A stretch of 60,844 bases of DNA, counting the filler. It is 8 parts of 8 records of this genome, joined end to end, with 100 filler letters (N's around TTAATTAATTAA, not from the genome) between each part and the next. Parts side by side here need not be neighbours in the genome. Positions count along the whole stretch, not along the records: positions 48,118 to 53,966 come from SRR31156797_15482; 7 more parts are not named here. The stretch is one strand, 5' to 3'. Below, in pieces: positions 1-60,844 of this stretch. A model generated the notes under the pieces. That model saw nothing but the letters and a program-made list of their open reading frames with translations, did no database searches and was not told the origin of the DNA. Position 1 is the stretch's first letter; each line of letters begins with the position of its first letter. The translations under genes and the position numbers were made by a program.

Positions 1-384
1 GAGGAACTGATCCACTACGGCTACGCTCCTTCCCGCAGAGAGTACGAAAGGCTGCTCGGCCTTTCGGACATCGTCTTCAGCAGCTCCCTGCAGGAGAACT
101 TCGGCATCGCAATAGTCGAGGCCATGAGCGCGGGAGCCCTTCCCCTGCTGCCCGAACGCCTGGCCTACCCCGAGGTGCTTCCTCCCTTCCTGCACGAACC
201 CTGTCTCTATGGAAAGGACTCGGAAATGGGAGGGAAGCTCAAGGCCCTGCTGGGTCGCCCGGACCTGCATATACTGCGCCAGAAAATGAGAAAGAGTGTC
301 ATCGCATACGGCTGGGAGAGTATGATTCGGAGCTTTGACGCTTATATGGAAGATGTTCAGCTGATAGGTTCGGAGAACTTGTAG
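1..384 (+). CDS. GT-B glycosyltransferase, DUF3524/GTDC1-like, C-terminal part (5' truncated)
   Basis: Frame 1 is open from base 1: EELIHYGYAPSRREYERLLGLSDIVFSSSLQENFGIAIVEAMSAGALPLLPERLAYPEVLP, containing the GT4-type E-x-F-G-x4-E motif. Confidence 0.75.
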   Translation, partial: EELIHYGYAPSRREYERLLGLSDIVFSSSLQENFGIAIVEAMSAGALPLLPERLAYPEVLPPFLHEPCLYGKDSEMGGKLKALLGRPDLHILRQKMRKSVIAYGWESMIRSFDAYMEDVQLIGSENL

Positions 385-611
385 AACTCCCTGGGCGTCT
401 CGTAGAGAAAGCCCTTGTCATCCAGGATAAGGAGATCGTGGTCCCCCTTGACCTGGAGCACAGGATAGACCCGGCCTGCGGAGACATGCTCCCTGGCCTC
501 GAGAAAGGGATCGCTCATACCGGGAAAGGAAGGGCTCTTCTCCCGGACGGCGCAGTTATCCTCAAAATCATCCCTGAGCTGGACATAAAACAGGGGCTGA
601 AACTTATCCAT
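357..611 (-). CDS. Hypothetical protein (84 aa, MDKFQPLFYVQLRDDF...)
   Basis: Part of ORF 357..737; ATG at 611 is preceded by AAAGG; protein-like composition. Confidence 0.5.
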   Translation of the reverse strand: MDKFQPLFYVQLRDDFEDNCAVREKSPSFPGMSDPFLEAREHVSAGRVYPVLQVKGDHDLLILDDKGFLYETPREFYKFSEPIS

Positions 612-847
612 ACCTTTAGTATCGACAGAATCCCGGCGGGGAACAATGAAATCTTGGCTGTATTTGATCGGAGGGACAGGCCCCTTGCAGCACTGTTCGC
701 GCCCCGGCCCGGAGAGGGTCCCAATTGTCGGGCACATTTCCGTCCTCCTACCTGCGACACGATGCAGGCGGGCACGATCCCCAGGCTTCGCCTTAGACGG
801 TCTTGCTCCTCGTTACACTGCGGTGCAATCCTATTATCGGCACGACC

Positions 848-1804
848 CTATACATAGTCTTCCAGATCACGGATGATCTTGAAATTCCTCATCTTGGCGA
901 TGGCCATTTCCTGGATCTGCCTGACCCGCTCCCGGGTGATGCCCAGAACCTTGCCCGTCTCCTCCAGGGTCAGAGGATTCTTTCCGTTCAAACCGAAGCG
1001 GAACTGGATGATCTTCATCTCCCGCTCGCTGAGCTGCTCCAGCACGTCGTTAATCGTATCCTGCAGGGAGAGATTGAACACCGCGTCCACAGGCTCCTGG
1101 TTGTGATCGTCCTTTATCAGATCGCTTAAGCGGGTCATATGATCCTGATCCACCGTGGTATCCAGAGAAGCGGTTTCCTGGGAGAGGGTCATAATCTCCT
1201 TGATCTTCTCCACGGGGAGGTTCATGTATTTCGCCATCTCCTCGGGCAGGGGATCCCGGCCCAGATCCTGGGTCAGCTGCTTGGAGACGAGGTAGCTCTT
1301 TTTGATGGTGTTCAGCATATGGATGGGGATGCGGATAATGCGGGACTTGTCGGCCAGAGACTTAATGATGGCCTGGCGGATCCACCATGTGCCGTAGGTG
1401 GAAAAGCGGCAGCCCTTGGTATAATCAAAACGGTCCACCGCCTCGATCAGCCCGATATTCCCCTCGTCGATCAGATCCAGGAGGGACATCCCGCGATGCT
1501 GATACTTCTTGGCGATGGAGACGACCAGACGCAGGTTGGACTGGATCATACGGTTCTTCAAGAGCTTCCGCCCCTCTTCGGTCGCCAGTTTCTGCTCCCT
1601 GTAGTCTTCTTCAGAGAGCCCCCCCTCTTCGAAGCTCCTCTTCAGGGCTTCCAGCTCCAGATCGGCCTGTTCCATATTGATGCCGATCTCCTGCTCCTCA
1701 CCGATCGTAAGAAGCTTGTATCTCGAAATTTGCTTCAGATAGAGGGCCAGAGGATCTGTCTCGTTGTTGATGCTGTCCCGTACATCCTCGTCGTATTTTC
1801 TCAT
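848..1804 (-). CDS. RNA polymerase sigma-70 family factor, group 2 / RpoS-like (no region 1.1)
   Basis: Region 1.2 DPLALYLKQI; region 2 NLRLVVSIAKKY..DLIDEGNIGLIEAVDRFD..RFSTYGTWWIRQ; region 4 TLEETG..TRERVRQI; likely start MRKYD at 1804. Confidence 0.9.
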   Translation of the reverse strand: MRKYDEDVRDSINNETDPLALYLKQISRYKLLTIGEEQEIGINMEQADLELEALKRSFEEGGLSEEDYREQKLATEEGRKLLKNRMIQSNLRLVVSIAKKYQHRGMSLLDLIDEGNIGLIEAVDRFDYTKGCRFSTYGTWWIRQAIIKSLADKSRIIRIPIHMLNTIKKSYLVSKQLTQDLGRDPLPEEMAKYMNLPVEKIKEIMTLSQETASLDTTVDQDHMTRLSDLIKDDHNQEPVDAVFNLSLQDTINDVLEQLSEREMKIIQFRFGLNGKNPLTLEETGKVLGITRERVRQIQEMAIAKMRNFKIIRDLEDYV

Positions 1805-1826
1805 AACACCGCCGGGTTGATATATA

Positions 1827-2678
1827 TTATCCCCGCGGCGCCGATACCACACTGACGGGGATGCCGTCCTTAAAGACGGAAAAGTACATATTTACGGTTC
1901 GGCTTGCCAGACCGGAATGACCCAATCGGCCTATCCGGGAGCCCGCCTGAACATATTCGCCCACATTTACGAAGACATCCTCATTTCCGCCGTAGAGGTA
2001 TATATACCCCTCCACATCGATCAGAATGACCTGTCCGAATCCCCTGTAGGGACCGGTCCAGACGACGCTTCCCGAAGCGATGGACCTGACAAGCGAAGCC
2101 TCGGCCGCCTCGATCATAATGCCTCGGAGCTTACCGGTCAGGGTTTTCTTGGAACCCTCCACAGGCCATACGTCCTGGCCGGAAAAATTCACCGGCCGCC
2201 CTGAGGGAAGTTCCTCGGGTTTTTCCGTTTCGGTCCGGGCCGTAACGCTCGTCCCGCTACCTCCCGTCGGCGCATCCGAAGGAGACGCGGAAACGATAAG
2301 GCTCTCGCCGGGTCTCAGAATCCTGTTCCCGCTGAAATCATTGAGCCTCATCAGCTCCTGAACGCTCAGGCCATGGTTTCTCGCGATGCGGTAAAAGGTG
2401 TCTCCCTTCTGTACAATATACCGACTGTATGCAAAATTGTCAGGCTCTTTTTCCGAATTTGTCCCCGGAATGACCAGACGACTGCCTATGGAAAGATTTT
2501 CAGGGCTGGAAATCCCATTGGCCGACATGATGGCATCCACGGACACACCGTACTTCCTGGACAGGCTGTAGAGGGTTTCCCCCCCCTGCAGAGTATGATT
2601 GAGAGGCTGCGCCGCCAGCCCTGAAAGAATGAGCACTGACAGCGCCGTAACCAGAATGGAAAATCTTGAGTTGTACAT
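1827..2678 (-). CDS. LysM x2 + M23-like domain protein (NlpD-like)
   Basis: Signal peptide; two LysM repeats (HTLQGGETLYSLSRKYGVSV, YIVQKGDTFYRIARNHGLSV); C-terminal M23 fold lacking the Zn ligands. Confidence 0.85.
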   Translation of the reverse strand: MYNSRFSILVTALSVLILSGLAAQPLNHTLQGGETLYSLSRKYGVSVDAIMSANGISSPENLSIGSRLVIPGTNSEKEPDNFAYSRYIVQKGDTFYRIARNHGLSVQELMRLNDFSGNRILRPGESLIVSASPSDAPTGGSGTSVTARTETEKPEELPSGRPVNFSGQDVWPVEGSKKTLTGKLRGIMIEAAEASLVRSIASGSVVWTGPYRGFGQVILIDVEGYIYLYGGNEDVFVNVGEYVQAGSRIGRLGHSGLASRTVNMYFSVFKDGIPVSVVSAPRG

Positions 2679-2844
2679 ATATTGAAGGTCGGCGAAATAC
2701 GAAGGGAACTGAATATGCTCTCAGTCCTTTTTTGGAAAATTCCCCGCCGGGGGGGCGGAGGAGCGCAGATCGGGACGTATCGGTCATAGGGTCTCACCGA
2801 ACGCAGGAACCGACCGGCGGGGTTCCGCTTCGCGGCCCCGGGGA

Positions 2845-3129
2845 TCACTTCTGCAGAACGGACAATCCCCGGTGACCGAGCCTCCAGACCGAAACGTCTC
2901 CCTTCTCCCCAGCTCTGCCTGAAGCCGATTCGCAACCGGAACAGCCCTTTCCGCAAACGGCGCTGTCCTTCATCCCCCCGCCGTCAGCGTTTCTGGCAAT
3001 GTATCCCCCTTCCTCAAGCAGAAGGAGCATGCTGACCACAACATCCTTCCTCAGCCCCAGGCGGATCGCCAGCATATCCGTTGAAAAGAGCTCCCCGTTC
3101 TCCAGCAGGGTCAGTACCTCAAGCAGCAT
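2845..3129 (-). CDS. feoC: FeoC-like winged-helix protein
   Basis: Directly downstream of feoB; wHTH-like N-terminus and CGKGCSGC cluster. Confidence 0.7.
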   Translation of the reverse strand: MLLEVLTLLENGELFSTDMLAIRLGLRKDVVVSMLLLLEEGGYIARNADGGGMKDSAVCGKGCSGCESASGRAGEKGDVSVWRLGHRGLSVLQK

Positions 3130-3141
3130 GTCTCCCCATCC

Positions 3142-5028
3142 TCAGGCAAAGATCAGCAGACCTATCCTGTAGGCCAGCATTCCGAAGAACAGGGAGCTGA
3201 CCGTATAGTACAGACAGGAGCCCAGGGTCCAGCGCCAGGATTTGGTTTCCGAATAGACCGCGCCGACCGTACCGATACAGGGGATGGAGAAAAAGAAGGC
3301 GAAGATGAAAGCGAGGGCTCCCGCCGGGCTGACAGACTGACTCAGGGCCCCGGTCAAGGCCGCCATATCGAAGATCTCCGAGGAGCCCATCAGTTCGGTC
3401 AAACTCCCGACGCCCTGTCCGACGCCGAACAGCACGGCCAGGGCCGCCAGGGTTCCCTCCTTGGAAGCCACCGCGGCGACCAGGGCGATCAGCAGCCGCC
3501 AGTCCAGACCCATCCAGGAGGAGACGGGATCGAAAAACTTTCCGATGGTAGCCAGAATGCTGAGCTCGATATTCCCGTCTGCCCTGTAGGAGAGCAGCCA
3601 GATGACAACCGATACCAGAGCGATCAGGGTAACGCCCCTCTTCACAAAGGCCATGGAATTCCTCCAGACATAGGCCCCCACGGTCTTCCAGTGGGGCACG
3701 TGATAGGGCGGCAATTCCATGATAAGCCCTGTGGTTTCGCCCTTGACCAGGGTCTTGCGCATCAGAAGGGAAGTAAGGCTCAGATGGAGCACCATGGTCA
3801 TGAGGAGCGCCAGTACAAGATAGGGCATATACTTTCCGAAAAAGATGACGCCCACGAAACTGGAGACACCCCAGACCGCACCGCAGGGTATGATGGAAGT
3901 CATAACCAGTGTGACGATTCTCTGTCTTCTCGAATCGATGACGCGGGTTCCCATAACCCCGCCGATATTACAGCCGAAACTCATCAGAAGGGGCATAAAG
4001 GATTTGCCGTGAAGTCCCAGCCGATTCATGGTCCTGTCGAAAAGCACGCTGAGCCTTGCCAGATAGCCGATATCCTCCAGAAGGCCGAACACGAAAAACA
4101 GCCCGATTATATAGGCCAGCATAGTCAGGGCCGTGCCCACGCCGGGAACAAGGGCGTCAGCTGCCATGGATGCCAAAAAGGGAGAGACCGGCTCCAGGGC
4201 CGAACGCAGGGCTCCGGATAGAAGAGGAAGATTCCCGAAGATAAGCTTCATAGCCGGGAAGGCGGGAACCATGGAAAGGGCGAAGGAAAGCAGGATGACC
4301 ACCAGGGCGATGAGCTTACCCCAGAAAGGGTGGATGGCGGCCCTGTCGAAGGAGGTCCTGAATCCCGTTTTTTTCTCCTCTCCGCTACCGGAGGCCAGCT
4401 CATCGAGGACCGAGGAGATCCAGGCGTACCGCTTGCCCGCCCTGTTCAGAAAGTCCATCTCCTCGTCTACAGATCTTACCGACTGCTCCGCGCTGCGGCG
4501 CTCCTGATCCACCGCCTGTTCAAGCACCTGGGGAATCCGGGCTTTCAGCTCACCAAGCCCCCTCCCTTTCTTGGCGGCAAGGGGAACCACGGGGATACCC
4601 AGAGCCTTTTCCAGCAGCAGGGAATCCACTTTGTCACCGCTGCGCTCGGCCACATCCATCATATTGAGGGCTACGATAAGGGGATGGCCTAGCTCTTTCA
4701 GCTCTGCCACAGTGTAGAGCGTCCTCTCCAGCTGGGAAGCGTCCACAACGGCGATCACCAGATCGGGGTCGCCTTCGCTCAGGTAGTCCCGGGCCACCTC
4801 TTCCTCATCAGAGCCGCAGCTCATGGTATAAATACCCGGCAGATCCACCAGATCGGCATGGCGATCATTCAGAAGAACATGTCCGATTTTCTGCTCCACC
4901 GTTTTCCCCGGCCAGTTGCCCACATGCTGCTGCAATCCGGTCAGGGCATTGAAGATGGTGGATTTCCCTGTATTGGGCTGTCCGAACAGGGCGATGTTCA
5001 GAGTCTTCGTTTCAACGGCGCCGCTCAC
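3142..5028 (-). CDS. feoB: Ferrous iron transporter B
   Basis: G1 GQPNTGKS, G2 VGNWPGKT, G3 DLPG, G4 NMMD; gate motifs FGCN, MELPPY, PC. Confidence 0.95.
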   Translation of the reverse strand: MSGAVETKTLNIALFGQPNTGKSTIFNALTGLQQHVGNWPGKTVEQKIGHVLLNDRHADLVDLPGIYTMSCGSDEEEVARDYLSEGDPDLVIAVVDASQLERTLYTVAELKELGHPLIVALNMMDVAERSGDKVDSLLLEKALGIPVVPLAAKKGRGLGELKARIPQVLEQAVDQERRSAEQSVRSVDEEMDFLNRAGKRYAWISSVLDELASGSGEEKKTGFRTSFDRAAIHPFWGKLIALVVILLSFALSMVPAFPAMKLIFGNLPLLSGALRSALEPVSPFLASMAADALVPGVGTALTMLAYIIGLFFVFGLLEDIGYLARLSVLFDRTMNRLGLHGKSFMPLLMSFGCNIGGVMGTRVIDSRRQRIVTLVMTSIIPCGAVWGVSSFVGVIFFGKYMPYLVLALLMTMVLHLSLTSLLMRKTLVKGETTGLIMELPPYHVPHWKTVGAYVWRNSMAFVKRGVTLIALVSVVIWLLSYRADGNIELSILATIGKFFDPVSSWMGLDWRLLIALVAAVASKEGTLAALAVLFGVGQGVGSLTELMGSSEIFDMAALTGALSQSVSPAGALAFIFAFFFSIPCIGTVGAVYSETKSWRWTLGSCLYYTVSSLFFGMLAYRIGLLIFA

Positions 5029-5246
5029 TGTTCCTCTCCTTCAATCATTATCCCTTCGGCGGCGCGTCTTCCCAGTGCCACCTCGGTCTGTCTCAGGTAA
5101 ACGATGACCGGGCCCTTTCCGCTGTTCCGAATCATCCTGAGTTTCGCACCGGGGGTAAAACCCATGGCTGCGATCCGTTCCATTCCCCGGCCCTCCAGGG
5201 AAGATACCCTTGCGGAACGATTCTTTTTCAGTTCCAGTAATCCCAT
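5025..5246 (-). CDS. feoA: Ferrous iron transport protein A
   Basis: 73 aa SH3-like; RIAAMGFTPG, GPVIV, VALGR; overlaps feoB start; AGGAGG RBS. Confidence 0.9.
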   Translation of the reverse strand: MGLLELKKNRSARVSSLEGRGMERIAAMGFTPGAKLRMIRNSGKGPVIVYLRQTEVALGRRAAEGIMIEGEEQ

Positions 5247-5258
5247 TTCTATTCCTCC

Positions 5259-6632
5259 TTAATTCGTTTTTACCAAAGTTATGCCTATCCCTCTTTCCTT
5301 TGATCCCCGGAGGACCTTCAGTTCCCTTAGCACCAGAAAGAAAGAAAGAATCACGACCAGAAGGTCAGCACCGGGGTAGGACAGCCATAGGCCCGTCTCT
5401 CCCCAGAAACGGGGAAGGGAGTAAGCCAGGGGAATAAAAAAGAAGAGCTGCCTTCCCAGTGTCAGCAGGGCCGATTCCCTCCCCTTGCCCAGGGCTGTGA
5501 AGAGCATGATGGACACGCTGAACATTCCGTAAAGGACAAAGCTGCTCTGAAAGATTCTGAAGGCGCCTGTCCCTTCGGCCACCATAAGGGGATCGTTGAT
5601 AAACCAGGAGAGGATGAAGGACGCTCCCAGCTGAAAGAAGACCCACAGAGAGAGTGAAATACAGCTCGCGATCCGCCCGTAGTAGAAATAGGTCTCCATC
5701 ACGCGCTGTATCCTTCCGGCCCCATAGTTCGCTCCGATAACGGGCTGCATGCCATAGGAGATGCCGAACAGGGGAATGTAGAAAAAACACATAACCCGGA
5801 ACGAGGTGCTCATGATTATCCCGCTTGAACTCCCATAGGAAGAACTCAGGCTCAGCAGGATGGAAAGCTGTAGGAAAATCGCCAGGGACTGCACCATGCC
5901 GGCGAAACCAGTCTTCATGATCTCAGGCAACAGGGAAGCCCTGAGCGCAAAGCTCTGTCTTCCGAGCTTGATAACGCTTTTAGGAGAGAGGAAGAAGTAT
6001 ATATTCCCCGCCAGGATACTGAACTGCCCCAGGATGGTAGCTCCGGCGGCACCGGCCATCCCCCAGCCCAGGACCTTGATGAAAATGGGATCCAGGATGA
6101 TATTCAGAATGGTGCCCAGAGCCACTATACCCATGGCCTCCCGCATCTTTCCCTCTCCCCGGACCAGGAAGTTCAGGGCCGGTCCCAGGGCGGCGAACAG
6201 AAAGCCCGGCGCCAGGACACGCAGGTACTCGATTCCCAGTTCCAGCGTTCTGCCTTCCGCTCCCAGAAAGCCGAGGATTTCGGCCGCGTAGACATAACTG
6301 GCCAGTCCGAGGAGACAGGACATAAGGGCCACGGGCCACAGTACGCAGCCGAACAGGCTGTTCATTGTATCCTCGTCTTTTCTTCCCATAGCCCTGGAAA
6401 ACAGCGAGCCGGCCCCCGTGGCGAAGAGACTCAGAAGCCCCTGGTTCACCAGGACCAGGGAATAGCCCATTGTGACCGCCGTAACGGCCTCCGGTCCGAT
6501 AAACTGGCCCACAAAGATGCTGTCCACAAGATTGTAGAGACCGATAACAAGCATACCGATCATCCCGGGCAGGGCAGTCTTTAAAAATAATTTCTTGATT
6601 GGTGAGTTTAAAAGTTCTTCTCTATCCATCAT
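5259..6632 (-). CDS. MATE family efflux transporter (MepA-like)
   Basis: LYNLVDSIFVG, NIILDPIFI, GAAGAT, QPVIGANYGAG motifs; about 12 TM segments. Confidence 0.9.
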   Translation of the reverse strand: MMDREELLNSPIKKLFLKTALPGMIGMLVIGLYNLVDSIFVGQFIGPEAVTAVTMGYSLVLVNQGLLSLFATGAGSLFSRAMGRKDEDTMNSLFGCVLWPVALMSCLLGLASYVYAAEILGFLGAEGRTLELGIEYLRVLAPGFLFAALGPALNFLVRGEGKMREAMGIVALGTILNIILDPIFIKVLGWGMAGAAGATILGQFSILAGNIYFFLSPKSVIKLGRQSFALRASLLPEIMKTGFAGMVQSLAIFLQLSILLSLSSSYGSSSGIIMSTSFRVMCFFYIPLFGISYGMQPVIGANYGAGRIQRVMETYFYYGRIASCISLSLWVFFQLGASFILSWFINDPLMVAEGTGAFRIFQSSFVLYGMFSVSIMLFTALGKGRESALLTLGRQLFFFIPLAYSLPRFWGETGLWLSYPGADLLVVILSFFLVLRELKVLRGSKERGIGITLVKTN

Positions 6633-6681
6633 TGAGCTCCCGTATTTTATGACCACAAATTAACAGGAGTTAACTCAAATA

Positions 6682-6712
6682 AATACTGAAAACGGGATTA
6701 ATAATGCTGAAA
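6682..6712 (-). promoter_or_regulatory. Candidate AraC-family operator: 10-bp direct repeat with 21-bp period
   Basis: AATACTGAAA (6682-6691) and AATGCTGAAA (6703-6712), between the AraC gene end and the MATE start. Confidence 0.45.
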
Positions 6713-6726
6713 CTGAAATTTCCAGC

Positions 6727-7749
6727 TTAATGGAAGCGGGAATTCTTCAGATAATCCCGGGGAGTTTGTCCGTAATACCTTCGGAAATCGCTGCTGAAAT
6801 GGCCTATATTCTGATAGCCGATCATCAAAGCCGTCTCTGAAATATTCAAAGTGCCTGAGCTGAGTAGCTGGAGAGATTTTCTCATCCTGAGCTCTTTCCG
6901 ATAGGCATTGATACTGGAACCGAACTGACGCCTGAAGCCCTGAGTCAGCTTATGGCTGTTGAGGCCGACCATCTCCGAGAGGCCGGCGATGGTGATATTC
7001 CGATCCAGATTCTCCTCGATCAGACGGGCGGCATCCTCAAGGGCCCTCATATCCGAAGCAGACGGACAAGAACGGCCCCCCTTTTCTGACTCAGAAAAGT
7101 AATAACGCAGAACGGCCGCAAGTATTTCCATGCTTTTCGCTTCAAAGAAGAAATGACTCCCCATATCGCTGTAGGGGTAATCCAAAATCTCTTCAAAGGG
7201 CTTTCTTATCTCAAGAGGAGCCTGTCTGGGAGAGTAGAGGAAGTTTTTCTTTTCCTCATCAATATCGGAGAGTCGCAGGGCTCCGCCATCATCAGGCAGA
7301 GAGTCAATAAAATCCTGGTGAAAATAGAAACAGACGAACTCCTGGATCATATCGGCACGGTAGCACATTCGCCCCTTGTAGTTTTTGAGATTTATTGTCA
7401 TATCCCCGTCGCTGTAATCATGGGAACGGTCATCCGTCTCAGATCTGACCGTCAGATAGCCGCTACGGCAGTAGCAGACCTCAAAACGAGGCACTGAAAG
7501 ATTAAAATCCAGATGAAGGGGCTCGGACAGTCTCATCCGGATTCGCCATATCTCCAGAGAGTTTCGGGCTCGTATCCTTTGGAAACGTCCTTCTCCCTGC
7601 TCCTCGGGCACGATTAGACAATCGCCTTCAATGCCTTGCCCACGGTATTCCGCCGGAGCCTTGCTGCCGATTTCCCTTGACAGGAAACTAAGATAATCCA
7701 TGGTTCTGTCTTCATACCGACCAGTTAACGATACGCTGCTATTACCCAT
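6727..7749 (-). CDS. AraC family transcriptional regulator (PchR/YbtA-like)
   Basis: C-terminal double HTH: ITIAGLSEMVGLNSHKL..FRRQFG..NISETALMIGYQNIGHFSSDFRRYYGQTP. Confidence 0.9.
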   Translation of the reverse strand: MGNSSVSLTGRYEDRTMDYLSFLSREIGSKAPAEYRGQGIEGDCLIVPEEQGEGRFQRIRARNSLEIWRIRMRLSEPLHLDFNLSVPRFEVCYCRSGYLTVRSETDDRSHDYSDGDMTINLKNYKGRMCYRADMIQEFVCFYFHQDFIDSLPDDGGALRLSDIDEEKKNFLYSPRQAPLEIRKPFEEILDYPYSDMGSHFFFEAKSMEILAAVLRYYFSESEKGGRSCPSASDMRALEDAARLIEENLDRNITIAGLSEMVGLNSHKLTQGFRRQFGSSINAYRKELRMRKSLQLLSSGTLNISETALMIGYQNIGHFSSDFRRYYGQTPRDYLKNSRFH

Positions 7750-7855
7750 ATAAAACTATATTATACTATGCTAATTCAGTAATTGGGCAAGCCCCTTCCA
7801 GAGAATACCATGCGTGGGAAGGGTGTGTTCTAACGGGACTGATGGCAAAACAGGA

Positions 7856-8611
7856 TCAGATATAGATCTCATTGGGATAGCCGCTGTTACACATATTCAG
7901 AATTCTCTCTCTGAAAGCGGCCTTTTCCTCATCAGGCATATTGAGATCCCGCGCCTGCCTGGGACAGTCCTTGACGCATCTCATGCAGGCTATACACAGG
8001 TCGCCATCCGTCTCCCTGCAGCTGTCCTTGGGGATAGCGCCTGTGGGACACCAATGGGCGCATAGTCCGCACTCGATGCAGTCGGCATTTCCCACGGGAT
8101 AAGACGTCGTACCGCCGAACGCCTTGTAGGGCCTGTTCCCCTTCACGTCCACAGACGAGAGAATCCCTGATTTTATCTTCTTCTTCAGCTGTTGGCCCAA
8201 TGCGATTGCTTGCTTAAGGTCATCATGATCCGGCCTGCCTGCGGCGACCTGTGCATTGAAGCTGTGCTCCCCCGTAAAGGCGGCTGAGGCGATGACCCTG
8301 AACCCCTGTTCCTCACAGAGATCGTTTAGCTCCAGAAGGGCGTCGTCGTACTCCCTGTTTCCATAAACCACGACTGTCAGGACAGGAGTCTCCGATGCTT
8401 CGATAGCCTTGAATCTCTGTGCTGCCAGGGCGGGAATGCGGCCGCCGTACACAGGCATGGCCACGACAGCGACATCTGAGGGACCGGGTGCGAGGTAAAG
8501 CTGCTCCCTCAGGCAGAGGTCCTGCTCCCTGCTTTTGCTGCCGAATCCCTCGGCAACGGCCCGTGCAATCTTCTTGCCGCCATGGGTGGGGCTGAAATGG
8601 ATGATAGTCAT
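7856..8611 (-). CDS. Flavodoxin-fold + 2[4Fe-4S] ferredoxin protein (EFR1-like), possibly 5' truncated
   Basis: FSPTHGG, PVYGGRIP, VYGNREYDDAL; CIECGLCAHWCP and CIACMRCVKDCP; abuts the contig end. Confidence 0.85.
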   Translation of the reverse strand: MTIIHFSPTHGGKKIARAVAEGFGSKSREQDLCLREQLYLAPGPSDVAVVAMPVYGGRIPALAAQRFKAIEASETPVLTVVVYGNREYDDALLELNDLCEEQGFRVIASAAFTGEHSFNAQVAAGRPDHDDLKQAIALGQQLKKKIKSGILSSVDVKGNRPYKAFGGTTSYPVGNADCIECGLCAHWCPTGAIPKDSCRETDGDLCIACMRCVKDCPRQARDLNMPDEEKAAFRERILNMCNSGYPNEIYI

Positions 8612-8612
8612 A

Positions 8613-8712
8613 NNNNNNNNNNNNNNNNNNNNNNNNNNNNNNNNNNNNNNNNNNNNTTAATTAATTAANNNNNNNNNNNNNNNNNNNNNNNNNNNNNNNN
8701 NNNNNNNNNNNN
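8613..8712. other. Artificial contig spacer (N-run, TTAATTAATTAA, N-run)
   Basis: Identical 100-nt spacers recur at 18177, 27707, 33888, 40183, 48018 and 53967; the 12-mer has stops in all six frames. Confidence 0.99.
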
Positions 8713-8833
8713 TAGACTTTTTAATGCATATTCCGGGTTTAATGGTTGGAATTATAAAAACCTTTTATGAAGATTCTATCAGATTCATTACTTTCACCAA
8801 TTAATTAGAAACAAGTTAAGGTAAACTCAGAGC

Positions 8834-9082
8834 ATGCAAAACGAACATTCTATTACAATTTGTTTAGGGAGCTCTTGTTTTTCAAGAGGAAATAAGGAAA
8901 TTTTATCGATTGTAAAGAAATTTATTGCTGAACATGATCTCGAAGAAGAAGTGTTTTTCAGAGGGGAACTTTGTACCGGTAATTGTGAGAAAGGACCAGT
9001 CTTAAAAATAGATGAAAAATTATATGGCAATGTTGATCCTGATAAAGTATATGGAATTTTAGGAGAGTACTTTAATCTATAA
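8834..9082 (+). CDS. Thioredoxin-like [2Fe-2S] ferredoxin (HfsA-like)
   Basis: ICLGSSC..LCTGNCEKGP motif; first gene of the hydrogenase-sensor operon. Confidence 0.85.
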   Translation: MQNEHSITICLGSSCFSRGNKEILSIVKKFIAEHDLEEEVFFRGELCTGNCEKGPVLKIDEKLYGNVDPDKVYGILGEYFNL

Positions 9083-9094
9083 TAAGATGATATT

Positions 9095-10954
9095 ATGGCA
9101 CAGTTAATTGAGGTAGATAAGGATAAATGTAACTTAAGTTTTACTTGCATCAGAGCCTGTCCGGCTAAGGCGATTAAAATTGCAGATAATTATGCCAATA
9201 TCATTACCGATAAATGTATTGGTTGTGGAAATTGCGTTACGGTTTGTGCGCAAAATGCCATTAGTTTTCGCAATGAAGTGGACAGGGTAAACGACTTGTT
9301 AAAGAGTACCGAAAGAGTTGCTGCTATATGCGATCCGGCTATCTCTGGTGAATTCAGTGATATATCCGACTATCGAAAGTTTGTGGCCATGATACGTGAG
9401 TTGGGTTTTGATTTAGTTGGGGAAGTAGCTTTTGGTGTTGATTTGGTAAGTACCAAATACAAAGACCTTCTGGAAGATTTTCAGGGGAAATATTACCTGA
9501 CTACCCATTGTCCTTCTGTTCGTTCATTTGTTGAAAAATACAGGCCTAACCTGGTGGATAATCTGGCACCCATTGTTCCTCCATTTGTGGCAATGGCAAA
9601 GGTTATGCATAAAAAATATGGAGATGATGTAAAGGTAGTTTACATTACTTCATGTGTATCAGCCAAGGATGGAGCCAGATCATTTCATAAAACAGATGGT
9701 AAGGTTGATGCAGTTATCACATTCTTGGAGCTTAGATCTATGTTTGCGGAAGCGAGAATCGAAGAGTCTTCTGTTGAGTTTAGTGATTTTGATCCTCCGG
9801 TAGGGCGCAAAGGTGGTTTGTATCCAATTAATCATGGATTGTGGCAAGCGGTAGATATGCAACATGATTTGCTAAATAGTAGTATCATTTCTGTTGATGG
9901 AAGAAATAACTTTTTGCAATCATTAAAGGAATTTTCAGAGGACAGTACATTGAATCAGAATATAGATTTATACTATTGTGAGGGATGTGCTATGGGGCCG
10001 GGAATGACTCCCGGAGGTAAAAAGTTTATGAGACAATCTGATATCATTCAGTTTGTAGAAAAAAGGTTGAAAGAAATTGATTGTGACCAATGGAAAAAAG
10101 ATATGGAGGAGTTTAAAGACCTTGATCTTTCACGAAGCTTTAAAGCAATTGATCGCAGGCTACCTCAGCCTTCCGAAGAAGAAATTAATCGTGTTTTACA
10201 CGATATGGGTAAAAGTAAAATAGAAGATCAGCTTGGTTGTGGAGCATGTGGGTATCCTAGCTGTAAAGAATTTGCAGTAGCTTATTGTCAGGGATTAACA
10301 AATTTTGAAATGTGTTATTCCTATTCCATAAAAACTTTGCACACTTATATCAATAAGGTTCATGCAGCAAACGAGAATTTAAAAAACACCAAAGAAGCGC
10401 TTAAGGATAGTGAAGAAAAAGCCCGAAAAGAAGAAGTAGCAGCACGTCAGGCTGCCGAAACAATTACTGCCATGCTCAATAAAATAAGAGCAGGTATTGT
10501 CATGGTAGATGCGAATCTGAATATAATAGAAGCCAACCTAAGTTTTGTAAATATGATGGGTGAAGATGCCCAGCAATTAAATGAAGTAATTCCCGGATTA
10601 AAAGGTGCAGATATCAATACTTTATTGCCTTTTGGAAAGATGTTTAGTACGGTTTTACAAACAGGACAGGAAATTGTTAATCGGGATACTACGGTGGGTG
10701 AAAATATTTTGAATGTTTCAGTTTTTACCATCAAAAAGCATCAGATAGCAGGAGGGATAATTAGGGATTTAACAGCGCCAGAGGTTCGCAGAGAAGAAAT
10801 TATCAACAGGGCACGATCTGTAATTCGCGATAACTTGCAGACTGTACAGCAGATCGCTTTCTTGCTTGGAGAAAGTGCATCAAAAACAGAAAAAGTGCTT
10901 AACTCCATAATTGAAGCACAAAAAGTAGGTGAAAGTCACGAAAGAGGTGTTTAA
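9095..10954 (+). CDS. Sensory [FeFe]-hydrogenase-like protein (HydS/HfsB type): ferredoxin + H-domain + FeS + PAS-like
   Basis: N-terminal CxxxxxCxxxCP and CIGCGNCVTVC; H-cluster motifs TTHCP, TSCVSAK, YCEGCAMGPG; CGACGYPSC FeS domain; coiled coil; C-terminal VQQIAFLLGE. Confidence 0.85.
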   Translation: MAQLIEVDKDKCNLSFTCIRACPAKAIKIADNYANIITDKCIGCGNCVTVCAQNAISFRNEVDRVNDLLKSTERVAAICDPAISGEFSDISDYRKFVAMIRELGFDLVGEVAFGVDLVSTKYKDLLEDFQGKYYLTTHCPSVRSFVEKYRPNLVDNLAPIVPPFVAMAKVMHKKYGDDVKVVYITSCVSAKDGARSFHKTDGKVDAVITFLELRSMFAEARIEESSVEFSDFDPPVGRKGGLYPINHGLWQAVDMQHDLLNSSIISVDGRNNFLQSLKEFSEDSTLNQNIDLYYCEGCAMGPGMTPGGKKFMRQSDIIQFVEKRLKEIDCDQWKKDMEEFKDLDLSRSFKAIDRRLPQPSEEEINRVLHDMGKSKIEDQLGCGACGYPSCKEFAVAYCQGLTNFEMCYSYSIKTLHTYINKVHAANENLKNTKEALKDSEEKARKEEVAARQAAETITAMLNKIRAGIVMVDANLNIIEANLSFVNMMGEDAQQLNEVIPGLKGADINTLLPFGKMFSTVLQTGQEIVNRDTTVGENILNVSVFTIKKHQIAGGIIRDLTAPEVRREEIINRARSVIRDNLQTVQQIAFLLGESASKTEKVLNSIIEAQKVGESHERGV

Positions 10955-10980
10955 TTCCATTGTAAAACTATGTATTTGTA

Positions 10981-12177
10981 ATGATTGTAAAAGAACCTGA
11001 TTTTTTTCTGGATATAGATTGTAAGCAAAATAATCACCATGGTGAATTTATTTGTGGCGATGTTTTTATTTCGCGTCGAATAAAGGAAGATGGCCGTACC
11101 ATTATTGTATTGTCTGATGGAATGGGGAGTGGAGTAAAGGCTAATGTGCTTGCAACGTTAACTGCTTCAATGGCGGTTAATTTTACTGTTGAGCATAAAG
11201 AGGTTCAGAAAACAGCAGAGATTATTATGAATACGCTACCGGTATGTAGTGTGCGTAAGGTAAGTTATTCCACCTTTACTATTATAGATATTGATGACGA
11301 AGGAAGTACCACTATTGTGGAATATGATAATCCCCGGAGCTTAATTATGAGAACCCATCGGCCATTTGATCCCGGATGGAATGAGATAACTTTAGAGAGT
11401 GCACGGAACAAAGGAAAAAAACTATATACCTGTCATTTTAAGGCCAGAAAAGAGGATCGTATTTTATTTTGGTCAGATGGAATTGTGCAGTCAGGAATGG
11501 GTTCAAAAACGCTGCCTTTTGGTTGGGGACGTGATGAAGTGGAAAATTATGTGGTAAAAAGCATAAAGAATACACCGTTTATTTGTTCTGCTAAACTAGC
11601 CCGAAAAATTGTCAATATGGCCTCGCTTAATGATGGGGGAAGTCCCCTTGATGATACTTCTTGTGGGACAATTTACTTGCGCGAACCCAGAAAATTATTA
11701 TTTGTAACCGGACCTCCGTTTGATGAGAAAAAGGATGTTGATTTTGCTCTGAAAGTACAACAGTTTGGAGGTAAAAAAGTAGTAAGCGGTGGTACAACTG
11801 CTGAAATTATTGCAAGAGAATTGGGCTTAAAGTTTTCTGCCAGTCTCGAAATGTCTGATCCGGATTTACCGCCTGCAGCACAAATGGAAAATATTGATCT
11901 GGTAACGGAGGGTATTTTAACCTTAGGAAAAGTCGTAAGGGTACTTGAGGATTATGAGAAAAAGGATGACATTCCGGGTAAGGGACCTGCTCATCAAATT
12001 GTAAAGTTATTTGTAGAAAGCGACAAAATTCATATTGTGAATGGTACGCGTATAAATGTAGCGCATCAAGATCCTAATTTACCGGTTGAATTAGAGATTA
12101 GGAGAACAGTAGTAAAACATATCGCAGCGTTATTAGAGGATAAATTCTTAAAAGAGGTTTCTATCGAATACATTTAG
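10981..12177 (+). CDS. SpoIIE-family Ser/Thr phosphatase (HfsC-like)
   Basis: ICGD, LSDGMGSG, SDGI, DDTS PP2C motifs; C-terminal VTEGILTL domain. Confidence 0.9.
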   Translation: MIVKEPDFFLDIDCKQNNHHGEFICGDVFISRRIKEDGRTIIVLSDGMGSGVKANVLATLTASMAVNFTVEHKEVQKTAEIIMNTLPVCSVRKVSYSTFTIIDIDDEGSTTIVEYDNPRSLIMRTHRPFDPGWNEITLESARNKGKKLYTCHFKARKEDRILFWSDGIVQSGMGSKTLPFGWGRDEVENYVVKSIKNTPFICSAKLARKIVNMASLNDGGSPLDDTSCGTIYLREPRKLLFVTGPPFDEKKDVDFALKVQQFGGKKVVSGGTTAEIIARELGLKFSASLEMSDPDLPPAAQMENIDLVTEGILTLGKVVRVLEDYEKKDDIPGKGPAHQIVKLFVESDKIHIVNGTRINVAHQDPNLPVELEIRRTVVKHIAALLEDKFLKEVSIEYI

Positions 12178-12546
12178 TCGCAATTCATAATCTTCATACT
12201 TATTTTATTTGCTAATTATACTGAGTTATATCGCATTCGTTTTTTTTATAGTCTATTCACTTCTGAATTGCTAATTATTAATTATAAATTCTTCAAGGTA
12301 CCTATCGGCTAGTTCCTGATTTATTGCTTATTCCTTTTGCTAAAGAATGCCCTGTTATTGGGCTTTAGGTTTTATTTAGACTTATTATGTATTGAGATAA
12401 GTTTGATTTTCTGCTTTTTTTTTTCGTTTGATACACCGTATTTTGCAAGTAATTCTAGAAAAATTTCTTTAATTGATTCGTTTTATAAATGGTTAATAAT
12501 ATAAAGCGTTGAAAAAGATTGATTTAGTGTAAATAAGTCTGTTTGA

Positions 12547-12891
12547 ATGAAGATAAAAGAGATTGTTGATATTCTGGATGCTCAGGTTATTTGTGGCGAT
12601 CACTATCAGAATAGTGAAGTAGAGAGTGGTTTTGCCAGCGATTTAATGAGCGACGTGTTGACATTAGATACGGATAAAATGCTTTTAATAACCGGTTTGG
12701 CTAATATGCAGACCATCAGAACGGTTGAAATGGCAGATATTCATTGCGTTCTTTTTGTGAGAAACAAACAAGTATCACCGGAAATGTTAGCCTTAGCTAA
12801 AGAACAGGATTTAATCTTGATACAATGCAAGTATTCAATGTTTAATACTGTTGGGAAGTTATTTGAAGCCGGATTAGCACCAGTTTATTAG
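12547..12891 (+). CDS. DRTGG-domain protein
   Basis: ASDLMSDVL, LLITGL, typical of hydrogenase-linked DRTGG proteins. Confidence 0.8.
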   Translation: MKIKEIVDILDAQVICGDHYQNSEVESGFASDLMSDVLTLDTDKMLLITGLANMQTIRTVEMADIHCVLFVRNKQVSPEMLALAKEQDLILIQCKYSMFNTVGKLFEAGLAPVY

Positions 12892-12900
12892 ATCAATACT

Positions 12901-13311
12901 ATGGAATTTATTTACGAGGTAGAAGGAGGGAATTTTACAAAAGCAGGAAATGCTTCGAGTGCAGTTAAAAAAACACTGAAGCAGTTGAATGTAAATCCCA
13001 AAGTGGTTAAAAGAATTGTAGTTGCATTGTATGAAGCGGAAGTAAATATCGTAGCCCATGCATACAGTGGAACCATAAAAGTGAATATAACACCGGAGCA
13101 TATCAACATTGTTTTAAATGATGATGGTCCCGGAATTGAAGATATTGATTTGGCTATGCAGGAAGGTTATTCGACCGCATCGGCTAAAGTTAGAGAAATG
13201 GGCTTTGGGGCAGGAATGGGTTTGCCCAATATTAAAAAAAATGTCGACGAGCTGGATGTAACCAGTATTGTTGATAAGGGAACGCAAGTTAAAATGAAAA
13301 CGTATTTGTAA
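12901..13311 (+). CDS. Anti-sigma-factor-type Ser/Thr kinase (RsbT-like HATPase)
   Basis: YEAEVN, DDGPGI, GYST, GAGMGL boxes. Confidence 0.9.
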   Translation: MEFIYEVEGGNFTKAGNASSAVKKTLKQLNVNPKVVKRIVVALYEAEVNIVAHAYSGTIKVNITPEHINIVLNDDGPGIEDIDLAMQEGYSTASAKVREMGFGAGMGLPNIKKNVDELDVTSIVDKGTQVKMKTYL

Positions 13312-13318
13312 TCCTTAA

Positions 13319-14689
13319 ATGAGTAAACAACAAATATATCATGCCTTAAAAGTAGACAAGGATATTTGTTACGGTTGTACACATTGTATGAATGTTTGTC
13401 CAACCGAGGCTATTCGTATAAACGATGGAAAAGCACTCATTTTAACAAAACGTTGTGTTGACTGTGGAGAATGTTTAAAAGTTTGTCCGGTTGATGCTAT
13501 TTATATTGAGCAGGATGACCTTCAAAATATTTTTGATTATGAATACAGAGTTGCTTTAGTTCCGGCTGTATTTACTGGTCAGTTTCCAACATCCATTACA
13601 GAAGAAGAGATATTCAGCGTAATGAAGGAAATGGGTTTTACCCATGTTTTTCAAGCTGAATTTATGGTGGATGTGATTAATGAATTGATGGAAGATCAAA
13701 TGAAGGATAATGAGGAAAAACCTCTGATTTCCACATTTTGTCCATCTGTAGTTCGACTAATACAAGTCAAATTTCCCTCTCTGGTAGATAATATTGCATC
13801 TGTAAATCCTCCGGTAGATGCATCCGCCGCTTTTTACCGCCGTATGCTTATAAAACAAGGCATACCTGGGGATCAAATAGGTATTTTTTATGTAACGCCA
13901 TGTGCTGCAAAAATTGCTGCAATTAAAGGTTATGAGAAATATCATGCTTCCATTAACGGTGTAATTAATATGCGGTATTTGTACAATAAGTTGTACAAAA
14001 AAATAAAAAGCAACCACAAAGAAGAAAGAGAACTGCCCGTATTACCACACTTATCGAGTAAATCCATTCAATGGAGTTTAACACGAGGCGAGGCAGATAA
14101 TATGAATGGAAGGTGTTTGGCTGTGGATGAAATTCATAATGTAATTGAGTTTCTGGAAAGGCTCGAAAATGATGAAATTCCTGAGGTGGATTATTTGGAG
14201 TTAAGAGCTTGTGATCAGGGTTGTGCTGGCGGTGTTCTTTTACATGGTAATCGTTTTTTAACCGTGGATAGAATTAAACAAAGAGCCAAGCAACTGGAAA
14301 ACGAATCAGGAAATATCGATTGGAAAGAATATAAAGATATTATTCAAAATAAAGATCTGTTTACCTCAAAGATTGATACACTTCCGGCTATGTCTTTAGA
14401 TAAGGATTTTGAAGAAGCCTTAAAAAAGATGGAGCGCATCAGAAATTTAATGTGCTATTTACCGGGAATTGATTGCGGAGCATGTGGGTCGCCCAGTTGT
14501 CAGGCTTTGGCTGAAGATATTGTTCAGCGTAAAGCTAATTTATCCAATTGCGTTTTTATGCAAAGGATGATGGAACAAAACAAAAAGCTGAGTAGCGAAC
14601 ATGCAATTAGAATTATTGAAAAAACCTGGGGTAAAGACAGGTTAGATAAGGATTGTAGAAAAAAAGGAGCAAAAAATGAAGGTATGTGA
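13319..14689 (+). CDS. [FeFe]-hydrogenase-like Fe-S protein (ferredoxin + H-domain + FeS domain)
   Basis: CYGCTHCMNVCP, CVDCGECLKVCP; STFCP, TPCAAK, ELRACDQGCAGG; LPGIDCGACGSPSC. Confidence 0.85.
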   Translation: MSKQQIYHALKVDKDICYGCTHCMNVCPTEAIRINDGKALILTKRCVDCGECLKVCPVDAIYIEQDDLQNIFDYEYRVALVPAVFTGQFPTSITEEEIFSVMKEMGFTHVFQAEFMVDVINELMEDQMKDNEEKPLISTFCPSVVRLIQVKFPSLVDNIASVNPPVDASAAFYRRMLIKQGIPGDQIGIFYVTPCAAKIAAIKGYEKYHASINGVINMRYLYNKLYKKIKSNHKEERELPVLPHLSSKSIQWSLTRGEADNMNGRCLAVDEIHNVIEFLERLENDEIPEVDYLELRACDQGCAGGVLLHGNRFLTVDRIKQRAKQLENESGNIDWKEYKDIIQNKDLFTSKIDTLPAMSLDKDFEEALKKMERIRNLMCYLPGIDCGACGSPSCQALAEDIVQRKANLSNCVFMQRMMEQNKKLSSEHAIRIIEKTWGKDRLDKDCRKKGAKNEGM

Positions 14690-15011
14690 TATTGTTGAGC
14701 AACTCAACTTACAAGTTTTTTGTGGAGAACAAGGAATCAATAATGAAATAACAGGAGGTTATACTTCTGATTTATTGAGTGATGTTATGGGAAATGTAGA
14801 TGAAAACCAGGTGTGGATTACATTACAAACCCATAGAAATATTATGGCCATTGCTTCATTAAAAGATGTAGCGGCTATAATTCTTGTAAAAGGTTATAAA
14901 CCTGAGGAAGCAGCTTTGGTACAAAGTAATGAGGAAGGAATTCCTATTCTGGGCACCGAATTAGAAGCTTTTGAGATATCAGGAAAGTTGTTTGCGTTGT
15001 TAAATAATTAG
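14676..15011 (+). CDS. DRTGG-domain protein
   Basis: GGYTSDLLSDVM, VWITLQTH; overlaps the upstream gene. Confidence 0.8.
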   Translation: MKVCDIVEQLNLQVFCGEQGINNEITGGYTSDLLSDVMGNVDENQVWITLQTHRNIMAIASLKDVAAIILVKGYKPEEAALVQSNEEGIPILGTELEAFEISGKLFALLNN

Positions 15012-15077
15012 GTCAATTAGGTTTGGTAAAAAGGTGTTTTGCTAAATCTATTATTGATTGAAATTTAAAATGAGCTA

Positions 15078-15833
15078 ATGAAAAAATATCGGGTCGATTT
15101 ACATATACATTCGGTGCTTTCGCCTTGCGCTGAGTTGGATATGAGTCCGGATATTATCATTGAAAATGCAAAGCAAAAGAAATTAGATATTATTGGAATT
15201 GCAGATCATAACTCGACTAAGCAATGTGAAGTGATCTGGCAATTAGGAAAAAAAGAAGGAATAACCGTTTTATGCGGTTCCGAAATAAATACAAAAGAAG
15301 AGGTGCATTGCCTCGTGTTCTTTGAAAATTTTGAAAAGTTGAATGAGTTCCAGCAGTATCTGGATGAACATTTACCCGTTGTTAAAAATAAGCCGGATTT
15401 GTTTGGAGATCAGGTTTGGGTAGATGAAAACAACCAAATATTAGGGGAAGAAGAGCGCTTGTTAATTGTTGGATTGGATGTTTCGATTGATGAAGTGGCC
15501 GAGAAGGTTCAAGCATTAGAGGGTTTGTTCATACCGGCTCATGTCGACAGATCCAGGTTTAGCGTAACCAGTCAGTTGGGTTTTTTAGCAGAAGATTTGC
15601 CTGTTTCGGCCATTGAAGTGAGTAAGCATGCAAATATGCAGCAATTACCAGAAAAGCATCCATGGATAAACAGGTATAGTGTAATTGCCAGTTCAGATGC
15701 ACATATGCCAGCGCAAATTGGAGGTACTTATACTGAGATGCAATTAATGGAACCTACATTTAGCGAAGTGAAGATGGCTCTAAAAAATGAGTCAGAAAGA
15801 AAAGTGTTAAACATTTATTTAAATAAAGATTAA
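15078..15833 (+). CDS. PHP-domain phosphoesterase
   Basis: DLHIHS, ADHN, EEVH, PAHVD, SSDAH metal-binding motifs. Confidence 0.9.
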   Translation: MKKYRVDLHIHSVLSPCAELDMSPDIIIENAKQKKLDIIGIADHNSTKQCEVIWQLGKKEGITVLCGSEINTKEEVHCLVFFENFEKLNEFQQYLDEHLPVVKNKPDLFGDQVWVDENNQILGEEERLLIVGLDVSIDEVAEKVQALEGLFIPAHVDRSRFSVTSQLGFLAEDLPVSAIEVSKHANMQQLPEKHPWINRYSVIASSDAHMPAQIGGTYTEMQLMEPTFSEVKMALKNESERKVLNIYLNKD

Positions 15834-15835
15834 CC

Positions 15836-16384
15836 ATGCGTGATATATCCATGCATATACTTGATATCATTGGTAACTCGGTAAGAGCAGAGGCTTCAGT
15901 TGTGGAGGTTACCTTGATTGAAGATGCTCTGGAAGATGAGGTTTCTTTAGTGATAAAGGATAATGGAAAAGGCATGGATAATGAAACAATAAATAAGGCA
16001 TTGGATCCTTTTTTTACATCGCGAAAAACACGAAAAGTAGGATTAGGTATTCCCTTGTTACAACAGAATGCACAATTATCAGGAGGTGATTTATATATCA
16101 CTTCGGAGCCAGGGAAAGGAACAGAGATAAAGGCTGTATTTGTGCGTTCAAATATCGATCGTCCACCATTGGGAGATATACCTGGGACGGTCAGCTTAAT
16201 GGTGTCAGGAAATCCTAAAGTGGATTTTATTTATAAACACCAAATCGATAATGAAGAGTTCATATTTAATAGCATCGAGATTAAAGAGGTGTTGGATGGA
16301 GTGGATATTACCAATCCGGGAGTTATTAAATTTATGAAAGAAATGATCCGCGAAAATCTGGAAGAGATAGGAGTGGAACTTTAA
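15836..16384 (+). CDS. Stand-alone HATPase_c (histidine-kinase-like) protein
   Basis: DIIGNS, DNGKGM, DPFFT, GLGIP boxes; no HisKA or sensor domain. Confidence 0.85.
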   Translation: MRDISMHILDIIGNSVRAEASVVEVTLIEDALEDEVSLVIKDNGKGMDNETINKALDPFFTSRKTRKVGLGIPLLQQNAQLSGGDLYITSEPGKGTEIKAVFVRSNIDRPPLGDIPGTVSLMVSGNPKVDFIYKHQIDNEEFIFNSIEIKEVLDGVDITNPGVIKFMKEMIRENLEEIGVEL

Positions 16385-16572
16385 ACAGGCAACAGTTAAC
16401 AATGATCAGTTTACAGTAATTGGTGATTAGTTAGCAGAGGCCAGAAGTAGATAGAATAATAGATGAGACTATTATTTCTTATCAGAAAGAAAAGTTTTTA
16501 AGTGTCTTGATATTTTATCTGGATACTTGATACCAGAAAATGAAACGATTTACAAACTATAATAAAAGCAAA

Positions 16573-16983
16573 ATGGCAAAAGTTAAAACCTTAGATGATC
16601 TTAAAAAGATGAGGGATGAGCTTCAGGGCAAAATCACCCTTCGCGAAAAAAGTGATCATCCGGAGAAAATGGTTCAAATTAAGGTTTCAATGGCTACTTG
16701 TGGAATTGCTTCAGGAGCTAAAGAAACCATGAATTATCTGATTGAAGAGTTGGATAAGCGTGCTATTGATGCGGTTGTAACCCAAACCGGTTGTATGGGA
16801 TACTGCCACTCAGAACCAACTATTGAAGTACATCTACCTGGAACAGAGCCAGTGGTGTATGGACATGTGGACACAAAAAAGGCAGAAGAAATCATTCAAA
16901 AGCACATTATGGGCGGCGAATTAGTGGATGGTATCATCCCTGCCAGCTATACAACATCTAACGAAGAAGATAACGAAAAGTAA
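16573..16983 (+). CDS. [2Fe-2S] thioredoxin-like subunit of bifurcating/NADP-reducing hydrogenase (HndB-like)
   Basis: MATCGIASGA, QTGCMGYCHSEP. Confidence 0.85.
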   Translation: MAKVKTLDDLKKMRDELQGKITLREKSDHPEKMVQIKVSMATCGIASGAKETMNYLIEELDKRAIDAVVTQTGCMGYCHSEPTIEVHLPGTEPVVYGHVDTKKAEEIIQKHIMGGELVDGIIPASYTTSNEEDNEK

Positions 16984-16991
16984 TTTGAGTC

Positions 16992-18176
16992 ATGGCCAAG
17001 TATAATAATCACATTTTGGTTTGTGGGGGTACGGGATGTCGTGCTTCACAAGGTGAAGAGATTGTAGAAAATCTAAAGCAGGCTGTTGCTGATAACAGTC
17101 TAGAAAGTGAAATTCAGGTAGTACGTACAGGATGTTTCGGTTTTTGCGAAAAAGGTCCTATCGTTAAAATGATTCCTGATAATACCTTTTATGTACAGGT
17201 AACACCTGAGGATGCCGGAGAAATTATCTCAGAGCATATCGTAAAAGGACGTAAAGTTGAACGTTTGTTATATACCGATCCTGATAAGAAAGAGCAAATT
17301 GCCGATTCTAAGGATATGGGATTCTACAAAAAACAGGTTCGTATTGCTTTACGTAACTGTGGTTTCATCAACCCTGAAAATATTGATGAGTATGTAGCTC
17401 GCGACGGATATGCTGCACTAGGAAAAGTGTTGTCTGAAATGACTCCGGAAGAAGCTATTAAAATTGTTAAAGACTCAGGACTTAGAGGTCGTGGGGGAGG
17501 TGGTTTCCCAACTGGATTAAAATGGGAAATAACCAATAAAGTAGAAAATGATACCAAATATGTAGTGTGTAATGCCGATGAGGGTGACCCGGGTGCATTT
17601 ATGGACCGCTCTATCCTTGAAGGAGATCCACACTCTGTATTAGAAGCAATGGCTATCTGTGGGTACTGTATCGGAGGAAGCCATGGATTAATTTATATCC
17701 GAGCTGAGTATCCTCTGGCAATTGAGCGTTTGAAAATTGCCATTGAGCAAGCGCGTAGCCTTGGAGTTTTAGGTAAAGATATTTTTGGTACAGGATTCGA
17801 TTTTGATGTTGAGCTACGTTACGGTGCTGGAGCTTTTGTTTGTGGAGAGGAAACTTCATTAATCCACTCTATGGAAGGTTTGCGTGGAGAGCCTACTGTA
17901 AAACCTCCATTCCCATCTGTAAGCGGATATAAAGGAAAGCCAACTAACGTGAATAATGTGGAGACTTTCGCCAATATTCCTGTAATCATTAATAAAGGTG
18001 CAGAATATTTTGCTTCTATCGGTACAGAAAAAAGTAAAGGAACGAAAGTATTTGCTTTGGCTGGAAAAATCAATAATGTTGGTTTGATCGAGGTTCCAAT
18101 GGGAATTACTTTACGTGAAGTCATTTTTGATATAGGTGGTGGTATTAAAGATGGTAAGAAATTTAAGGCTGTTCAA
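16992..18176 (+). CDS. NuoF-like NAD(P)H/FMN-binding hydrogenase subunit (HndC/HydB), 3' truncated
   Basis: N-terminal [2Fe-2S] CGGTGC..GCFGFC; GLRGRGGGGFPTG, CNADEGDPG, GAGAFVCGEET. Confidence 0.92.
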
Positions 18177-18277
18177 NNNNNNNNNNNNNNNNNNNNNNNN
18201 NNNNNNNNNNNNNNNNNNNNTTAATTAATTAANNNNNNNNNNNNNNNNNNNNNNNNNNNNNNNNNNNNNNNNNNNNT

Positions 18278-18418
18278 GTGCATCTGCTGGTGATGATTCC
18301 GCCGAAAATAGCAATCTCTGATTATACTGGAATGATTAAAGGCAGGACCGCAATAAGAGTGTTCAATAAATTTTGACATTTGAAGGATAAACCGTATTGG
18401 AGTAACAAGTTTTGGGGC
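18278..18418 (+). mobile_element. IS200/IS605 TnpA (Y1 HUH transposase) pseudogene fragment
   Basis: Translates VHLLVMIPPKIAISDYTGMIKGRTAIRVFNKF*HLKDKPYWSNKFW, with an in-frame TGA at 18374-18376. Confidence 0.8.
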
Positions 18419-18456
18419 GGCCGTCAAGACACACCGGGGAATAACCTGAAGGTCAG

Positions 18457-18530
18457 AAACTATAGAATTCGGTGCAAAACTTCAGATAAAACCTTTAAGG
18501 GGGGTGTGAAAACAAAAAGGTTGAATGCTG
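18457..18530 (+). mobile_element. ISAs1-family transposase relic (internally deleted 3' end)
   Basis: AAACTATAGAATTCGGTG followed by DKTFKGGVKTKRLNA; both blocks match the copy at 26754-26969. Confidence 0.65.
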
Positions 18531-18680
18531 TTTCTAACGACTTTATAGGCACTTCATTCCTTTTACTTGGGTTGACCCTGATTAGGATAATCTATACCGG
18601 TTTACAAAAAAAGAAATTCCTATCAATCTGGTCACAGGAGGAGAACCCGGTTGATTATTTCCTCCCGGGTTCGAACAGGT

Positions 18681-19223
18681 CTATTGTGTCCAAAACATAC
18701 CGCCGATATAGGTCACGGTATTCTTCCCATTGTTATAATTCATTTTATTTTCTGCCATCATTTTCATAACATCAATACCAAAGGCTTCAACGGAGAATAT
18801 AGCATCTTCAGGGTTCCGGCAGGGCTTTTGATGCTGATATGAACAGGTGTCGCACAACCGGCAGGGGCCTGCCCCCAGATTCAGAAAATCAAAATCCGGA
18901 TACATGGATTTAATATTTTTTTTAAGTTCATGTATCCGGGTTTGGAAATTTTTCGCACTGCCGACCATGCCTTCCCAGTCAAAACTATCCTCTATGGTGT
19001 AGACCTTATCAACAATCATGAAGCGGGTATAGGAAGCAAGTTTTTCTTGGAGCTGGTCAAGGGGAGCAATGGCAGGCGGGCATGTCCAGCTTTTTCCATA
19101 GTTTCCGCACATATTTTGTTCACACATTTTCCGAACCTCATCATTGAAAGGGACGGATGGGGCGGTAATGTTTTTTGAGTGGTCGAAAAGGTCGTGGATG
19201 AGTTGGAGCAGTTTTGAATTCAA
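18681..19223 (-). CDS. DUF2284-like Cys-rich metal-binding protein
   Basis: CEQNMCGNYGKSWTCPP, GPCRLCDTC..CRNP, SVEAFGIDV; TTG start with AGGAG RBS. Confidence 0.8.
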   Translation of the reverse strand: MNSKLLQLIHDLFDHSKNITAPSVPFNDEVRKMCEQNMCGNYGKSWTCPPAIAPLDQLQEKLASYTRFMIVDKVYTIEDSFDWEGMVGSAKNFQTRIHELKKNIKSMYPDFDFLNLGAGPCRLCDTCSYQHQKPCRNPEDAIFSVEAFGIDVMKMMAENKMNYNNGKNTVTYIGGMFWTQ

Positions 19224-19267
19224 TGTCAGTCTCCTTTCTGTGCGCTGAAAAGGCGGTTCGAATTTTT

Positions 19268-20671
19268 TCACGGCTGGGAATAGGTGCCAAATTTTTTTCC
19301 GCATCCGGTGTACGCGTGAATGTTTTCAGGGTTTGCCTGATCAATAACGGATCCGGGAAACAAACAGAATCCACCGCCGGGTGCGCAGATCTCTATGAGG
19401 TTCCTGCAATAGTCTTCAAGCATTTCAGGGCTGCCCTGTTTAAAAAGAGAGGCTGGAACATTACCTGCGATACCGGCCCAGCTTCCAAGTTTTTCCTTGG
19501 CAAGTTTCATATCTGTCCGGTCAAATATCCACATGGATCTTCCTTTTGGAAGGGGATCTGCCGCCATCAGATCAAGGCGCTGATTATAGGTGCCCTCCAC
19601 AAAGGGCACGGGTACACAGCCATGGTCTATTAGTCCCTGCATGGTTGCTCTCAGTGTGGGCCAGTAAAAGGTTTTAAACTGTTCAGGGGACAAAAAATCG
19701 TCCGAGCCCTTGTGGAGCGGCATGAGGATAAAAGGACTTTGGTTTGCCTCGGCCATCTGTACCCCCATTTGAACCGCCATGGGGACCAGGGCATTGGCTG
19801 CTGCCTGAACTCTTTCCGGCCGGCGGTAAATATCTTTGATAATGCCCACGGTGCATCGCATGGTATCCCCGATCATATCATAGGGCGGTTTGGTAATACC
19901 GCCGAACAGGTGGGGTGTACCGTATTTGTTCAGGATCTTAACGGCAGCTCCCTGGAATTTCATCATGGTTTCCCCGGCCATATCCGCTGCCTTCAGCAGG
20001 CGATCAATGGACCTGCGGGCCGGAGCTCCTTTTGCAAGCCCCAGCATTGTGTCTGCAAAACCCGTCGTTTCAATCAAATTAAAGGCGTTGGGGAAATGGG
20101 CCAGGCCGTTCAGTTTGGTGAAAATTCTGGGGAGATATTTCCTGAGGATGTATCCTTCCGGATTATTGATCAGCTCATCATATTCATCCTCTCTCATGTA
20201 CTCGTCTTCAATGTATTGGAAGGGGGTCTCATTGGCCAGGGCCGAACCGAAAATGGCACTGCCCGGCCACCGGATCAGGTTCATCCCCAGGGAGTCAAGG
20301 GCTTGGCCGGACAGGACAAAACTGGCGACAAAATAGTCCAGATTAAAATCCTGGTGAAGCTTGAAGAGGGCCGAAATAAATTTGTCCATATTGTAGAAGG
20401 CATCTTTGGGGCAAAGACTGCTATGGGTCAGAATATACCCTTCGGCCTGAAGATATACCGGTACCTCGTCCGGTTCTTTTAATGCGACAACATCAAGGAT
20501 GCGTTGGGCCCTTAGTTCATACAATTGTGCAATTCCAGGGGTTTCAAAGGTCTTATTTTTTGAAGAGGCCCATCTGCGGGCGTAGAATCGGTATTTTTCA
20601 TCACCTGTCATATGGACCCAGCCCGCGGGCAAAGATTCTGTGATACCTTCCGGTTTTTTATGCTTTTCCAT
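19268..20671 (-). CDS. UroD/MtaA-family (corrinoid methyltransferase-like) protein, long form
   Basis: MPLHKG, FLSPEQFKTFYWP, FVEG, IAGNVP, APGGGF motifs. Confidence 0.8.
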   Translation of the reverse strand: MEKHKKPEGITESLPAGWVHMTGDEKYRFYARRWASSKNKTFETPGIAQLYELRAQRILDVVALKEPDEVPVYLQAEGYILTHSSLCPKDAFYNMDKFISALFKLHQDFNLDYFVASFVLSGQALDSLGMNLIRWPGSAIFGSALANETPFQYIEDEYMREDEYDELINNPEGYILRKYLPRIFTKLNGLAHFPNAFNLIETTGFADTMLGLAKGAPARRSIDRLLKAADMAGETMMKFQGAAVKILNKYGTPHLFGGITKPPYDMIGDTMRCTVGIIKDIYRRPERVQAAANALVPMAVQMGVQMAEANQSPFILMPLHKGSDDFLSPEQFKTFYWPTLRATMQGLIDHGCVPVPFVEGTYNQRLDLMAADPLPKGRSMWIFDRTDMKLAKEKLGSWAGIAGNVPASLFKQGSPEMLEDYCRNLIEICAPGGGFCLFPGSVIDQANPENIHAYTGCGKKFGTYSQP

Positions 20672-20696
20672 GATGGGGGCCTTGTAATGGAATTTT

Positions 20697-21398
20697 TTAT
20701 CCTCTCACCGGTGTCAGCCTGTCGCCAAGGTCCTGCCTTCGTGTTTCCAGGCAGAAATTCACAGCCTGGACCGCATCGTTAAACCAGGTGTCAGCCTTTA
20801 CGACATCGTTCACCAGTTGATCCAGGCAGTTTCCGCCCACAATGATCCGGTTCTTCTTTTGGGGCCTTGCCGCTCTGACGCATTTGACCGAGTCGGCAAG
20901 ATTATCCAGGCAATTGGTCAAAAGACAACTGATGGCCACAAAGTCCGGTTCGAGTTCCACAGTTTTATCGGCAAAGGCCTGAACAGGAACATCGACCCCC
21001 AGATCCGTTACCCTGAATCCGTTGCACTGGAGCATATCTTTCAGGATATTTTTACCCAGATCGTGGATGTCACCTTTAACGGTTCCCAGCAGAACATGCC
21101 CGACACCTTTTGTATTCTCCACAGGCGAATGAAAGGAACTGAGAAACTCTGCCGCCTGGCGCATGATTTCACCGGCCATGATCAGAGCGGAAATATAATA
21201 TTCACCTTTTTCGAAACTTAACCCGATTTGCCTGACACCTTCCATGCAGTATGAAAGCAGTTCAACCGTATCATAGCCTGAGGCATGGAGTTTCTCCAAT
21301 TGCTCAAGGCTCTCTTTTTCCCGTAATGTTGATATCAATTCCAGTAAAAGGGCGGTTTCGGCCGACGGGGCCAGTTTTTTAACATAAGAATCACTCAT
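20697..21398 (-). CDS. Cobalamin-binding (corrinoid) protein
   Basis: Cap domain plus GTVKGDIHDLGKN, DLGVDV, SCLL, VGG; ATG overlaps the gntR stop. Confidence 0.9.
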   Translation of the reverse strand: MSDSYVKKLAPSAETALLLELISTLREKESLEQLEKLHASGYDTVELLSYCMEGVRQIGLSFEKGEYYISALIMAGEIMRQAAEFLSSFHSPVENTKGVGHVLLGTVKGDIHDLGKNILKDMLQCNGFRVTDLGVDVPVQAFADKTVELEPDFVAISCLLTNCLDNLADSVKCVRAARPQKKNRIIVGGNCLDQLVNDVVKADTWFNDAVQAVNFCLETRRQDLGDRLTPVRG

Positions 21399-22152
21399 TC
21401 CATACTCCAACCTGGCTTACCAACTGCATTTGTGCCGGTGGAATAATAAACCAGCCGTATGCACTCGGGTTATCTTTGAAGTCATAATAAACATATTCCA
21501 ATTTAAACGCGGCCTTATTGTCTGATGCCTTAAGAAAATCAGATTCACGTTCATCCATGATCCACGGAAGCAGCTTTAATGTTCCTTTTTTATAGCCGTG
21601 GTGCTCGTTACTGAAAAATAAATCTGACAGTCCGGTTGTCTCCAGCATATCTTCAACAACAGGCGCTTTAGGGTCAAACGGCAGGTAGGCGATCTGGAAA
21701 CAAAAGGGGGTCTGATTGTGATTGATCAGCCGTTCTACCAATATCACCGGGGCATTGAGATCCACCCCCAGCATCCTGCTTTCTGTGGCACATGCCCGGA
21801 CAATATTGGATTTAAAGACTTGGACATCCAGGGCGTCGGTATCGGATAAAATTTTATCCAGGCCACCCAGTCCAAAGGTGGTGGCGCCGACCTCTATTCG
21901 TTTGACAAAGGTGCCGCTCCCATGGACCCGTTTTACCAGCCCCTCTTCCACAAGGACGCCAATGGCCTGCCTGACAGTCATCGGACTGACACTATATTGT
22001 TTTGCAAGGGCGGCCTCAGAGGGAATGCGGATACCCGGGACAAGCCTGCCTGAAGCAATTTCCTCCTTGATAATCAGTGTCAGCTGTGTATAGACGGGTA
22101 GGGAACCTCTTTTTTTTTCAACCGTCTTACCCATATTAATCCAATTCTCCAT
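21391..22152 (-). CDS. GntR-family regulator, HutC subfamily (UTRA domain)
   Basis: PVYTQL..IPSEAALAKQYSVSPMTVRQAI..GSGTFV. Confidence 0.92.
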   Translation of the reverse strand: MENWINMGKTVEKKRGSLPVYTQLTLIIKEEIASGRLVPGIRIPSEAALAKQYSVSPMTVRQAIGVLVEEGLVKRVHGSGTFVKRIEVGATTFGLGGLDKILSDTDALDVQVFKSNIVRACATESRMLGVDLNAPVILVERLINHNQTPFCFQIAYLPFDPKAPVVEDMLETTGLSDLFFSNEHHGYKKGTLKLLPWIMDERESDFLKASDNKAAFKLEYVYYDFKDNPSAYGWFIIPPAQMQLVSQVGVWNE

Positions 22153-22287
22153 GTTTGCATAAAATGTTTTTTAGCCGTCTATACCATATAAGTAGCGGGC
22201 AAGTAAATCAAAGAGTCCTATACACTTATAGAAGAGTGTGTTAGGTTCCTTTTCGATGAAATCCGCAATTGCAATGGGGATGGAAAA

Positions 22288-22941
22288 ATGATGAAAAAAA
22301 AAATAAAGCTTGTCACCTGCCGGGCATTATCACATCTTATTGAACCCATGGTTGACCCGGACGTGGAACGGGTGGTTCTGCCGATTTCCCTCCACTTGAA
22401 CCCCGACACCCTGAGAGCCCGTCTGATTGAAGATATTGCCAGGATAGAAGAGACCGAATGTGATATTATCCTGGGATACGGCCTGTGCGGCAGGGGGCTT
22501 GAAGGGGTGTATTCACAGAAAAGCCGATTGATCCTTCCAAGGGTGGATGATTGCGTGGGGGCTGTCCTCGGGTCCCGTTCACGCCACAAGTCCATTTTGA
22601 ATGAGAACACGGGCTGCTTTTTCCTTGAACCCACATGGATAGGCACTGAGGTCGATATTTTTGACCAGTGCCTCAAAGGTCTTGACCGTATCCCGGAAGA
22701 ATACCGGGAAGAAATTGTATGGATGGCACTCAAACACTATTCAAAATTAGCCTTGCTTCATCACGGCCTGGGCATTGAATCTTTGGCAGCCTCCAACTGC
22801 AGGCGCCTTGCCGAAAATTATAATCTTGAATTTGTACAATATTTATCCGACTTGAGCCTGTTGCAAAATTTGGTAGACGGGCACTGGACCTCCGAAGACT
22901 TCATTATAACGGGTCCGGGGCAAAAAATTCCTTTTTTCTGA
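22288..22941 (+). CDS. DUF1638-like protein
   Basis: LHLNPD, ILGYGLCG, PRVDDC..LGS; family typical of corrinoid methyltransferase loci. Confidence 0.8.
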   Translation: MMKKKIKLVTCRALSHLIEPMVDPDVERVVLPISLHLNPDTLRARLIEDIARIEETECDIILGYGLCGRGLEGVYSQKSRLILPRVDDCVGAVLGSRSRHKSILNENTGCFFLEPTWIGTEVDIFDQCLKGLDRIPEEYREEIVWMALKHYSKLALLHHGLGIESLAASNCRRLAENYNLEFVQYLSDLSLLQNLVDGHWTSEDFIITGPGQKIPFF

Positions 22942-23012
22942 TCCGATCTAATCCAAATATTTTTTTTACAAATTATAGCATCCTGCCGTTATAAAAAAAT
23001 TTAACATTTTTG

Positions 23013-23072
23013 TTGACTTTTTCTGATGAGAATAACTATATAGTTATAGTCTTATAGATGACTATAACTATA
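23013..23072 (+). promoter_or_regulatory. Promoter with palindromic operator upstream of the methyltransferase operon
   Basis: TTGACT at 23013-23018; perfect palindrome ATAACTATATAGTTAT at 23032-23047; 13-bp inverted repeat TATAGTTATAGTC / GACTATAACTATA at 23039-23051 / 23060-23072. Confidence 0.7.
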
Positions 23073-23089
23073 CAAGAATTGAGGTGTGA

Positions 23090-23887
23090 ATGATTATCAT
23101 CGGGGAAAAAATCAACGGTGCCATCCCGTCCGTTGCAAAGGCAATCGCCAAAAAAGATGAAAATTTTATAAAGGAGTTGGCCAAAACCCAGTCCGAGGCC
23201 GGGGCCGCATATATTGACGTCTGCGCATCGGTGGACACCGGTATTGAGTTGGAGACAATGAAATGGCTCATTGATCTGGTGCAGGAGGTGACAGACACCC
23301 CCATTGCCGTGGACAGCCCTGATGCCGGTATCTGTGCAAAATGCATTGCGTTTTGCAACAAACCCGGCCTGGTGAACTCCGTTTCCATGGAAGGGGATAA
23401 AGCGGATACGGTTTTTTCCATTATCGCAGAGACTAAATGGGAATGTGCGGCCCTGCTTTGTGACGATACCGGGATTCCCAAAACCGGGGAAAAGCGCCTG
23501 GAAGTGTTTGCCGCAATAATGGAAAAGGCAAAAGAATATAAAATAGACCCCTCCCGGCTTCATGTCGATCCCCTGGTCGAAATGCTCTGCACCTCCGAAG
23601 ACGGTATCAACACCATCCTCGGGGTCATCCGGGAGATAAAGGCCCAGTATCCTTCAATTCACGTGACCGGCGGTGCCAGCAATATTTCATTCAATCTGCC
23701 TGCCCGTAAATTTGTAAACCAGGCATTTCTCATCCTTGCAATGGGGGCGGGAATGGATAGTGCCATCATCAATCCCCTGCACAAACATATGATGGGGCTT
23801 ATCTTTGCCACCCAGGCGTTGAAGGGGAACGATGAATACTGCATGGAATATATCAGTTCATACAGAGAAGGCCGCTTTGGCCTGTAA
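23090..23887 (+). CDS. Methyltetrahydrofolate:corrinoid methyltransferase (AcsE/MT2-like pterin-binding TIM barrel)
   Basis: IIGEKING, AVDSP, LVNSVS, VDPLV, GASNISFNLP, MDSAIINP. Confidence 0.92.
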   Translation: MIIIGEKINGAIPSVAKAIAKKDENFIKELAKTQSEAGAAYIDVCASVDTGIELETMKWLIDLVQEVTDTPIAVDSPDAGICAKCIAFCNKPGLVNSVSMEGDKADTVFSIIAETKWECAALLCDDTGIPKTGEKRLEVFAAIMEKAKEYKIDPSRLHVDPLVEMLCTSEDGINTILGVIREIKAQYPSIHVTGGASNISFNLPARKFVNQAFLILAMGAGMDSAIINPLHKHMMGLIFATQALKGNDEYCMEYISSYREGRFGL

Positions 23888-23927
23888 ACTAGGCATTTAA
23901 ATTATTATTCAGAAAGGATGTTGAAAA

Positions 23928-24563
23928 ATGACGAAACTTGATGAGGTAAGAGAACATGTTGAAAAAGGGAAAACCAAACTCATCCCCGGGCTGGTCCGGG
24001 AGGCGCTGGATGAGGGTTTTAATCCAGGTGAAATTCTTGATGCCATGATTGCCGGGATGGAGATTGTGGGGGATCAATTTTCATCCGGTACGATTTTTGT
24101 CCCTGAAATGCTTATTGCGGCAAAGGCCATGTCCAACGGCGTGGATATTCTTAAACCCCATCTGGCCGGGGACACTTCCACTGCCCTGGGCACCTGTATT
24201 ATCGGCACGGTTCAGGGCGACTTGCACGATATCGGAAAAAACCTTGTGGCCATGATGATCGAAAGCGCTGGGTTTACCCTGGTTGATCTGGGCGTGGATG
24301 TTTCAGCAGAAAAATTCATCGAAGCGGTTAAGGCCAATGAAGACGTAAAACTGGTCGCCTGCTCAGGTCTGTTGACAACGACGATGCCGGCAATGAAAGA
24401 GACTGTGAAACTGCTGAAGGACAGCGGACTGAAAGGGGTTAAAGTGATGGTCGGCGGTGCCCCTGTTACCCCTGAATATGCCGAAGAAATCGGTGCGGAC
24501 GCCTATGCTCCTGATGCCGGAAGCGCGGCTGTCACAGCCAAAAAACTTGTTGCAGCCGCATAA
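23928..24563 (+). CDS. Methyltransferase corrinoid protein
   Basis: FVPEMLIAA, GTVQGDLHDIGKNLV, SGLLTTTM, VGGAP. Confidence 0.95.
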   Translation: MTKLDEVREHVEKGKTKLIPGLVREALDEGFNPGEILDAMIAGMEIVGDQFSSGTIFVPEMLIAAKAMSNGVDILKPHLAGDTSTALGTCIIGTVQGDLHDIGKNLVAMMIESAGFTLVDLGVDVSAEKFIEAVKANEDVKLVACSGLLTTTMPAMKETVKLLKDSGLKGVKVMVGGAPVTPEYAEEIGADAYAPDAGSAAVTAKKLVAAA

Positions 24564-24598
24564 AGACGAAACTACAACCATAAGGAGGCCCTTACCCC

Positions 24599-25579
24599 AT
24601 GTTAACTGCGAAACAAAATTTACTGGAGACCATAAAAGGCGGAAGTCCTGACAGGTTTGTCAACCAATACGAGTTTATGGAAATTGTCGTACCCATTCCG
24701 GGATTCGAACACCCGGCAGGTCCCGGCCATACAGTCAAAAACGGTTGGGGAATCACATTCGACTGGCCCGAAGGGCAGATCGGCGCTTTTCCGCTCCACG
24801 ATAATGAGCATAAATTGCTCAAGGACATTACAAAATGGAAAGAGGTGGTGGTGCCGCCCAACCTTGACGTTCCGGATGAGGCATGGGCACCGGCCGTTGA
24901 CATAGCCAACGCCGTGAACCGGGACGAGCAGTTTGTGGCCCCGTTCCTGGCCCCGGGCATTTTTGAAATGACCCATCACATGATGGGGGTGGAGGATGCT
25001 TTGATGGCGCTGTATGAAGAGCCGGAACACATGCACGACCTCATTGCCATGCTCACGGACCATGAACTAAAAAGGGCGCAGCTCATCCTCGACCGATTTC
25101 ATCCGGATGCGATTTTCCACCATGACGACTGGGGCAGCCAGACTTCCACATTCATGTCTCCGGATATGTTCAAAAATTTTTTTCTGGATCCGTATAAAAA
25201 GGTATACAAGTTCTGGAAAGACAATGGGGTTGACTTGATCGTCCACCACAGCGATTCCTATGCCGCAACACTTGTCCCTTTCATGATTGAAATGGGGGTG
25301 GATATCTGGCAGGGCGTCATGAACAGCAACGACATCCCCGGGATGATTAAAGAATATAAAGGCCAAATCTCATTTATGGGCGGTCTTGACAGCGGAGAAA
25401 TTGATTTTCCCGAATGGTCACCTGAAAATTGTGCCAGCCATGTTGAAACCGCGTGTCAAACCTGTGGAAAACAATCATTTATTCCCTGTCTTTCCCAGGG
25501 ACTGCCCCTAAGCTCTTTTCCGGGGGTATACGAAGAGGTGAGCAGGCAAATCGACAAAATGAGCAAAAAAATGTTCTGA
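24599..25579 (+). CDS. UroD-family substrate:corrinoid methyltransferase (O-demethylase MT1-like)
   Basis: HHDDWGSQ, FMSP, HSDS, FMGGLD, FIPC; adjacent to the corrinoid protein and MT2. Confidence 0.8.
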   Translation: MLTAKQNLLETIKGGSPDRFVNQYEFMEIVVPIPGFEHPAGPGHTVKNGWGITFDWPEGQIGAFPLHDNEHKLLKDITKWKEVVVPPNLDVPDEAWAPAVDIANAVNRDEQFVAPFLAPGIFEMTHHMMGVEDALMALYEEPEHMHDLIAMLTDHELKRAQLILDRFHPDAIFHHDDWGSQTSTFMSPDMFKNFFLDPYKKVYKFWKDNGVDLIVHHSDSYAATLVPFMIEMGVDIWQGVMNSNDIPGMIKEYKGQISFMGGLDSGEIDFPEWSPENCASHVETACQTCGKQSFIPCLSQGLPLSSFPGVYEEVSRQIDKMSKKMF

Positions 25580-25654
25580 AAATAGCGTTCTTGGCCCCGG
25601 GCTACCGGTATTCACATAAACTATATTCTTACACTTTAAAAAAAGAGGCGTCCC

Positions 25655-26521
25655 ATGAACATAAAAAAAATTCTAATTGCAGCGCTAATCATGATAACAC
25701 TTGGCTTCCCCCTGTCCGCCCTGGCGGAAAACGATCCCCGGGACAGCATTTGTGCCCCCGGAGGCACCAGCCTTTTTCTCTTTTATTATCGGCACTATTA
25801 CGGGGACGAGATGTATGCAAAGGGCAATAAGGTCAGCAGCAATGTCGATTATGACTTTAACATGGCTATTTTCCGGTATGCCCATTTCGTGGGCCTGGGC
25901 GACTGGACCTGGAGCTATGATGTGCTTCAGCCCGTGGGAGATTTGGACCTGGCCTCTTATAATGCCAGCGGACTGGGTGACTTAAATTTTGCCACACACA
26001 TTAATACCCCCATGCTTTTCCAGACGGACCAGCTGAAATACATGATGTCAGCCGGGTTTTATCTGAGCGCCCCCACAGGAGAATATGACGCTTCGGATGC
26101 TATCAATATCGGATCAAACCGCTGGGCCTATAAATTTGAATATACCCCTTTAATACTTCAGGCGGGTCGCCTGGCCCTTGAGCTCACCGGTGATGTGACA
26201 TTTTACACGGATAATGACGATTATGGATCTTCTTCGGCAGAGCTGGAAACAGATCCCCTTTTCGGGCTCCAAACCCATATGAGCTACAATATTACGGATA
26301 CCTTCTGGGTGGGGGTCAGCCACTATCTGTATTCCGGAGCGGAAAACGATGTAAACGGCGTCTCTGAAGATGATAAAACAAAAACCCAGGCCCTTCGATT
26401 CAGCGCCTCGTTTAATCTGGCGCCCAACGTGGTCATGTTGCTTCAGTATGAAACCGAAATCCAACGGGATAACGGGATGAAGCAGGACTACGTCGGTACC
26501 CGGATCGCATACGTTTGGTAG
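25655..26521 (+). CDS. Outer-membrane beta-barrel channel (MetA-pathway-of-phenol-degradation / SphA-like)
   Basis: Signal peptide; SGLGD, APTGEYD..NIGSNRW; C-terminal aromatic residue (AYVW). Confidence 0.8.
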   Translation: MNIKKILIAALIMITLGFPLSALAENDPRDSICAPGGTSLFLFYYRHYYGDEMYAKGNKVSSNVDYDFNMAIFRYAHFVGLGDWTWSYDVLQPVGDLDLASYNASGLGDLNFATHINTPMLFQTDQLKYMMSAGFYLSAPTGEYDASDAINIGSNRWAYKFEYTPLILQAGRLALELTGDVTFYTDNDDYGSSSAELETDPLFGLQTHMSYNITDTFWVGVSHYLYSGAENDVNGVSEDDKTKTQALRFSASFNLAPNVVMLLQYETEIQRDNGMKQDYVGTRIAYVW

Positions 26522-26556
26522 ACTAAAGGCCGGTTTGAAATGACAAGCATCCCCGA

Positions 26557-26590
26557 ATAAAATGTGGTCCCCTCGGGGACCACATTTTAT
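26557..26590 (+). terminator. Intrinsic terminator hairpin (probably bidirectional)
   Basis: ATAAAATGTGGTCCCC-TC-GGGGACCACATTTTAT, a perfect inverted repeat 35 nt after the stop. Confidence 0.85.
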
Positions 26591-26753
26591 GTAAAATGCA
26601 GGTATATTAAAAGTTGTCGAAAGCGACTATGGGTATACAGCCCAAGGTTGTACTTATGAAAGGATAATAACTTCCTTTTTGACAAGCAAAGCATAACAAA
26701 TGAGGATAAAAAGAAACCCAAGGAAGACCAAAACAAAAAATGAGACATAATTC

Positions 26754-26969
26754 AAACTATAGAATTCGGTGTATTGGGTTTTGAATATTGCATTCAGGGA
26801 GGACGAAAGCAGAGTGAGGAAAGGACATTTACCTGAAAATCTTGCAGCCATCCGCCACATCGCATTGAATCTATTGAAGAATAATAAAACCTTTAAAGGG
26901 GGTATGAAAACAAAAAACTTGAATGCTGCCATGGATACAAAATATCTGGAGCAGGTCATGTTCGGCTAA
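26754..26969 (+). mobile_element. ISAs1-family transposase C-terminal relic
   Basis: NSVYWVLNIAFREDESRVRKGHLPENLAAIRHIALNLLK..KTKNLNAAMDTKYLEQV matches the ISAs1 C-terminus; no N-terminal part. Confidence 0.85.
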
Positions 26970-27420
26970 TAAATATTTTAAACGACTTTATGGGCAAATC
27001 ATTCTTTTTTCTTGCGTTTACCTTGTTTCCCAATTCCCCAACCCCTTTCCCGTACCTTATTTTACGCTGCCCCTATTTAGCGCCATTGCAAAACAATTCC
27101 ACTAACACTATTAGGAAAAACTAAATTAATCGCTTGACATAAAATTTTTCATGACTAATAACACAATATGGTTTCCTGCATAAATATCACGAAACAGGTT
27201 AACCTTATGGAAGAATTGTTGCGCCCTTAGAAACCATGGAAAATATTTATCTGACACCCTCACAATCAGTTAATTTACCCGCAAGCCCCGTCACCACGAT
27301 CCTTGACTAGGTTTTTGTGGTATCAGCTTCACCCTGTTATATACCGCATTGTTTTCAAGTACCGTTACATTTACAAGTCAACCCAGACCCATCCCTGAAA
27401 ATTCTTATACCGGAGGATAA

Positions 27421-27706
27421 ATGACACAGACTGTCAGGATTGAAAAAGGAAAGGTCCAGGAAACCCTTTTGCTGCCCTTATGGGGAAGGGCATTTGAAAC
27501 CCAAAAGAGCCGTCCCCGGTTAACGGATAGAAAAGCTGTGGAAATCATTGAAAAGATTGATTACGATTTTTCGGATATCGAAAAAACCCAATCCATGTCC
27601 CAGCATGGCTGGGTGGCACGCAGCCTGCACACAGACAGAATGGCCCTTGATTTCATACATAGGCATCCTGAGGCGGCAATTGTCAATATCGGCTGCGGCT
27701 TGGACA
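27421..27706 (+). CDS. Class I SAM-dependent methyltransferase (TcmP/LCM-like), 3' truncated
   Basis: VQETLLLPLWGRA, DYDF, VVNIGCGLD-type motif (IVNIGCGLD); GGAGG RBS. Confidence 0.85.
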
Positions 27707-27807
27707 NNNNNNNNNNNNNNNNNNNNNNNNNNNNNNNNNNNNNNNNNNNNTTAATTAATTAANNNNNNNNNNNNNNNNNNNNNNNNNNNNNNNNNNNNNN
27801 NNNNNNC

Positions 27808-28434
27808 AAAACCATTGATGAAATCGCTTTTCAGACAAACCTGCTGGCCCTCAATGCGGCCGTTGAGGCGGCCCGTGCGGGGGAGGCCGGCGCCGGTTTT
27901 GCCGTGGTCGCGGATGAAGTGAGGAATCTTGCATTGAGGGCTGCGGATGCCGCCAAAAATACGGCGGGGTTGATCGAAGATACCGTTAAGAAAATCAACG
28001 ATGGTTCGGAGGTGGTAACCGGGACCGGCGAGGCGTTCGGTGAGACCGTTACAAGGGTTCGAAAGGTAGGGGAACTGGTGAATGAAATCGCGGCCGCCTC
28101 AACGGAGCAGGCCAAGGGGATCGAACAGATCAACCAGGCCATTGTGGAAATGGACAAGGTGACCCAGCAGAATGCGGCCAATGCCGAGGAATCCGCCGCC
28201 GCCTCCGAAGAGATGAATGCGCAGGCGGAACAGATGAGCAGCATTGTCGGCGACCTCGTCCATGTTATCGGCGGGAATGGGAACGGAACCCATTCTGGAA
28301 AAATCGTGACTAACACTCGATTAATATCAATGCGCACCGGAAAAGGGAACGGGAGTAAACCGGCGCTTGGAGAAACCAACGCCCTAAGACCTGAGCAGGT
28401 CTTGCCCCTGGATGGTGATTTAAAGGAATTTTAG
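27808..28434 (+). CDS. Methyl-accepting chemotaxis protein, signalling domain (5' truncated)
   Basis: [42 protein letters not shown]. Confidence 0.95.
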
Positions 28435-28463
28435 GGTGGTGTGGGATGGCAAATACCCGGCTT

Positions 28464-30035
28464 TCACAAGGCCGGGTATCCGGTGATGGCGCGGATTTCA
28501 TTGTAGATGGGTTTTAAGCGCCCATACATTTTTAAATAGACCCGTTCAAAAAGCTCTCCGTACAGGTCTCTGTTTTTTGGAATCGGTTCAAAAACATCCG
28601 TGATTCTGACCATTTCTCTGGCGGCGGAAGGGAAATCCGCATGAAGTTTCAAACCTACGGCGGCATCAATGGCCGCTCCCAGTGCGGATGTTTCATAGGT
28701 ATGGGGCCGCTCGGACGGCAGGTTGAATATGTCCGCGGTGATCTGCATGGCCGCGTCACTCTGTGAACCGCCGCCGGATACCCTGAGACACTTTATTTCC
28801 ACCTTGTTCTTTTTTTGAAGGGCCAACATGCCGTCCTTAAGGGCATATCCCAGCCCTTCAAGGATGGAACGGTAGATATGGGCGCGGGTATGCACATCTC
28901 CGAATCCGATAATGGCCCCCTTGGCATCCGCATCCGTGTTCATGCCGGGGGACCAGTAGGGCTGAAGCATCAATCCCATGGAACCGGGGGGGATATTCTC
29001 GATCAGTTCATCGAACAGAATTTCAGGGGCCATATTCCGTTTTAAAGCCATCTGCATTTCCCGCAATCCGAACTGCTCCTTGAACCAGCTTACCAGCCAG
29101 AACCCCCTGTAGACCATGACCTCCGTGTTATAGGCATCCGGGACCGCACTGGGGTAAGCGGGGGCGAAAGGCCGGATCTGGACGTATTTTTCATTGGCCG
29201 TATTCACCGTGGCCGTGGTGCCGTAACTGAGACACGCCGTATCAGGGGAGAGGCATGCGGCCCCCAGTACTTCGCAGGCTTTGTCCGTTCCGGCGGCAAT
29301 CACGGGAAGACCTTCCGGAATGCCCGTTTTCCGGGATGCTTCGGGGGTCACATACCCCAAAACAGCCCCCGGTTTAACCAGCCGGGGCAGGATGGACGGG
29401 TCCATCTCAAAGAATTTCCATCTCATGTCACGGGGCCTGGACCAGGTTTGATGCTTGAAATCAAAGGGGAGGTACCCCACCATGTTGCCGGCGGAATCCC
29501 GGTATTCACCGGTGAGCCGATGGGTGAGAAATCCGGAGAGAAACAGAAATTTATCGGTTTTTTCCCATATTTCCGGTTCATGGTCCCGTATCCAGTTGCT
29601 TTTACATTCCCGCACCGCCTTTTCCACCAGGATATTCTGTCCGATGGTTTTAAGACCCCACCGAATCAGAGGGGAGATCCTGTGTGTATCATCCGCTTTC
29701 CGTTGATCGAGCCACAGGATGGCGGGTCTTAAGGGGACGCCGTTTTTATCCAGGTTGATCATGGTGGTCCGCTGGCAGGTGAGACCGACCCCCGCTATCC
29801 GTTCCACCCGGACCTCCTTTGAGTCCAAAAGCTTTCGCGCCGTAGCCGTCAGTTTATTCCAGTAGTAATCCGGTTCCTGTTCCGCCCACCCGGGCTGGCG
29901 GGAAAAATAGGGAACAATGGGGGTTTTGAGCAATTTGCAAATATTACCCCTGGGATCGATCACGGCGGCACGGACGGACTGGGTTCCCACATCAAATACC
30001 AGGAGCCGATCCCGGTTTTCGGAAGATCCGGTCAT
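28464..30035 (-). CDS. FGGY-family carbohydrate kinase
   Basis: FDVGTQSVRA, WLDQR, GTDKACE, SYGTT, VSGGGSQSD, SALGAA. Confidence 0.92.
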   Translation of the reverse strand: MTGSSENRDRLLVFDVGTQSVRAAVIDPRGNICKLLKTPIVPYFSRQPGWAEQEPDYYWNKLTATARKLLDSKEVRVERIAGVGLTCQRTTMINLDKNGVPLRPAILWLDQRKADDTHRISPLIRWGLKTIGQNILVEKAVRECKSNWIRDHEPEIWEKTDKFLFLSGFLTHRLTGEYRDSAGNMVGYLPFDFKHQTWSRPRDMRWKFFEMDPSILPRLVKPGAVLGYVTPEASRKTGIPEGLPVIAAGTDKACEVLGAACLSPDTACLSYGTTATVNTANEKYVQIRPFAPAYPSAVPDAYNTEVMVYRGFWLVSWFKEQFGLREMQMALKRNMAPEILFDELIENIPPGSMGLMLQPYWSPGMNTDADAKGAIIGFGDVHTRAHIYRSILEGLGYALKDGMLALQKKNKVEIKCLRVSGGGSQSDAAMQITADIFNLPSERPHTYETSALGAAIDAAVGLKLHADFPSAAREMVRITDVFEPIPKNRDLYGELFERVYLKMYGRLKPIYNEIRAITGYPAL

Positions 30036-31747
30036 GTTTGCCTCATGGGTTGTGAATTCAGGTCCAATCCCAGTTGACCGCCGGGGTTCATGATGTGGTT
30101 GGGGTCAAAGTGATTTTTCAAAGCCCTCAACACATCCATCTGTTCTTTCCCCAGATGTCTCTCCATCCAGGGCGCCATCATGCGGCCCACACCGTGGTGG
30201 TGGCTCAGGGAACCCCCGTGATTTTGAATCTGCTCGATGATGCTTGCGTGAAATTTGCGAAATTTATCCACATTTTCAAACCGGCCCATAAAGATAAAAT
30301 AGAGGTTGGTGCCGGTGGGGTAAAAATGGGATGCATGGGTCATGCAGATGGTCCGGGGCCGTCCTTTGATGTGGCGCCTGACGCCCTGGTGCAGGTGGTG
30401 CAGCCGATCCCAGGTCACCGAGGTCTCAAGGGTGTCGATGGTAATGCCGTAATCATTTAAATCTTCCCGCATGTAAGGTTCCGTATACCGGGTTTTTTCC
30501 CATCTTTTAGCGCCGTACCCTCCCAGATAGATGGCCCCGAAGGTTTTGGAGAGGTGTCGGATTTTTCGTTTCACCAGCCGGGTATAATCCTTGTCGCCTT
30601 CAACGGTGCCCAGGCAGAGACACCGCTGCATGGGGTTGAACCCCCTTTTTTTGAGAAGCAGGTTCACCGGTGACGGCATGCCGTAAAGCTTGAGCCCCCG
30701 GTCCGTCTCTTCCGGGTCTGAAATTCGATATACGGCGGGGCGGCCGAATTCCCCCTGGGCCATTTCTCGGGCCGAATCCACCGCTGCGTTCCAGGTGGGG
30801 AACATAAAGCTGAAATATCGCCTGTTTTCGGGTTTATACCTGAAAATCTTCATGCTGAGTTCCACCAGAACGCCGAATGTCCCTTCCGAACCTTTCATGA
30901 TATGGTTCAGGGTGGGTCCGGTGGCGGCGGCGGGATAATCGAGTGTCCGGAAGCTCCCCGATGGGGTGACATACTCCTGGCTGATGACCATATCCGCCGC
31001 ATCTCCGTAATAGGTGGATGCCTGTCCGGACCCAAGGGCCGCAACCCAGCCGCCCACCGTGGAGTGCTCGAAAGACTGGGGGAAATGGCCGCAGGTGTAA
31101 CGTTTTTTGGCTGAAAAACGTTCCGGAGCCCGGTTCAGAGCCGTTTCATAGGCCGGTCCCATCATCCCCGGCTGAACCCTTGCCGTCTGGTTGGTCTCGT
31201 TTAATTCCAGCAACCGGTTCATGTGGGTTGCGAGCGCCAGTGTGATCCCCCCTTCCGTGGGCCGGAGGCCCAAGGTGACCGATGACCCCCCTGAAAACAG
31301 ATGGATGGGGATATGCGCGCCGTTACAGTACCGAACGATGCCGCGAACATCCCGCTTGTGGCGGGGATGGACCACCATATCGGAGATTTCACGGACATGG
31401 CCTTGCGACAGTTCCATCATTTCTTCCGTGGTTTTTCCGTAGGCGTACTTTACCCTTTGGTACAGATCCGTTGTAATGTTCTCCGGGCCAACAATTTCCG
31501 TCAATTTTTCAATCTGTTCCGGAAATAATGTTATGTTTCGGATTAAGTCCACCCGGTTACGGCCCTCATGGGATTTGTTTCTGAAATCCTGATCCCTCAT
31601 GCCCAGTTCATCTCTCAGCATGGTGACCCACTGGCGGTTCGGATGCTTGAATTTTCCGGGATCGCCATACTTGAAGATGGATCGGTAACTTTTTTTCGGG
31701 GGCGGTGTTTCAGACCATTGGGGGCGGAGCCCTTTCCCTTTGAACAT
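30032..31747 (-). CDS. FAD-linked oxidoreductase, alkyl-dihydroxyacetonephosphate synthase-like
   Basis: GGSSV, GHFPQSFEHSTVGGW, GSEGTFG, NLYF, GGSLSHHHGVG, DPNHIMNPG. Confidence 0.85.
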   Translation of the reverse strand: MFKGKGLRPQWSETPPPKKSYRSIFKYGDPGKFKHPNRQWVTMLRDELGMRDQDFRNKSHEGRNRVDLIRNITLFPEQIEKLTEIVGPENITTDLYQRVKYAYGKTTEEMMELSQGHVREISDMVVHPRHKRDVRGIVRYCNGAHIPIHLFSGGSSVTLGLRPTEGGITLALATHMNRLLELNETNQTARVQPGMMGPAYETALNRAPERFSAKKRYTCGHFPQSFEHSTVGGWVAALGSGQASTYYGDAADMVISQEYVTPSGSFRTLDYPAAATGPTLNHIMKGSEGTFGVLVELSMKIFRYKPENRRYFSFMFPTWNAAVDSAREMAQGEFGRPAVYRISDPEETDRGLKLYGMPSPVNLLLKKRGFNPMQRCLCLGTVEGDKDYTRLVKRKIRHLSKTFGAIYLGGYGAKRWEKTRYTEPYMREDLNDYGITIDTLETSVTWDRLHHLHQGVRRHIKGRPRTICMTHASHFYPTGTNLYFIFMGRFENVDKFRKFHASIIEQIQNHGGSLSHHHGVGRMMAPWMERHLGKEQMDVLRALKNHFDPNHIMNPGGQLGLDLNSQPMRQT

Positions 31748-31792
31748 CTTTAAACTCCTTAGGGTTTGCTCAAAAAAAGTGTGCAGAATCGA

Positions 31793-33430
31793 TTATTCAA
31801 ATGGAACTCTCAAAAATTCCAAAGTGCTTTCCACCTCTTGGATAATCCTTTCCTGATCCCAGTTTAACTCCCGGGCCATGACCCCGGCCACCCGAAGCAA
31901 TATCTTTCTGCCGGGATTGCCCAGGGTTGCGATGCCGGTACGGCGCAATACAATATCCTTTAGGGTGCGTGCCATCTCATAACGCACTCCATACACCGCC
32001 TGGGCCAGGAGTTCACCATCACCATTGAGCCGTCGGGCTAAAAAAAAATTCTTTCTGGCCAGGACCAATATTTTTTCATGGTCGGTGCCGTAAAGCCGTC
32101 CCAGGCAATCCATGGTGTTTCCGTGAAAATCTCGATTTTTGTCTTTGATGCGGGTCAGAAAGATGTTCATATCCCGAATTTCAGAGCCTTTGAGGTATTG
32201 CCTTGCGGATACGGAGGGGCCTAAGGAAATCCCGAGTTTTTCCCTTAAATGGTCAACCGCTTTTTCGGCAAGGCCTCGACTGGTGGTCCATTTCCCCCCT
32301 TCCACCGTCAAAAGACCCGCAATCCCGTCCTCGTCATGGATTTCATATCTTCTTGAGGAACCATAAGTCCCTTTTGCCCGGCTTTCCACCAAGGGCCGAA
32401 GACCGCCATAGCTGTAGAGTACATGGTCACACGTTAAGTTCAGGCCTTCAAAGGACCCATTCACTTCATGAATCAGTTCCTGAATGCTCTCGCGGGTCAC
32501 CCGGTAGTCATCCGGATGGCCCAGGTAGGGTTTGTCCGTGGTGCCGATGAGGGTATGTCCGCGCCAGGGGATCAAAAAACAGTGTCTGCCGCCGGGGGTT
32601 ACGGCACCCACCATGGAGCCGTCTTTCGTGATCCGTTTGGTAATGATATGGATGCCTTCAGAGCGCGTGAGACGTCCCACCTTTTCATTTTTCAGCAGCT
32701 GCAATGGCATGTCGGCCCAGGGACCGGCACAGTTGATGGTGATCCGGGCCCCCACTTCAAATTCCTTTTCCTTTAAGAGATCCCGAACCCGAACACCGCA
32801 AACCCTTTGTTTGTTCTCATCCATGAGAAATGCTTCAACACGGGCGTAGTTGGCGGCCTTGGCGCCGTAATGGAGGGCGGATTTGATAAATGACAGCGCC
32901 AGTCGTTCCGGACAGATGCTGATACAGTCATAAAAAATAGATGCTCCGGTCAGCCCCTTTTTCCGGATGATCGGCTGAAGGCGAAGGGCTTCTTCAGCGG
33001 ATACGGCTTTGTAACAGGGAATTCTTTTGGATTTGTCCCAGGTATTGCATCTCCCAACGGCCAGAAGATCATAGATTGTCAAGCCGATTTTGGTGAGCCA
33101 TTTGTTGCTTTTTACGGATGATCGATAATGGGGGAAGAGGGTCGGGATCGGGTACACGAAATTGGGGGCGATATTGCTCATGGTTTTCCGTTCCCGCAGG
33201 GATTCCCGAACGAGACCGTATTCCATGTTGGACAGATACCGCAGCCCCCCATGAATCAGTTTTGAGGAGGCGGCGGAAGTGGCTTCCGAGAAATCCCCCT
33301 TTTCAAACAACGCAACGGACAACCCCCTTGAGGCCGCCTCATAGGCGATGGCGGCCCCTGTGATGCCGCCGCCCATGACGATAACATCAAAAGTTTCATT
33401 ATTGATAGATTCCGTATACCGTTCCATCAT
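31793..33430 (-). CDS. glpD: FAD-dependent glycerol-3-phosphate dehydrogenase/oxidase family protein
   Basis: GGGITG, SSKLIHGGLRYL, GTTD, GLRPL, GGKWTT, RRT. Confidence 0.88.
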   Translation of the reverse strand: MMERYTESINNETFDVIVMGGGITGAAIAYEAASRGLSVALFEKGDFSEATSAASSKLIHGGLRYLSNMEYGLVRESLRERKTMSNIAPNFVYPIPTLFPHYRSSVKSNKWLTKIGLTIYDLLAVGRCNTWDKSKRIPCYKAVSAEEALRLQPIIRKKGLTGASIFYDCISICPERLALSFIKSALHYGAKAANYARVEAFLMDENKQRVCGVRVRDLLKEKEFEVGARITINCAGPWADMPLQLLKNEKVGRLTRSEGIHIITKRITKDGSMVGAVTPGGRHCFLIPWRGHTLIGTTDKPYLGHPDDYRVTRESIQELIHEVNGSFEGLNLTCDHVLYSYGGLRPLVESRAKGTYGSSRRYEIHDEDGIAGLLTVEGGKWTTSRGLAEKAVDHLREKLGISLGPSVSARQYLKGSEIRDMNIFLTRIKDKNRDFHGNTMDCLGRLYGTDHEKILVLARKNFFLARRLNGDGELLAQAVYGVRYEMARTLKDIVLRRTGIATLGNPGRKILLRVAGVMARELNWDQERIIQEVESTLEFLRVPFE

Positions 33431-33584
33431 ATTTACATGATTAGCCCATATTGATCCGCGCCACAAGGCAAAATTTACGTTTATAAGGAGTGACGGTCCC
33501 GCAGATTAAGTACATCCCCCACCGAATATTCATTGACACAACCGGCCTCTTGATAAAGAATCCGGTTCCGTGATAAGGCTCTCA

Positions 33585-33731
33585 AGTTATCAGTTGTCAG
33601 CTGTCAGTTTAGAGCACTGGAGGTTATGCTGTTACTGACAACTGAATACCATATAACGATTTTCTTGTTTTCCGTGAAAGAAAACCAGATGATAAGGCCT
33701 AAATTGCTAAAAATACTGACAACTGAAAACT
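33585..33731. repeat. Heptamer-based inverted-repeat element in the trkH leader
   Basis: AGTTATCAGTTGTCAG (33585-33600) is complementary to CTGACAACTGA (33635-33645) and to CTGACAACTGAAAACT (33716-33731). Confidence 0.65.
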
Positions 33732-33737
33732 TATATT

Positions 33738-33887
33738 ATGCATTATTCATCCATCGCACGTGTTCTGGGGACGCTTCTGCTGGTAACCGGCGGTTCCATG
33801 CTGCTCCCATTGATATGCTCCCTCTACTATAATGAGGGAGACTTCAATGCCATTCTGATTTCCGGTATTATTACCTCCGCACTGGGC
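33738..33887 (+). CDS. trkH: TrkH-family potassium uptake permease, N-terminus (3' truncated)
   Basis: MHYSSIARVLGTLLLVTGGSMLLPLICSLYYNEGD resembles the TrkH first TM segment. Confidence 0.65.
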
Positions 33888-34117
33888 NNNNNNNNNNNNN
33901 NNNNNNNNNNNNNNNNNNNNNNNNNNNNNNNTTAATTAATTAANNNNNNNNNNNNNNNNNNNNNNNNNNNNNNNNNNNNNNNNNNNNTTTTTTCCTTACG
34001 AAATATTAGGGGAAGATTCTGGTGTTGTGACGGGCTTCCGGTATCAACCCGGTCTACCCCACCTGTGAAAACAGGATAAAAACTTGCTTTTGTAAGTACG
34101 GTCAAAGCGGGCATTTT

Positions 34118-34840
34118 CTAATTTAATCCTGTTAGTTTTTTTAATCCCTTTATTTCAAATTCATTTAGCGGTCTGATCTCGCCTTCTGCCATTTTTCCAC
34201 AAAGAATTCCGGCAAAGGACGTACGGTGCAATTCCCACACTCTGCACCCTACCGCTCTGACGAGCTGTTTAACTTCTCTTTTTCTTCCTTCTGTCAAAGT
34301 CATTTCAACTGTTGCCTTATTTCCAAAGCTGTTAAGGATCGTAACCTTGTCAGCTTTCATTAAAACACCGTCTATTTCAATTCCTTTTTCAATGTCCTCA
34401 GCTTCTTTTTCGTCAAAATGGCCAGTAATTACAGCTCTATACCGCTTTTTCACTCCAAATGAAGGGTGGGTAAGCCTGTAAAGCAGTTCGCCATCGGTCA
34501 TTAGAAGCAATACTCCTGTTGTATCAAGATCCAGCCTTCCCACAGGAACCGCTGTTGAACCATCAGGCAGAAAGTCCGCAACCGTTTCACGTCCTCTATC
34601 ATCACTTGCCGAAGAAAGGACATTTTCGGGTTTGTTGAGGATAAAGTATTCATGTTCCTGAGGAACTTTAAGCACTTTTCCATCACAAACGACCTTGTCA
34701 TTTTCTGGATCTACAGCGTCACTAAGAACAGCGACCTTGCCATTGATCTTAACTTTACCGGCTACAATTATTTCTTCGGATTTTCTTCTTGAGGCAACTT
34801 TACAAAGTGCGAGAAACCTGTTTATTCTGTATTTAGTCAT
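34118..34840 (-). CDS. rRNA pseudouridine synthase, RsuA/RluB family
   Basis: S4 domain [38 protein letters not shown]. Confidence 0.93.
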
Positions 34841-37538
34841 AGACACCTTTATTCATGCAGCATTTTTTGAATTTCTTTCCGCTTCCACAAGGACAGTCAT
34901 CATTTCTTCCAACCTTAGGAGTCTGTCTTTTAACAGGCTCTCTGTTCATATTTGTGGTGCTTCTCTGTATTTGAGCTTCTTTTTTCTGCTCTTTTTCCTC
35001 AAACTTCTCAATAGCTTCTTCCGTAACGACCTGAACAGCAAAAAGTCTTTTTACAGATTCATTGTAAATACTGCTCATCATTTCCGTGAACATCCTGAAG
35101 CCTTCACGTTTATATTCAAGTTTAGGGTTTTTCTGCCCGTATCCTCGAAGACCGATACCTTCTCTAAGGTGATCCATGTTTAGAAGGTGTCTTCTCCAGT
35201 AAAGGTCAAGAACTTCAAGAACGATATGTCTTTCCATCTCGCTGCTTAGCTCTTCTGTATAAGAGGCCATCTTTGCATCATAGACTTCAAGAACATGGTC
35301 ATATACTTTCTGAGCAATTTCTGTCATTGCCTTTTCTGATTTCATTGAGGAATATATCTCTGGATTTAAGATCTCTTGAAGCTTTTCATCATCTTCAAGT
35401 GTGGTCAAAGACAAAAAAGACCCCTTAATGCCTTCAAAATCCCATGAGGAAGGAACAGACCTTTCAGGGATAGACATCATTATGATCTCATTTACGATCT
35501 CTTCTATCATCAGATATATCACGGCCTTGTTTTTCTGACCACCAGTAAGAATGTCACGCCTCATAGCATAGATGGTTTTTCTCTGCTGGTTCATAACGTC
35601 ATCGTATTCAAGAACGTTCTTTCTTATGCCGAAATTGTGTCCTTCGACTTTTTTCTGAGCATTTTCAATTGATTTTGATATCCACTTATGTTCAATGGGT
35701 TGATCTTCCTCAATTCCCAGTCTTTCCATAACACTTGAAAGTCTTTCACTTCCAAATATCCTCATAAGGTCATCATCAAGTCCAAGATAGAAACGGGACG
35801 AACCCGGATCGCCCTGTCTTCCTGAACGACCTCTAAGCTGATTGTCAATTCTTCGCGATTCGTGTCTTTCTGTTCCCACGATATGCAAGCCGCCAGCTTC
35901 AAGAACCTCTTTCTTTTCTTTTTCACAGGTCTTTTCAAAGTCGTTTAAGATCTCCTTAAACTGAGGACTATCCATATCCAACTCGTCCATAACTCTTTCA
36001 GCTTCAGCTACTGCAAGCTTTTCAGGGTTACCACCTAGAACAATATCCGTTCCTCTACCAGCCATATTTGTAGCGATCGTAATCGACCCTTTTCTTCCAG
36101 CCTGAGCAACAACTTCAGCTTCTTTCATGTGAAACTTTGCGTTAAGCACGTTATGCTTTATTCCCTGTCTTGTAAGAAGGTGGCTAAGTCTTTCTGATTT
36201 TTCAACAGATACCGTACCGACAAGAACAGGTTGTCCTGAATTTGTCTTGTTGATAACATCTTTAATGACAGCCTTTTCTTTTGCACTCTGACTTTTATAT
36301 ATCTGATCCGGAGCGTCATCTCTAATAACCGGCTTGTTTGTCGGAATAACTGTAACACCAAGGTTGTATATTTCTGCAAACTCCCTTGCTTCAGTATCAG
36401 CTGTACCTGTCATTCCTGACAACTTGTCGTACATTCTGAAAAAGTTCTGATATGTGATAGTCGCCAAGGTCTGGTTCTCTCTTTCAACCTTAACACCTTC
36501 TTTGGCTTCAAGTGCCTGGTGAAGACCATCGCTGTACCTTCTGCCTTCCATAAGTCTGCCGGTGAACTCATCAACGATCATTACCTTTTGCATCCCATCA
36601 ATGTTCTTAACAACATAATCAACATCAAGATGAAACATGAAAATGGCTTTAAGGGCCTGTTGAACATGGTGAACAAGCTCAAGATTTTCAGGTGCATAGA
36701 GATTTTGAATGCCTAACATTGTTTCTACTTTCGCTATACCTTCCGGAGTAAGTACCGCATTCTTTGATTTCTCGTCTTTTGTAAAGTGAGCTTCGTCTTT
36801 TAAAGTTCTTACAACGGAGTTAACCCTCACATAAAGATCGGTGCTGTCATCGCTTGGGCCGGAAATAATGAGTGGAGTTCTCGCCTCATCAATAAGAATT
36901 GAATCTACCTCATCGACAATCGCATATCTGAGATCTCTCTGAACATAATGAGAGATGTCATACTTCATGTTGTCTCTAAGATAATCAAACCCGAACTCAC
37001 TGTTAGTTCCATAAGTGATATCGCATTTATATGCATTGATCCTGTCTTTTTTGCTCATTCCATTGACGATAGTGCCGACTGAAAGACCAAGGAAGCGATA
37101 GATCTGTCCCATCCATTCAGCATCTCTGGAGGCAAGATAATCATTCACAGTAACAAGGTGAGCGCTTCTTCCTTCAAGAGCATTTAGATACATGGGAAGG
37201 GTTGCCACAAGAGTTTTACCCTCACCGGTCTTCATTTCAGCGATCTTGCCCTGGTGCAGAACTATTCCACCGATGATCTGAACATCGTAAGGACGCATAT
37301 TAAGTGTTCTGATCCCGGCCTCTCTTACAACAGCAAAGGCTTCAGGAAGAAAACTATCCAGAGGCGCACCATTTGCTAACTTCTGTTTGAATTCCGCAGT
37401 TTTTGCAACAAGACCTTCATCTGAAAGTCCTTTTATCGCATTTTCAAAACTGTTGGTTCTTTCAAGCAGAGGCGATATCGTTTTTATGTATCTTTCGTTC
37501 TCTGTGCCGAAAACTTTTCTGACAAAATATTTAAACAT
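34833..37538 (-). CDS. secA: Preprotein translocase ATPase SecA
   Basis: [49 protein letters not shown] tail [13 protein letters not shown]. Confidence 0.99.
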
Positions 37539-37576
37539 TCGGTTGCTCCAAAATGATCAAAAGAAAAAGTGGTGAA

Positions 37577-37876
37577 TTAAAGGTCAAAAAGATTTCCCAG
37601 CTGAGATTTAGCATCGATCTCTTCGCTTCCGTCTTCGCCTTCATCTTTGACAAACTCAAAAGACGAACAAAAGTTGGATTTATCTCTTTCACGGATAAAA
37701 GCTCTTGCATTTTCACGACACTCATTGGTGTAGTTTGGATCATGAAACCTGCAGTTCATGCAACAGTGAAGGTCCGCATAACAGTGAGGACAGACATCCT
37801 GTCTTCCAGCTTTTCCCCTAATATCTTCAAGTTCTTCAAGCTCTTTTTTACAGTTGTGACAAACATAAACAGCCAT
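37577..37876 (-). CDS. Small Cys-rich (putative Zn-binding) hypothetical protein
   Basis: CHNC, CPHC, CCMNC, EC, FC (9 Cys); GGAGG RBS; upstream of secA. Confidence 0.75.
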   Translation of the reverse strand: MAVYVCHNCKKELEELEDIRGKAGRQDVCPHCYADLHCCMNCRFHDPNYTNECRENARAFIRERDKSNFCSSFEFVKDEGEDGSEEIDAKSQLGNLFDL

Positions 37877-38015
37877 AATTTCCTCCATGACAAGTCAAAT
37901 TCGAAATATAATATAGTTATTATAAGGGAAAAATCAAGGTGCGGAACAACGATATAGCCCATTTGACAGATTACTTCCCCGCAGATAAACTTCTGTGAAC
38001 TTTTTAGAGGTTGAC

Positions 38016-39455
38016 ATGAGAATTTTTTGTTTCTTTTTTCTTTGTGCTTTTATTTTTATATCCTGCGATAACTCAATTGAAAAAATTGACCTGGATAATC
38101 CAAACCATCCGGATGTTACAAATGATGATGCTTATACAGATGACGATATCGATGAAACGGTTTCTGATTCAGATATCGAGGAGCTGGAATTATTAAAGAT
38201 CGTTTTAAGAAGAGAAACCCCTGAGTTCAAACAAGGAGAGGGCCTTGTCATTCAAAACGCATCTTTTGATCTTATAACAAGAGAAGTTACCAGAGACTTT
38301 AACCATGTTGACACCTCATTTAAAATGCACGTGGATGACACAAAATCCCTTTACAATTCAATTAGTTCTGATTTTTCTAATGACCAATGTATCGAGTGCT
38401 TGAAGTCTGGAGAACAGACAAAGCTGGTCCTTTCCGATGGGGAGTGCTGTATCGAAGATGAAAACATTATTGAAAGCATCGACCACTACCTTGCAATACC
38501 AATTCATTCAATGCTTTGGCCTTTTGAACCCCAGGACGAACCTCATCCTGTTGGGCATACATCTTTGAACTTTCAAAACTATTCCAGTGATTATAGCGGT
38601 GCATATTTTCATCATGGAACAGACATTGTTCTTCCAAGTCCAGCAAAAATGTTTAATATTTATGACGGAAGAGTTACAGAAGTCGGATACTACCGAGTTG
38701 AAGAGATTGGCGAAGAAAGTCCCTATTATTTTCAAGTGGTTGTACAGACTGTAAACGGACTGACAATCCAGTATCACCACACTGATGACGAATCTGTCAC
38801 AGAAAAAGTATATGAGCTTGAAGGCAGCAACGAGATCCTTGAAGCCGGTGAACAAGTTGGAAAAATCGTATTCTGGCCTTCACCTGACTCTTTCAGTGAG
38901 AATTTTTTCCATCATGTTCACCTCAATATTATCACAGAAAGAGAAATAAAGCTAAACGCGCTTGAGCTCATGTTTCCACAAATTGACTCAACAGATCCTG
39001 TAATTGAAGAGATAGACCTGATAGATGAGGAAAGAACAAAAACTTTGGATATCGAAGAGGTTTCAGAACCTTTCCATATTGTTGTAAAAGCTCATGATCT
39101 TACTGATTCACACCCATGGCCTAACCCACCGCGAAAAATAGACATTTCCATCAAAAACAGCAAAGGGGAAACTGTTTTTTCTCACCTTGGATATGACTTT
39201 ATTGCAATGATGCATCCGGAAGAAAATACAGATGTCTGCAACTACTATCTTTGCGATATGGATGGGGCAGAATTTACCTTTGGAAACTATCAGGAAAGAG
39301 AGTTCTATATCATTTCAACAGCTTTTAACAGGGTCGGAAAAAAAACAGAAGGCATTGATCCCTCTGAATTTGAACCAGGTGAATACACACTCGTTATAAG
39401 GGCCTGTGATGAATCAGGAAATTGTTCAGAAAAAGAAGAAACTGTTGGGTTTTAG
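38016..39455 (+). CDS. Lipoprotein with M23-like metallopeptidase domain
   Basis: Lipobox FISC; acidic linker; HHGTD and HVH Zn motifs; C-terminal Ig-like YTLVIRACDESGN. Confidence 0.7.
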   Translation: MRIFCFFFLCAFIFISCDNSIEKIDLDNPNHPDVTNDDAYTDDDIDETVSDSDIEELELLKIVLRRETPEFKQGEGLVIQNASFDLITREVTRDFNHVDTSFKMHVDDTKSLYNSISSDFSNDQCIECLKSGEQTKLVLSDGECCIEDENIIESIDHYLAIPIHSMLWPFEPQDEPHPVGHTSLNFQNYSSDYSGAYFHHGTDIVLPSPAKMFNIYDGRVTEVGYYRVEEIGEESPYYFQVVVQTVNGLTIQYHHTDDESVTEKVYELEGSNEILEAGEQVGKIVFWPSPDSFSENFFHHVHLNIITEREIKLNALELMFPQIDSTDPVIEEIDLIDEERTKTLDIEEVSEPFHIVVKAHDLTDSHPWPNPPRKIDISIKNSKGETVFSHLGYDFIAMMHPEENTDVCNYYLCDMDGAEFTFGNYQEREFYIISTAFNRVGKKTEGIDPSEFEPGEYTLVIRACDESGNCSEKEETVGF

Positions 39456-40180
39456 AAGAGGGAAAGCCTATAAATTGAATCAGCTATTTCCATTGTTTCC
39501 CCAACGGGCGTAACAACTCCGCAAAACTTAACTTTCTCTTTATAGGTTTCTCTAAGCGCGCGCAATCCCGCAAGGTCTTTTTTACCGATATCACTTTTCC
39601 ACTTACATTCAAATGCATAAAGTCCGCCATCTTTTTCAATTACAATGTCAACTTCTGTTCCTGAAGAAGTTCTCCAATGATAAATATTTGCCGGGATCAT
39701 TCCTGACGATATAACAGCCTTAAATTCCTGAAGAACTCTGCTTTCAAATATTGAGCCTAGAGCCGGATGAGTAAGGAGTGTTTCTTTTGAATGAATTCTT
39801 ATTAGCTGACAGATCAAAGCTGTGTCAAAAAGCGACCCTTTCGGCATTTTTGTTAATCTTTTTATAGCATTTCCGATGTAGGGAGGAGTAACAGAATAGA
39901 TCGAACCTTTTGACAGCCATTCACTCCACCGAACTGCAGTGGGAGAAGAAACTCCGATATCTCTTCCTAACTGGCTCCATTTGATCAGTTGTGAAGATAA
40001 GGGCGCAAGAAGCCCTAAAAAAATTGAAAGTTTTAGCGTGTCAGCTCCTTCATACATTTCGGGAATGTCTCTTTCAACATAGGTTTTTATGTAGCTTTCA
40101 ATGTATGGATTGATAAAAACATCCGGCTTATCAAGAAGTCCGGGAAGACCTCCTCGTATAAGTTCGACGGCTGGTTCGAG
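39452..40180 (-). CDS. AAA ATPase with DUF4143-like C-terminus (5' truncated)
   Basis: RGGLPG, YIKTYVERDI, KRLTKMPK, GSIFE, EVDIV..AFECK. Confidence 0.88.
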   Translation of the reverse strand, partial: LEPAVELIRGGLPGLLDKPDVFINPYIESYIKTYVERDIPEMYEGADTLKLSIFLGLLAPLSSQLIKWSQLGRDIGVSSPTAVRWSEWLSKGSIYSVTPPYIGNAIKRLTKMPKGSLFDTALICQLIRIHSKETLLTHPALGSIFESRVLQEFKAVISSGMIPANIYHWRTSSGTEVDIVIEKDGGLYAFECKWKSDIGKKDLAGLRALRETYKEKVKFCGVVTPVGETMEIADSIYRLSLF

Positions 40181-40282
40181 TCNNNNNNNNNNNNNNNNNN
40201 NNNNNNNNNNNNNNNNNNNNNNNNNNTTAATTAATTAANNNNNNNNNNNNNNNNNNNNNNNNNNNNNNNNNNNNNNNNNNNN

Positions 40283-40312
40283 TAGCGTGTCTACCAATTT
40301 CACCATCCAGGC
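40283..40312 (-). tRNA. tRNA-Leu, 5' part only (cut by contig end, anticodon not visible)
   Basis: Reverse complement GCCTGGATGGTGAAATTGGTAGACACGCTA has the acceptor stem and D-arm typical of tRNA-Leu. Confidence 0.8.
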
Positions 40313-40325
40313 GGATAGTGATGCC

Positions 40326-40354
40326 AGTATAGTTAGGCTTGTTTTTTTTGTCAA
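40326..40354 (-). promoter_or_regulatory. Sigma-70 promoter of the tRNA
   Basis: TTGACA-17bp-TATACT on the minus strand, 13 nt upstream of the tRNA. Confidence 0.85.
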
Positions 40355-40416
40355 CATCCTGCCCAAAGACCCTCCGGTCATTGTTATCCTTGAAGATTTT
40401 CAGTACCTTATGAAGC

Positions 40417-41229
40417 ATGAAAGTTCTGTTCATCGGAGAGATCGTCAGCAAGGCCGGAGTCTTTACCGTAAAGAAACTGCTGCCTGTCCTGAGGGAAGAA
40501 AAGGGCATTGATTTCGTCATTGCCAACGGTAACGGAGTTACCGGAGGATTCGGGATGGGTAAGAACCACTCCCTCTATCTGAAAAAGCTGGGAATCAACG
40601 CCATCAGTTCCGGTGAATGCGTCTACTATAAGAAAGATATGGTGACCTTTATACCCAAGGCTTCCTTTTTGCTGAGACCCGCCAACTATCCCCCCGGTAG
40701 CCCCGGAAGAGGATGGAGCGTGTATAGCGCCGGAGAGAAAAAGATCGCCGTGATCAATCTGCTGGGACAGTCCGGCTACCAGAGGATCCACCTTTCCAAT
40801 CCCTTTTCCTATGTGACCGAACTGATCAACAGGGTTAAGGATTCGGCTGACCATATAATCGTGAATTTTCATGCCACCACAACGGCGGAAAAGCAGACCA
40901 TGGCCCACATTGTGGACGGACAGGTCAGCGCCATGATCGGCACGGGGACTAAGGCCCTGACCGCCGATGCCGTCGTTATGAAGGGGGGCACGGCCGTTAT
41001 TACGGATGCGGGACGCTGCGGCAGTCTGAATTCCGTAGGCGGTTTGGCTCCCGAAATCGAGATCAAGAAATTTTTAACCCAGATACCTGAGCGGTCACAA
41101 GACGCCTGGGGCGATCTGGAGCTTCAGGGTGTCGTCCTGGATCTGAGCGAAGACGGAAAGGCCGAGGCAATAGAAACCCTGAGAGTACCATGTCTGGAGA
41201 AACCTAATGATACAACCGGCAATAGTTGA
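40417..41229 (+). CDS. ymdB: YmdB/TIGR00282-family metallophosphoesterase homolog (degenerate active site)
   Basis: VLFIGEIV, LRPANYP..PGRG, VINLLG, FHATTTAEK, ITDAG. Confidence 0.8.
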   Translation: MKVLFIGEIVSKAGVFTVKKLLPVLREEKGIDFVIANGNGVTGGFGMGKNHSLYLKKLGINAISSGECVYYKKDMVTFIPKASFLLRPANYPPGSPGRGWSVYSAGEKKIAVINLLGQSGYQRIHLSNPFSYVTELINRVKDSADHIIVNFHATTTAEKQTMAHIVDGQVSAMIGTGTKALTADAVVMKGGTAVITDAGRCGSLNSVGGLAPEIEIKKFLTQIPERSQDAWGDLELQGVVLDLSEDGKAEAIETLRVPCLEKPNDTTGNS

Positions 41230-41674
41230 AGAGATACAGAACGACGGATCCGTACTGGTTCGCTATCCCAATCCCAAGGCTGAAAAGTCACAGACTTCCC
41301 GCTCCTTCTGGAAGGTGAGGGAACGAAGCTTTCCCGTGGATAATCCTGAAAACATAGAGGTCAATCCGAAAGAGCTTGTGGAGATAGAAGTAGAGCCTTC
41401 GGGGGCTATCAAGGCGGCCTTTATGATCTTCATGCTGCCTTTGCTGGGCTTTCTTGCCTTTTACGGCTCTGGAACGCTTCTCATCAAGTCGGAGGGGCTG
41501 TTGTTTCTGTTGGGTGTTCTGGGATTCGCCTGCGGAATGGGTGTGAACATCCTTGTCAGAAAGTTCAATGGGCAGGGAAAGCTGCCTGTTCTCAAAAGAA
41601 GAATGTCCATAGAGGATATCAAGGAATTCAAAAGCGCCCATGACGCCTGTAAAGGCTGTAAGGGCTGCGGCTGA
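41207..41674 (+). CDS. RseC/MucC-like membrane protein
   Basis: OB-like N-terminus, AAFMIFMLPL, two TM helices, C-terminal CKGCKGC. Confidence 0.6.
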   Translation: MIQPAIVEEIQNDGSVLVRYPNPKAEKSQTSRSFWKVRERSFPVDNPENIEVNPKELVEIEVEPSGAIKAAFMIFMLPLLGFLAFYGSGTLLIKSEGLLFLLGVLGFACGMGVNILVRKFNGQGKLPVLKRRMSIEDIKEFKSAHDACKGCKGCG

Positions 41675-41684
41675 TATCCAGCTG

Positions 41685-41714
41685 AGAATGAGTCGCATCG
41701 CCGCGACTCATTCT
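41685..41714. terminator. Hairpin between convergent genes
   Basis: AGAATGAGTCGC-ATCGCC-GCGACTCATTCT, 12-bp stem. Confidence 0.75.
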
Positions 41715-42847
41715 TAACGCGCCAGTTCGCTGATGGTATTCGCCATGTCGTTCAGGGACACGACCTTACGGATATAGTTGTTTTCAACGGCCACCCGGGG
41801 CATACCGTAGACGATGCAGGAGTCCTGGTCCTGGGCGATGGTCATCCCCCCCTCGCCGTACACCTTTCCGATCTCCCTGGCTCCGTCCTTTCCCATCCCC
41901 GTCATAATAACGGCCAGGGATTTGTTGCCGTAGTTTTCCGCGACCGAATCGAAGAGCACCCCCGCTGAGGGTTTGTGTCCGTTTACCAGTTCCGTATCCT
42001 GCAGACGGATGATGGAAGCCAGAGACTTCTTTTCAATCGCTATATGAGCGTCCCCCGGGGCGATCAAAATCCTTCCCGCCTTGATGATATCCCCCTCTGA
42101 GGCCTCTTTTACCTCAAGAGGACATACCCTGTCCAGGCTGGCAGCGAATTCCTTTGTAAAACCGGCGGGCATGTGCTGAACCACCAGTATGGGCACCGAA
42201 AGGCCCGGATCTATCTCGGCGAATACCTTTCTCAGAGCGTTAGGTCCCCCTGTGGAGATACCGATGGCGATGATATCCGGCTTATCCGGCTCCCGCCGGG
42301 GGGTGACCTTATCCCAGCTTTGTGAGGAACTCACTGGCCTGGAGCTGAGGGGTCTCCTGCTATCCCGCTGGGGCCTGGGAGCCTGGGGTGAAGAGATGTA
42401 ATCGAATTGGGGGACCGTATCGCCCTTCTTTTTTCTATAATCGCTTCCGTAGGCCTTCAGGAGGGATACCAGCTGGCTGCCCACCTGCTCCAGTTCGTCC
42501 GGGCTGGAGCCGCTGGGCTTGGTTATGAAGTCCGAGGCGCCCAGAGCCAGAGCCTCCATGGTGATTTTGGCTCCCTTGGTCGCGATGGATGACAGGATGA
42601 CCACGGGGATCTGCGAGTTCTTGGATTGGAGCTCCTTGAGAAAATCGATTCCGTTCATCTCGGGCATTTCCAGGTCCAGCACGATCACATCGGGGTTGAT
42701 CCGGGGCAGTTTGTTCAGGCCGAAGCGGCCGTTCATGGCCGTTCCCCCTACCTTTAGGTTGTCATCCTTTTCTATGAGCTTTGTTATAATGTTTCTCATC
42801 AGCGCCGAATCATCGACGACCAGTACAGTTATCTTATTATCTGACAC
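41714..42847 (-). CDS. cheB: Chemotaxis methylesterase CheB (REC + esterase)
   Basis: VVDDS, LDLEMP; ISTGG, VQHMP, TGMGKDG; GTG start. Confidence 0.96.
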   Translation of the reverse strand: MSDNKITVLVVDDSALMRNIITKLIEKDDNLKVGGTAMNGRFGLNKLPRINPDVIVLDLEMPEMNGIDFLKELQSKNSQIPVVILSSIATKGAKITMEALALGASDFITKPSGSSPDELEQVGSQLVSLLKAYGSDYRKKKGDTVPQFDYISSPQAPRPQRDSRRPLSSRPVSSSQSWDKVTPRREPDKPDIIAIGISTGGPNALRKVFAEIDPGLSVPILVVQHMPAGFTKEFAASLDRVCPLEVKEASEGDIIKAGRILIAPGDAHIAIEKKSLASIIRLQDTELVNGHKPSAGVLFDSVAENYGNKSLAVIMTGMGKDGAREIGKVYGEGGMTIAQDQDSCIVYGMPRVAVENNYIRKVVSLNDMANTISELAR

Positions 42848-42858
42848 AAATTCCCTCT

Positions 42859-43677
42859 TTAGCTTTGAATCTTGCCGTAAATGCATGCCCAATCTGTCTT
42901 GATGAACTTGAACTGTGTGTCCATCCCGAACAGAGACTCCGAATGCCCTATGAACAGGTAGGAGTGGGGGCCCATGGCGTTCCAGAAGTTATCGATGACA
43001 TTCTTCTGGGCAGGCTCGTCAAAATAGATCAAAACGTTCCTGCAGAAGACGATGTCCAGGTTCCTCAGATTGCTGCCGAATTTCAGGTTATGATAATCGA
43101 ACTTGATCAGATTACCAATCTCCGGTTTGATTCTGTAGCCCTTTTCCTCTTCGGTGAAGTACTTGTTCAGATAGTTGTCTGGTATCCCGGTCACCCGGCT
43201 TTTCATATAGAAGCCTTCTTTAGCCTTCATCAGTGATTTCAGGCTCAGATCGGAGGCTGTCATGTCGATCTGGAAATCGGGAGGAAGATGCTCTTTCAAT
43301 ACCATGGCGTTGGTATAGGGTTCCTCCCCGGTGGAACATCCGGCGCTCCATATGGATATCTTTTTCTCTCCCCTCTTCCGTTTCTGCTCTACCAGGTCGG
43401 GTATGACGTAGTTGATAAAAGTATCGTAGTGGGCCTGGTTCCTGAAAAAACGGGTAAGGTTGGTGGTAACCGAATCCAGAAAGCTTTTCAGCTCGCCTTC
43501 GCTGGTCGTCAGGGCCGTGTAGTACCTTTGAACACTGTCCAGTTCCAGTTGTTTCAGACGTTCCTTGAGGCGGCTTTCGAGGATAGTTCTGTTTGAATCT
43601 GAGAAGTGTATTCCGCTTTCGTTATAGATAAGATCCCTGATTTTCTGGAAATCAGAGTCATTCAGAAAGTCTGACAT
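42859..43677 (-). CDS. cheR: Chemotaxis methyltransferase CheR
   Basis: TTNLTRFFRN, WSAGCSTGEEPY, FCRNVLIYF, GHSESL. Confidence 0.97.
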   Translation of the reverse strand: MSDFLNDSDFQKIRDLIYNESGIHFSDSNRTILESRLKERLKQLELDSVQRYYTALTTSEGELKSFLDSVTTNLTRFFRNQAHYDTFINYVIPDLVEQKRKRGEKKISIWSAGCSTGEEPYTNAMVLKEHLPPDFQIDMTASDLSLKSLMKAKEGFYMKSRVTGIPDNYLNKYFTEEEKGYRIKPEIGNLIKFDYHNLKFGSNLRNLDIVFCRNVLIYFDEPAQKNVIDNFWNAMGPHSYLFIGHSESLFGMDTQFKFIKTDWACIYGKIQS

Positions 43678-43811
43678 ATAGTATCCGTCCTTTTGGCTTA
43701 TATATGAGTCTAATTCCCTGACTTTGCAGCTGTCAATAATATATAAAAAAATGAGTACTGTTGAGTACTTTAAATTGTTGATTTCATGTAGAACTTCGTG
43801 TTTTTTTCAGA

Positions 43812-43840
43812 TTGACACGATATGTGGATAAACCGATAAT
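43812..43840 (+). promoter_or_regulatory. Sigma-70 promoter of lptC with a DnaA-box match in the spacer
   Basis: TTGACA-17bp-GATAAT; TGTGGATAA at 43823-43831. Confidence 0.6.
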
Positions 43841-43849
43841 TTTCTCAGA

Positions 43850-44398
43850 ATGTTAATTTATATGATTTCCCTTCTGGTTTTGACCTTATCGGCCTGTTCT
43901 CTGGACTATGAGGATTCCATGGCCGAGACTCTCGATGAATCCATCCCCACCTCTCGCTTGTTCGAGGTCAAGCGCGTGCAGGTTCAGGGCGGGCAGCCCA
44001 AGGTGAGTTTTGAGGCGGATGAAGCGGTCGTCTGGGAGAAGAGGGAGCAGACCGAGTTGTTTGAGTTCGTGTTCAATGAATTCGATGAGGAGAGGATTGT
44101 TATAACCACGGGGGAGGCGGACTATCTTCTGATCAGCGACAGCAATGATGCCGAGATCTCCGGAGACATATACGGTTACTCATCCCGGAATGAGTCATCC
44201 ATCCGGGCGGAGAGTCTGAATTGGCTGGATGAGACGAGGGAGCTGAGCAGCGGCGGAGATTCGCAGGTGACCATTGAGATGGACAACGGATCCGTTATGG
44301 AAGGCCGCGGCTTCAAGGCCGATATGTATACCAATACCACCAGCTTCGAGTCCGGTATCGGCGGAGTCCTGGAATCGGGATCGGAGGATGACGAGTGA
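43850..44398 (+). CDS. lptC: LPS export periplasmic protein LptC-like (lipoprotein)
   Basis: LSAC lipobox, beta-jellyroll-like sequence, position before lptA/lptB. Confidence 0.75.
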   Translation: MLIYMISLLVLTLSACSLDYEDSMAETLDESIPTSRLFEVKRVQVQGGQPKVSFEADEAVVWEKREQTELFEFVFNEFDEERIVITTGEADYLLISDSNDAEISGDIYGYSSRNESSIRAESLNWLDETRELSSGGDSQVTIEMDNGSVMEGRGFKADMYTNTTSFESGIGGVLESGSEDDE

Positions 44399-45147
44399 AG
44401 CATCGGGCCCTTCTCTTTGCATTGCTAGGCTGTCTGGCCGCTCCTCTGTTCGCCGAACAGTACCGCTTTTCGGGAGACTCTCTGAAGAGCGTCATGGCCG
44501 AAGGAAAGGAGAAAACGGTTCTGCTGGGGAGCGTTCTTGTCCAGTCGGAGAAGAAAAAGATTCAGGCCGACAGGGTCGAGATCCTGGGAAAGGACTTTCA
44601 GTACTTCATCTGCGAGGGAAACGTGGTCGTACAGGATCTGGAGAAGGACTTTACCCTCAGTTCGGATCTCTTCCATTACGACAATGATAAAAGGATCATC
44701 AGGATAAACGGACCGTCTGTGATGGAGGACCGGGAGAATGAGCTGATCATCAAATGCGGCTTTCTGGAAAACAGGGAGAACGAGGAGCTGATCATCCTGC
44801 AGCAGGGGGTCCGGATACTGAAGGAAGACCTGGCCTGCCGCAGTGAGTTCGCCGTTTACCGCAGGGATACCAACATGCTGGAGCTGAGTGGCCTGCCCGT
44901 CGTCTATCGAAAGGACGATGTGTTCCGGGCGGCCCGTATAACCGTTGATCTGGACACGGATGAGATACGGATGGTGGGAGAGGTTCAGGGATCTCTGTTG
45001 TCCAGGGATCCGGAAGAGTCCTCCGACGGGGATGCCGAGTCCGAAGTGCCTGCTGATACTGCTGATTCGGAGGAGCAGTTAAAGCCAGATGAGCCGGAAG
45101 AGGCCCCGTCCGATTCTTCAGACCAGAAAGGAGCCTCCCATGAGTGA
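44395..45147 (+). CDS. lptA: LptA/OstA-family protein
   Basis: Signal peptide, IQADRV, GNVVV, LSGLPVV; operon context. Confidence 0.8.
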   Translation: MKHRALLFALLGCLAAPLFAEQYRFSGDSLKSVMAEGKEKTVLLGSVLVQSEKKKIQADRVEILGKDFQYFICEGNVVVQDLEKDFTLSSDLFHYDNDKRIIRINGPSVMEDRENELIIKCGFLENRENEELIILQQGVRILKEDLACRSEFAVYRRDTNMLELSGLPVVYRKDDVFRAARITVDLDTDEIRMVGEVQGSLLSRDPEESSDGDAESEVPADTADSEEQLKPDEPEEAPSDSSDQKGASHE

Positions 45148-45883
45148 TCATTCCGCAACCTCCTCCTTAGGAGTGGACGGCGTCAAAAAAGTTTACGGAA
45201 AGAAGACAGCCGTAAAGACCATGAGCTTTTCCATGCATCAGGGAGAGATCGTCGGCCTTCTCGGACCGAACGGCGCCGGAAAGACCACCTGTTTCTATAT
45301 GATAGCCGGGTTTATCAAGGCGACGGCCGGGCGCATCCTTATGGACGAAACGGACATCACTCACGAACCCATGTTCAAACGATCCCGCCTGGGGATCTCC
45401 TATCTGCCCCAGGAGCCGTCGGTGTTCCGGAAGCTTACGGTGGAGAACAATATCTGGGCCATACTGGAAACCCGCAGGGATCTGACAAAGGATGAGAAAA
45501 GGGAAAAGATGGAGATGCTCATCAAGGATCTGGGAGTGGAGAAGGTACGGAAGCAGAAGGCCTTCACCCTCTCCGGGGGAGAGCGGAGGCGGACGGAGAT
45601 CGCCCGGGCCCTCGCCACCGATCCCCGCTTCCTGCTGCTGGACGAACCCTTTGCCGGGATCGATCCCATCGCGGTTTATGAGATTAAGAAGATCATCGAG
45701 CAGCTTTCGGGCAGGGGTATCGGCATACTGATTACGGATCATAACGTGAGGGATACCTTTGAGATTACCCATCGCTCCTATATCTGCAACCTGGGAGAGA
45801 TCATCGTCAGCGGCAGCAAGGAAGAGCTGCTGGGCAGCGAGCTTGCCCGAACCATCTATCTGGGCAAAGATTTTTCCATGTAG
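45140..45883 (+). CDS. lptB: LPS export ABC ATPase LptB
   Basis: GPNGAGKTT, YLPQEPSVF, LSGGERRR, DEPFAGIDP, ITDHNVRDT, YLG. Confidence 0.95.
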   Translation: MSDHSATSSLGVDGVKKVYGKKTAVKTMSFSMHQGEIVGLLGPNGAGKTTCFYMIAGFIKATAGRILMDETDITHEPMFKRSRLGISYLPQEPSVFRKLTVENNIWAILETRRDLTKDEKREKMEMLIKDLGVEKVRKQKAFTLSGGERRRTEIARALATDPRFLLLDEPFAGIDPIAVYEIKKIIEQLSGRGIGILITDHNVRDTFEITHRSYICNLGEIIVSGSKEELLGSELARTIYLGKDFSM

Positions 45884-45967
45884 GGGCCCGGAGTATGCCG
45901 AGCTTGTAAAATCAGTCAAAAATGATACAATTCTCTTAGTGACGTTACCAGATCGCGGGAGGGAATT

Positions 45968-47338
45968 TTGCAGGTTCAGAGAACCGTAATATCACAGGAA
46001 CAGCGGCTCAAGATGAGCCCTCAGATGTATCAGTCCATACAGCTGATGGCCTTGCCAATTCAGGATCTGAAATTGAAGATCGCTGAAGAAATCGAGAGGA
46101 ATCCGGCTCTGGAGGAGCTTGAAAGGGAGAGGAGCGCCTCCCTCGATGAGGTTCCCGAGAAGAAAAGCGATGACTATGATCCTTTTGAGAATTCCTCGGA
46201 TCCCGGATATCAGAGAAACGATGTCTCCGGTGAAGATACGAAAAGGAAATTTCTGGAAGGCGCCGTCTCCCGTTCCGAATCCCTGCAGGATCATCTTCTC
46301 TGGCAGCTCCATATGACCGTTCTCACGGACGAAGAGATCCGTGTGGGAGAGCTGCTGATCAGCAATCTGGATGGCAACGGCTTTCATATGGAGTCGCCTC
46401 AGGCCATGGTCGCAAAGAATGACCAGCACCTTCTTGAAAAGATGATCCCCCTGATTCAGGAGTTTGATCCCGTTGGGATCTGCGTGGCCGATCACAGGGA
46501 ATCCCTCCTCGTTCAGTCCCGCTTCAGAGAGGATATGCCCGAAGAAGTTGAAAGAGTTCTTACAGAATTTATGGAATTACTGGAGAAGGGCAAATATAAT
46601 GAAATTATAAGGCAGCTGAAAATCAGCAGAGAGAGATGGGATGGAATCATGGATTTCTTGAAATCCCTGAATCCCTATCCGGGGAGTCTCTACTCACAGA
46701 GCTCTTATGATTATGTTGTCCCGGATCTGATCGTCCGGAAGAAGGAAGGGGAGTTCGTCATCGTTCTGAACGAAGAGGAGATTCCCGTTCTCCGGATTAA
46801 TTCATTTTTCGAGGATATCCAGGAGGGAGGAGCCGCAGCCGAAGACAGGAAAGTGAAGCAGTTTGTAAACGGGAGAGTCCGCGATGCCCGTTGGTTTATC
46901 GGCACTATCAACCAGAGGAATATGACCCTGCTTAAGACCGCCACGGCGATTCTTGAGTTTCAGAGGGACTTTTTCAGGAGAGGCCCCAAATATCTTAATC
47001 CCCTGACATTGAAGGATGTCGCCGGAGAGATCGGAGTGCATGAAGCCACCGTCTCGCGGATCACCACCAATAAGTACGTACAGACCGAATGGGGCATTTA
47101 CGAACTGAAGCACTTCTTTTCCAACTCCATATCCGGAGCCGGTTCGGCAGGATCCAAGTTCTCCAAAGAGGGCGTGAAGGAGGTGATCAAGGAGATCATC
47201 GCCGAGTCTTCTGGGGAGAAGAAGCTGTCTGATCAGAAGATCTCGGATCTTCTGAGTAAAAAGGGAATTAATATCGCAAGAAGGACGGTGGCAAAGTACA
47301 GGAAAGAACTGGACATCAATTCATCCTTCCGGCGGTAA
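45968..47338 (+). CDS. rpoN: RNA polymerase sigma-54 factor
   Basis: Gln-rich N-terminus, HEATVSR, RpoN box ARRTVAKYR; TTG start. Confidence 0.97.
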   Translation: MQVQRTVISQEQRLKMSPQMYQSIQLMALPIQDLKLKIAEEIERNPALEELERERSASLDEVPEKKSDDYDPFENSSDPGYQRNDVSGEDTKRKFLEGAVSRSESLQDHLLWQLHMTVLTDEEIRVGELLISNLDGNGFHMESPQAMVAKNDQHLLEKMIPLIQEFDPVGICVADHRESLLVQSRFREDMPEEVERVLTEFMELLEKGKYNEIIRQLKISRERWDGIMDFLKSLNPYPGSLYSQSSYDYVVPDLIVRKKEGEFVIVLNEEEIPVLRINSFFEDIQEGGAAAEDRKVKQFVNGRVRDARWFIGTINQRNMTLLKTATAILEFQRDFFRRGPKYLNPLTLKDVAGEIGVHEATVSRITTNKYVQTEWGIYELKHFFSNSISGAGSAGSKFSKEGVKEVIKEIIAESSGEKKLSDQKISDLLSKKGINIARRTVAKYRKELDINSSFRR

Positions 47339-47413
47339 TAATTTAATTTTTCGGTGCCCTCGCCGTTTCTGAATTCTGAAGAGCGGCAGACGTACTTTGA
47401 TGAGGAGGCTTCT

Positions 47414-47707
47414 ATGACAGTAGAGCTTAAAGGTGTTCATTACGACGTATCCGACGGAACTCGCGAGTATGTGGAGAAAAAGCTGAAGAGGCTTAAAAAA
47501 GTGGAGGATTTGATCGTAGATTTCCATATGACCCTTTCAAGAGAAACCCAGGGAACCTATACGGCCTCTGCCGATGCCCATTTCCGCTGGGGACAGAGCA
47601 GCCATATCAAGGCGGATGATAGAAATCTTTTCAAGGCCATCGATCTTATGTTTGATAAGGTCGATCATAAAGTGACTAAGGAGAAAGAGAAGATTCAGGC
47701 CCACTAG
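47414..47707 (+). CDS. hpf: Ribosome hibernation promoting factor (short HPF/RaiA)
   Basis: MTVELKGVHYDVSDGTREYVEKKL..AIDLMFDK; GAGGAGG RBS; follows rpoN. Confidence 0.9.
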   Translation: MTVELKGVHYDVSDGTREYVEKKLKRLKKVEDLIVDFHMTLSRETQGTYTASADAHFRWGQSSHIKADDRNLFKAIDLMFDKVDHKVTKEKEKIQAH

Positions 47708-47737
47708 TTTCAGGGCCTTGAATTTTAATTGATTGAC

Positions 47738-47773
47738 AGGGGTTCCCTCCGGATTCGGAGAGAACCCTTTTTT
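47738..47773 (+). terminator. Intrinsic terminator after hpf
   Basis: GGGTTCCCTCCG-GATT-CGGAGAGAACCC followed by a T-run. Confidence 0.8.
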
Positions 47774-47886
47774 GTTGTAAAGGTCCGTTGGCGAATTGTC
47801 TTCATTCGCTAAAAAGAACTGGAATTTTCATTAAAAAACCGCTAAAATCTAGACTCCGGAAGGTAATACTCAGGCAGGAATAGGAT

Positions 47887-48017
47887 ATGAAGCGATTTAC
47901 CGTACTGGATCTCCTGGATCTGGATCTGCATGATTACAACGCGCTGCAGCTCAGATGTCTGGCAGGGCGCAAGGGACTGGTCAAAGAGATCGATCATATG
48001 GATCTTAACCGTCCGGG
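47887..48017 (+). CDS. hprK: HPr kinase/phosphorylase N-terminus (3' truncated)
   Basis: LAGRKGL..DLNRPG motif; usual position after rpoN-hpf. Confidence 0.8.
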
Positions 48018-48117
48018 NNNNNNNNNNNNNNNNNNNNNNNNNNNNNNNNNNNNNNNNNNNNTTAATTAATTAANNNNNNNNNNNNNNNNNNNNNNNNNNN
48101 NNNNNNNNNNNNNNNNN

Positions 48118-48558
48118 ACGCTCTTTTGCACGTGCTTTTTCTTCATCACGACGACCACCGCCCATAGCACAATCCACTTGCAAATCTTCTAATCCATCAA
48201 GTAAGGTTACCGTTTGTAATTTATTTCTACTAGCATCAAAACCAGTTTCTTCAATTGCCTTACCCTGATCAATTGAATCTTGTACGTAACGAACGATTAT
48301 ACGAGTTCCGGTTTCCTCCATCAGCTCATCACGAAACTGAATTGTTTCAGGAAAGTTATGCCCTGTATCTACGTGCATTAAAGCAAAAGGAACCTTTGCT
48401 GGTGCAAAAGCCTTACGCGCCAAATGAAACATGATAATTGAGTCCTTTCCTCCTGAAAATAACATCACAGGGTTTTCAAATTGAGCAGCAACTTCACGAA
48501 TCACGAAAATAGATTCCGCTTCAAGTTCTCTTAAGTGATTTATATTGTATTCCTTCAT
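48118..48558 (-). CDS. cysD: Sulfate adenylyltransferase subunit 2 (3' truncated)
   Basis: LEAESI, FSGGKDS, HVDTGHNF, GGGRRDEEKARAKER. Confidence 0.95.
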
Positions 48559-48803
48559 TCGAAAAAAATTTATTTACTTCATAACAGGCTTCAAGCCCAA
48601 TATACTTATCCAATTTTAGCTAGTAATTAACTGTTCTTAGCTTTTTAAAAATTAGATTCACACTTCTATTACCGATTCCTCGGGAGGCAATTTCAAAGAT
48701 TTCTATCAGATAAAAGTTTTACATTCACCACTACCAGCCTTCTAAGTCATTACCAATACTGTTTCTATCCTTAAAATCTCTTCAAGTTTTAGAAAATTAA
48801 GGG

Positions 48804-48811
48804 CAAATGTA
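48804..48811 (-). promoter_or_regulatory. Bacteroidetes-type -7 promoter element upstream of cysD
   Basis: TACATTTG matches TAnnTTTG; a similar TATCTTTG lies upstream of fabI at 49788-49795. Confidence 0.5.
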
Positions 48812-48868
48812 CATATTATCGTTAGATTTTAAAAATCAATTATATCTATAAAGATTAAGATTTTTCGC

Positions 48869-48901
48869 AAAAAAAAATCCAGATTTTTCAATCTGGATTT
48901 T
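48869..48901 (-). terminator. Intrinsic terminator after fabI
   Basis: AAAATCCAGATT / AATCTGGATTTT stem with a T-run on the minus strand. Confidence 0.8.
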
Positions 48902-48920
48902 AAGATAATATGTTTGAATA

Positions 48921-49760
48921 TTATTCTTTGCAATCACACGGATTGAAACTCTTATTATACTGACTCATTGCCCTGTAACTCATACCCATACTTGAGAAAC
49001 CACCATCGTGGAATAAATTCTGCATGGTTACTTTTTTTGTCAAGTCTGAGAAAAGTGTAATACAGAAGTTTGCACATTCCTGAGCATCTGCATTTCCTAA
49101 TGGTGACATTCTTTCTGAAAAGTCAATTAACGAGTCAAAACCTTTAACTCCACTACCTGCAGTAGTCATTGTTGGAGATTGAGAAATTGTATTCACACGA
49201 ACTCTCTTCTCGCGACCATAAATGTAACCAAAACTACGCGCAATAGATTCAAGCATAGCTTTGGCATCAGCCATATCGTTATACTCGAACATAGTTCTCT
49301 GTGCAGCTGCATATGACAATGCTACTACTGATCCCCATTCATTAATGGCATCTAGTTTTTTAGCCGATTGCAATACTTTATGGAATGATGTTGCAGAAAC
49401 ATCTAAGGTCTTTTTAAGATACTCGTAATTTAAATCATCGTAAGCGTGCCCCTTACGAACATTAGGAGACATACCGATAGAATGCAAAACGAAATCAACT
49501 TTTCCGCCCAAAACTTCCATAGATTTGGTAAACAATTCGTCTAAATCTTTAGGATTGGTTGCATCGGCAGGAATTACTTGTGCATTGCATTTCTTAGCCA
49601 ATTCATCGATAGTTCCCATACGAATAGAAACAGGAGTATTTGTTAAAACAATCTCTGCTCCTTCAGCAACTGCTAATTCTGCAACTTTCCAGGCAATTGA
49701 CATATCATTCAAAGCCCCGAAAATAATACCCTTTTTTCCTTTTAATAAATTATAAGACAT
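48921..49760 (-). CDS. fabI: Enoyl-ACP reductase
   Basis: IFGALNDMSIAW, LHSIGMS, YNDMADAK, NTISQSPT, HDGG (Bacteroidetes FabI). Confidence 0.93.
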   Translation of the reverse strand: MSYNLLKGKKGIIFGALNDMSIAWKVAELAVAEGAEIVLTNTPVSIRMGTIDELAKKCNAQVIPADATNPKDLDELFTKSMEVLGGKVDFVLHSIGMSPNVRKGHAYDDLNYEYLKKTLDVSATSFHKVLQSAKKLDAINEWGSVVALSYAAAQRTMFEYNDMADAKAMLESIARSFGYIYGREKRVRVNTISQSPTMTTAGSGVKGFDSLIDFSERMSPLGNADAQECANFCITLFSDLTKKVTMQNLFHDGGFSSMGMSYRAMSQYNKSFNPCDCKE

Positions 49761-49877
49761 AATTTGAAATTTTCAATTTTTCAGCCTCAAAGATAACCAT
49801 TAAATTCCATAATGATTCCAAATAAGCGCATTAATTAAGACTGAATAAATTCTTTAATTGAAAATGCAAATTATTAT

Positions 49878-51533
49878 TTAGCTATCCAACAACACCTTAG
49901 CATTATCAAGTGCTGCTTGTGTAAGGTCTGCACCACTCAACATCTTAGCCAACTCTTCGAGACGACTTTGCTTATCGAGAAGTACAATATTTGAATAGGT
50001 TTCACGCTCGTCATCTGCTTTGTATACCTTGTAGTGATATTTACCCTTTCCTGCAATTTGAGGTAGGTGAGTAATACTTATTACCTGAATATTTTCTGCC
50101 ATTTGAGTCATCATAGCACCCATTTTATCAGCTATTTCTCCTGAAACTCCAGTATCAATTTCATCAAAAACAATAGAAGGCAAAGCGGTTGATGATGATA
50201 CTAAATACTTAATACTTAGCATCAAACGAGACAATTCACCACCTGAAGCAACACGCTGTACCTCTTCAAGGTTACCATTCTTATTGGCACTAAACAAAAA
50301 GCACAAGTTATCTGCTCCTAAATACTGAAAATCTTCGTTATTAGAAATTTGAATCTTAAAATTAGCATTAGGTATTCCCAATTGTACCAATTGTGTAACA
50401 ATAGTTTTCTCTATATCTGGGATGGCTCTTTTTCTGCTATTTGTAAGGCTTACAGCTGCTTTATTTAGCTTTTTTATTTGTTCTTCTAATTGTTTCTTCA
50501 AATCTTCAATTAAATCATCACTTGATTCTATCTTCCCAACTTTCAGATTCAATTCTTCTCTAATTTGAATCAATTCATCTATACTATCTACTCTATGTTT
50601 TTGTTGCAAAGAGTAAATTGCATCCAATCGCTGATTTAAGAAATCTATTCTGTTCGCATCAAATTCAACCAATTCATTACTGCGGTCCAATTCCTGAGCC
50701 AAATCCTGCAATTCGATATAGGAACTTTCGAATCTCTTATAATAATCATTTGCCTCAGGAAATACATTCTGAATTTGAGACATGGCATTTCTAGCTTCTC
50801 TCAATTGTGAAATAATGGAACCATCTCCCTCCGAAAGATGTCCGTATGAAGTATACAAAGCAGATTTAATCTCTTCCGCATGACTTAAAGTTTCCAACTC
50901 TGACTCCATTTCTCTTTGTTCACCCTCTACCAGGTTAGCTTCAAGTAATTGTTCCAGTTGAAATTGAAAATAATCCAAATCAGCTTTCTCTTTTTCTGCA
51001 AGTTCAGACTGACGTTTTAGTTCCTTTTTCAGGTTCCGAAATTCAGTATATTGCTTTTGATACTTTAAAAGCAAGTCTGAATTCTTTGCGTAAGTATCAA
51101 CTATTCCTATCTGATATTCGAAACTACCCAAAACCAAATTCTGATTCTGACTGTGAATATCAACCAATCGAACTCCAAGCTCTTTAAGAATTTTTAAATT
51201 TACAGGTGAATCATTTACAAAAGCACGGGTTTTCCCATTAGGAGCAATTTCACGACGTACCAACATCTCCTTTTCGTAATCCAAGTCATACTCCTCAAAA
51301 AAGTTTTCTAATTTGTATTTGGCTATAGAGAATGAACATTCAATTACACATTTTTTATCCCTATTCTTAAGAACATTGCCTTCGACTCTTTGTCCCAAAA
51401 CAAGCGATAAAGCACCTAATAAAATCGATTTCCCCGAACCCGTTTCTCCCGTAATTACAGAAAATCCATCAGAAAAATCTATTTCCAGGTGATTAATAAG
51501 TGCGAAGTTTTGAATCGAAATTGACTGAAGCAT
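49878..51533 (-). CDS. recN: DNA repair protein RecN
   Basis: TGETGSGKS, ASGGELSR, FDEIDTGVSG, ITHLPQIA. Confidence 0.97.
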   Translation of the reverse strand: MLQSISIQNFALINHLEIDFSDGFSVITGETGSGKSILLGALSLVLGQRVEGNVLKNRDKKCVIECSFSIAKYKLENFFEEYDLDYEKEMLVRREIAPNGKTRAFVNDSPVNLKILKELGVRLVDIHSQNQNLVLGSFEYQIGIVDTYAKNSDLLLKYQKQYTEFRNLKKELKRQSELAEKEKADLDYFQFQLEQLLEANLVEGEQREMESELETLSHAEEIKSALYTSYGHLSEGDGSIISQLREARNAMSQIQNVFPEANDYYKRFESSYIELQDLAQELDRSNELVEFDANRIDFLNQRLDAIYSLQQKHRVDSIDELIQIREELNLKVGKIESSDDLIEDLKKQLEEQIKKLNKAAVSLTNSRKRAIPDIEKTIVTQLVQLGIPNANFKIQISNNEDFQYLGADNLCFLFSANKNGNLEEVQRVASGGELSRLMLSIKYLVSSSTALPSIVFDEIDTGVSGEIADKMGAMMTQMAENIQVISITHLPQIAGKGKYHYKVYKADDERETYSNIVLLDKQSRLEELAKMLSGADLTQAALDNAKVLLDS

Positions 51534-51603
51534 ATTAGTACGAATGAAATGTAATTTTTGACAAAAATAATCAATCAGAAATCATTTACTAGTCCTGTTT
51601 TTA

Positions 51604-52500
51604 TTATTGACCAATGATTTTATTGTATTTTTTAATATTAGCGGGATCTATCTCATTGAGAATATTGAAAACACGTTTCTTTTCGTCAGAGAAAGACTCT
51701 GAGAAAATATGCACCAACTCATCGGCTTTAGCATCGAAAAAGATCTTTAAAATAAATGCTCCTGGTTTGGCTCTGTATGCTTTTTGAAGCAAACGCATAC
51801 TTTCAGCAATTTCAGCTCTCGATTCCGTCAAATGATCAGACATTCTATCCAAACCCAATCGATGATATCTATACAAACATTCACGAACAGGACTGTATGC
51901 ATTATTTAAAACATTCTCAATCAACCAATATCTATTATCACGACTCTCGTAAGCTTTCCAACCTGGCACATTCGAATTTTGCATCTTATTTACAATAGCT
52001 TCTGCCCTTGAAAAATAAGGAGTTCCTCCATCCATTGCGAAAGTGTCATAATCCAAACCAAGAATTAAATTTGCGTAAAAAGCCAACAATCCAGTTAGGT
52101 TAGTTGGTGTTACAGTTTCATTAAAATCAATTGATTGATATTCGACATATTTAAATTGTACATCATCATCTTTAAAATTTAACAAAACCGTATTGTAAGA
52201 AGAGTTGTAAACCGGACGGCTTGCCTGAACCTGTACACTTCCTCGAAACTCATCAGCCGATATTTGCTCAGTTAAATTAAACAGAAATGTACATTCTATT
52301 CTTTCATCATAACTATAAACATGATCAGTCCAGCGGCGAGAATTCATGAACTCATTAATAGCAGTTTGCATGGTTCTAAAAACCTGCTTATTAGTTCCTT
52401 GAATTTGCTGACTAACTATCTGAATATTACATCTTAATTCTTGAGAAAAAACAGGAAATGACAGTAAACAAACCAGTAACAGTACAAAAATTTTACGCAT
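51604..52500 (-). CDS. DUF4835-family (PorD-like) exported protein
   Basis: Signal peptide, QELRCNI, RPVYNSSY, LGLDYDTF, FFDAKADE; usual coaBC-DUF4835-recN synteny of Bacteroidetes. Confidence 0.8.
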   Translation of the reverse strand: MRKIFVLLLVCLLSFPVFSQELRCNIQIVSQQIQGTNKQVFRTMQTAINEFMNSRRWTDHVYSYDERIECTFLFNLTEQISADEFRGSVQVQASRPVYNSSYNTVLLNFKDDDVQFKYVEYQSIDFNETVTPTNLTGLLAFYANLILGLDYDTFAMDGGTPYFSRAEAIVNKMQNSNVPGWKAYESRDNRYWLIENVLNNAYSPVRECLYRYHRLGLDRMSDHLTESRAEIAESMRLLQKAYRAKPGAFILKIFFDAKADELVHIFSESFSDEKKRVFNILNEIDPANIKKYNKIIGQ

Positions 52501-52537
52501 AATTATATATTCAAAAGATTACAGCTAAAGTTAAAAA

Positions 52538-53212
52538 TTAAAACGAAACAGTTGAAGAATTATTCTCCACAAAATCAATTAATTCATTTACAATATCTTT
52601 CGCGACCTCCGATTTGAGCTTTAAATCAAAACGCTTAGCAGTTCCTTTATTATTTATAATTGATATCTTATTCGTATCGTGCTGGAAACCCGCTCCTTTA
52701 TCATTTAACGAGTTTAGAACTATAAAATCTAAGTTCTTCTTCTCCAACTTTAGTTTGGCGTTAAAATCCTCATCATTGGTTTCCAATGCAAAACCTACTA
52801 AAAATTGTTTGTCTGTTTTCAACTGCCCTAATGAGGCTGCGATATCCTTTGTTGGAGTCAATTCTATGGAGTAATTCTCTTTGCCTCTTTTCACCTTTTT
52901 ATCCATTGGATCAAGTGGTGTAAAATCAGCTACCGCGGCAGTCATAATTCCCCCATCACAATCAGAAAAATGCTCAACAGTGGCTTGATACATTTCTTTG
53001 GCCGAGACAACATCAATTCTCTCAATATTTGAATGCGTTGTTTGTTGTGAAGTTGGTCCACTTATTAAAACAACATGGGCGCCATTATCAGCTAATTCTT
53101 CTGCAATGGCATAACCCATTTTTCCTGATGAAAAATTTCCGATAAATCTTACCGGATCAATTTTTTCGTAAGTTGGACCTGTCGTAATCAGGATTCTCTT
53201 ATTACTTAACTT
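52538..53212 (-). CDS. coaB: CoaB (PPC ligase) half of CoaBC, reachable only by a -1 shift in the A10 run
   Basis: The -1 frame reads KLSNKRILITTGPTYEKIDPVRFIGNFSSGKMG..AAVADF..VGFALET; no start codon precedes the conserved N-terminal motif. Confidence 0.9.
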   Translation of the reverse strand, partial: KLSNKRILITTGPTYEKIDPVRFIGNFSSGKMGYAIAEELADNGAHVVLISGPTSQQTTHSNIERIDVVSAKEMYQATVEHFSDCDGGIMTAAVADFTPLDPMDKKVKRGKENYSIELTPTKDIAASLGQLKTDKQFLVGFALETNDEDFNAKLKLEKKNLDFIVLNSLNDKGAGFQHDTNKISIINNKGTAKRFDLKLKSEVAKDIVNELIDFVENNSSTVSF

Positions 53213-53763
53213 TTTTTTTTATTCTCGAAGAAATCACTCAGCTTTTTAGCAATAATTTCAGGCTCCTCCATTCTACCCTTTCCATACAAACCACTAGCCA
53301 ATTCTCCACTCGATGGTTCGATAAAAGAATCTCCATATGATCGTAAGATATCCATGTTACGAAGAGTTGCCGGATGCTTAAACATGTCCAAATCCATAGC
53401 CGGAGCATGAATAACTGGACATTTTGCCGATAAATATGTTGTAAGTAACAAATTATCACAAATACCATGAGCCATTTTTGCCATTGTATTGGCAGTAGTT
53501 GGAGCTACTAATAAAGCATCTGCCCAAATCCCTAAATCGACATGACTGTTCCACTCACCATCATCGTGCTTGAAAAAATCCGATAGAACCGTATTCTTCG
53601 ACAAGGTTGCCATTGTTACTGGCGATATAAACTCTTTTGCATAAGGAGTCATTATTACCTTAACAGTTGCTCCTTCTTTAACTAATAATCGCACTAAAGT
53701 TGCAGCTTTATATGCTGCAATACTTGCCGTAACACCAAGTAAGATATTTTTACCTTTTAACAT
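53206..53763 (-). CDS. coaC: CoaC (PPC decarboxylase flavoprotein) half of CoaBC
   Basis: GVTASIAAYKA, SHVDLG, APTTAN, APAMD, LASGLYGKGRM; ends NKKKS* just after the A10 run. Confidence 0.92.
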   Translation of the reverse strand: MLKGKNILLGVTASIAAYKAATLVRLLVKEGATVKVIMTPYAKEFISPVTMATLSKNTVLSDFFKHDDGEWNSHVDLGIWADALLVAPTTANTMAKMAHGICDNLLLTTYLSAKCPVIHAPAMDLDMFKHPATLRNMDILRSYGDSFIEPSSGELASGLYGKGRMEEPEIIAKKLSDFFENKKKS

Positions 53764-53829
53764 AAGCTCAAGTTAAAATAAAAAAAGTTCCCTCTTGTTA
53801 AAAAAGGGAACCTGAAAACTATCTAGTTA

Positions 53830-53966
53830 TTACTCTTCTGTTTTTGCTTCTTTCGCAGGATTTCTGTAATAAATATCTCCATTGATAAACTCCTCAACTG
53901 CAATTAGAGTTGGCTTTGGAAGTCTTTCGTAGTACTTAGAGATTTCAATCTGCTCACGATTTTCAA
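53830..53966 (-). CDS. rpoZ: RNA polymerase omega subunit, Bacteroidetes type (5' truncated)
   Basis: ENREQIEISKYYERLPKPTLIAVEEFINGDIYYRNP; upstream of coaBC. Confidence 0.85.
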
Positions 53967-54066
53967 NNNNNNNNNNNNNNNNNNNNNNNNNNNNNNNNNN
54001 NNNNNNNNNNTTAATTAATTAANNNNNNNNNNNNNNNNNNNNNNNNNNNNNNNNNNNNNNNNNNNN

Positions 54067-55068
54067 AAAAAGGGAACCTTTCTTACTTTTGCTCTTATCA
54101 TCATTGCATCTATTTCCGTAGCAATAATTTTCATCGTGTTCTTTTTGCTTATAAGAGCAATCATTCAGCCGATAACTGTTACAAGAGATAAACTCGAAGA
54201 ACTTTCCATGCATGGAGGGGACCTGTCACATTTCCTTCCTGTAGTTTCTCATGATGAAGTTGGCGAAATGACTAAAAGTTTTAATGCTTTTTTAAAAAAC
54301 CTCCGCCATATTGTCGGAACAGTTAAGGACTCAACAGAAGAGTTAAACAGCATTAGTCACTCAATATCATCCGGAACCACAGATGCATCTTCAAAAATAT
54401 CTGAAACGAGTGCATTTACAGACGATATTTCTGCCAGACTGTCTGAAGCTACGAACCAGATAATCCTCACAGTAGAAAGTATGGAAAAAGTAACAAAGAT
54501 AATTTCAGGTGTTTCAAAAAAATCTGATAAAAGCTCGAGATCATTAAACGATGCTCTTGACTCTATGGTTGATATTCAAAGTGCAAGTAAAGAGATCACA
54601 GAGATAAATGAAGTTGTTAATGAGATCGCTTTCCAGATAAACATCCTTTCCCTGAATGCAGCAATAGAGGCTGCCAGAGCCGGTGAATACGGAAAAGGTT
54701 TTGCTGTCGTTGCAGAAGAGGTTAGAGAGCTTTCTATAAAAACCACTGAATCTGCATCCAAGATCAAACAGCTTATACACACCACAAACAAAAAGATCGA
54801 TTCCGGGTCAAAACTTGTTAAGCAGACATCATCCATGCTTATTGAGATCCTTATGGAATTTAAATCTATTTTTAATGAAATAGACCGAAGAACAGGTGAG
54901 TTAAAAAGCAACTCTGAAAGAATAGAACAGATCGATAAAGCTGTTGAAAATGTTCGAAATATCATTAATGAGAACGCCGCATACATTGAAGAAATGGCTG
55001 CAGCCTCGGAAGATATGGCTAATCACGTAAAATCTCTTCACGGAGAGGTAAAACGTTTTAAGGTATAA
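54067..55068 (+). CDS. Methyl-accepting chemotaxis protein (TM2-HAMP-signalling, 5' truncated)
   Basis: GDLS..DEVGEM HAMP; IAFQINILSLNAAIEAARAGEYGKGFAVVAEEVR. Confidence 0.93.
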   Translation, partial: KKGTFLTFALIIIASISVAIIFIVFFLLIRAIIQPITVTRDKLEELSMHGGDLSHFLPVVSHDEVGEMTKSFNAFLKNLRHIVGTVKDSTEELNSISHSISSGTTDASSKISETSAFTDDISARLSEATNQIILTVESMEKVTKIISGVSKKSDKSSRSLNDALDSMVDIQSASKEITEINEVVNEIAFQINILSLNAAIEAARAGEYGKGFAVVAEEVRELSIKTTESASKIKQLIHTTNKKIDSGSKLVKQTSSMLIEILMEFKSIFNEIDRRTGELKSNSERIEQIDKAVENVRNIINENAAYIEEMAAASEDMANHVKSLHGEVKRFKV

Positions 55069-55081
55069 AAGGGAGAAGCTC

Positions 55082-55969
55082 ATGAGAAAGATCGTTTTTT
55101 TTATGCTGGTGTTTTTGCTGGTATGTTCCTGTGACAATGAAACGGACCTTTGTCAAGGTGACACTGTTCTTGACAGAAGGACAGGACTTACAGCGTCACC
55201 ATCCTATGGCTTGTGCATACAGAAAACCTGTGAAGGAGAAGAAGGCGAACTTTGCTGCAGTTCAGAAATTATCGAAGATGGCAAATGTCTTTCCGGGAAA
55301 AAACCTGGAGAACCTTGCGGTGTTATAGCCGACTGTGAAGCTGACGCTCCAATTTGTCTTAAAGACCCTGTTATCTTAAGTTCTTTTATTAAGCAGGGCA
55401 CCGAGATCGGCATAGATCTTACAGAAGAAATGCTCACAGAGACTTTCGGTCTAAACTACTGTACTGTAATGAACTGCGATCCGGACCCTAAAAAACCTGC
55501 TGACCCAAAAAACCCGGTAACATGCCCTGAAAAAATGACATGTTCAGATAGTTTAAGCGGAGCGAGCACCGGAGTTTTTATTTGTCAAAAAGACATTGAA
55601 GAGGATATTGAAAACACTGACGAAAGTAGCGACACTAATGACATAAACAATGATGACATAAACAATGATGAAGGCGAAACTGATGATTCAGATTCTGCCC
55701 AGGCCTATACATGCCATGGCGAAGAGTGCACTACTCACGAAAACTGCCCGTCAGAGAGCTGTGATGCGACATTTTGTACTGGCGAGTTGCCGGCATTTGT
55801 TCTTGGTGACGGACCAAAAGTCTGTGTTGTCAAGTGTGATCCTGATGCACCTGAATGCCCTGAAGGGTTAGTCTGCAACGGAGGTGTTGCATCTCTTGGG
55901 GAAGAAATATCTGATGGAGCAAAAGGAATCTGTGTTACCCCTGATTCAATATTTAGGGGGAACAAATGA
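55082..55969 (+). CDS. Cys-rich lipoprotein (26 Cys; two related modules separated by an acidic linker)
   Basis: Lipobox VCSC; repeated C..CDPD..CPE..C..IC pattern; GGGAG RBS. Confidence 0.75.
   Translation: MRKIVFFMLVFLLVCSCDNETDLCQGDTVLDRRTGLTASPSYGLCIQKTCEGEEGELCCSSEIIEDGKCLSGKKPGEPCGVIADCEADAPICLKDPVILSSFIKQGTEIGIDLTEEMLTETFGLNYCTVMNCDPDPKKPADPKNPVTCPEKMTCSDSLSGASTGVFICQKDIEEDIENTDESSDTNDINNDDINNDEGETDDSDSAQAYTCHGEECTTHENCPSESCDATFCTGELPAFVLGDGPKVCVVKCDPDAPECPEGLVCNGGVASLGEEISDGAKGICVTPDSIFRGNK
55638..55667 (+). repeat. 15-bp in-frame tandem duplication
   Basis: ATGACATAAACAATG x2 encoding DINND repeats in the linker. Confidence 0.8.
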
Positions 55970-56286
55970 GAAAAGAGATTCTTCTTTTAATTTTATGTGC
56001 AGTTGTTCTATCCTTCTTTGCAAGTCTTTCAGCTGGAGATGCGCAGTCTAGGAACACTTTTATCTCAAAATGCGGACAGTGCCACAAGACAGGCGGTACA
56101 GCTCCAATTTTTGCTCCGACTAAATATGCAGCTAAACAATGGGAAAGGTTCTTTTCCAGAAATAAACATCAGCGAAAAAAAGACATTAGTGACAAGGTAA
56201 CACAGAAAGAACTGGATATCATCGAGAAGTACCTCATAAACCATGCAGCAGACAGCTCTCAGCCGGAAGCTGCTGGCCTTAAGTAA
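55966..56286 (+). CDS. Small monoheme c-type cytochrome
   Basis: Signal peptide, CGQCH, QWERFF..H, HAADS C-terminal motif. Confidence 0.88.
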   Translation: MRKEILLLILCAVVLSFFASLSAGDAQSRNTFISKCGQCHKTGGTAPIFAPTKYAAKQWERFFSRNKHQRKKDISDKVTQKELDIIEKYLINHAADSSQPEAAGLK

Positions 56287-56291
56287 AGGAG

Positions 56292-57893
56292 ATGACTATG
56301 ATTAAAATAAAAATATTCTCTCTAATTATACTTTTTACTTTTTTCGCGGGTGCACAGGAAACAGTTAAAACTGAAGAGACTGCTCAACCTGAAACTGTTG
56401 AAGAAAAGAGTCCTGAAAAAGCTCCGATAGAAACAGAGAAAAAAAAGGAGAAAGAGCCCACTGTTGCTTCAAAAAATCCCGTTGAGCAAGAAAATGAAGA
56501 GCTAAAGAAAAAAATTGCCTTGAACGAAGAACGGTTAGACGAGCTGGAAGAAAGACTTGACGGCGTTGAAAAAGCAACTCTCGTTGACAGGGTAAGCTTG
56601 TCAATGGACGTTAGAGTGGCCGTCCATAATTTCATATACAAAGATGATTCATCTGAAAAAACAAAAGAGCAGGGCCTATTCAAAAAAGATGGCGAGACTT
56701 ATGGGCTTTTTTCAATGATGGGCAGACTTAAAATGGTTGCAAACCTTGGAGACACTTTAAAATTCACAGGCTGGCTTTCCATGTATAAGCAGTTTAACGA
56801 ATCGTCTCCTTACAGATATCACAATCTTGATCTAAATCCGAACTATGACATGGGAATTTCTAAATATCCCGGCGACTCAAGAGTTTATTTTGAAAGACTT
56901 TTTATTGATTGGTACATAACTAAATGGCTTGCTCTTTCAGGAGGAAGAGGTCCGGGAACAGAAGGCTCACCTTCAGATCTTAGATATGACACTGTAGAAT
57001 TAAGCTCATTTCCGGAATCAATGATCTCATCACCAGTTGACGGCTTCTATCTGACATTAAATATTGGAGCAATATCCTCACTAAAAAACACTTATTTGAG
57101 ATTGTTCTACGTCCCTCAAGTTATGGTTACCGATGACATTACAAACACCTTTTTTATAACGCAGGATAATCCATACCTTCATTTCTTCGGATTTAATTTC
57201 AGCATGCAGATTCCAAAAACCACAGGTGGAAAAATGTTCTTAACTGCCGGATTCACACCAAACATGGTTACAGGGGAACAGCATGCCGATCTTGACGGTG
57301 ACGGTGAAGAGGAAAAACTTCATGTTGCAAAATACCAGGCGAAGCTTCTTGCTTGGAATGTCCATTTTAAATTTAAGGAAGTTTTCAACTCACCTATTGA
57401 TATCTTTTTTGGCACTGGTGGCTCTACTATTTTTCCACAAGCAAGAAATCAGCAAGATCTAAATGCCGGGTTTGTAGGAACACCTATTGATGAAGAGTCC
57501 GGACTGTCCACCCCTCTTTATTCAATCTTAGGAAATAAACTTGATGGAAAACCTCTTGTCGGAATTACCGCCTATGCAGGGTTTAGGATCAGCCTTCCCC
57601 TTGAGATTGACAGTAGCAAAGTTAAGATCGGTGCTGATTACAACTACGGGTCAAAAAACTTCTTCATGTACTACGCTCCTGACTTTACGGGAACAAATAG
57701 ATTTGCAATAAAAGGGCACCATACTGAAGGATACATCATTATCCCTCTTCACAGAAAAGCTAACATCAAGATCTGCTATCTTTTTGAAAAACATGATCAT
57801 GCTTTCACGCTTTTTGCTCCTGTGGGGGAAGGCCTTGATACGATCGATGAAAAGATCCACGGGTTCTTTTTTATGCTTAACGCCTATTTTTAA
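56292..57893 (+). CDS. Outer-membrane beta-barrel with N-terminal coiled coil (DUF3373-like)
   Basis: Signal peptide, coiled coil (EELKKKIALNEERLDELEERLD), RLSMYK-like LSMYK, ERLFIDW, GRGPGTEG, C-terminal YF. Confidence 0.7.
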   Translation: MTMIKIKIFSLIILFTFFAGAQETVKTEETAQPETVEEKSPEKAPIETEKKKEKEPTVASKNPVEQENEELKKKIALNEERLDELEERLDGVEKATLVDRVSLSMDVRVAVHNFIYKDDSSEKTKEQGLFKKDGETYGLFSMMGRLKMVANLGDTLKFTGWLSMYKQFNESSPYRYHNLDLNPNYDMGISKYPGDSRVYFERLFIDWYITKWLALSGGRGPGTEGSPSDLRYDTVELSSFPESMISSPVDGFYLTLNIGAISSLKNTYLRLFYVPQVMVTDDITNTFFITQDNPYLHFFGFNFSMQIPKTTGGKMFLTAGFTPNMVTGEQHADLDGDGEEEKLHVAKYQAKLLAWNVHFKFKEVFNSPIDIFFGTGGSTIFPQARNQQDLNAGFVGTPIDEESGLSTPLYSILGNKLDGKPLVGITAYAGFRISLPLEIDSSKVKIGADYNYGSKNFFMYYAPDFTGTNRFAIKGHHTEGYIIIPLHRKANIKICYLFEKHDHAFTLFAPVGEGLDTIDEKIHGFFFMLNAYF

Positions 57894-58486
57894 TGAAGGG
57901 AACCTTTAACTTTTTTGAGAAACACGTCTCTTCCTTTTTACTGTTTCTCTCAATTTCACTTGCAATATCTAATATTTTCTCAAAAGGCGACCCTGCGATC
58001 TACTTTTCTAAACCATGGCTCATTGTTTTTCTTGTTTCCGGAATCTACACATTTATTGTCACGGCAATAAAACTTTATAAAAAGGATCTTCTAAAAGGGT
58101 CGATCTTATTTCTGACAACACTTTTCCTCTTCTTTTATTTTTTAAACATCTCCAGCTTTGATCATGAGTATATTTCTGTTAAGGATTTTGATCCTGCGAG
58201 CTCATCTTTATTAAAAAATGAGAGGGTTCTTCTTTTAGAGCATGGATTTGGAAATACAGAAAAACTAAAAAACTATGAAAAAGCGACCTTCATTTATAAC
58301 TCTGAGGAGATCATTGTAGAGCTGAACAAGCCGCTAAAGCTAAAAAATAACAAAAAGATCCTTTTAACCGGTAATGGAAAAGATCTCCTAGTCACCAGAT
58401 CCGAGTTCTTAACTGAAATGGTGCTAACGGCACTAGGTATCATGTTCTTATCAATTGTTCTTATAGGAAAGCGATGGAAGCATTGA
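57893..58486 (+). CDS. Reduced ResB/CcsB-like membrane protein
   Basis: Three N-terminal TM segments (IYFSKPW), short periplasmic part with VELNKPL, C-terminal TM; overlaps ccsA. Confidence 0.55.
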   Translation: MKGTFNFFEKHVSSFLLFLSISLAISNIFSKGDPAIYFSKPWLIVFLVSGIYTFIVTAIKLYKKDLLKGSILFLTTLFLFFYFLNISSFDHEYISVKDFDPASSSLLKNERVLLLEHGFGNTEKLKNYEKATFIYNSEEIIVELNKPLKLKNNKKILLTGNGKDLLVTRSEFLTEMVLTALGIMFLSIVLIGKRWKH

Positions 58487-59157
58487 TAATTACTCACATT
58501 CTTTCTGTCATCCTTATTTCAAGCTCTCTAATCCCATCTCTTGAAATACGCTATAAGAAGATTGCTGCATTTTTTGTTTTTTTGGCACTTGTTTTTATTT
58601 GGTATAAAACCGGGTTTCCACCATTTATAAACGGGAGAACTTCAACTCTATTTTTTGGAGCTATCCTGCTTTTTCGTTCTTTTTTTAATCTAGGCTCAAA
58701 AACAGCCTTTTTTACCAGAATTACTGCGCTAGTCATGTCTCTAGCAGGAGTGTTCATTCCAGTTAGCTCTAATAAAGTTGATGCCATTTTATCAAGTTTC
58801 TGGTTGGGAATACACGTTCCATTTTTCTTTCTGGGATACCTTTCTTTGACCATTGCGTTCATATCTTCACTTCTTAACGATGAAAGAACTGAAAAAAAAG
58901 AGGCAATGCTTGCTCTGCTCTTTCTTTTTCTTGGACTATTTACCGGAGCAATCTGGGCGGAGATCTCGTGGGGTCGATTTTTCGGATTTGATCCAAAAGA
59001 AGTATGGACTCTGGCTCTTATTATTTCTTTAAGCTCCTATTTTTTTTCCAACAAAAGAATTCAGCGAAAAAGTATTCTTGCTGTTTCTTTTTTCTTAATG
59101 CTTGCAACATACCTTGTTGTTTCATTTATTTTACCTGGAATGCACTCATACGTTTAA
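58474..59157 (+). CDS. ccsA: Cytochrome c biogenesis protein CcsA/ResC (system II), divergent
   Basis: SFWLGIHV, TGAIWAEISWGRFFGFDPKEVW, GMHSY. Confidence 0.88.
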   Translation: MEALIITHILSVILISSSLIPSLEIRYKKIAAFFVFLALVFIWYKTGFPPFINGRTSTLFFGAILLFRSFFNLGSKTAFFTRITALVMSLAGVFIPVSSNKVDAILSSFWLGIHVPFFFLGYLSLTIAFISSLLNDERTEKKEAMLALLFLFLGLFTGAIWAEISWGRFFGFDPKEVWTLALIISLSSYFFSNKRIQRKSILAVSFFLMLATYLVVSFILPGMHSYV

Positions 59158-59234
59158 CTTTTTGTTGCAAAACGCTATTTTCTGTATTATAAATAGCACT
59201 GTTACATTTCAAAATTGATATAGGCGGACCTTTT

Positions 59235-60844
59235 ATGATCGAAAACAGCTTTTCTTCCAGAGTGTGTGAAATTGACATCCCGTTATTCCTTTTAGACATC
59301 AACTCTCTTGAAATTCTTGACCTCAACCTTTCATTTGCAAAAGTTGCAGGATTTTCAACAAAACACGAGCTGCTTTCTGATGACACATTCTCAATTGTTT
59401 CATTTTTAAAAAACTCTGAAATAGTTCTCAAAATCAAAAAACAAAAAAGAGCTGTAAATGAGAAAGTCGAATGCATCGGCTATGATGGGGTTCCATTTTA
59501 TGCGATCATTTCTGCTCAGCAGACAGAAGTGGAAGATGTTTATCAAATAATTGTTCTTGAAATATCAAAAAACAGCGGGTCTGAAAAAAATGTGATTGAT
59601 CTGCTTCCAAACAACAGCTATATGGAAAGAAAAATATCAGAAGAGATCACAAGATCAAAGATCGATGGTTCAAAGATCGCTTTTATATCTTTGGATATCG
59701 ATCACTTTAAAAAGGTCAACGACGTTCTTGGAAGTAGAAATGGCGATAAAATGATAGAGCTCTTTTCTAAACGACTGTCCGAACATCTTGGAGAAAATGA
59801 TTATCTAGCCCACAAGTCCGGAGATAAATTTTCCATCTTATATTCAAGACTTAACGACCTTTCAGGAATTTCTAAAAAACTTACTGAAATCGTAAACAAC
59901 TTTAAAAAAGGTTTCAACCTATACAATATGAAGTTTCACTACACCGTCAGCGCCGGAGCGGCTTTCTATCCTGATGACGCTTCAAATCCGGAGCAACTTT
60001 ATGACAACTCTCAGACTGCGCTCAATAATGCAAAATCTCTAGGTGGAAATAAATTCATTTTTTATTCCAGAGACATGAACATCGATGCTTATAAAAATAT
60101 TGAACTTGAAAACAATATTCATAGAGCCGTAAAGAACTCTGAATTCAAACTGCTTTATCAGCCGATCTTTGATCTTAGCACCGGCAAGATAAAATCAATG
60201 GAGGCGCTTATCAGGTGGCAGAATCCTGACACTAAAATCTGTCAACCTCCTTCAAAGTTCATTCCATTCTGTGAAAAAAGCGGACTGATCATTCAAGTAG
60301 GAAAATGGGTTCTTAAAACCGCCTGCCTTCAAAATAAGGCCTGGCAGGAACAAGGTTTGGAAAAGGTGCCTGTAAGTATTAATCTGAGTGCCGTACAATT
60401 TAAGGATAAGAACCTCATATCTACAGTTCGAGACACTTTAAATGAAACAGGTCTTGACCCTGAATATCTTGAGATAGAAGTTACTGAAACATCATTAATA
60501 GATAACTTCAATATGGCTGTTGAGACCGTGTCGCAACTTAAATCACTTGGGGTATCAATATCAATAGACGACTTTGGAACAGGATATTCATCCCTCATCT
60601 ATCTAAAAAAGTTTAACGTGGATAAACTCAAAATAGACAGATCCTTTATCAACGAGCTTCCTAAAAGCAATGAAGATGCAGCCATCGTTTCAGCAGTTCT
60701 AGGGTTGTGTCGGTCTTTAAATCTTCAAACTGTTGCAGAAGGAGTCGAAACGAAAGAGCAGGAAGATTTTCTTAAGAGCAGGAACTGTGACACAGTCCAA
60801 GGCTATTATTATTCAAGGCCGATCACATCATCAAAGATCCGAGA
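59235..60844 (+). CDS. PAS + degenerate GGDEF + EAL c-di-GMP phosphodiesterase (3' truncated; missing from the ORF track)
   Basis: ATG at 59235; LDIDHFKKVND, AHKSGDKF, YQPI, MEALIRW, EIEVTE, IDDFGTGYSS, KIDRSF, AEGVET, QGYYYSRP. Confidence 0.92.
   Translation, partial: MIENSFSSRVCEIDIPLFLLDINSLEILDLNLSFAKVAGFSTKHELLSDDTFSIVSFLKNSEIVLKIKKQKRAVNEKVECIGYDGVPFYAIISAQQTEVEDVYQIIVLEISKNSGSEKNVIDLLPNNSYMERKISEEITRSKIDGSKIAFISLDIDHFKKVNDVLGSRNGDKMIELFSKRLSEHLGENDYLAHKSGDKFSILYSRLNDLSGISKKLTEIVNNFKKGFNLYNMKFHYTVSAGAAFYPDDASNPEQLYDNSQTALNNAKSLGGNKFIFYSRDMNIDAYKNIELENNIHRAVKNSEFKLLYQPIFDLSTGKIKSMEALIRWQNPDTKICQPPSKFIPFCEKSGLIIQVGKWVLKTACLQNKAWQEQGLEKVPVSINLSAVQFKDKNLISTVRDTLNETGLDPEYLEIEVTETSLIDNFNMAVETVSQLKSLGVSISIDDFGTGYSSLIYLKKFNVDKLKIDRSFINELPKSNEDAAIVSAVLGLCRSLNLQTVAEGVETKEQEDFLKSRNCDTVQGYYYSRPITSSKIR

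Follow-up and report, generated by a model that had tools for sequence, protein, structure and literature searches.

In coaBC of this Marinifilum-like marine Bacteroidales bacterium, the reading frame is broken by -1 at an A10 run in the linker that joins the two domains. The break is old and inherited, and CoaB is probably produced as part of a fusion created by slippage. Expression of CoaB almost certainly depends on recoding at this A-run, and we infer that polymerase slippage is the likely main route. The gene lies in a 60,844-nucleotide stretch of DNA (the window), a draft in which eight contigs are joined by linkers of the form N44-TTAATTAATTAA-N44; coaBC is located on the piece spanning 48118-53966. 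As the window strings together eight short contigs, adjoining pieces are not necessarily neighbours in the genome. The relevant features are listed in Table 1.

Table 1. Features of the window at and around the coaBC junction, and the linkers between contigs.
Feature	Position	Strand	Basis
Contig linkers, N44-TTAATTAATTAA-N44 (n=7)	8613-8712, 18177-18276, 27707-27806, 33888-33987, 40183-40282, 48018-48117, 53967-54066		
RecN/SMC-like ATPase gene, further downstream	49878-51533	-	Pfam SMC_N, 8.8e-19
DUF4835 protein, downstream neighbour	51604-52500	-	Pfam PF16119, 2e-106
CoaB frame, 224 aa, phosphopantothenate-cysteine ligase domain, -1 relative to coaC	52538-53212	-	Pfam DFP
coaC reading frame, 185 aa, phosphopantothenoylcysteine decarboxylase domain	53206-53763	-	ORF list; Pfam
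CoaC stop codon TAA	53208-53206	-	Sequence
A10 run (T10 on the plus strand) in the CoaC-CoaB linker, candidate slippage/frameshift site	53211-53220	-	Sequence, homopolymer list
TAA closing the CoaB frame, directly upstream of the run	53219-53221	-	Sequence
Terminator-like hairpin and T-run belonging to the gene upstream, immediately ahead of coaC	53785-53813	-	12-pair stem

The two domains of coaBC lie in different reading frames

On the minus strand the junction reads GAG AAT AAA AAA AAA AGT TAA, and the CoaC frame stops two bases past the A10 run. The -1 frame continues through the codons AAG TTA AGT AAT AAG AGA ATC CTG ATT ACG ACA GGT CCA, which translate to KLSNKRILITTGPT. No ATG, GTG or TTG precedes the GPT motif in the CoaB frame of the window. 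The earliest ORF with such a start begins at 53119 (193 aa), 31 residues inside the domain.

Both domains are whole, as each covers its Pfam profile completely or nearly so. CoaC matches Flavoprotein (PF02441, 1.7e-34, profile positions 1-161 of 162) and the 224-residue CoaB frame matches DFP (PF04127, 7.6e-67, positions 1-186 of 186). The closest solved CoaB structure (PDB: 5int) aligns from residue 2 of the CoaB frame, indicating that the CoaB fold starts directly after the A-run. The gene resembles bifunctional CoaBC proteins (PDB: 6tgv, 1u7u) in its domains and their order, and both domains have full-length Pfam matches; 5int is a stand-alone CoaB. Unlike in an ordinary CoaBC, the domains are encoded in different DNA frames and CoaB lacks its own start codon; one open reading frame for both domains, as expected of a bifunctional CoaBC, is not found in the window because CoaB is in the -1 frame. 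A search of Rfam returned no match at the junction, and its sub-threshold matches lie solely upstream of coaC.

The sequence and ORF list bear out the original prediction in every detail of the junction (the A10 run, the CoaC stop at 53206 and the -1 CoaB frame), including a CoaB frame that is shut by the TAA at 53221-53219 and lacks a start codon. Its statement that both halves are otherwise intact agrees with the full-length Pfam matches.

The other two 10-base runs in the window break no gene. One (22294-22303) is in frame at the very start of an ORF at 22288-22941 (ATG ATG AAA AAA AAA ATA), and the other (12415-12424) has only a 55-residue ORF at the site.

The A10 run is found in independent DNA assemblies

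The main alternative named in the original prediction was a homopolymer assembly error, in which case the true gene would be in frame with A11 or A8. The window is a draft of eight short linker-joined contigs and long homopolymers are error-prone, both of which favor such an error. We mapped contigs of public sequencing runs on positions 52400-53900 of the window. For X1, the probable source run, the Logan contig (depth ~1300) has zero differences from the window and carries A10. An oyster-metagenome DNA run (X2) covers 52400-53513 with six substitutions and no gaps, and a microbial-mat DNA run (X4) covers 53094-53900 with a sole gap at 53780; both carry A10. So do a genome of the species that is 100% identical in CoaC and 99% identical in CoaB (L140, G071) and a 50.6-kb metagenome contig (L202). 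A10 is therefore present in four independent DNA assemblies of the species besides the source, and no run-length variation among strains was seen across these five. The original prediction proposed deciding between A10 and A11 from the reads: these DNA assemblies have A10, neither A11 nor A8, and the suspected assembly error is not borne out. The comparison with relatives described below bears on the same question.

Two further observations were made on these contigs. The A7 run at 53780-53786 (T7 on the minus strand), which lies in the tail of the terminator-like hairpin that precedes coaC, has lost one base relative to the window in X2, X4 and the RNA-seq contig X14. The probable source run also contains another contig (depth ~157) that matches only 53096-53125 and 53435-53495, with 307 differing letters between; it presumably represents coaBC from a different organism in the run.

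The break recurs at the same linker in two families

The 80 best genome loci, out of 580 confirmed relatives, were sorted by linker run and frame: all 59 with a linker A-run of at most eight are in frame, and the 21 with a run of at least nine comprise 13 in-frame and eight out-of-frame loci. Seven of these eight share the -1 offset of the window. The -1 loci include Marinifilum fragile, an Ancylomarina MAG, a Labilibaculum MAG and two Mariniphaga MAGs, as well as an A9 locus from a low-coverage MAG (L023). The eighth locus (L071) has an offset of +1, and its CoaC alignment reaches only residue 135.

The Marinifilum family group (the family of G001) was sampled with one genome per species (97 genomes, 94 matched). 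CoaC and CoaB occur as two adjacent pieces in 34 of the 94, as fragments across contigs in two and as one piece in 58. All 34 junctions have the -1 offset at A10 (25) or A11 (9), and in all 34 the CoaC stop follows 1-3 nt past the run. The A11 forms differ from A10G by one substitution that leaves the offset unaffected. Four of the split loci are on chromosome-sized contigs of 4.76-5.72 Mb. Among the one-piece members, 30 were fetched: the run is at most eight long in 28 and an in-frame A10 or A11 in two.

In a second family (that of G004), 187 of 201 sampled genomes were matched. At least two pieces were found in 96, of which two are contig-end cuts, leaving ~94 that look split; five single-match genomes are fragmentary and ~86 have one piece. 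We examined 43 junctions, 40 from two-piece genomes plus L007, L012 and L031. The -1 offset is found in 41 of the 43, at A10 (39) or A11 (2), and the remaining two have an offset of +1, at A9 and A12. One-piece members of this family also have the run: 18 of the 20 fetched carry an in-frame A9-A11. What is conserved is thus the long A-run, whereas the frames on its two sides relate differently in different lineages.

Across 78 split species the run is A10 in 65, A11 in 11, and A9 and A12 in one each. In 76 of these the stop lies 1-4 nt past the run; in two +1 cases it lies 8 nt past. The split-gene hosts have genomes of free-living size (3.5-6.7 Mb). An even sample of the whole order (401 genomes, 376 matched) contains ~52 genomes with the two-piece signature, as judged from match layout only. 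The original prediction also proposed looking in relatives for an out-of-frame A-run at this linker, and such a run indeed recurs in 34/34 and 41/43 split species of the two families.

The sole A12 junction, with the +1 offset, is that of L162 (G134:C1, on a contig of 3.97 Mb), which has no preceding start codon. It would be a variant of the same site that needs the loss of one A or the gain of two. Outside both families, L013, L054 (Dysgonomonas), L043 (a Prevotella MAG), L056 and L017 likewise carry an in-frame A10 or A11 at this linker; the long run thus has a wider distribution than the frame break.

We placed all fetched loci on a tree of CoaC and CoaB with the linker excluded (128 rows, 78 split and 50 in frame, a non-random sample). 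The frame state changes seven times on this tree, compared with a mean of 39.7 for shuffled labels, and none of 500 shuffles is as low. The window's clade, starred in the tree, comprises 36 rows, of which 35 are split; the other (L081) is an in-frame revertant inside the split clade.

These patterns count against a homopolymer error. The offset is common to the split species of two families, the frame state tracks phylogeny, A10G and A11 variants differ by a substitution with the offset unchanged, and in-frame A10/A11 runs assemble normally in 18 of the 20 in-frame relatives of the second family. That frame breaks were met solely at runs of at least nine among the best 80 of 580 relatives would fit an error. 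Set against the A10 of the source run at depth ~1300 and of the four independent assemblies, the explanation is effectively refuted, and we give it next to no chance.

The CoaB frame behind the break is under purifying selection

CoaB is intact behind the break in 35/35 sequences (208-224 aa). Its Nei-Gojobori dN/dS has a median of 0.064 and a maximum of 0.116 (42 pairs with dS<1), and a median pS of 0.75 indicates that synonymous sites are saturated across the clade. The median dN/dS of CoaC is 0.032. In the five split genomes checked, PF04127 has exactly one match per genome, the one behind the break. Taken together, the intact CoaB, its low dN/dS, the saturated synonymous sites and the sole PF04127 match indicate that the break is old and that the downstream frame is needed by the cell. 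We conclude that this frame is under purifying selection, with no spare coaB in 5/5 genomes checked.

A decaying pseudogene, in which CoaB is lost and pantetheine is salvaged, has a precedent in insect symbionts, for which one study describes coaBC pseudogenes and proposes pantethine salvage (PMC4898801). Homopolymers can also vary at the DNA level, and a change in run length could turn the gene into a phase-variable switch. The pseudogene reading is already contradicted by the selection on CoaB, whose frame is intact in every sequence of the clade at a dN/dS of 0.064 with saturated synonymous sites. Phase variation is at odds with the A10 found in all five DNA assemblies of the species group (source, X2, X4, L140 and L202), and the split state is stable over whole clades, which speaks against a switch as well as decay. 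We regard both as highly improbable.

Independent initiation of CoaB is not general

The gene may instead have undergone true fission into a separate coaC and coaB, with translation of CoaB initiated at a rare codon or reinitiated behind the CoaC stop. NCBI holds CoaB-only proteins of 210-217 residues that begin with MITTGPT, MLITTGPT or MTNKK. An ATG, GTG or TTG occurs in the CoaB frame before GPT in 20 of the 78 split species, mostly inside the codons of the first beta-strand (for example VMITTGPT). In view of the early start codons and the rare-start proteins at NCBI, some independent initiation of CoaB may occur. In one locus (L151, G135:C154) an ATG immediately precedes an A9 run, a configuration resembling true fission, and the proteins P0123 and P0135, with an ATG a few codons before KKK, may likewise represent fissioned lineages. 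The N-termini found among these three, with an ATG just before the A-run, are MKKKL..., MQIKKKL... and MIFLSQKKKL....

No ATG, GTG or TTG precedes GPT in the other 58 of the 78 split species, the window included, so independent initiation of CoaB is not general. The annotated starts fall on differing rare codons at differing positions, and starting there would remove part of the stretch, aligned from residue 2, that matches the solved CoaB fold. Fission also leaves unexplained why at least nine A's are retained and why an RNA contig of another strain (X14) has A11. As an account of the split gene, we consider it improbable.

Slippage on the A-run could produce both CoaC and a CoaC-CoaB fusion

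We propose that the unaltered A10 message would yield free CoaC (185 aa), which stops two bases past the run. RNA polymerase would at times slip on the A-run and add one A, giving an A11 message (A8 would also be in frame), and such slipped messages would encode a CoaC-CoaB fusion, the sole route to the essential CoaB domain. Slippage of the ribosome into the -1 frame on A_AAA_AAA perhaps contributes. One gene would thus give rise to two products, free CoaC and CoaBC; together these may set subunit stoichiometry, and the ratio of the two may matter.

Several features of the junction are those of programmed slippage. A homopolymeric run of about nine or more A's is located at the frame junction, A10 in the window and A9-A12 in 78/78 split species. 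These A's are kept even though AAA accounts for only 70% of the lysine codons elsewhere in the gene. Stops follow at once in both frames other than that of CoaB.

The sole RNA-seq contig compared (X14, depth ~10, 52938-53337) has one extra base in the run, giving an in-frame A11; it comes from a different strain, and contigs hide length mixtures. That strain is a close relative, as it shares five substitutions and the deletion at 53780 with the A10-bearing X2 and X4. We take its A11 as a pointer toward slippage and not as proof, given that the strain could be genomically A11, in a clade that does contain an in-frame revertant (L081), or the RNA library could hold DNA. The gap in X14 at ~53369-53521 is uninformative.

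Programmed -1 ribosomal frameshifting on A_AAA_AAA, perhaps helped by the CoaC stop, would leave the mRNA at A10. The CoaC frame (A AAA AAA AAA AGT TAA) holds heptamers of the X_XXY_YYZ type, with A_AAA_AAA lying within AAT AAA AAA AAA AGT, and the proximity of the stop to the run in nearly all split species (76/78) is in keeping with this mechanism. Its protein product would be identical to that of an A11 message: both give the predicted fusion ...ENKKKKLSNKR.... A conserved stimulatory RNA structure was not found after the run at stimulator distance, where alifold energies are 0 and -1.3. The downstream folding z-score has a median of -0.56, and that of the window's downstream 60 nt is +0.86. 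A hairpin ~30 nt past the run occurs in 13 of 35 sequences of one family and is absent in the window and the second family. Furthermore, a heptamer needs seven bases, yet 78/78 split species keep 9-12 A's, and the A11 of X14, from a different but closely related strain, also argues against a message that stays at A10. Between the two mechanisms, the evidence leans to transcriptional slippage; ribosomal frameshifting as the main route is unlikely, though less so than fission.

The hairpin ~30 nt past the run (in L111-L118, L141 and L002, Ancylomarina-type) is formed by the GPTYEKIDP codons and has a z-score of about -3. A weak terminator-like hairpin with a T-rich tail is found within coaB at 53138-53156 on the minus strand, 55-70 nt past the run. 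A genuine terminator at this place could cause early termination of untranslated (A10) messages. It may also be due to chance, as two such sites were found and 0.7 are expected.

Protein searches add little on either side. Fused proteins reach at most 92% identity to the window's CoaC, and the 92% match is a "LOW QUALITY PROTEIN" that the NCBI pipeline bridged. RNA contigs are too short for proteins of such length, which makes this search weak evidence either way. A search with the first 60 residues of CoaB returned annotated CoaB-only proteins that start at rare codons, and none of its matches was a fragment of the window's species spanning the junction.

The original prediction proposed recoding by a -1 frameshift or transcriptional slippage. 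This proposal is supported by the real A10, its recurrence in relatives, the selection on CoaB and the absence of a spare coaB in 5/5 genomes.

Relation to known recoded genes

Our literature searches found no published description of coaBC as a recoded gene. The text of the GeneTack survey, without its supplementary tables, contains no mention of pantothen, coaBC or dfp (PMC3711429), and its supplements could list such a cluster. The accessible part of a 2016 recoding review likewise contains none of these terms (PMC5009743).

The closest proven analogue is tssM1 of Citrobacter rodentium, which, with tssM of Yersinia pseudotuberculosis, undergoes transcriptional frameshifting (Gueguen et al. 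2014, PMC4256274). According to that study, tssM1 has an 11-A run before a premature stop, slippage adds A's and generates a short and a full-length form, both forms and their ratio are required, and the mechanism was proven experimentally. The coaBC gene is similar in that its A-run lies directly before a stop and one gene is predicted to give short and full-length forms. The tssM gene is an accessory secretion gene of a few enterobacteria, whereas coaBC belongs to core CoA biosynthesis and is broken in dozens of species of two families. In contrast to the proven mechanism of tssM1, that of coaBC is backed by one RNA contig.

The 2016 review also describes slippage at an A9 run in dnaX of Thermus thermophilus (Atkins et al. 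2016, PMC5009743). As described there, this too is a cellular housekeeping gene with an A-run, nearby stops in the other frames and two product lengths. The direction differs: in Thermus dnaX the zero frame encodes the long product and slippage the short one, whereas in coaBC the zero frame would encode the short CoaC and slippage would give the long, essential product.

Poly(A)-tract frameshifts in Buchnera and Blochmannia are rescued by polymerase slippage (Tamas 2008 and Wernegreen 2010, as cited in PMC4389277 and PMC5009743). Like coaBC, these genes are out of frame at a long A-run and otherwise intact, and they are regarded as functional via slippage-corrected transcripts. They belong to AT-rich, eroding endosymbiont genomes, in which the breaks are viewed as tolerated damage. 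The hosts of split coaBC, unlike these endosymbionts, have genomes of 3.5-6.7 Mb, and the same site persists from genus to genus, with the downstream frame under strong selection.

E. coli dnaX uses a -1 ribosomal frameshift on A_AAA_AAG, which depends on a hairpin downstream and a Shine-Dalgarno-like stimulator upstream. The coaBC junction resembles it in having a lysine-codon slippery heptamer and a -1 shift. Unlike in E. coli dnaX, no conserved structure was found at coaBC and the run is longer than the heptamer. This class of lysine-codon slippery motifs is described in PMC4066793. The general phenomenon at coaBC, conserved recoding at a poly-A run that is most likely transcriptional slippage, is thus already known. 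Unusual are the essential core enzyme, the many free-living species of two families, and the coexistence of in-frame, out-of-frame and apparently fissioned states around the run.

Annotation and significance

Treatment of the break at NCBI is inconsistent (P0001, P0122, P0124, P0126, P0170 and P0179). One protein is a bridged "LOW QUALITY PROTEIN", and others are CoaB-only with differing rare start codons and are named "phosphopantothenoylcysteine decarboxylase", the activity of the other domain. Annotation pipelines label the gene as a low-quality protein, as a pseudogene or as a CoaB with an invented rare start. As a consequence, CoA synthesis in these groups may be wrongly scored as broken by metabolic reconstructions and completeness checks.

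To our knowledge, few cellular genes outside mobile elements show conserved recoding, and dependence of an essential, near-universal enzyme on it is rarer still. Here, dozens of free-living marine species apparently make CoaB solely through an error-like event at an A-run. Such an event would be under strong selection, and the site would be useful for measuring polymerase slippage in Bacteroidota.

At less than even confidence, we speculate that the linker A-run is an old, selected two-product device in at least two families of marine Bacteroidales, yielding free CoaC and CoaBC through polymerase slippage with either in-frame or out-of-frame DNA. The frame state, which flips only a few times, would set the product ratio, and the ATG-bearing lineages (L151, P0123 and P0135) would represent the end point of fission. 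The mix of in-frame, out-of-frame and ATG-bearing lineages may show how fused genes separate. If the A-run is indeed such a device, it would provide a stepwise route from a fused to a split gene through a recoding intermediate in a core metabolic enzyme.
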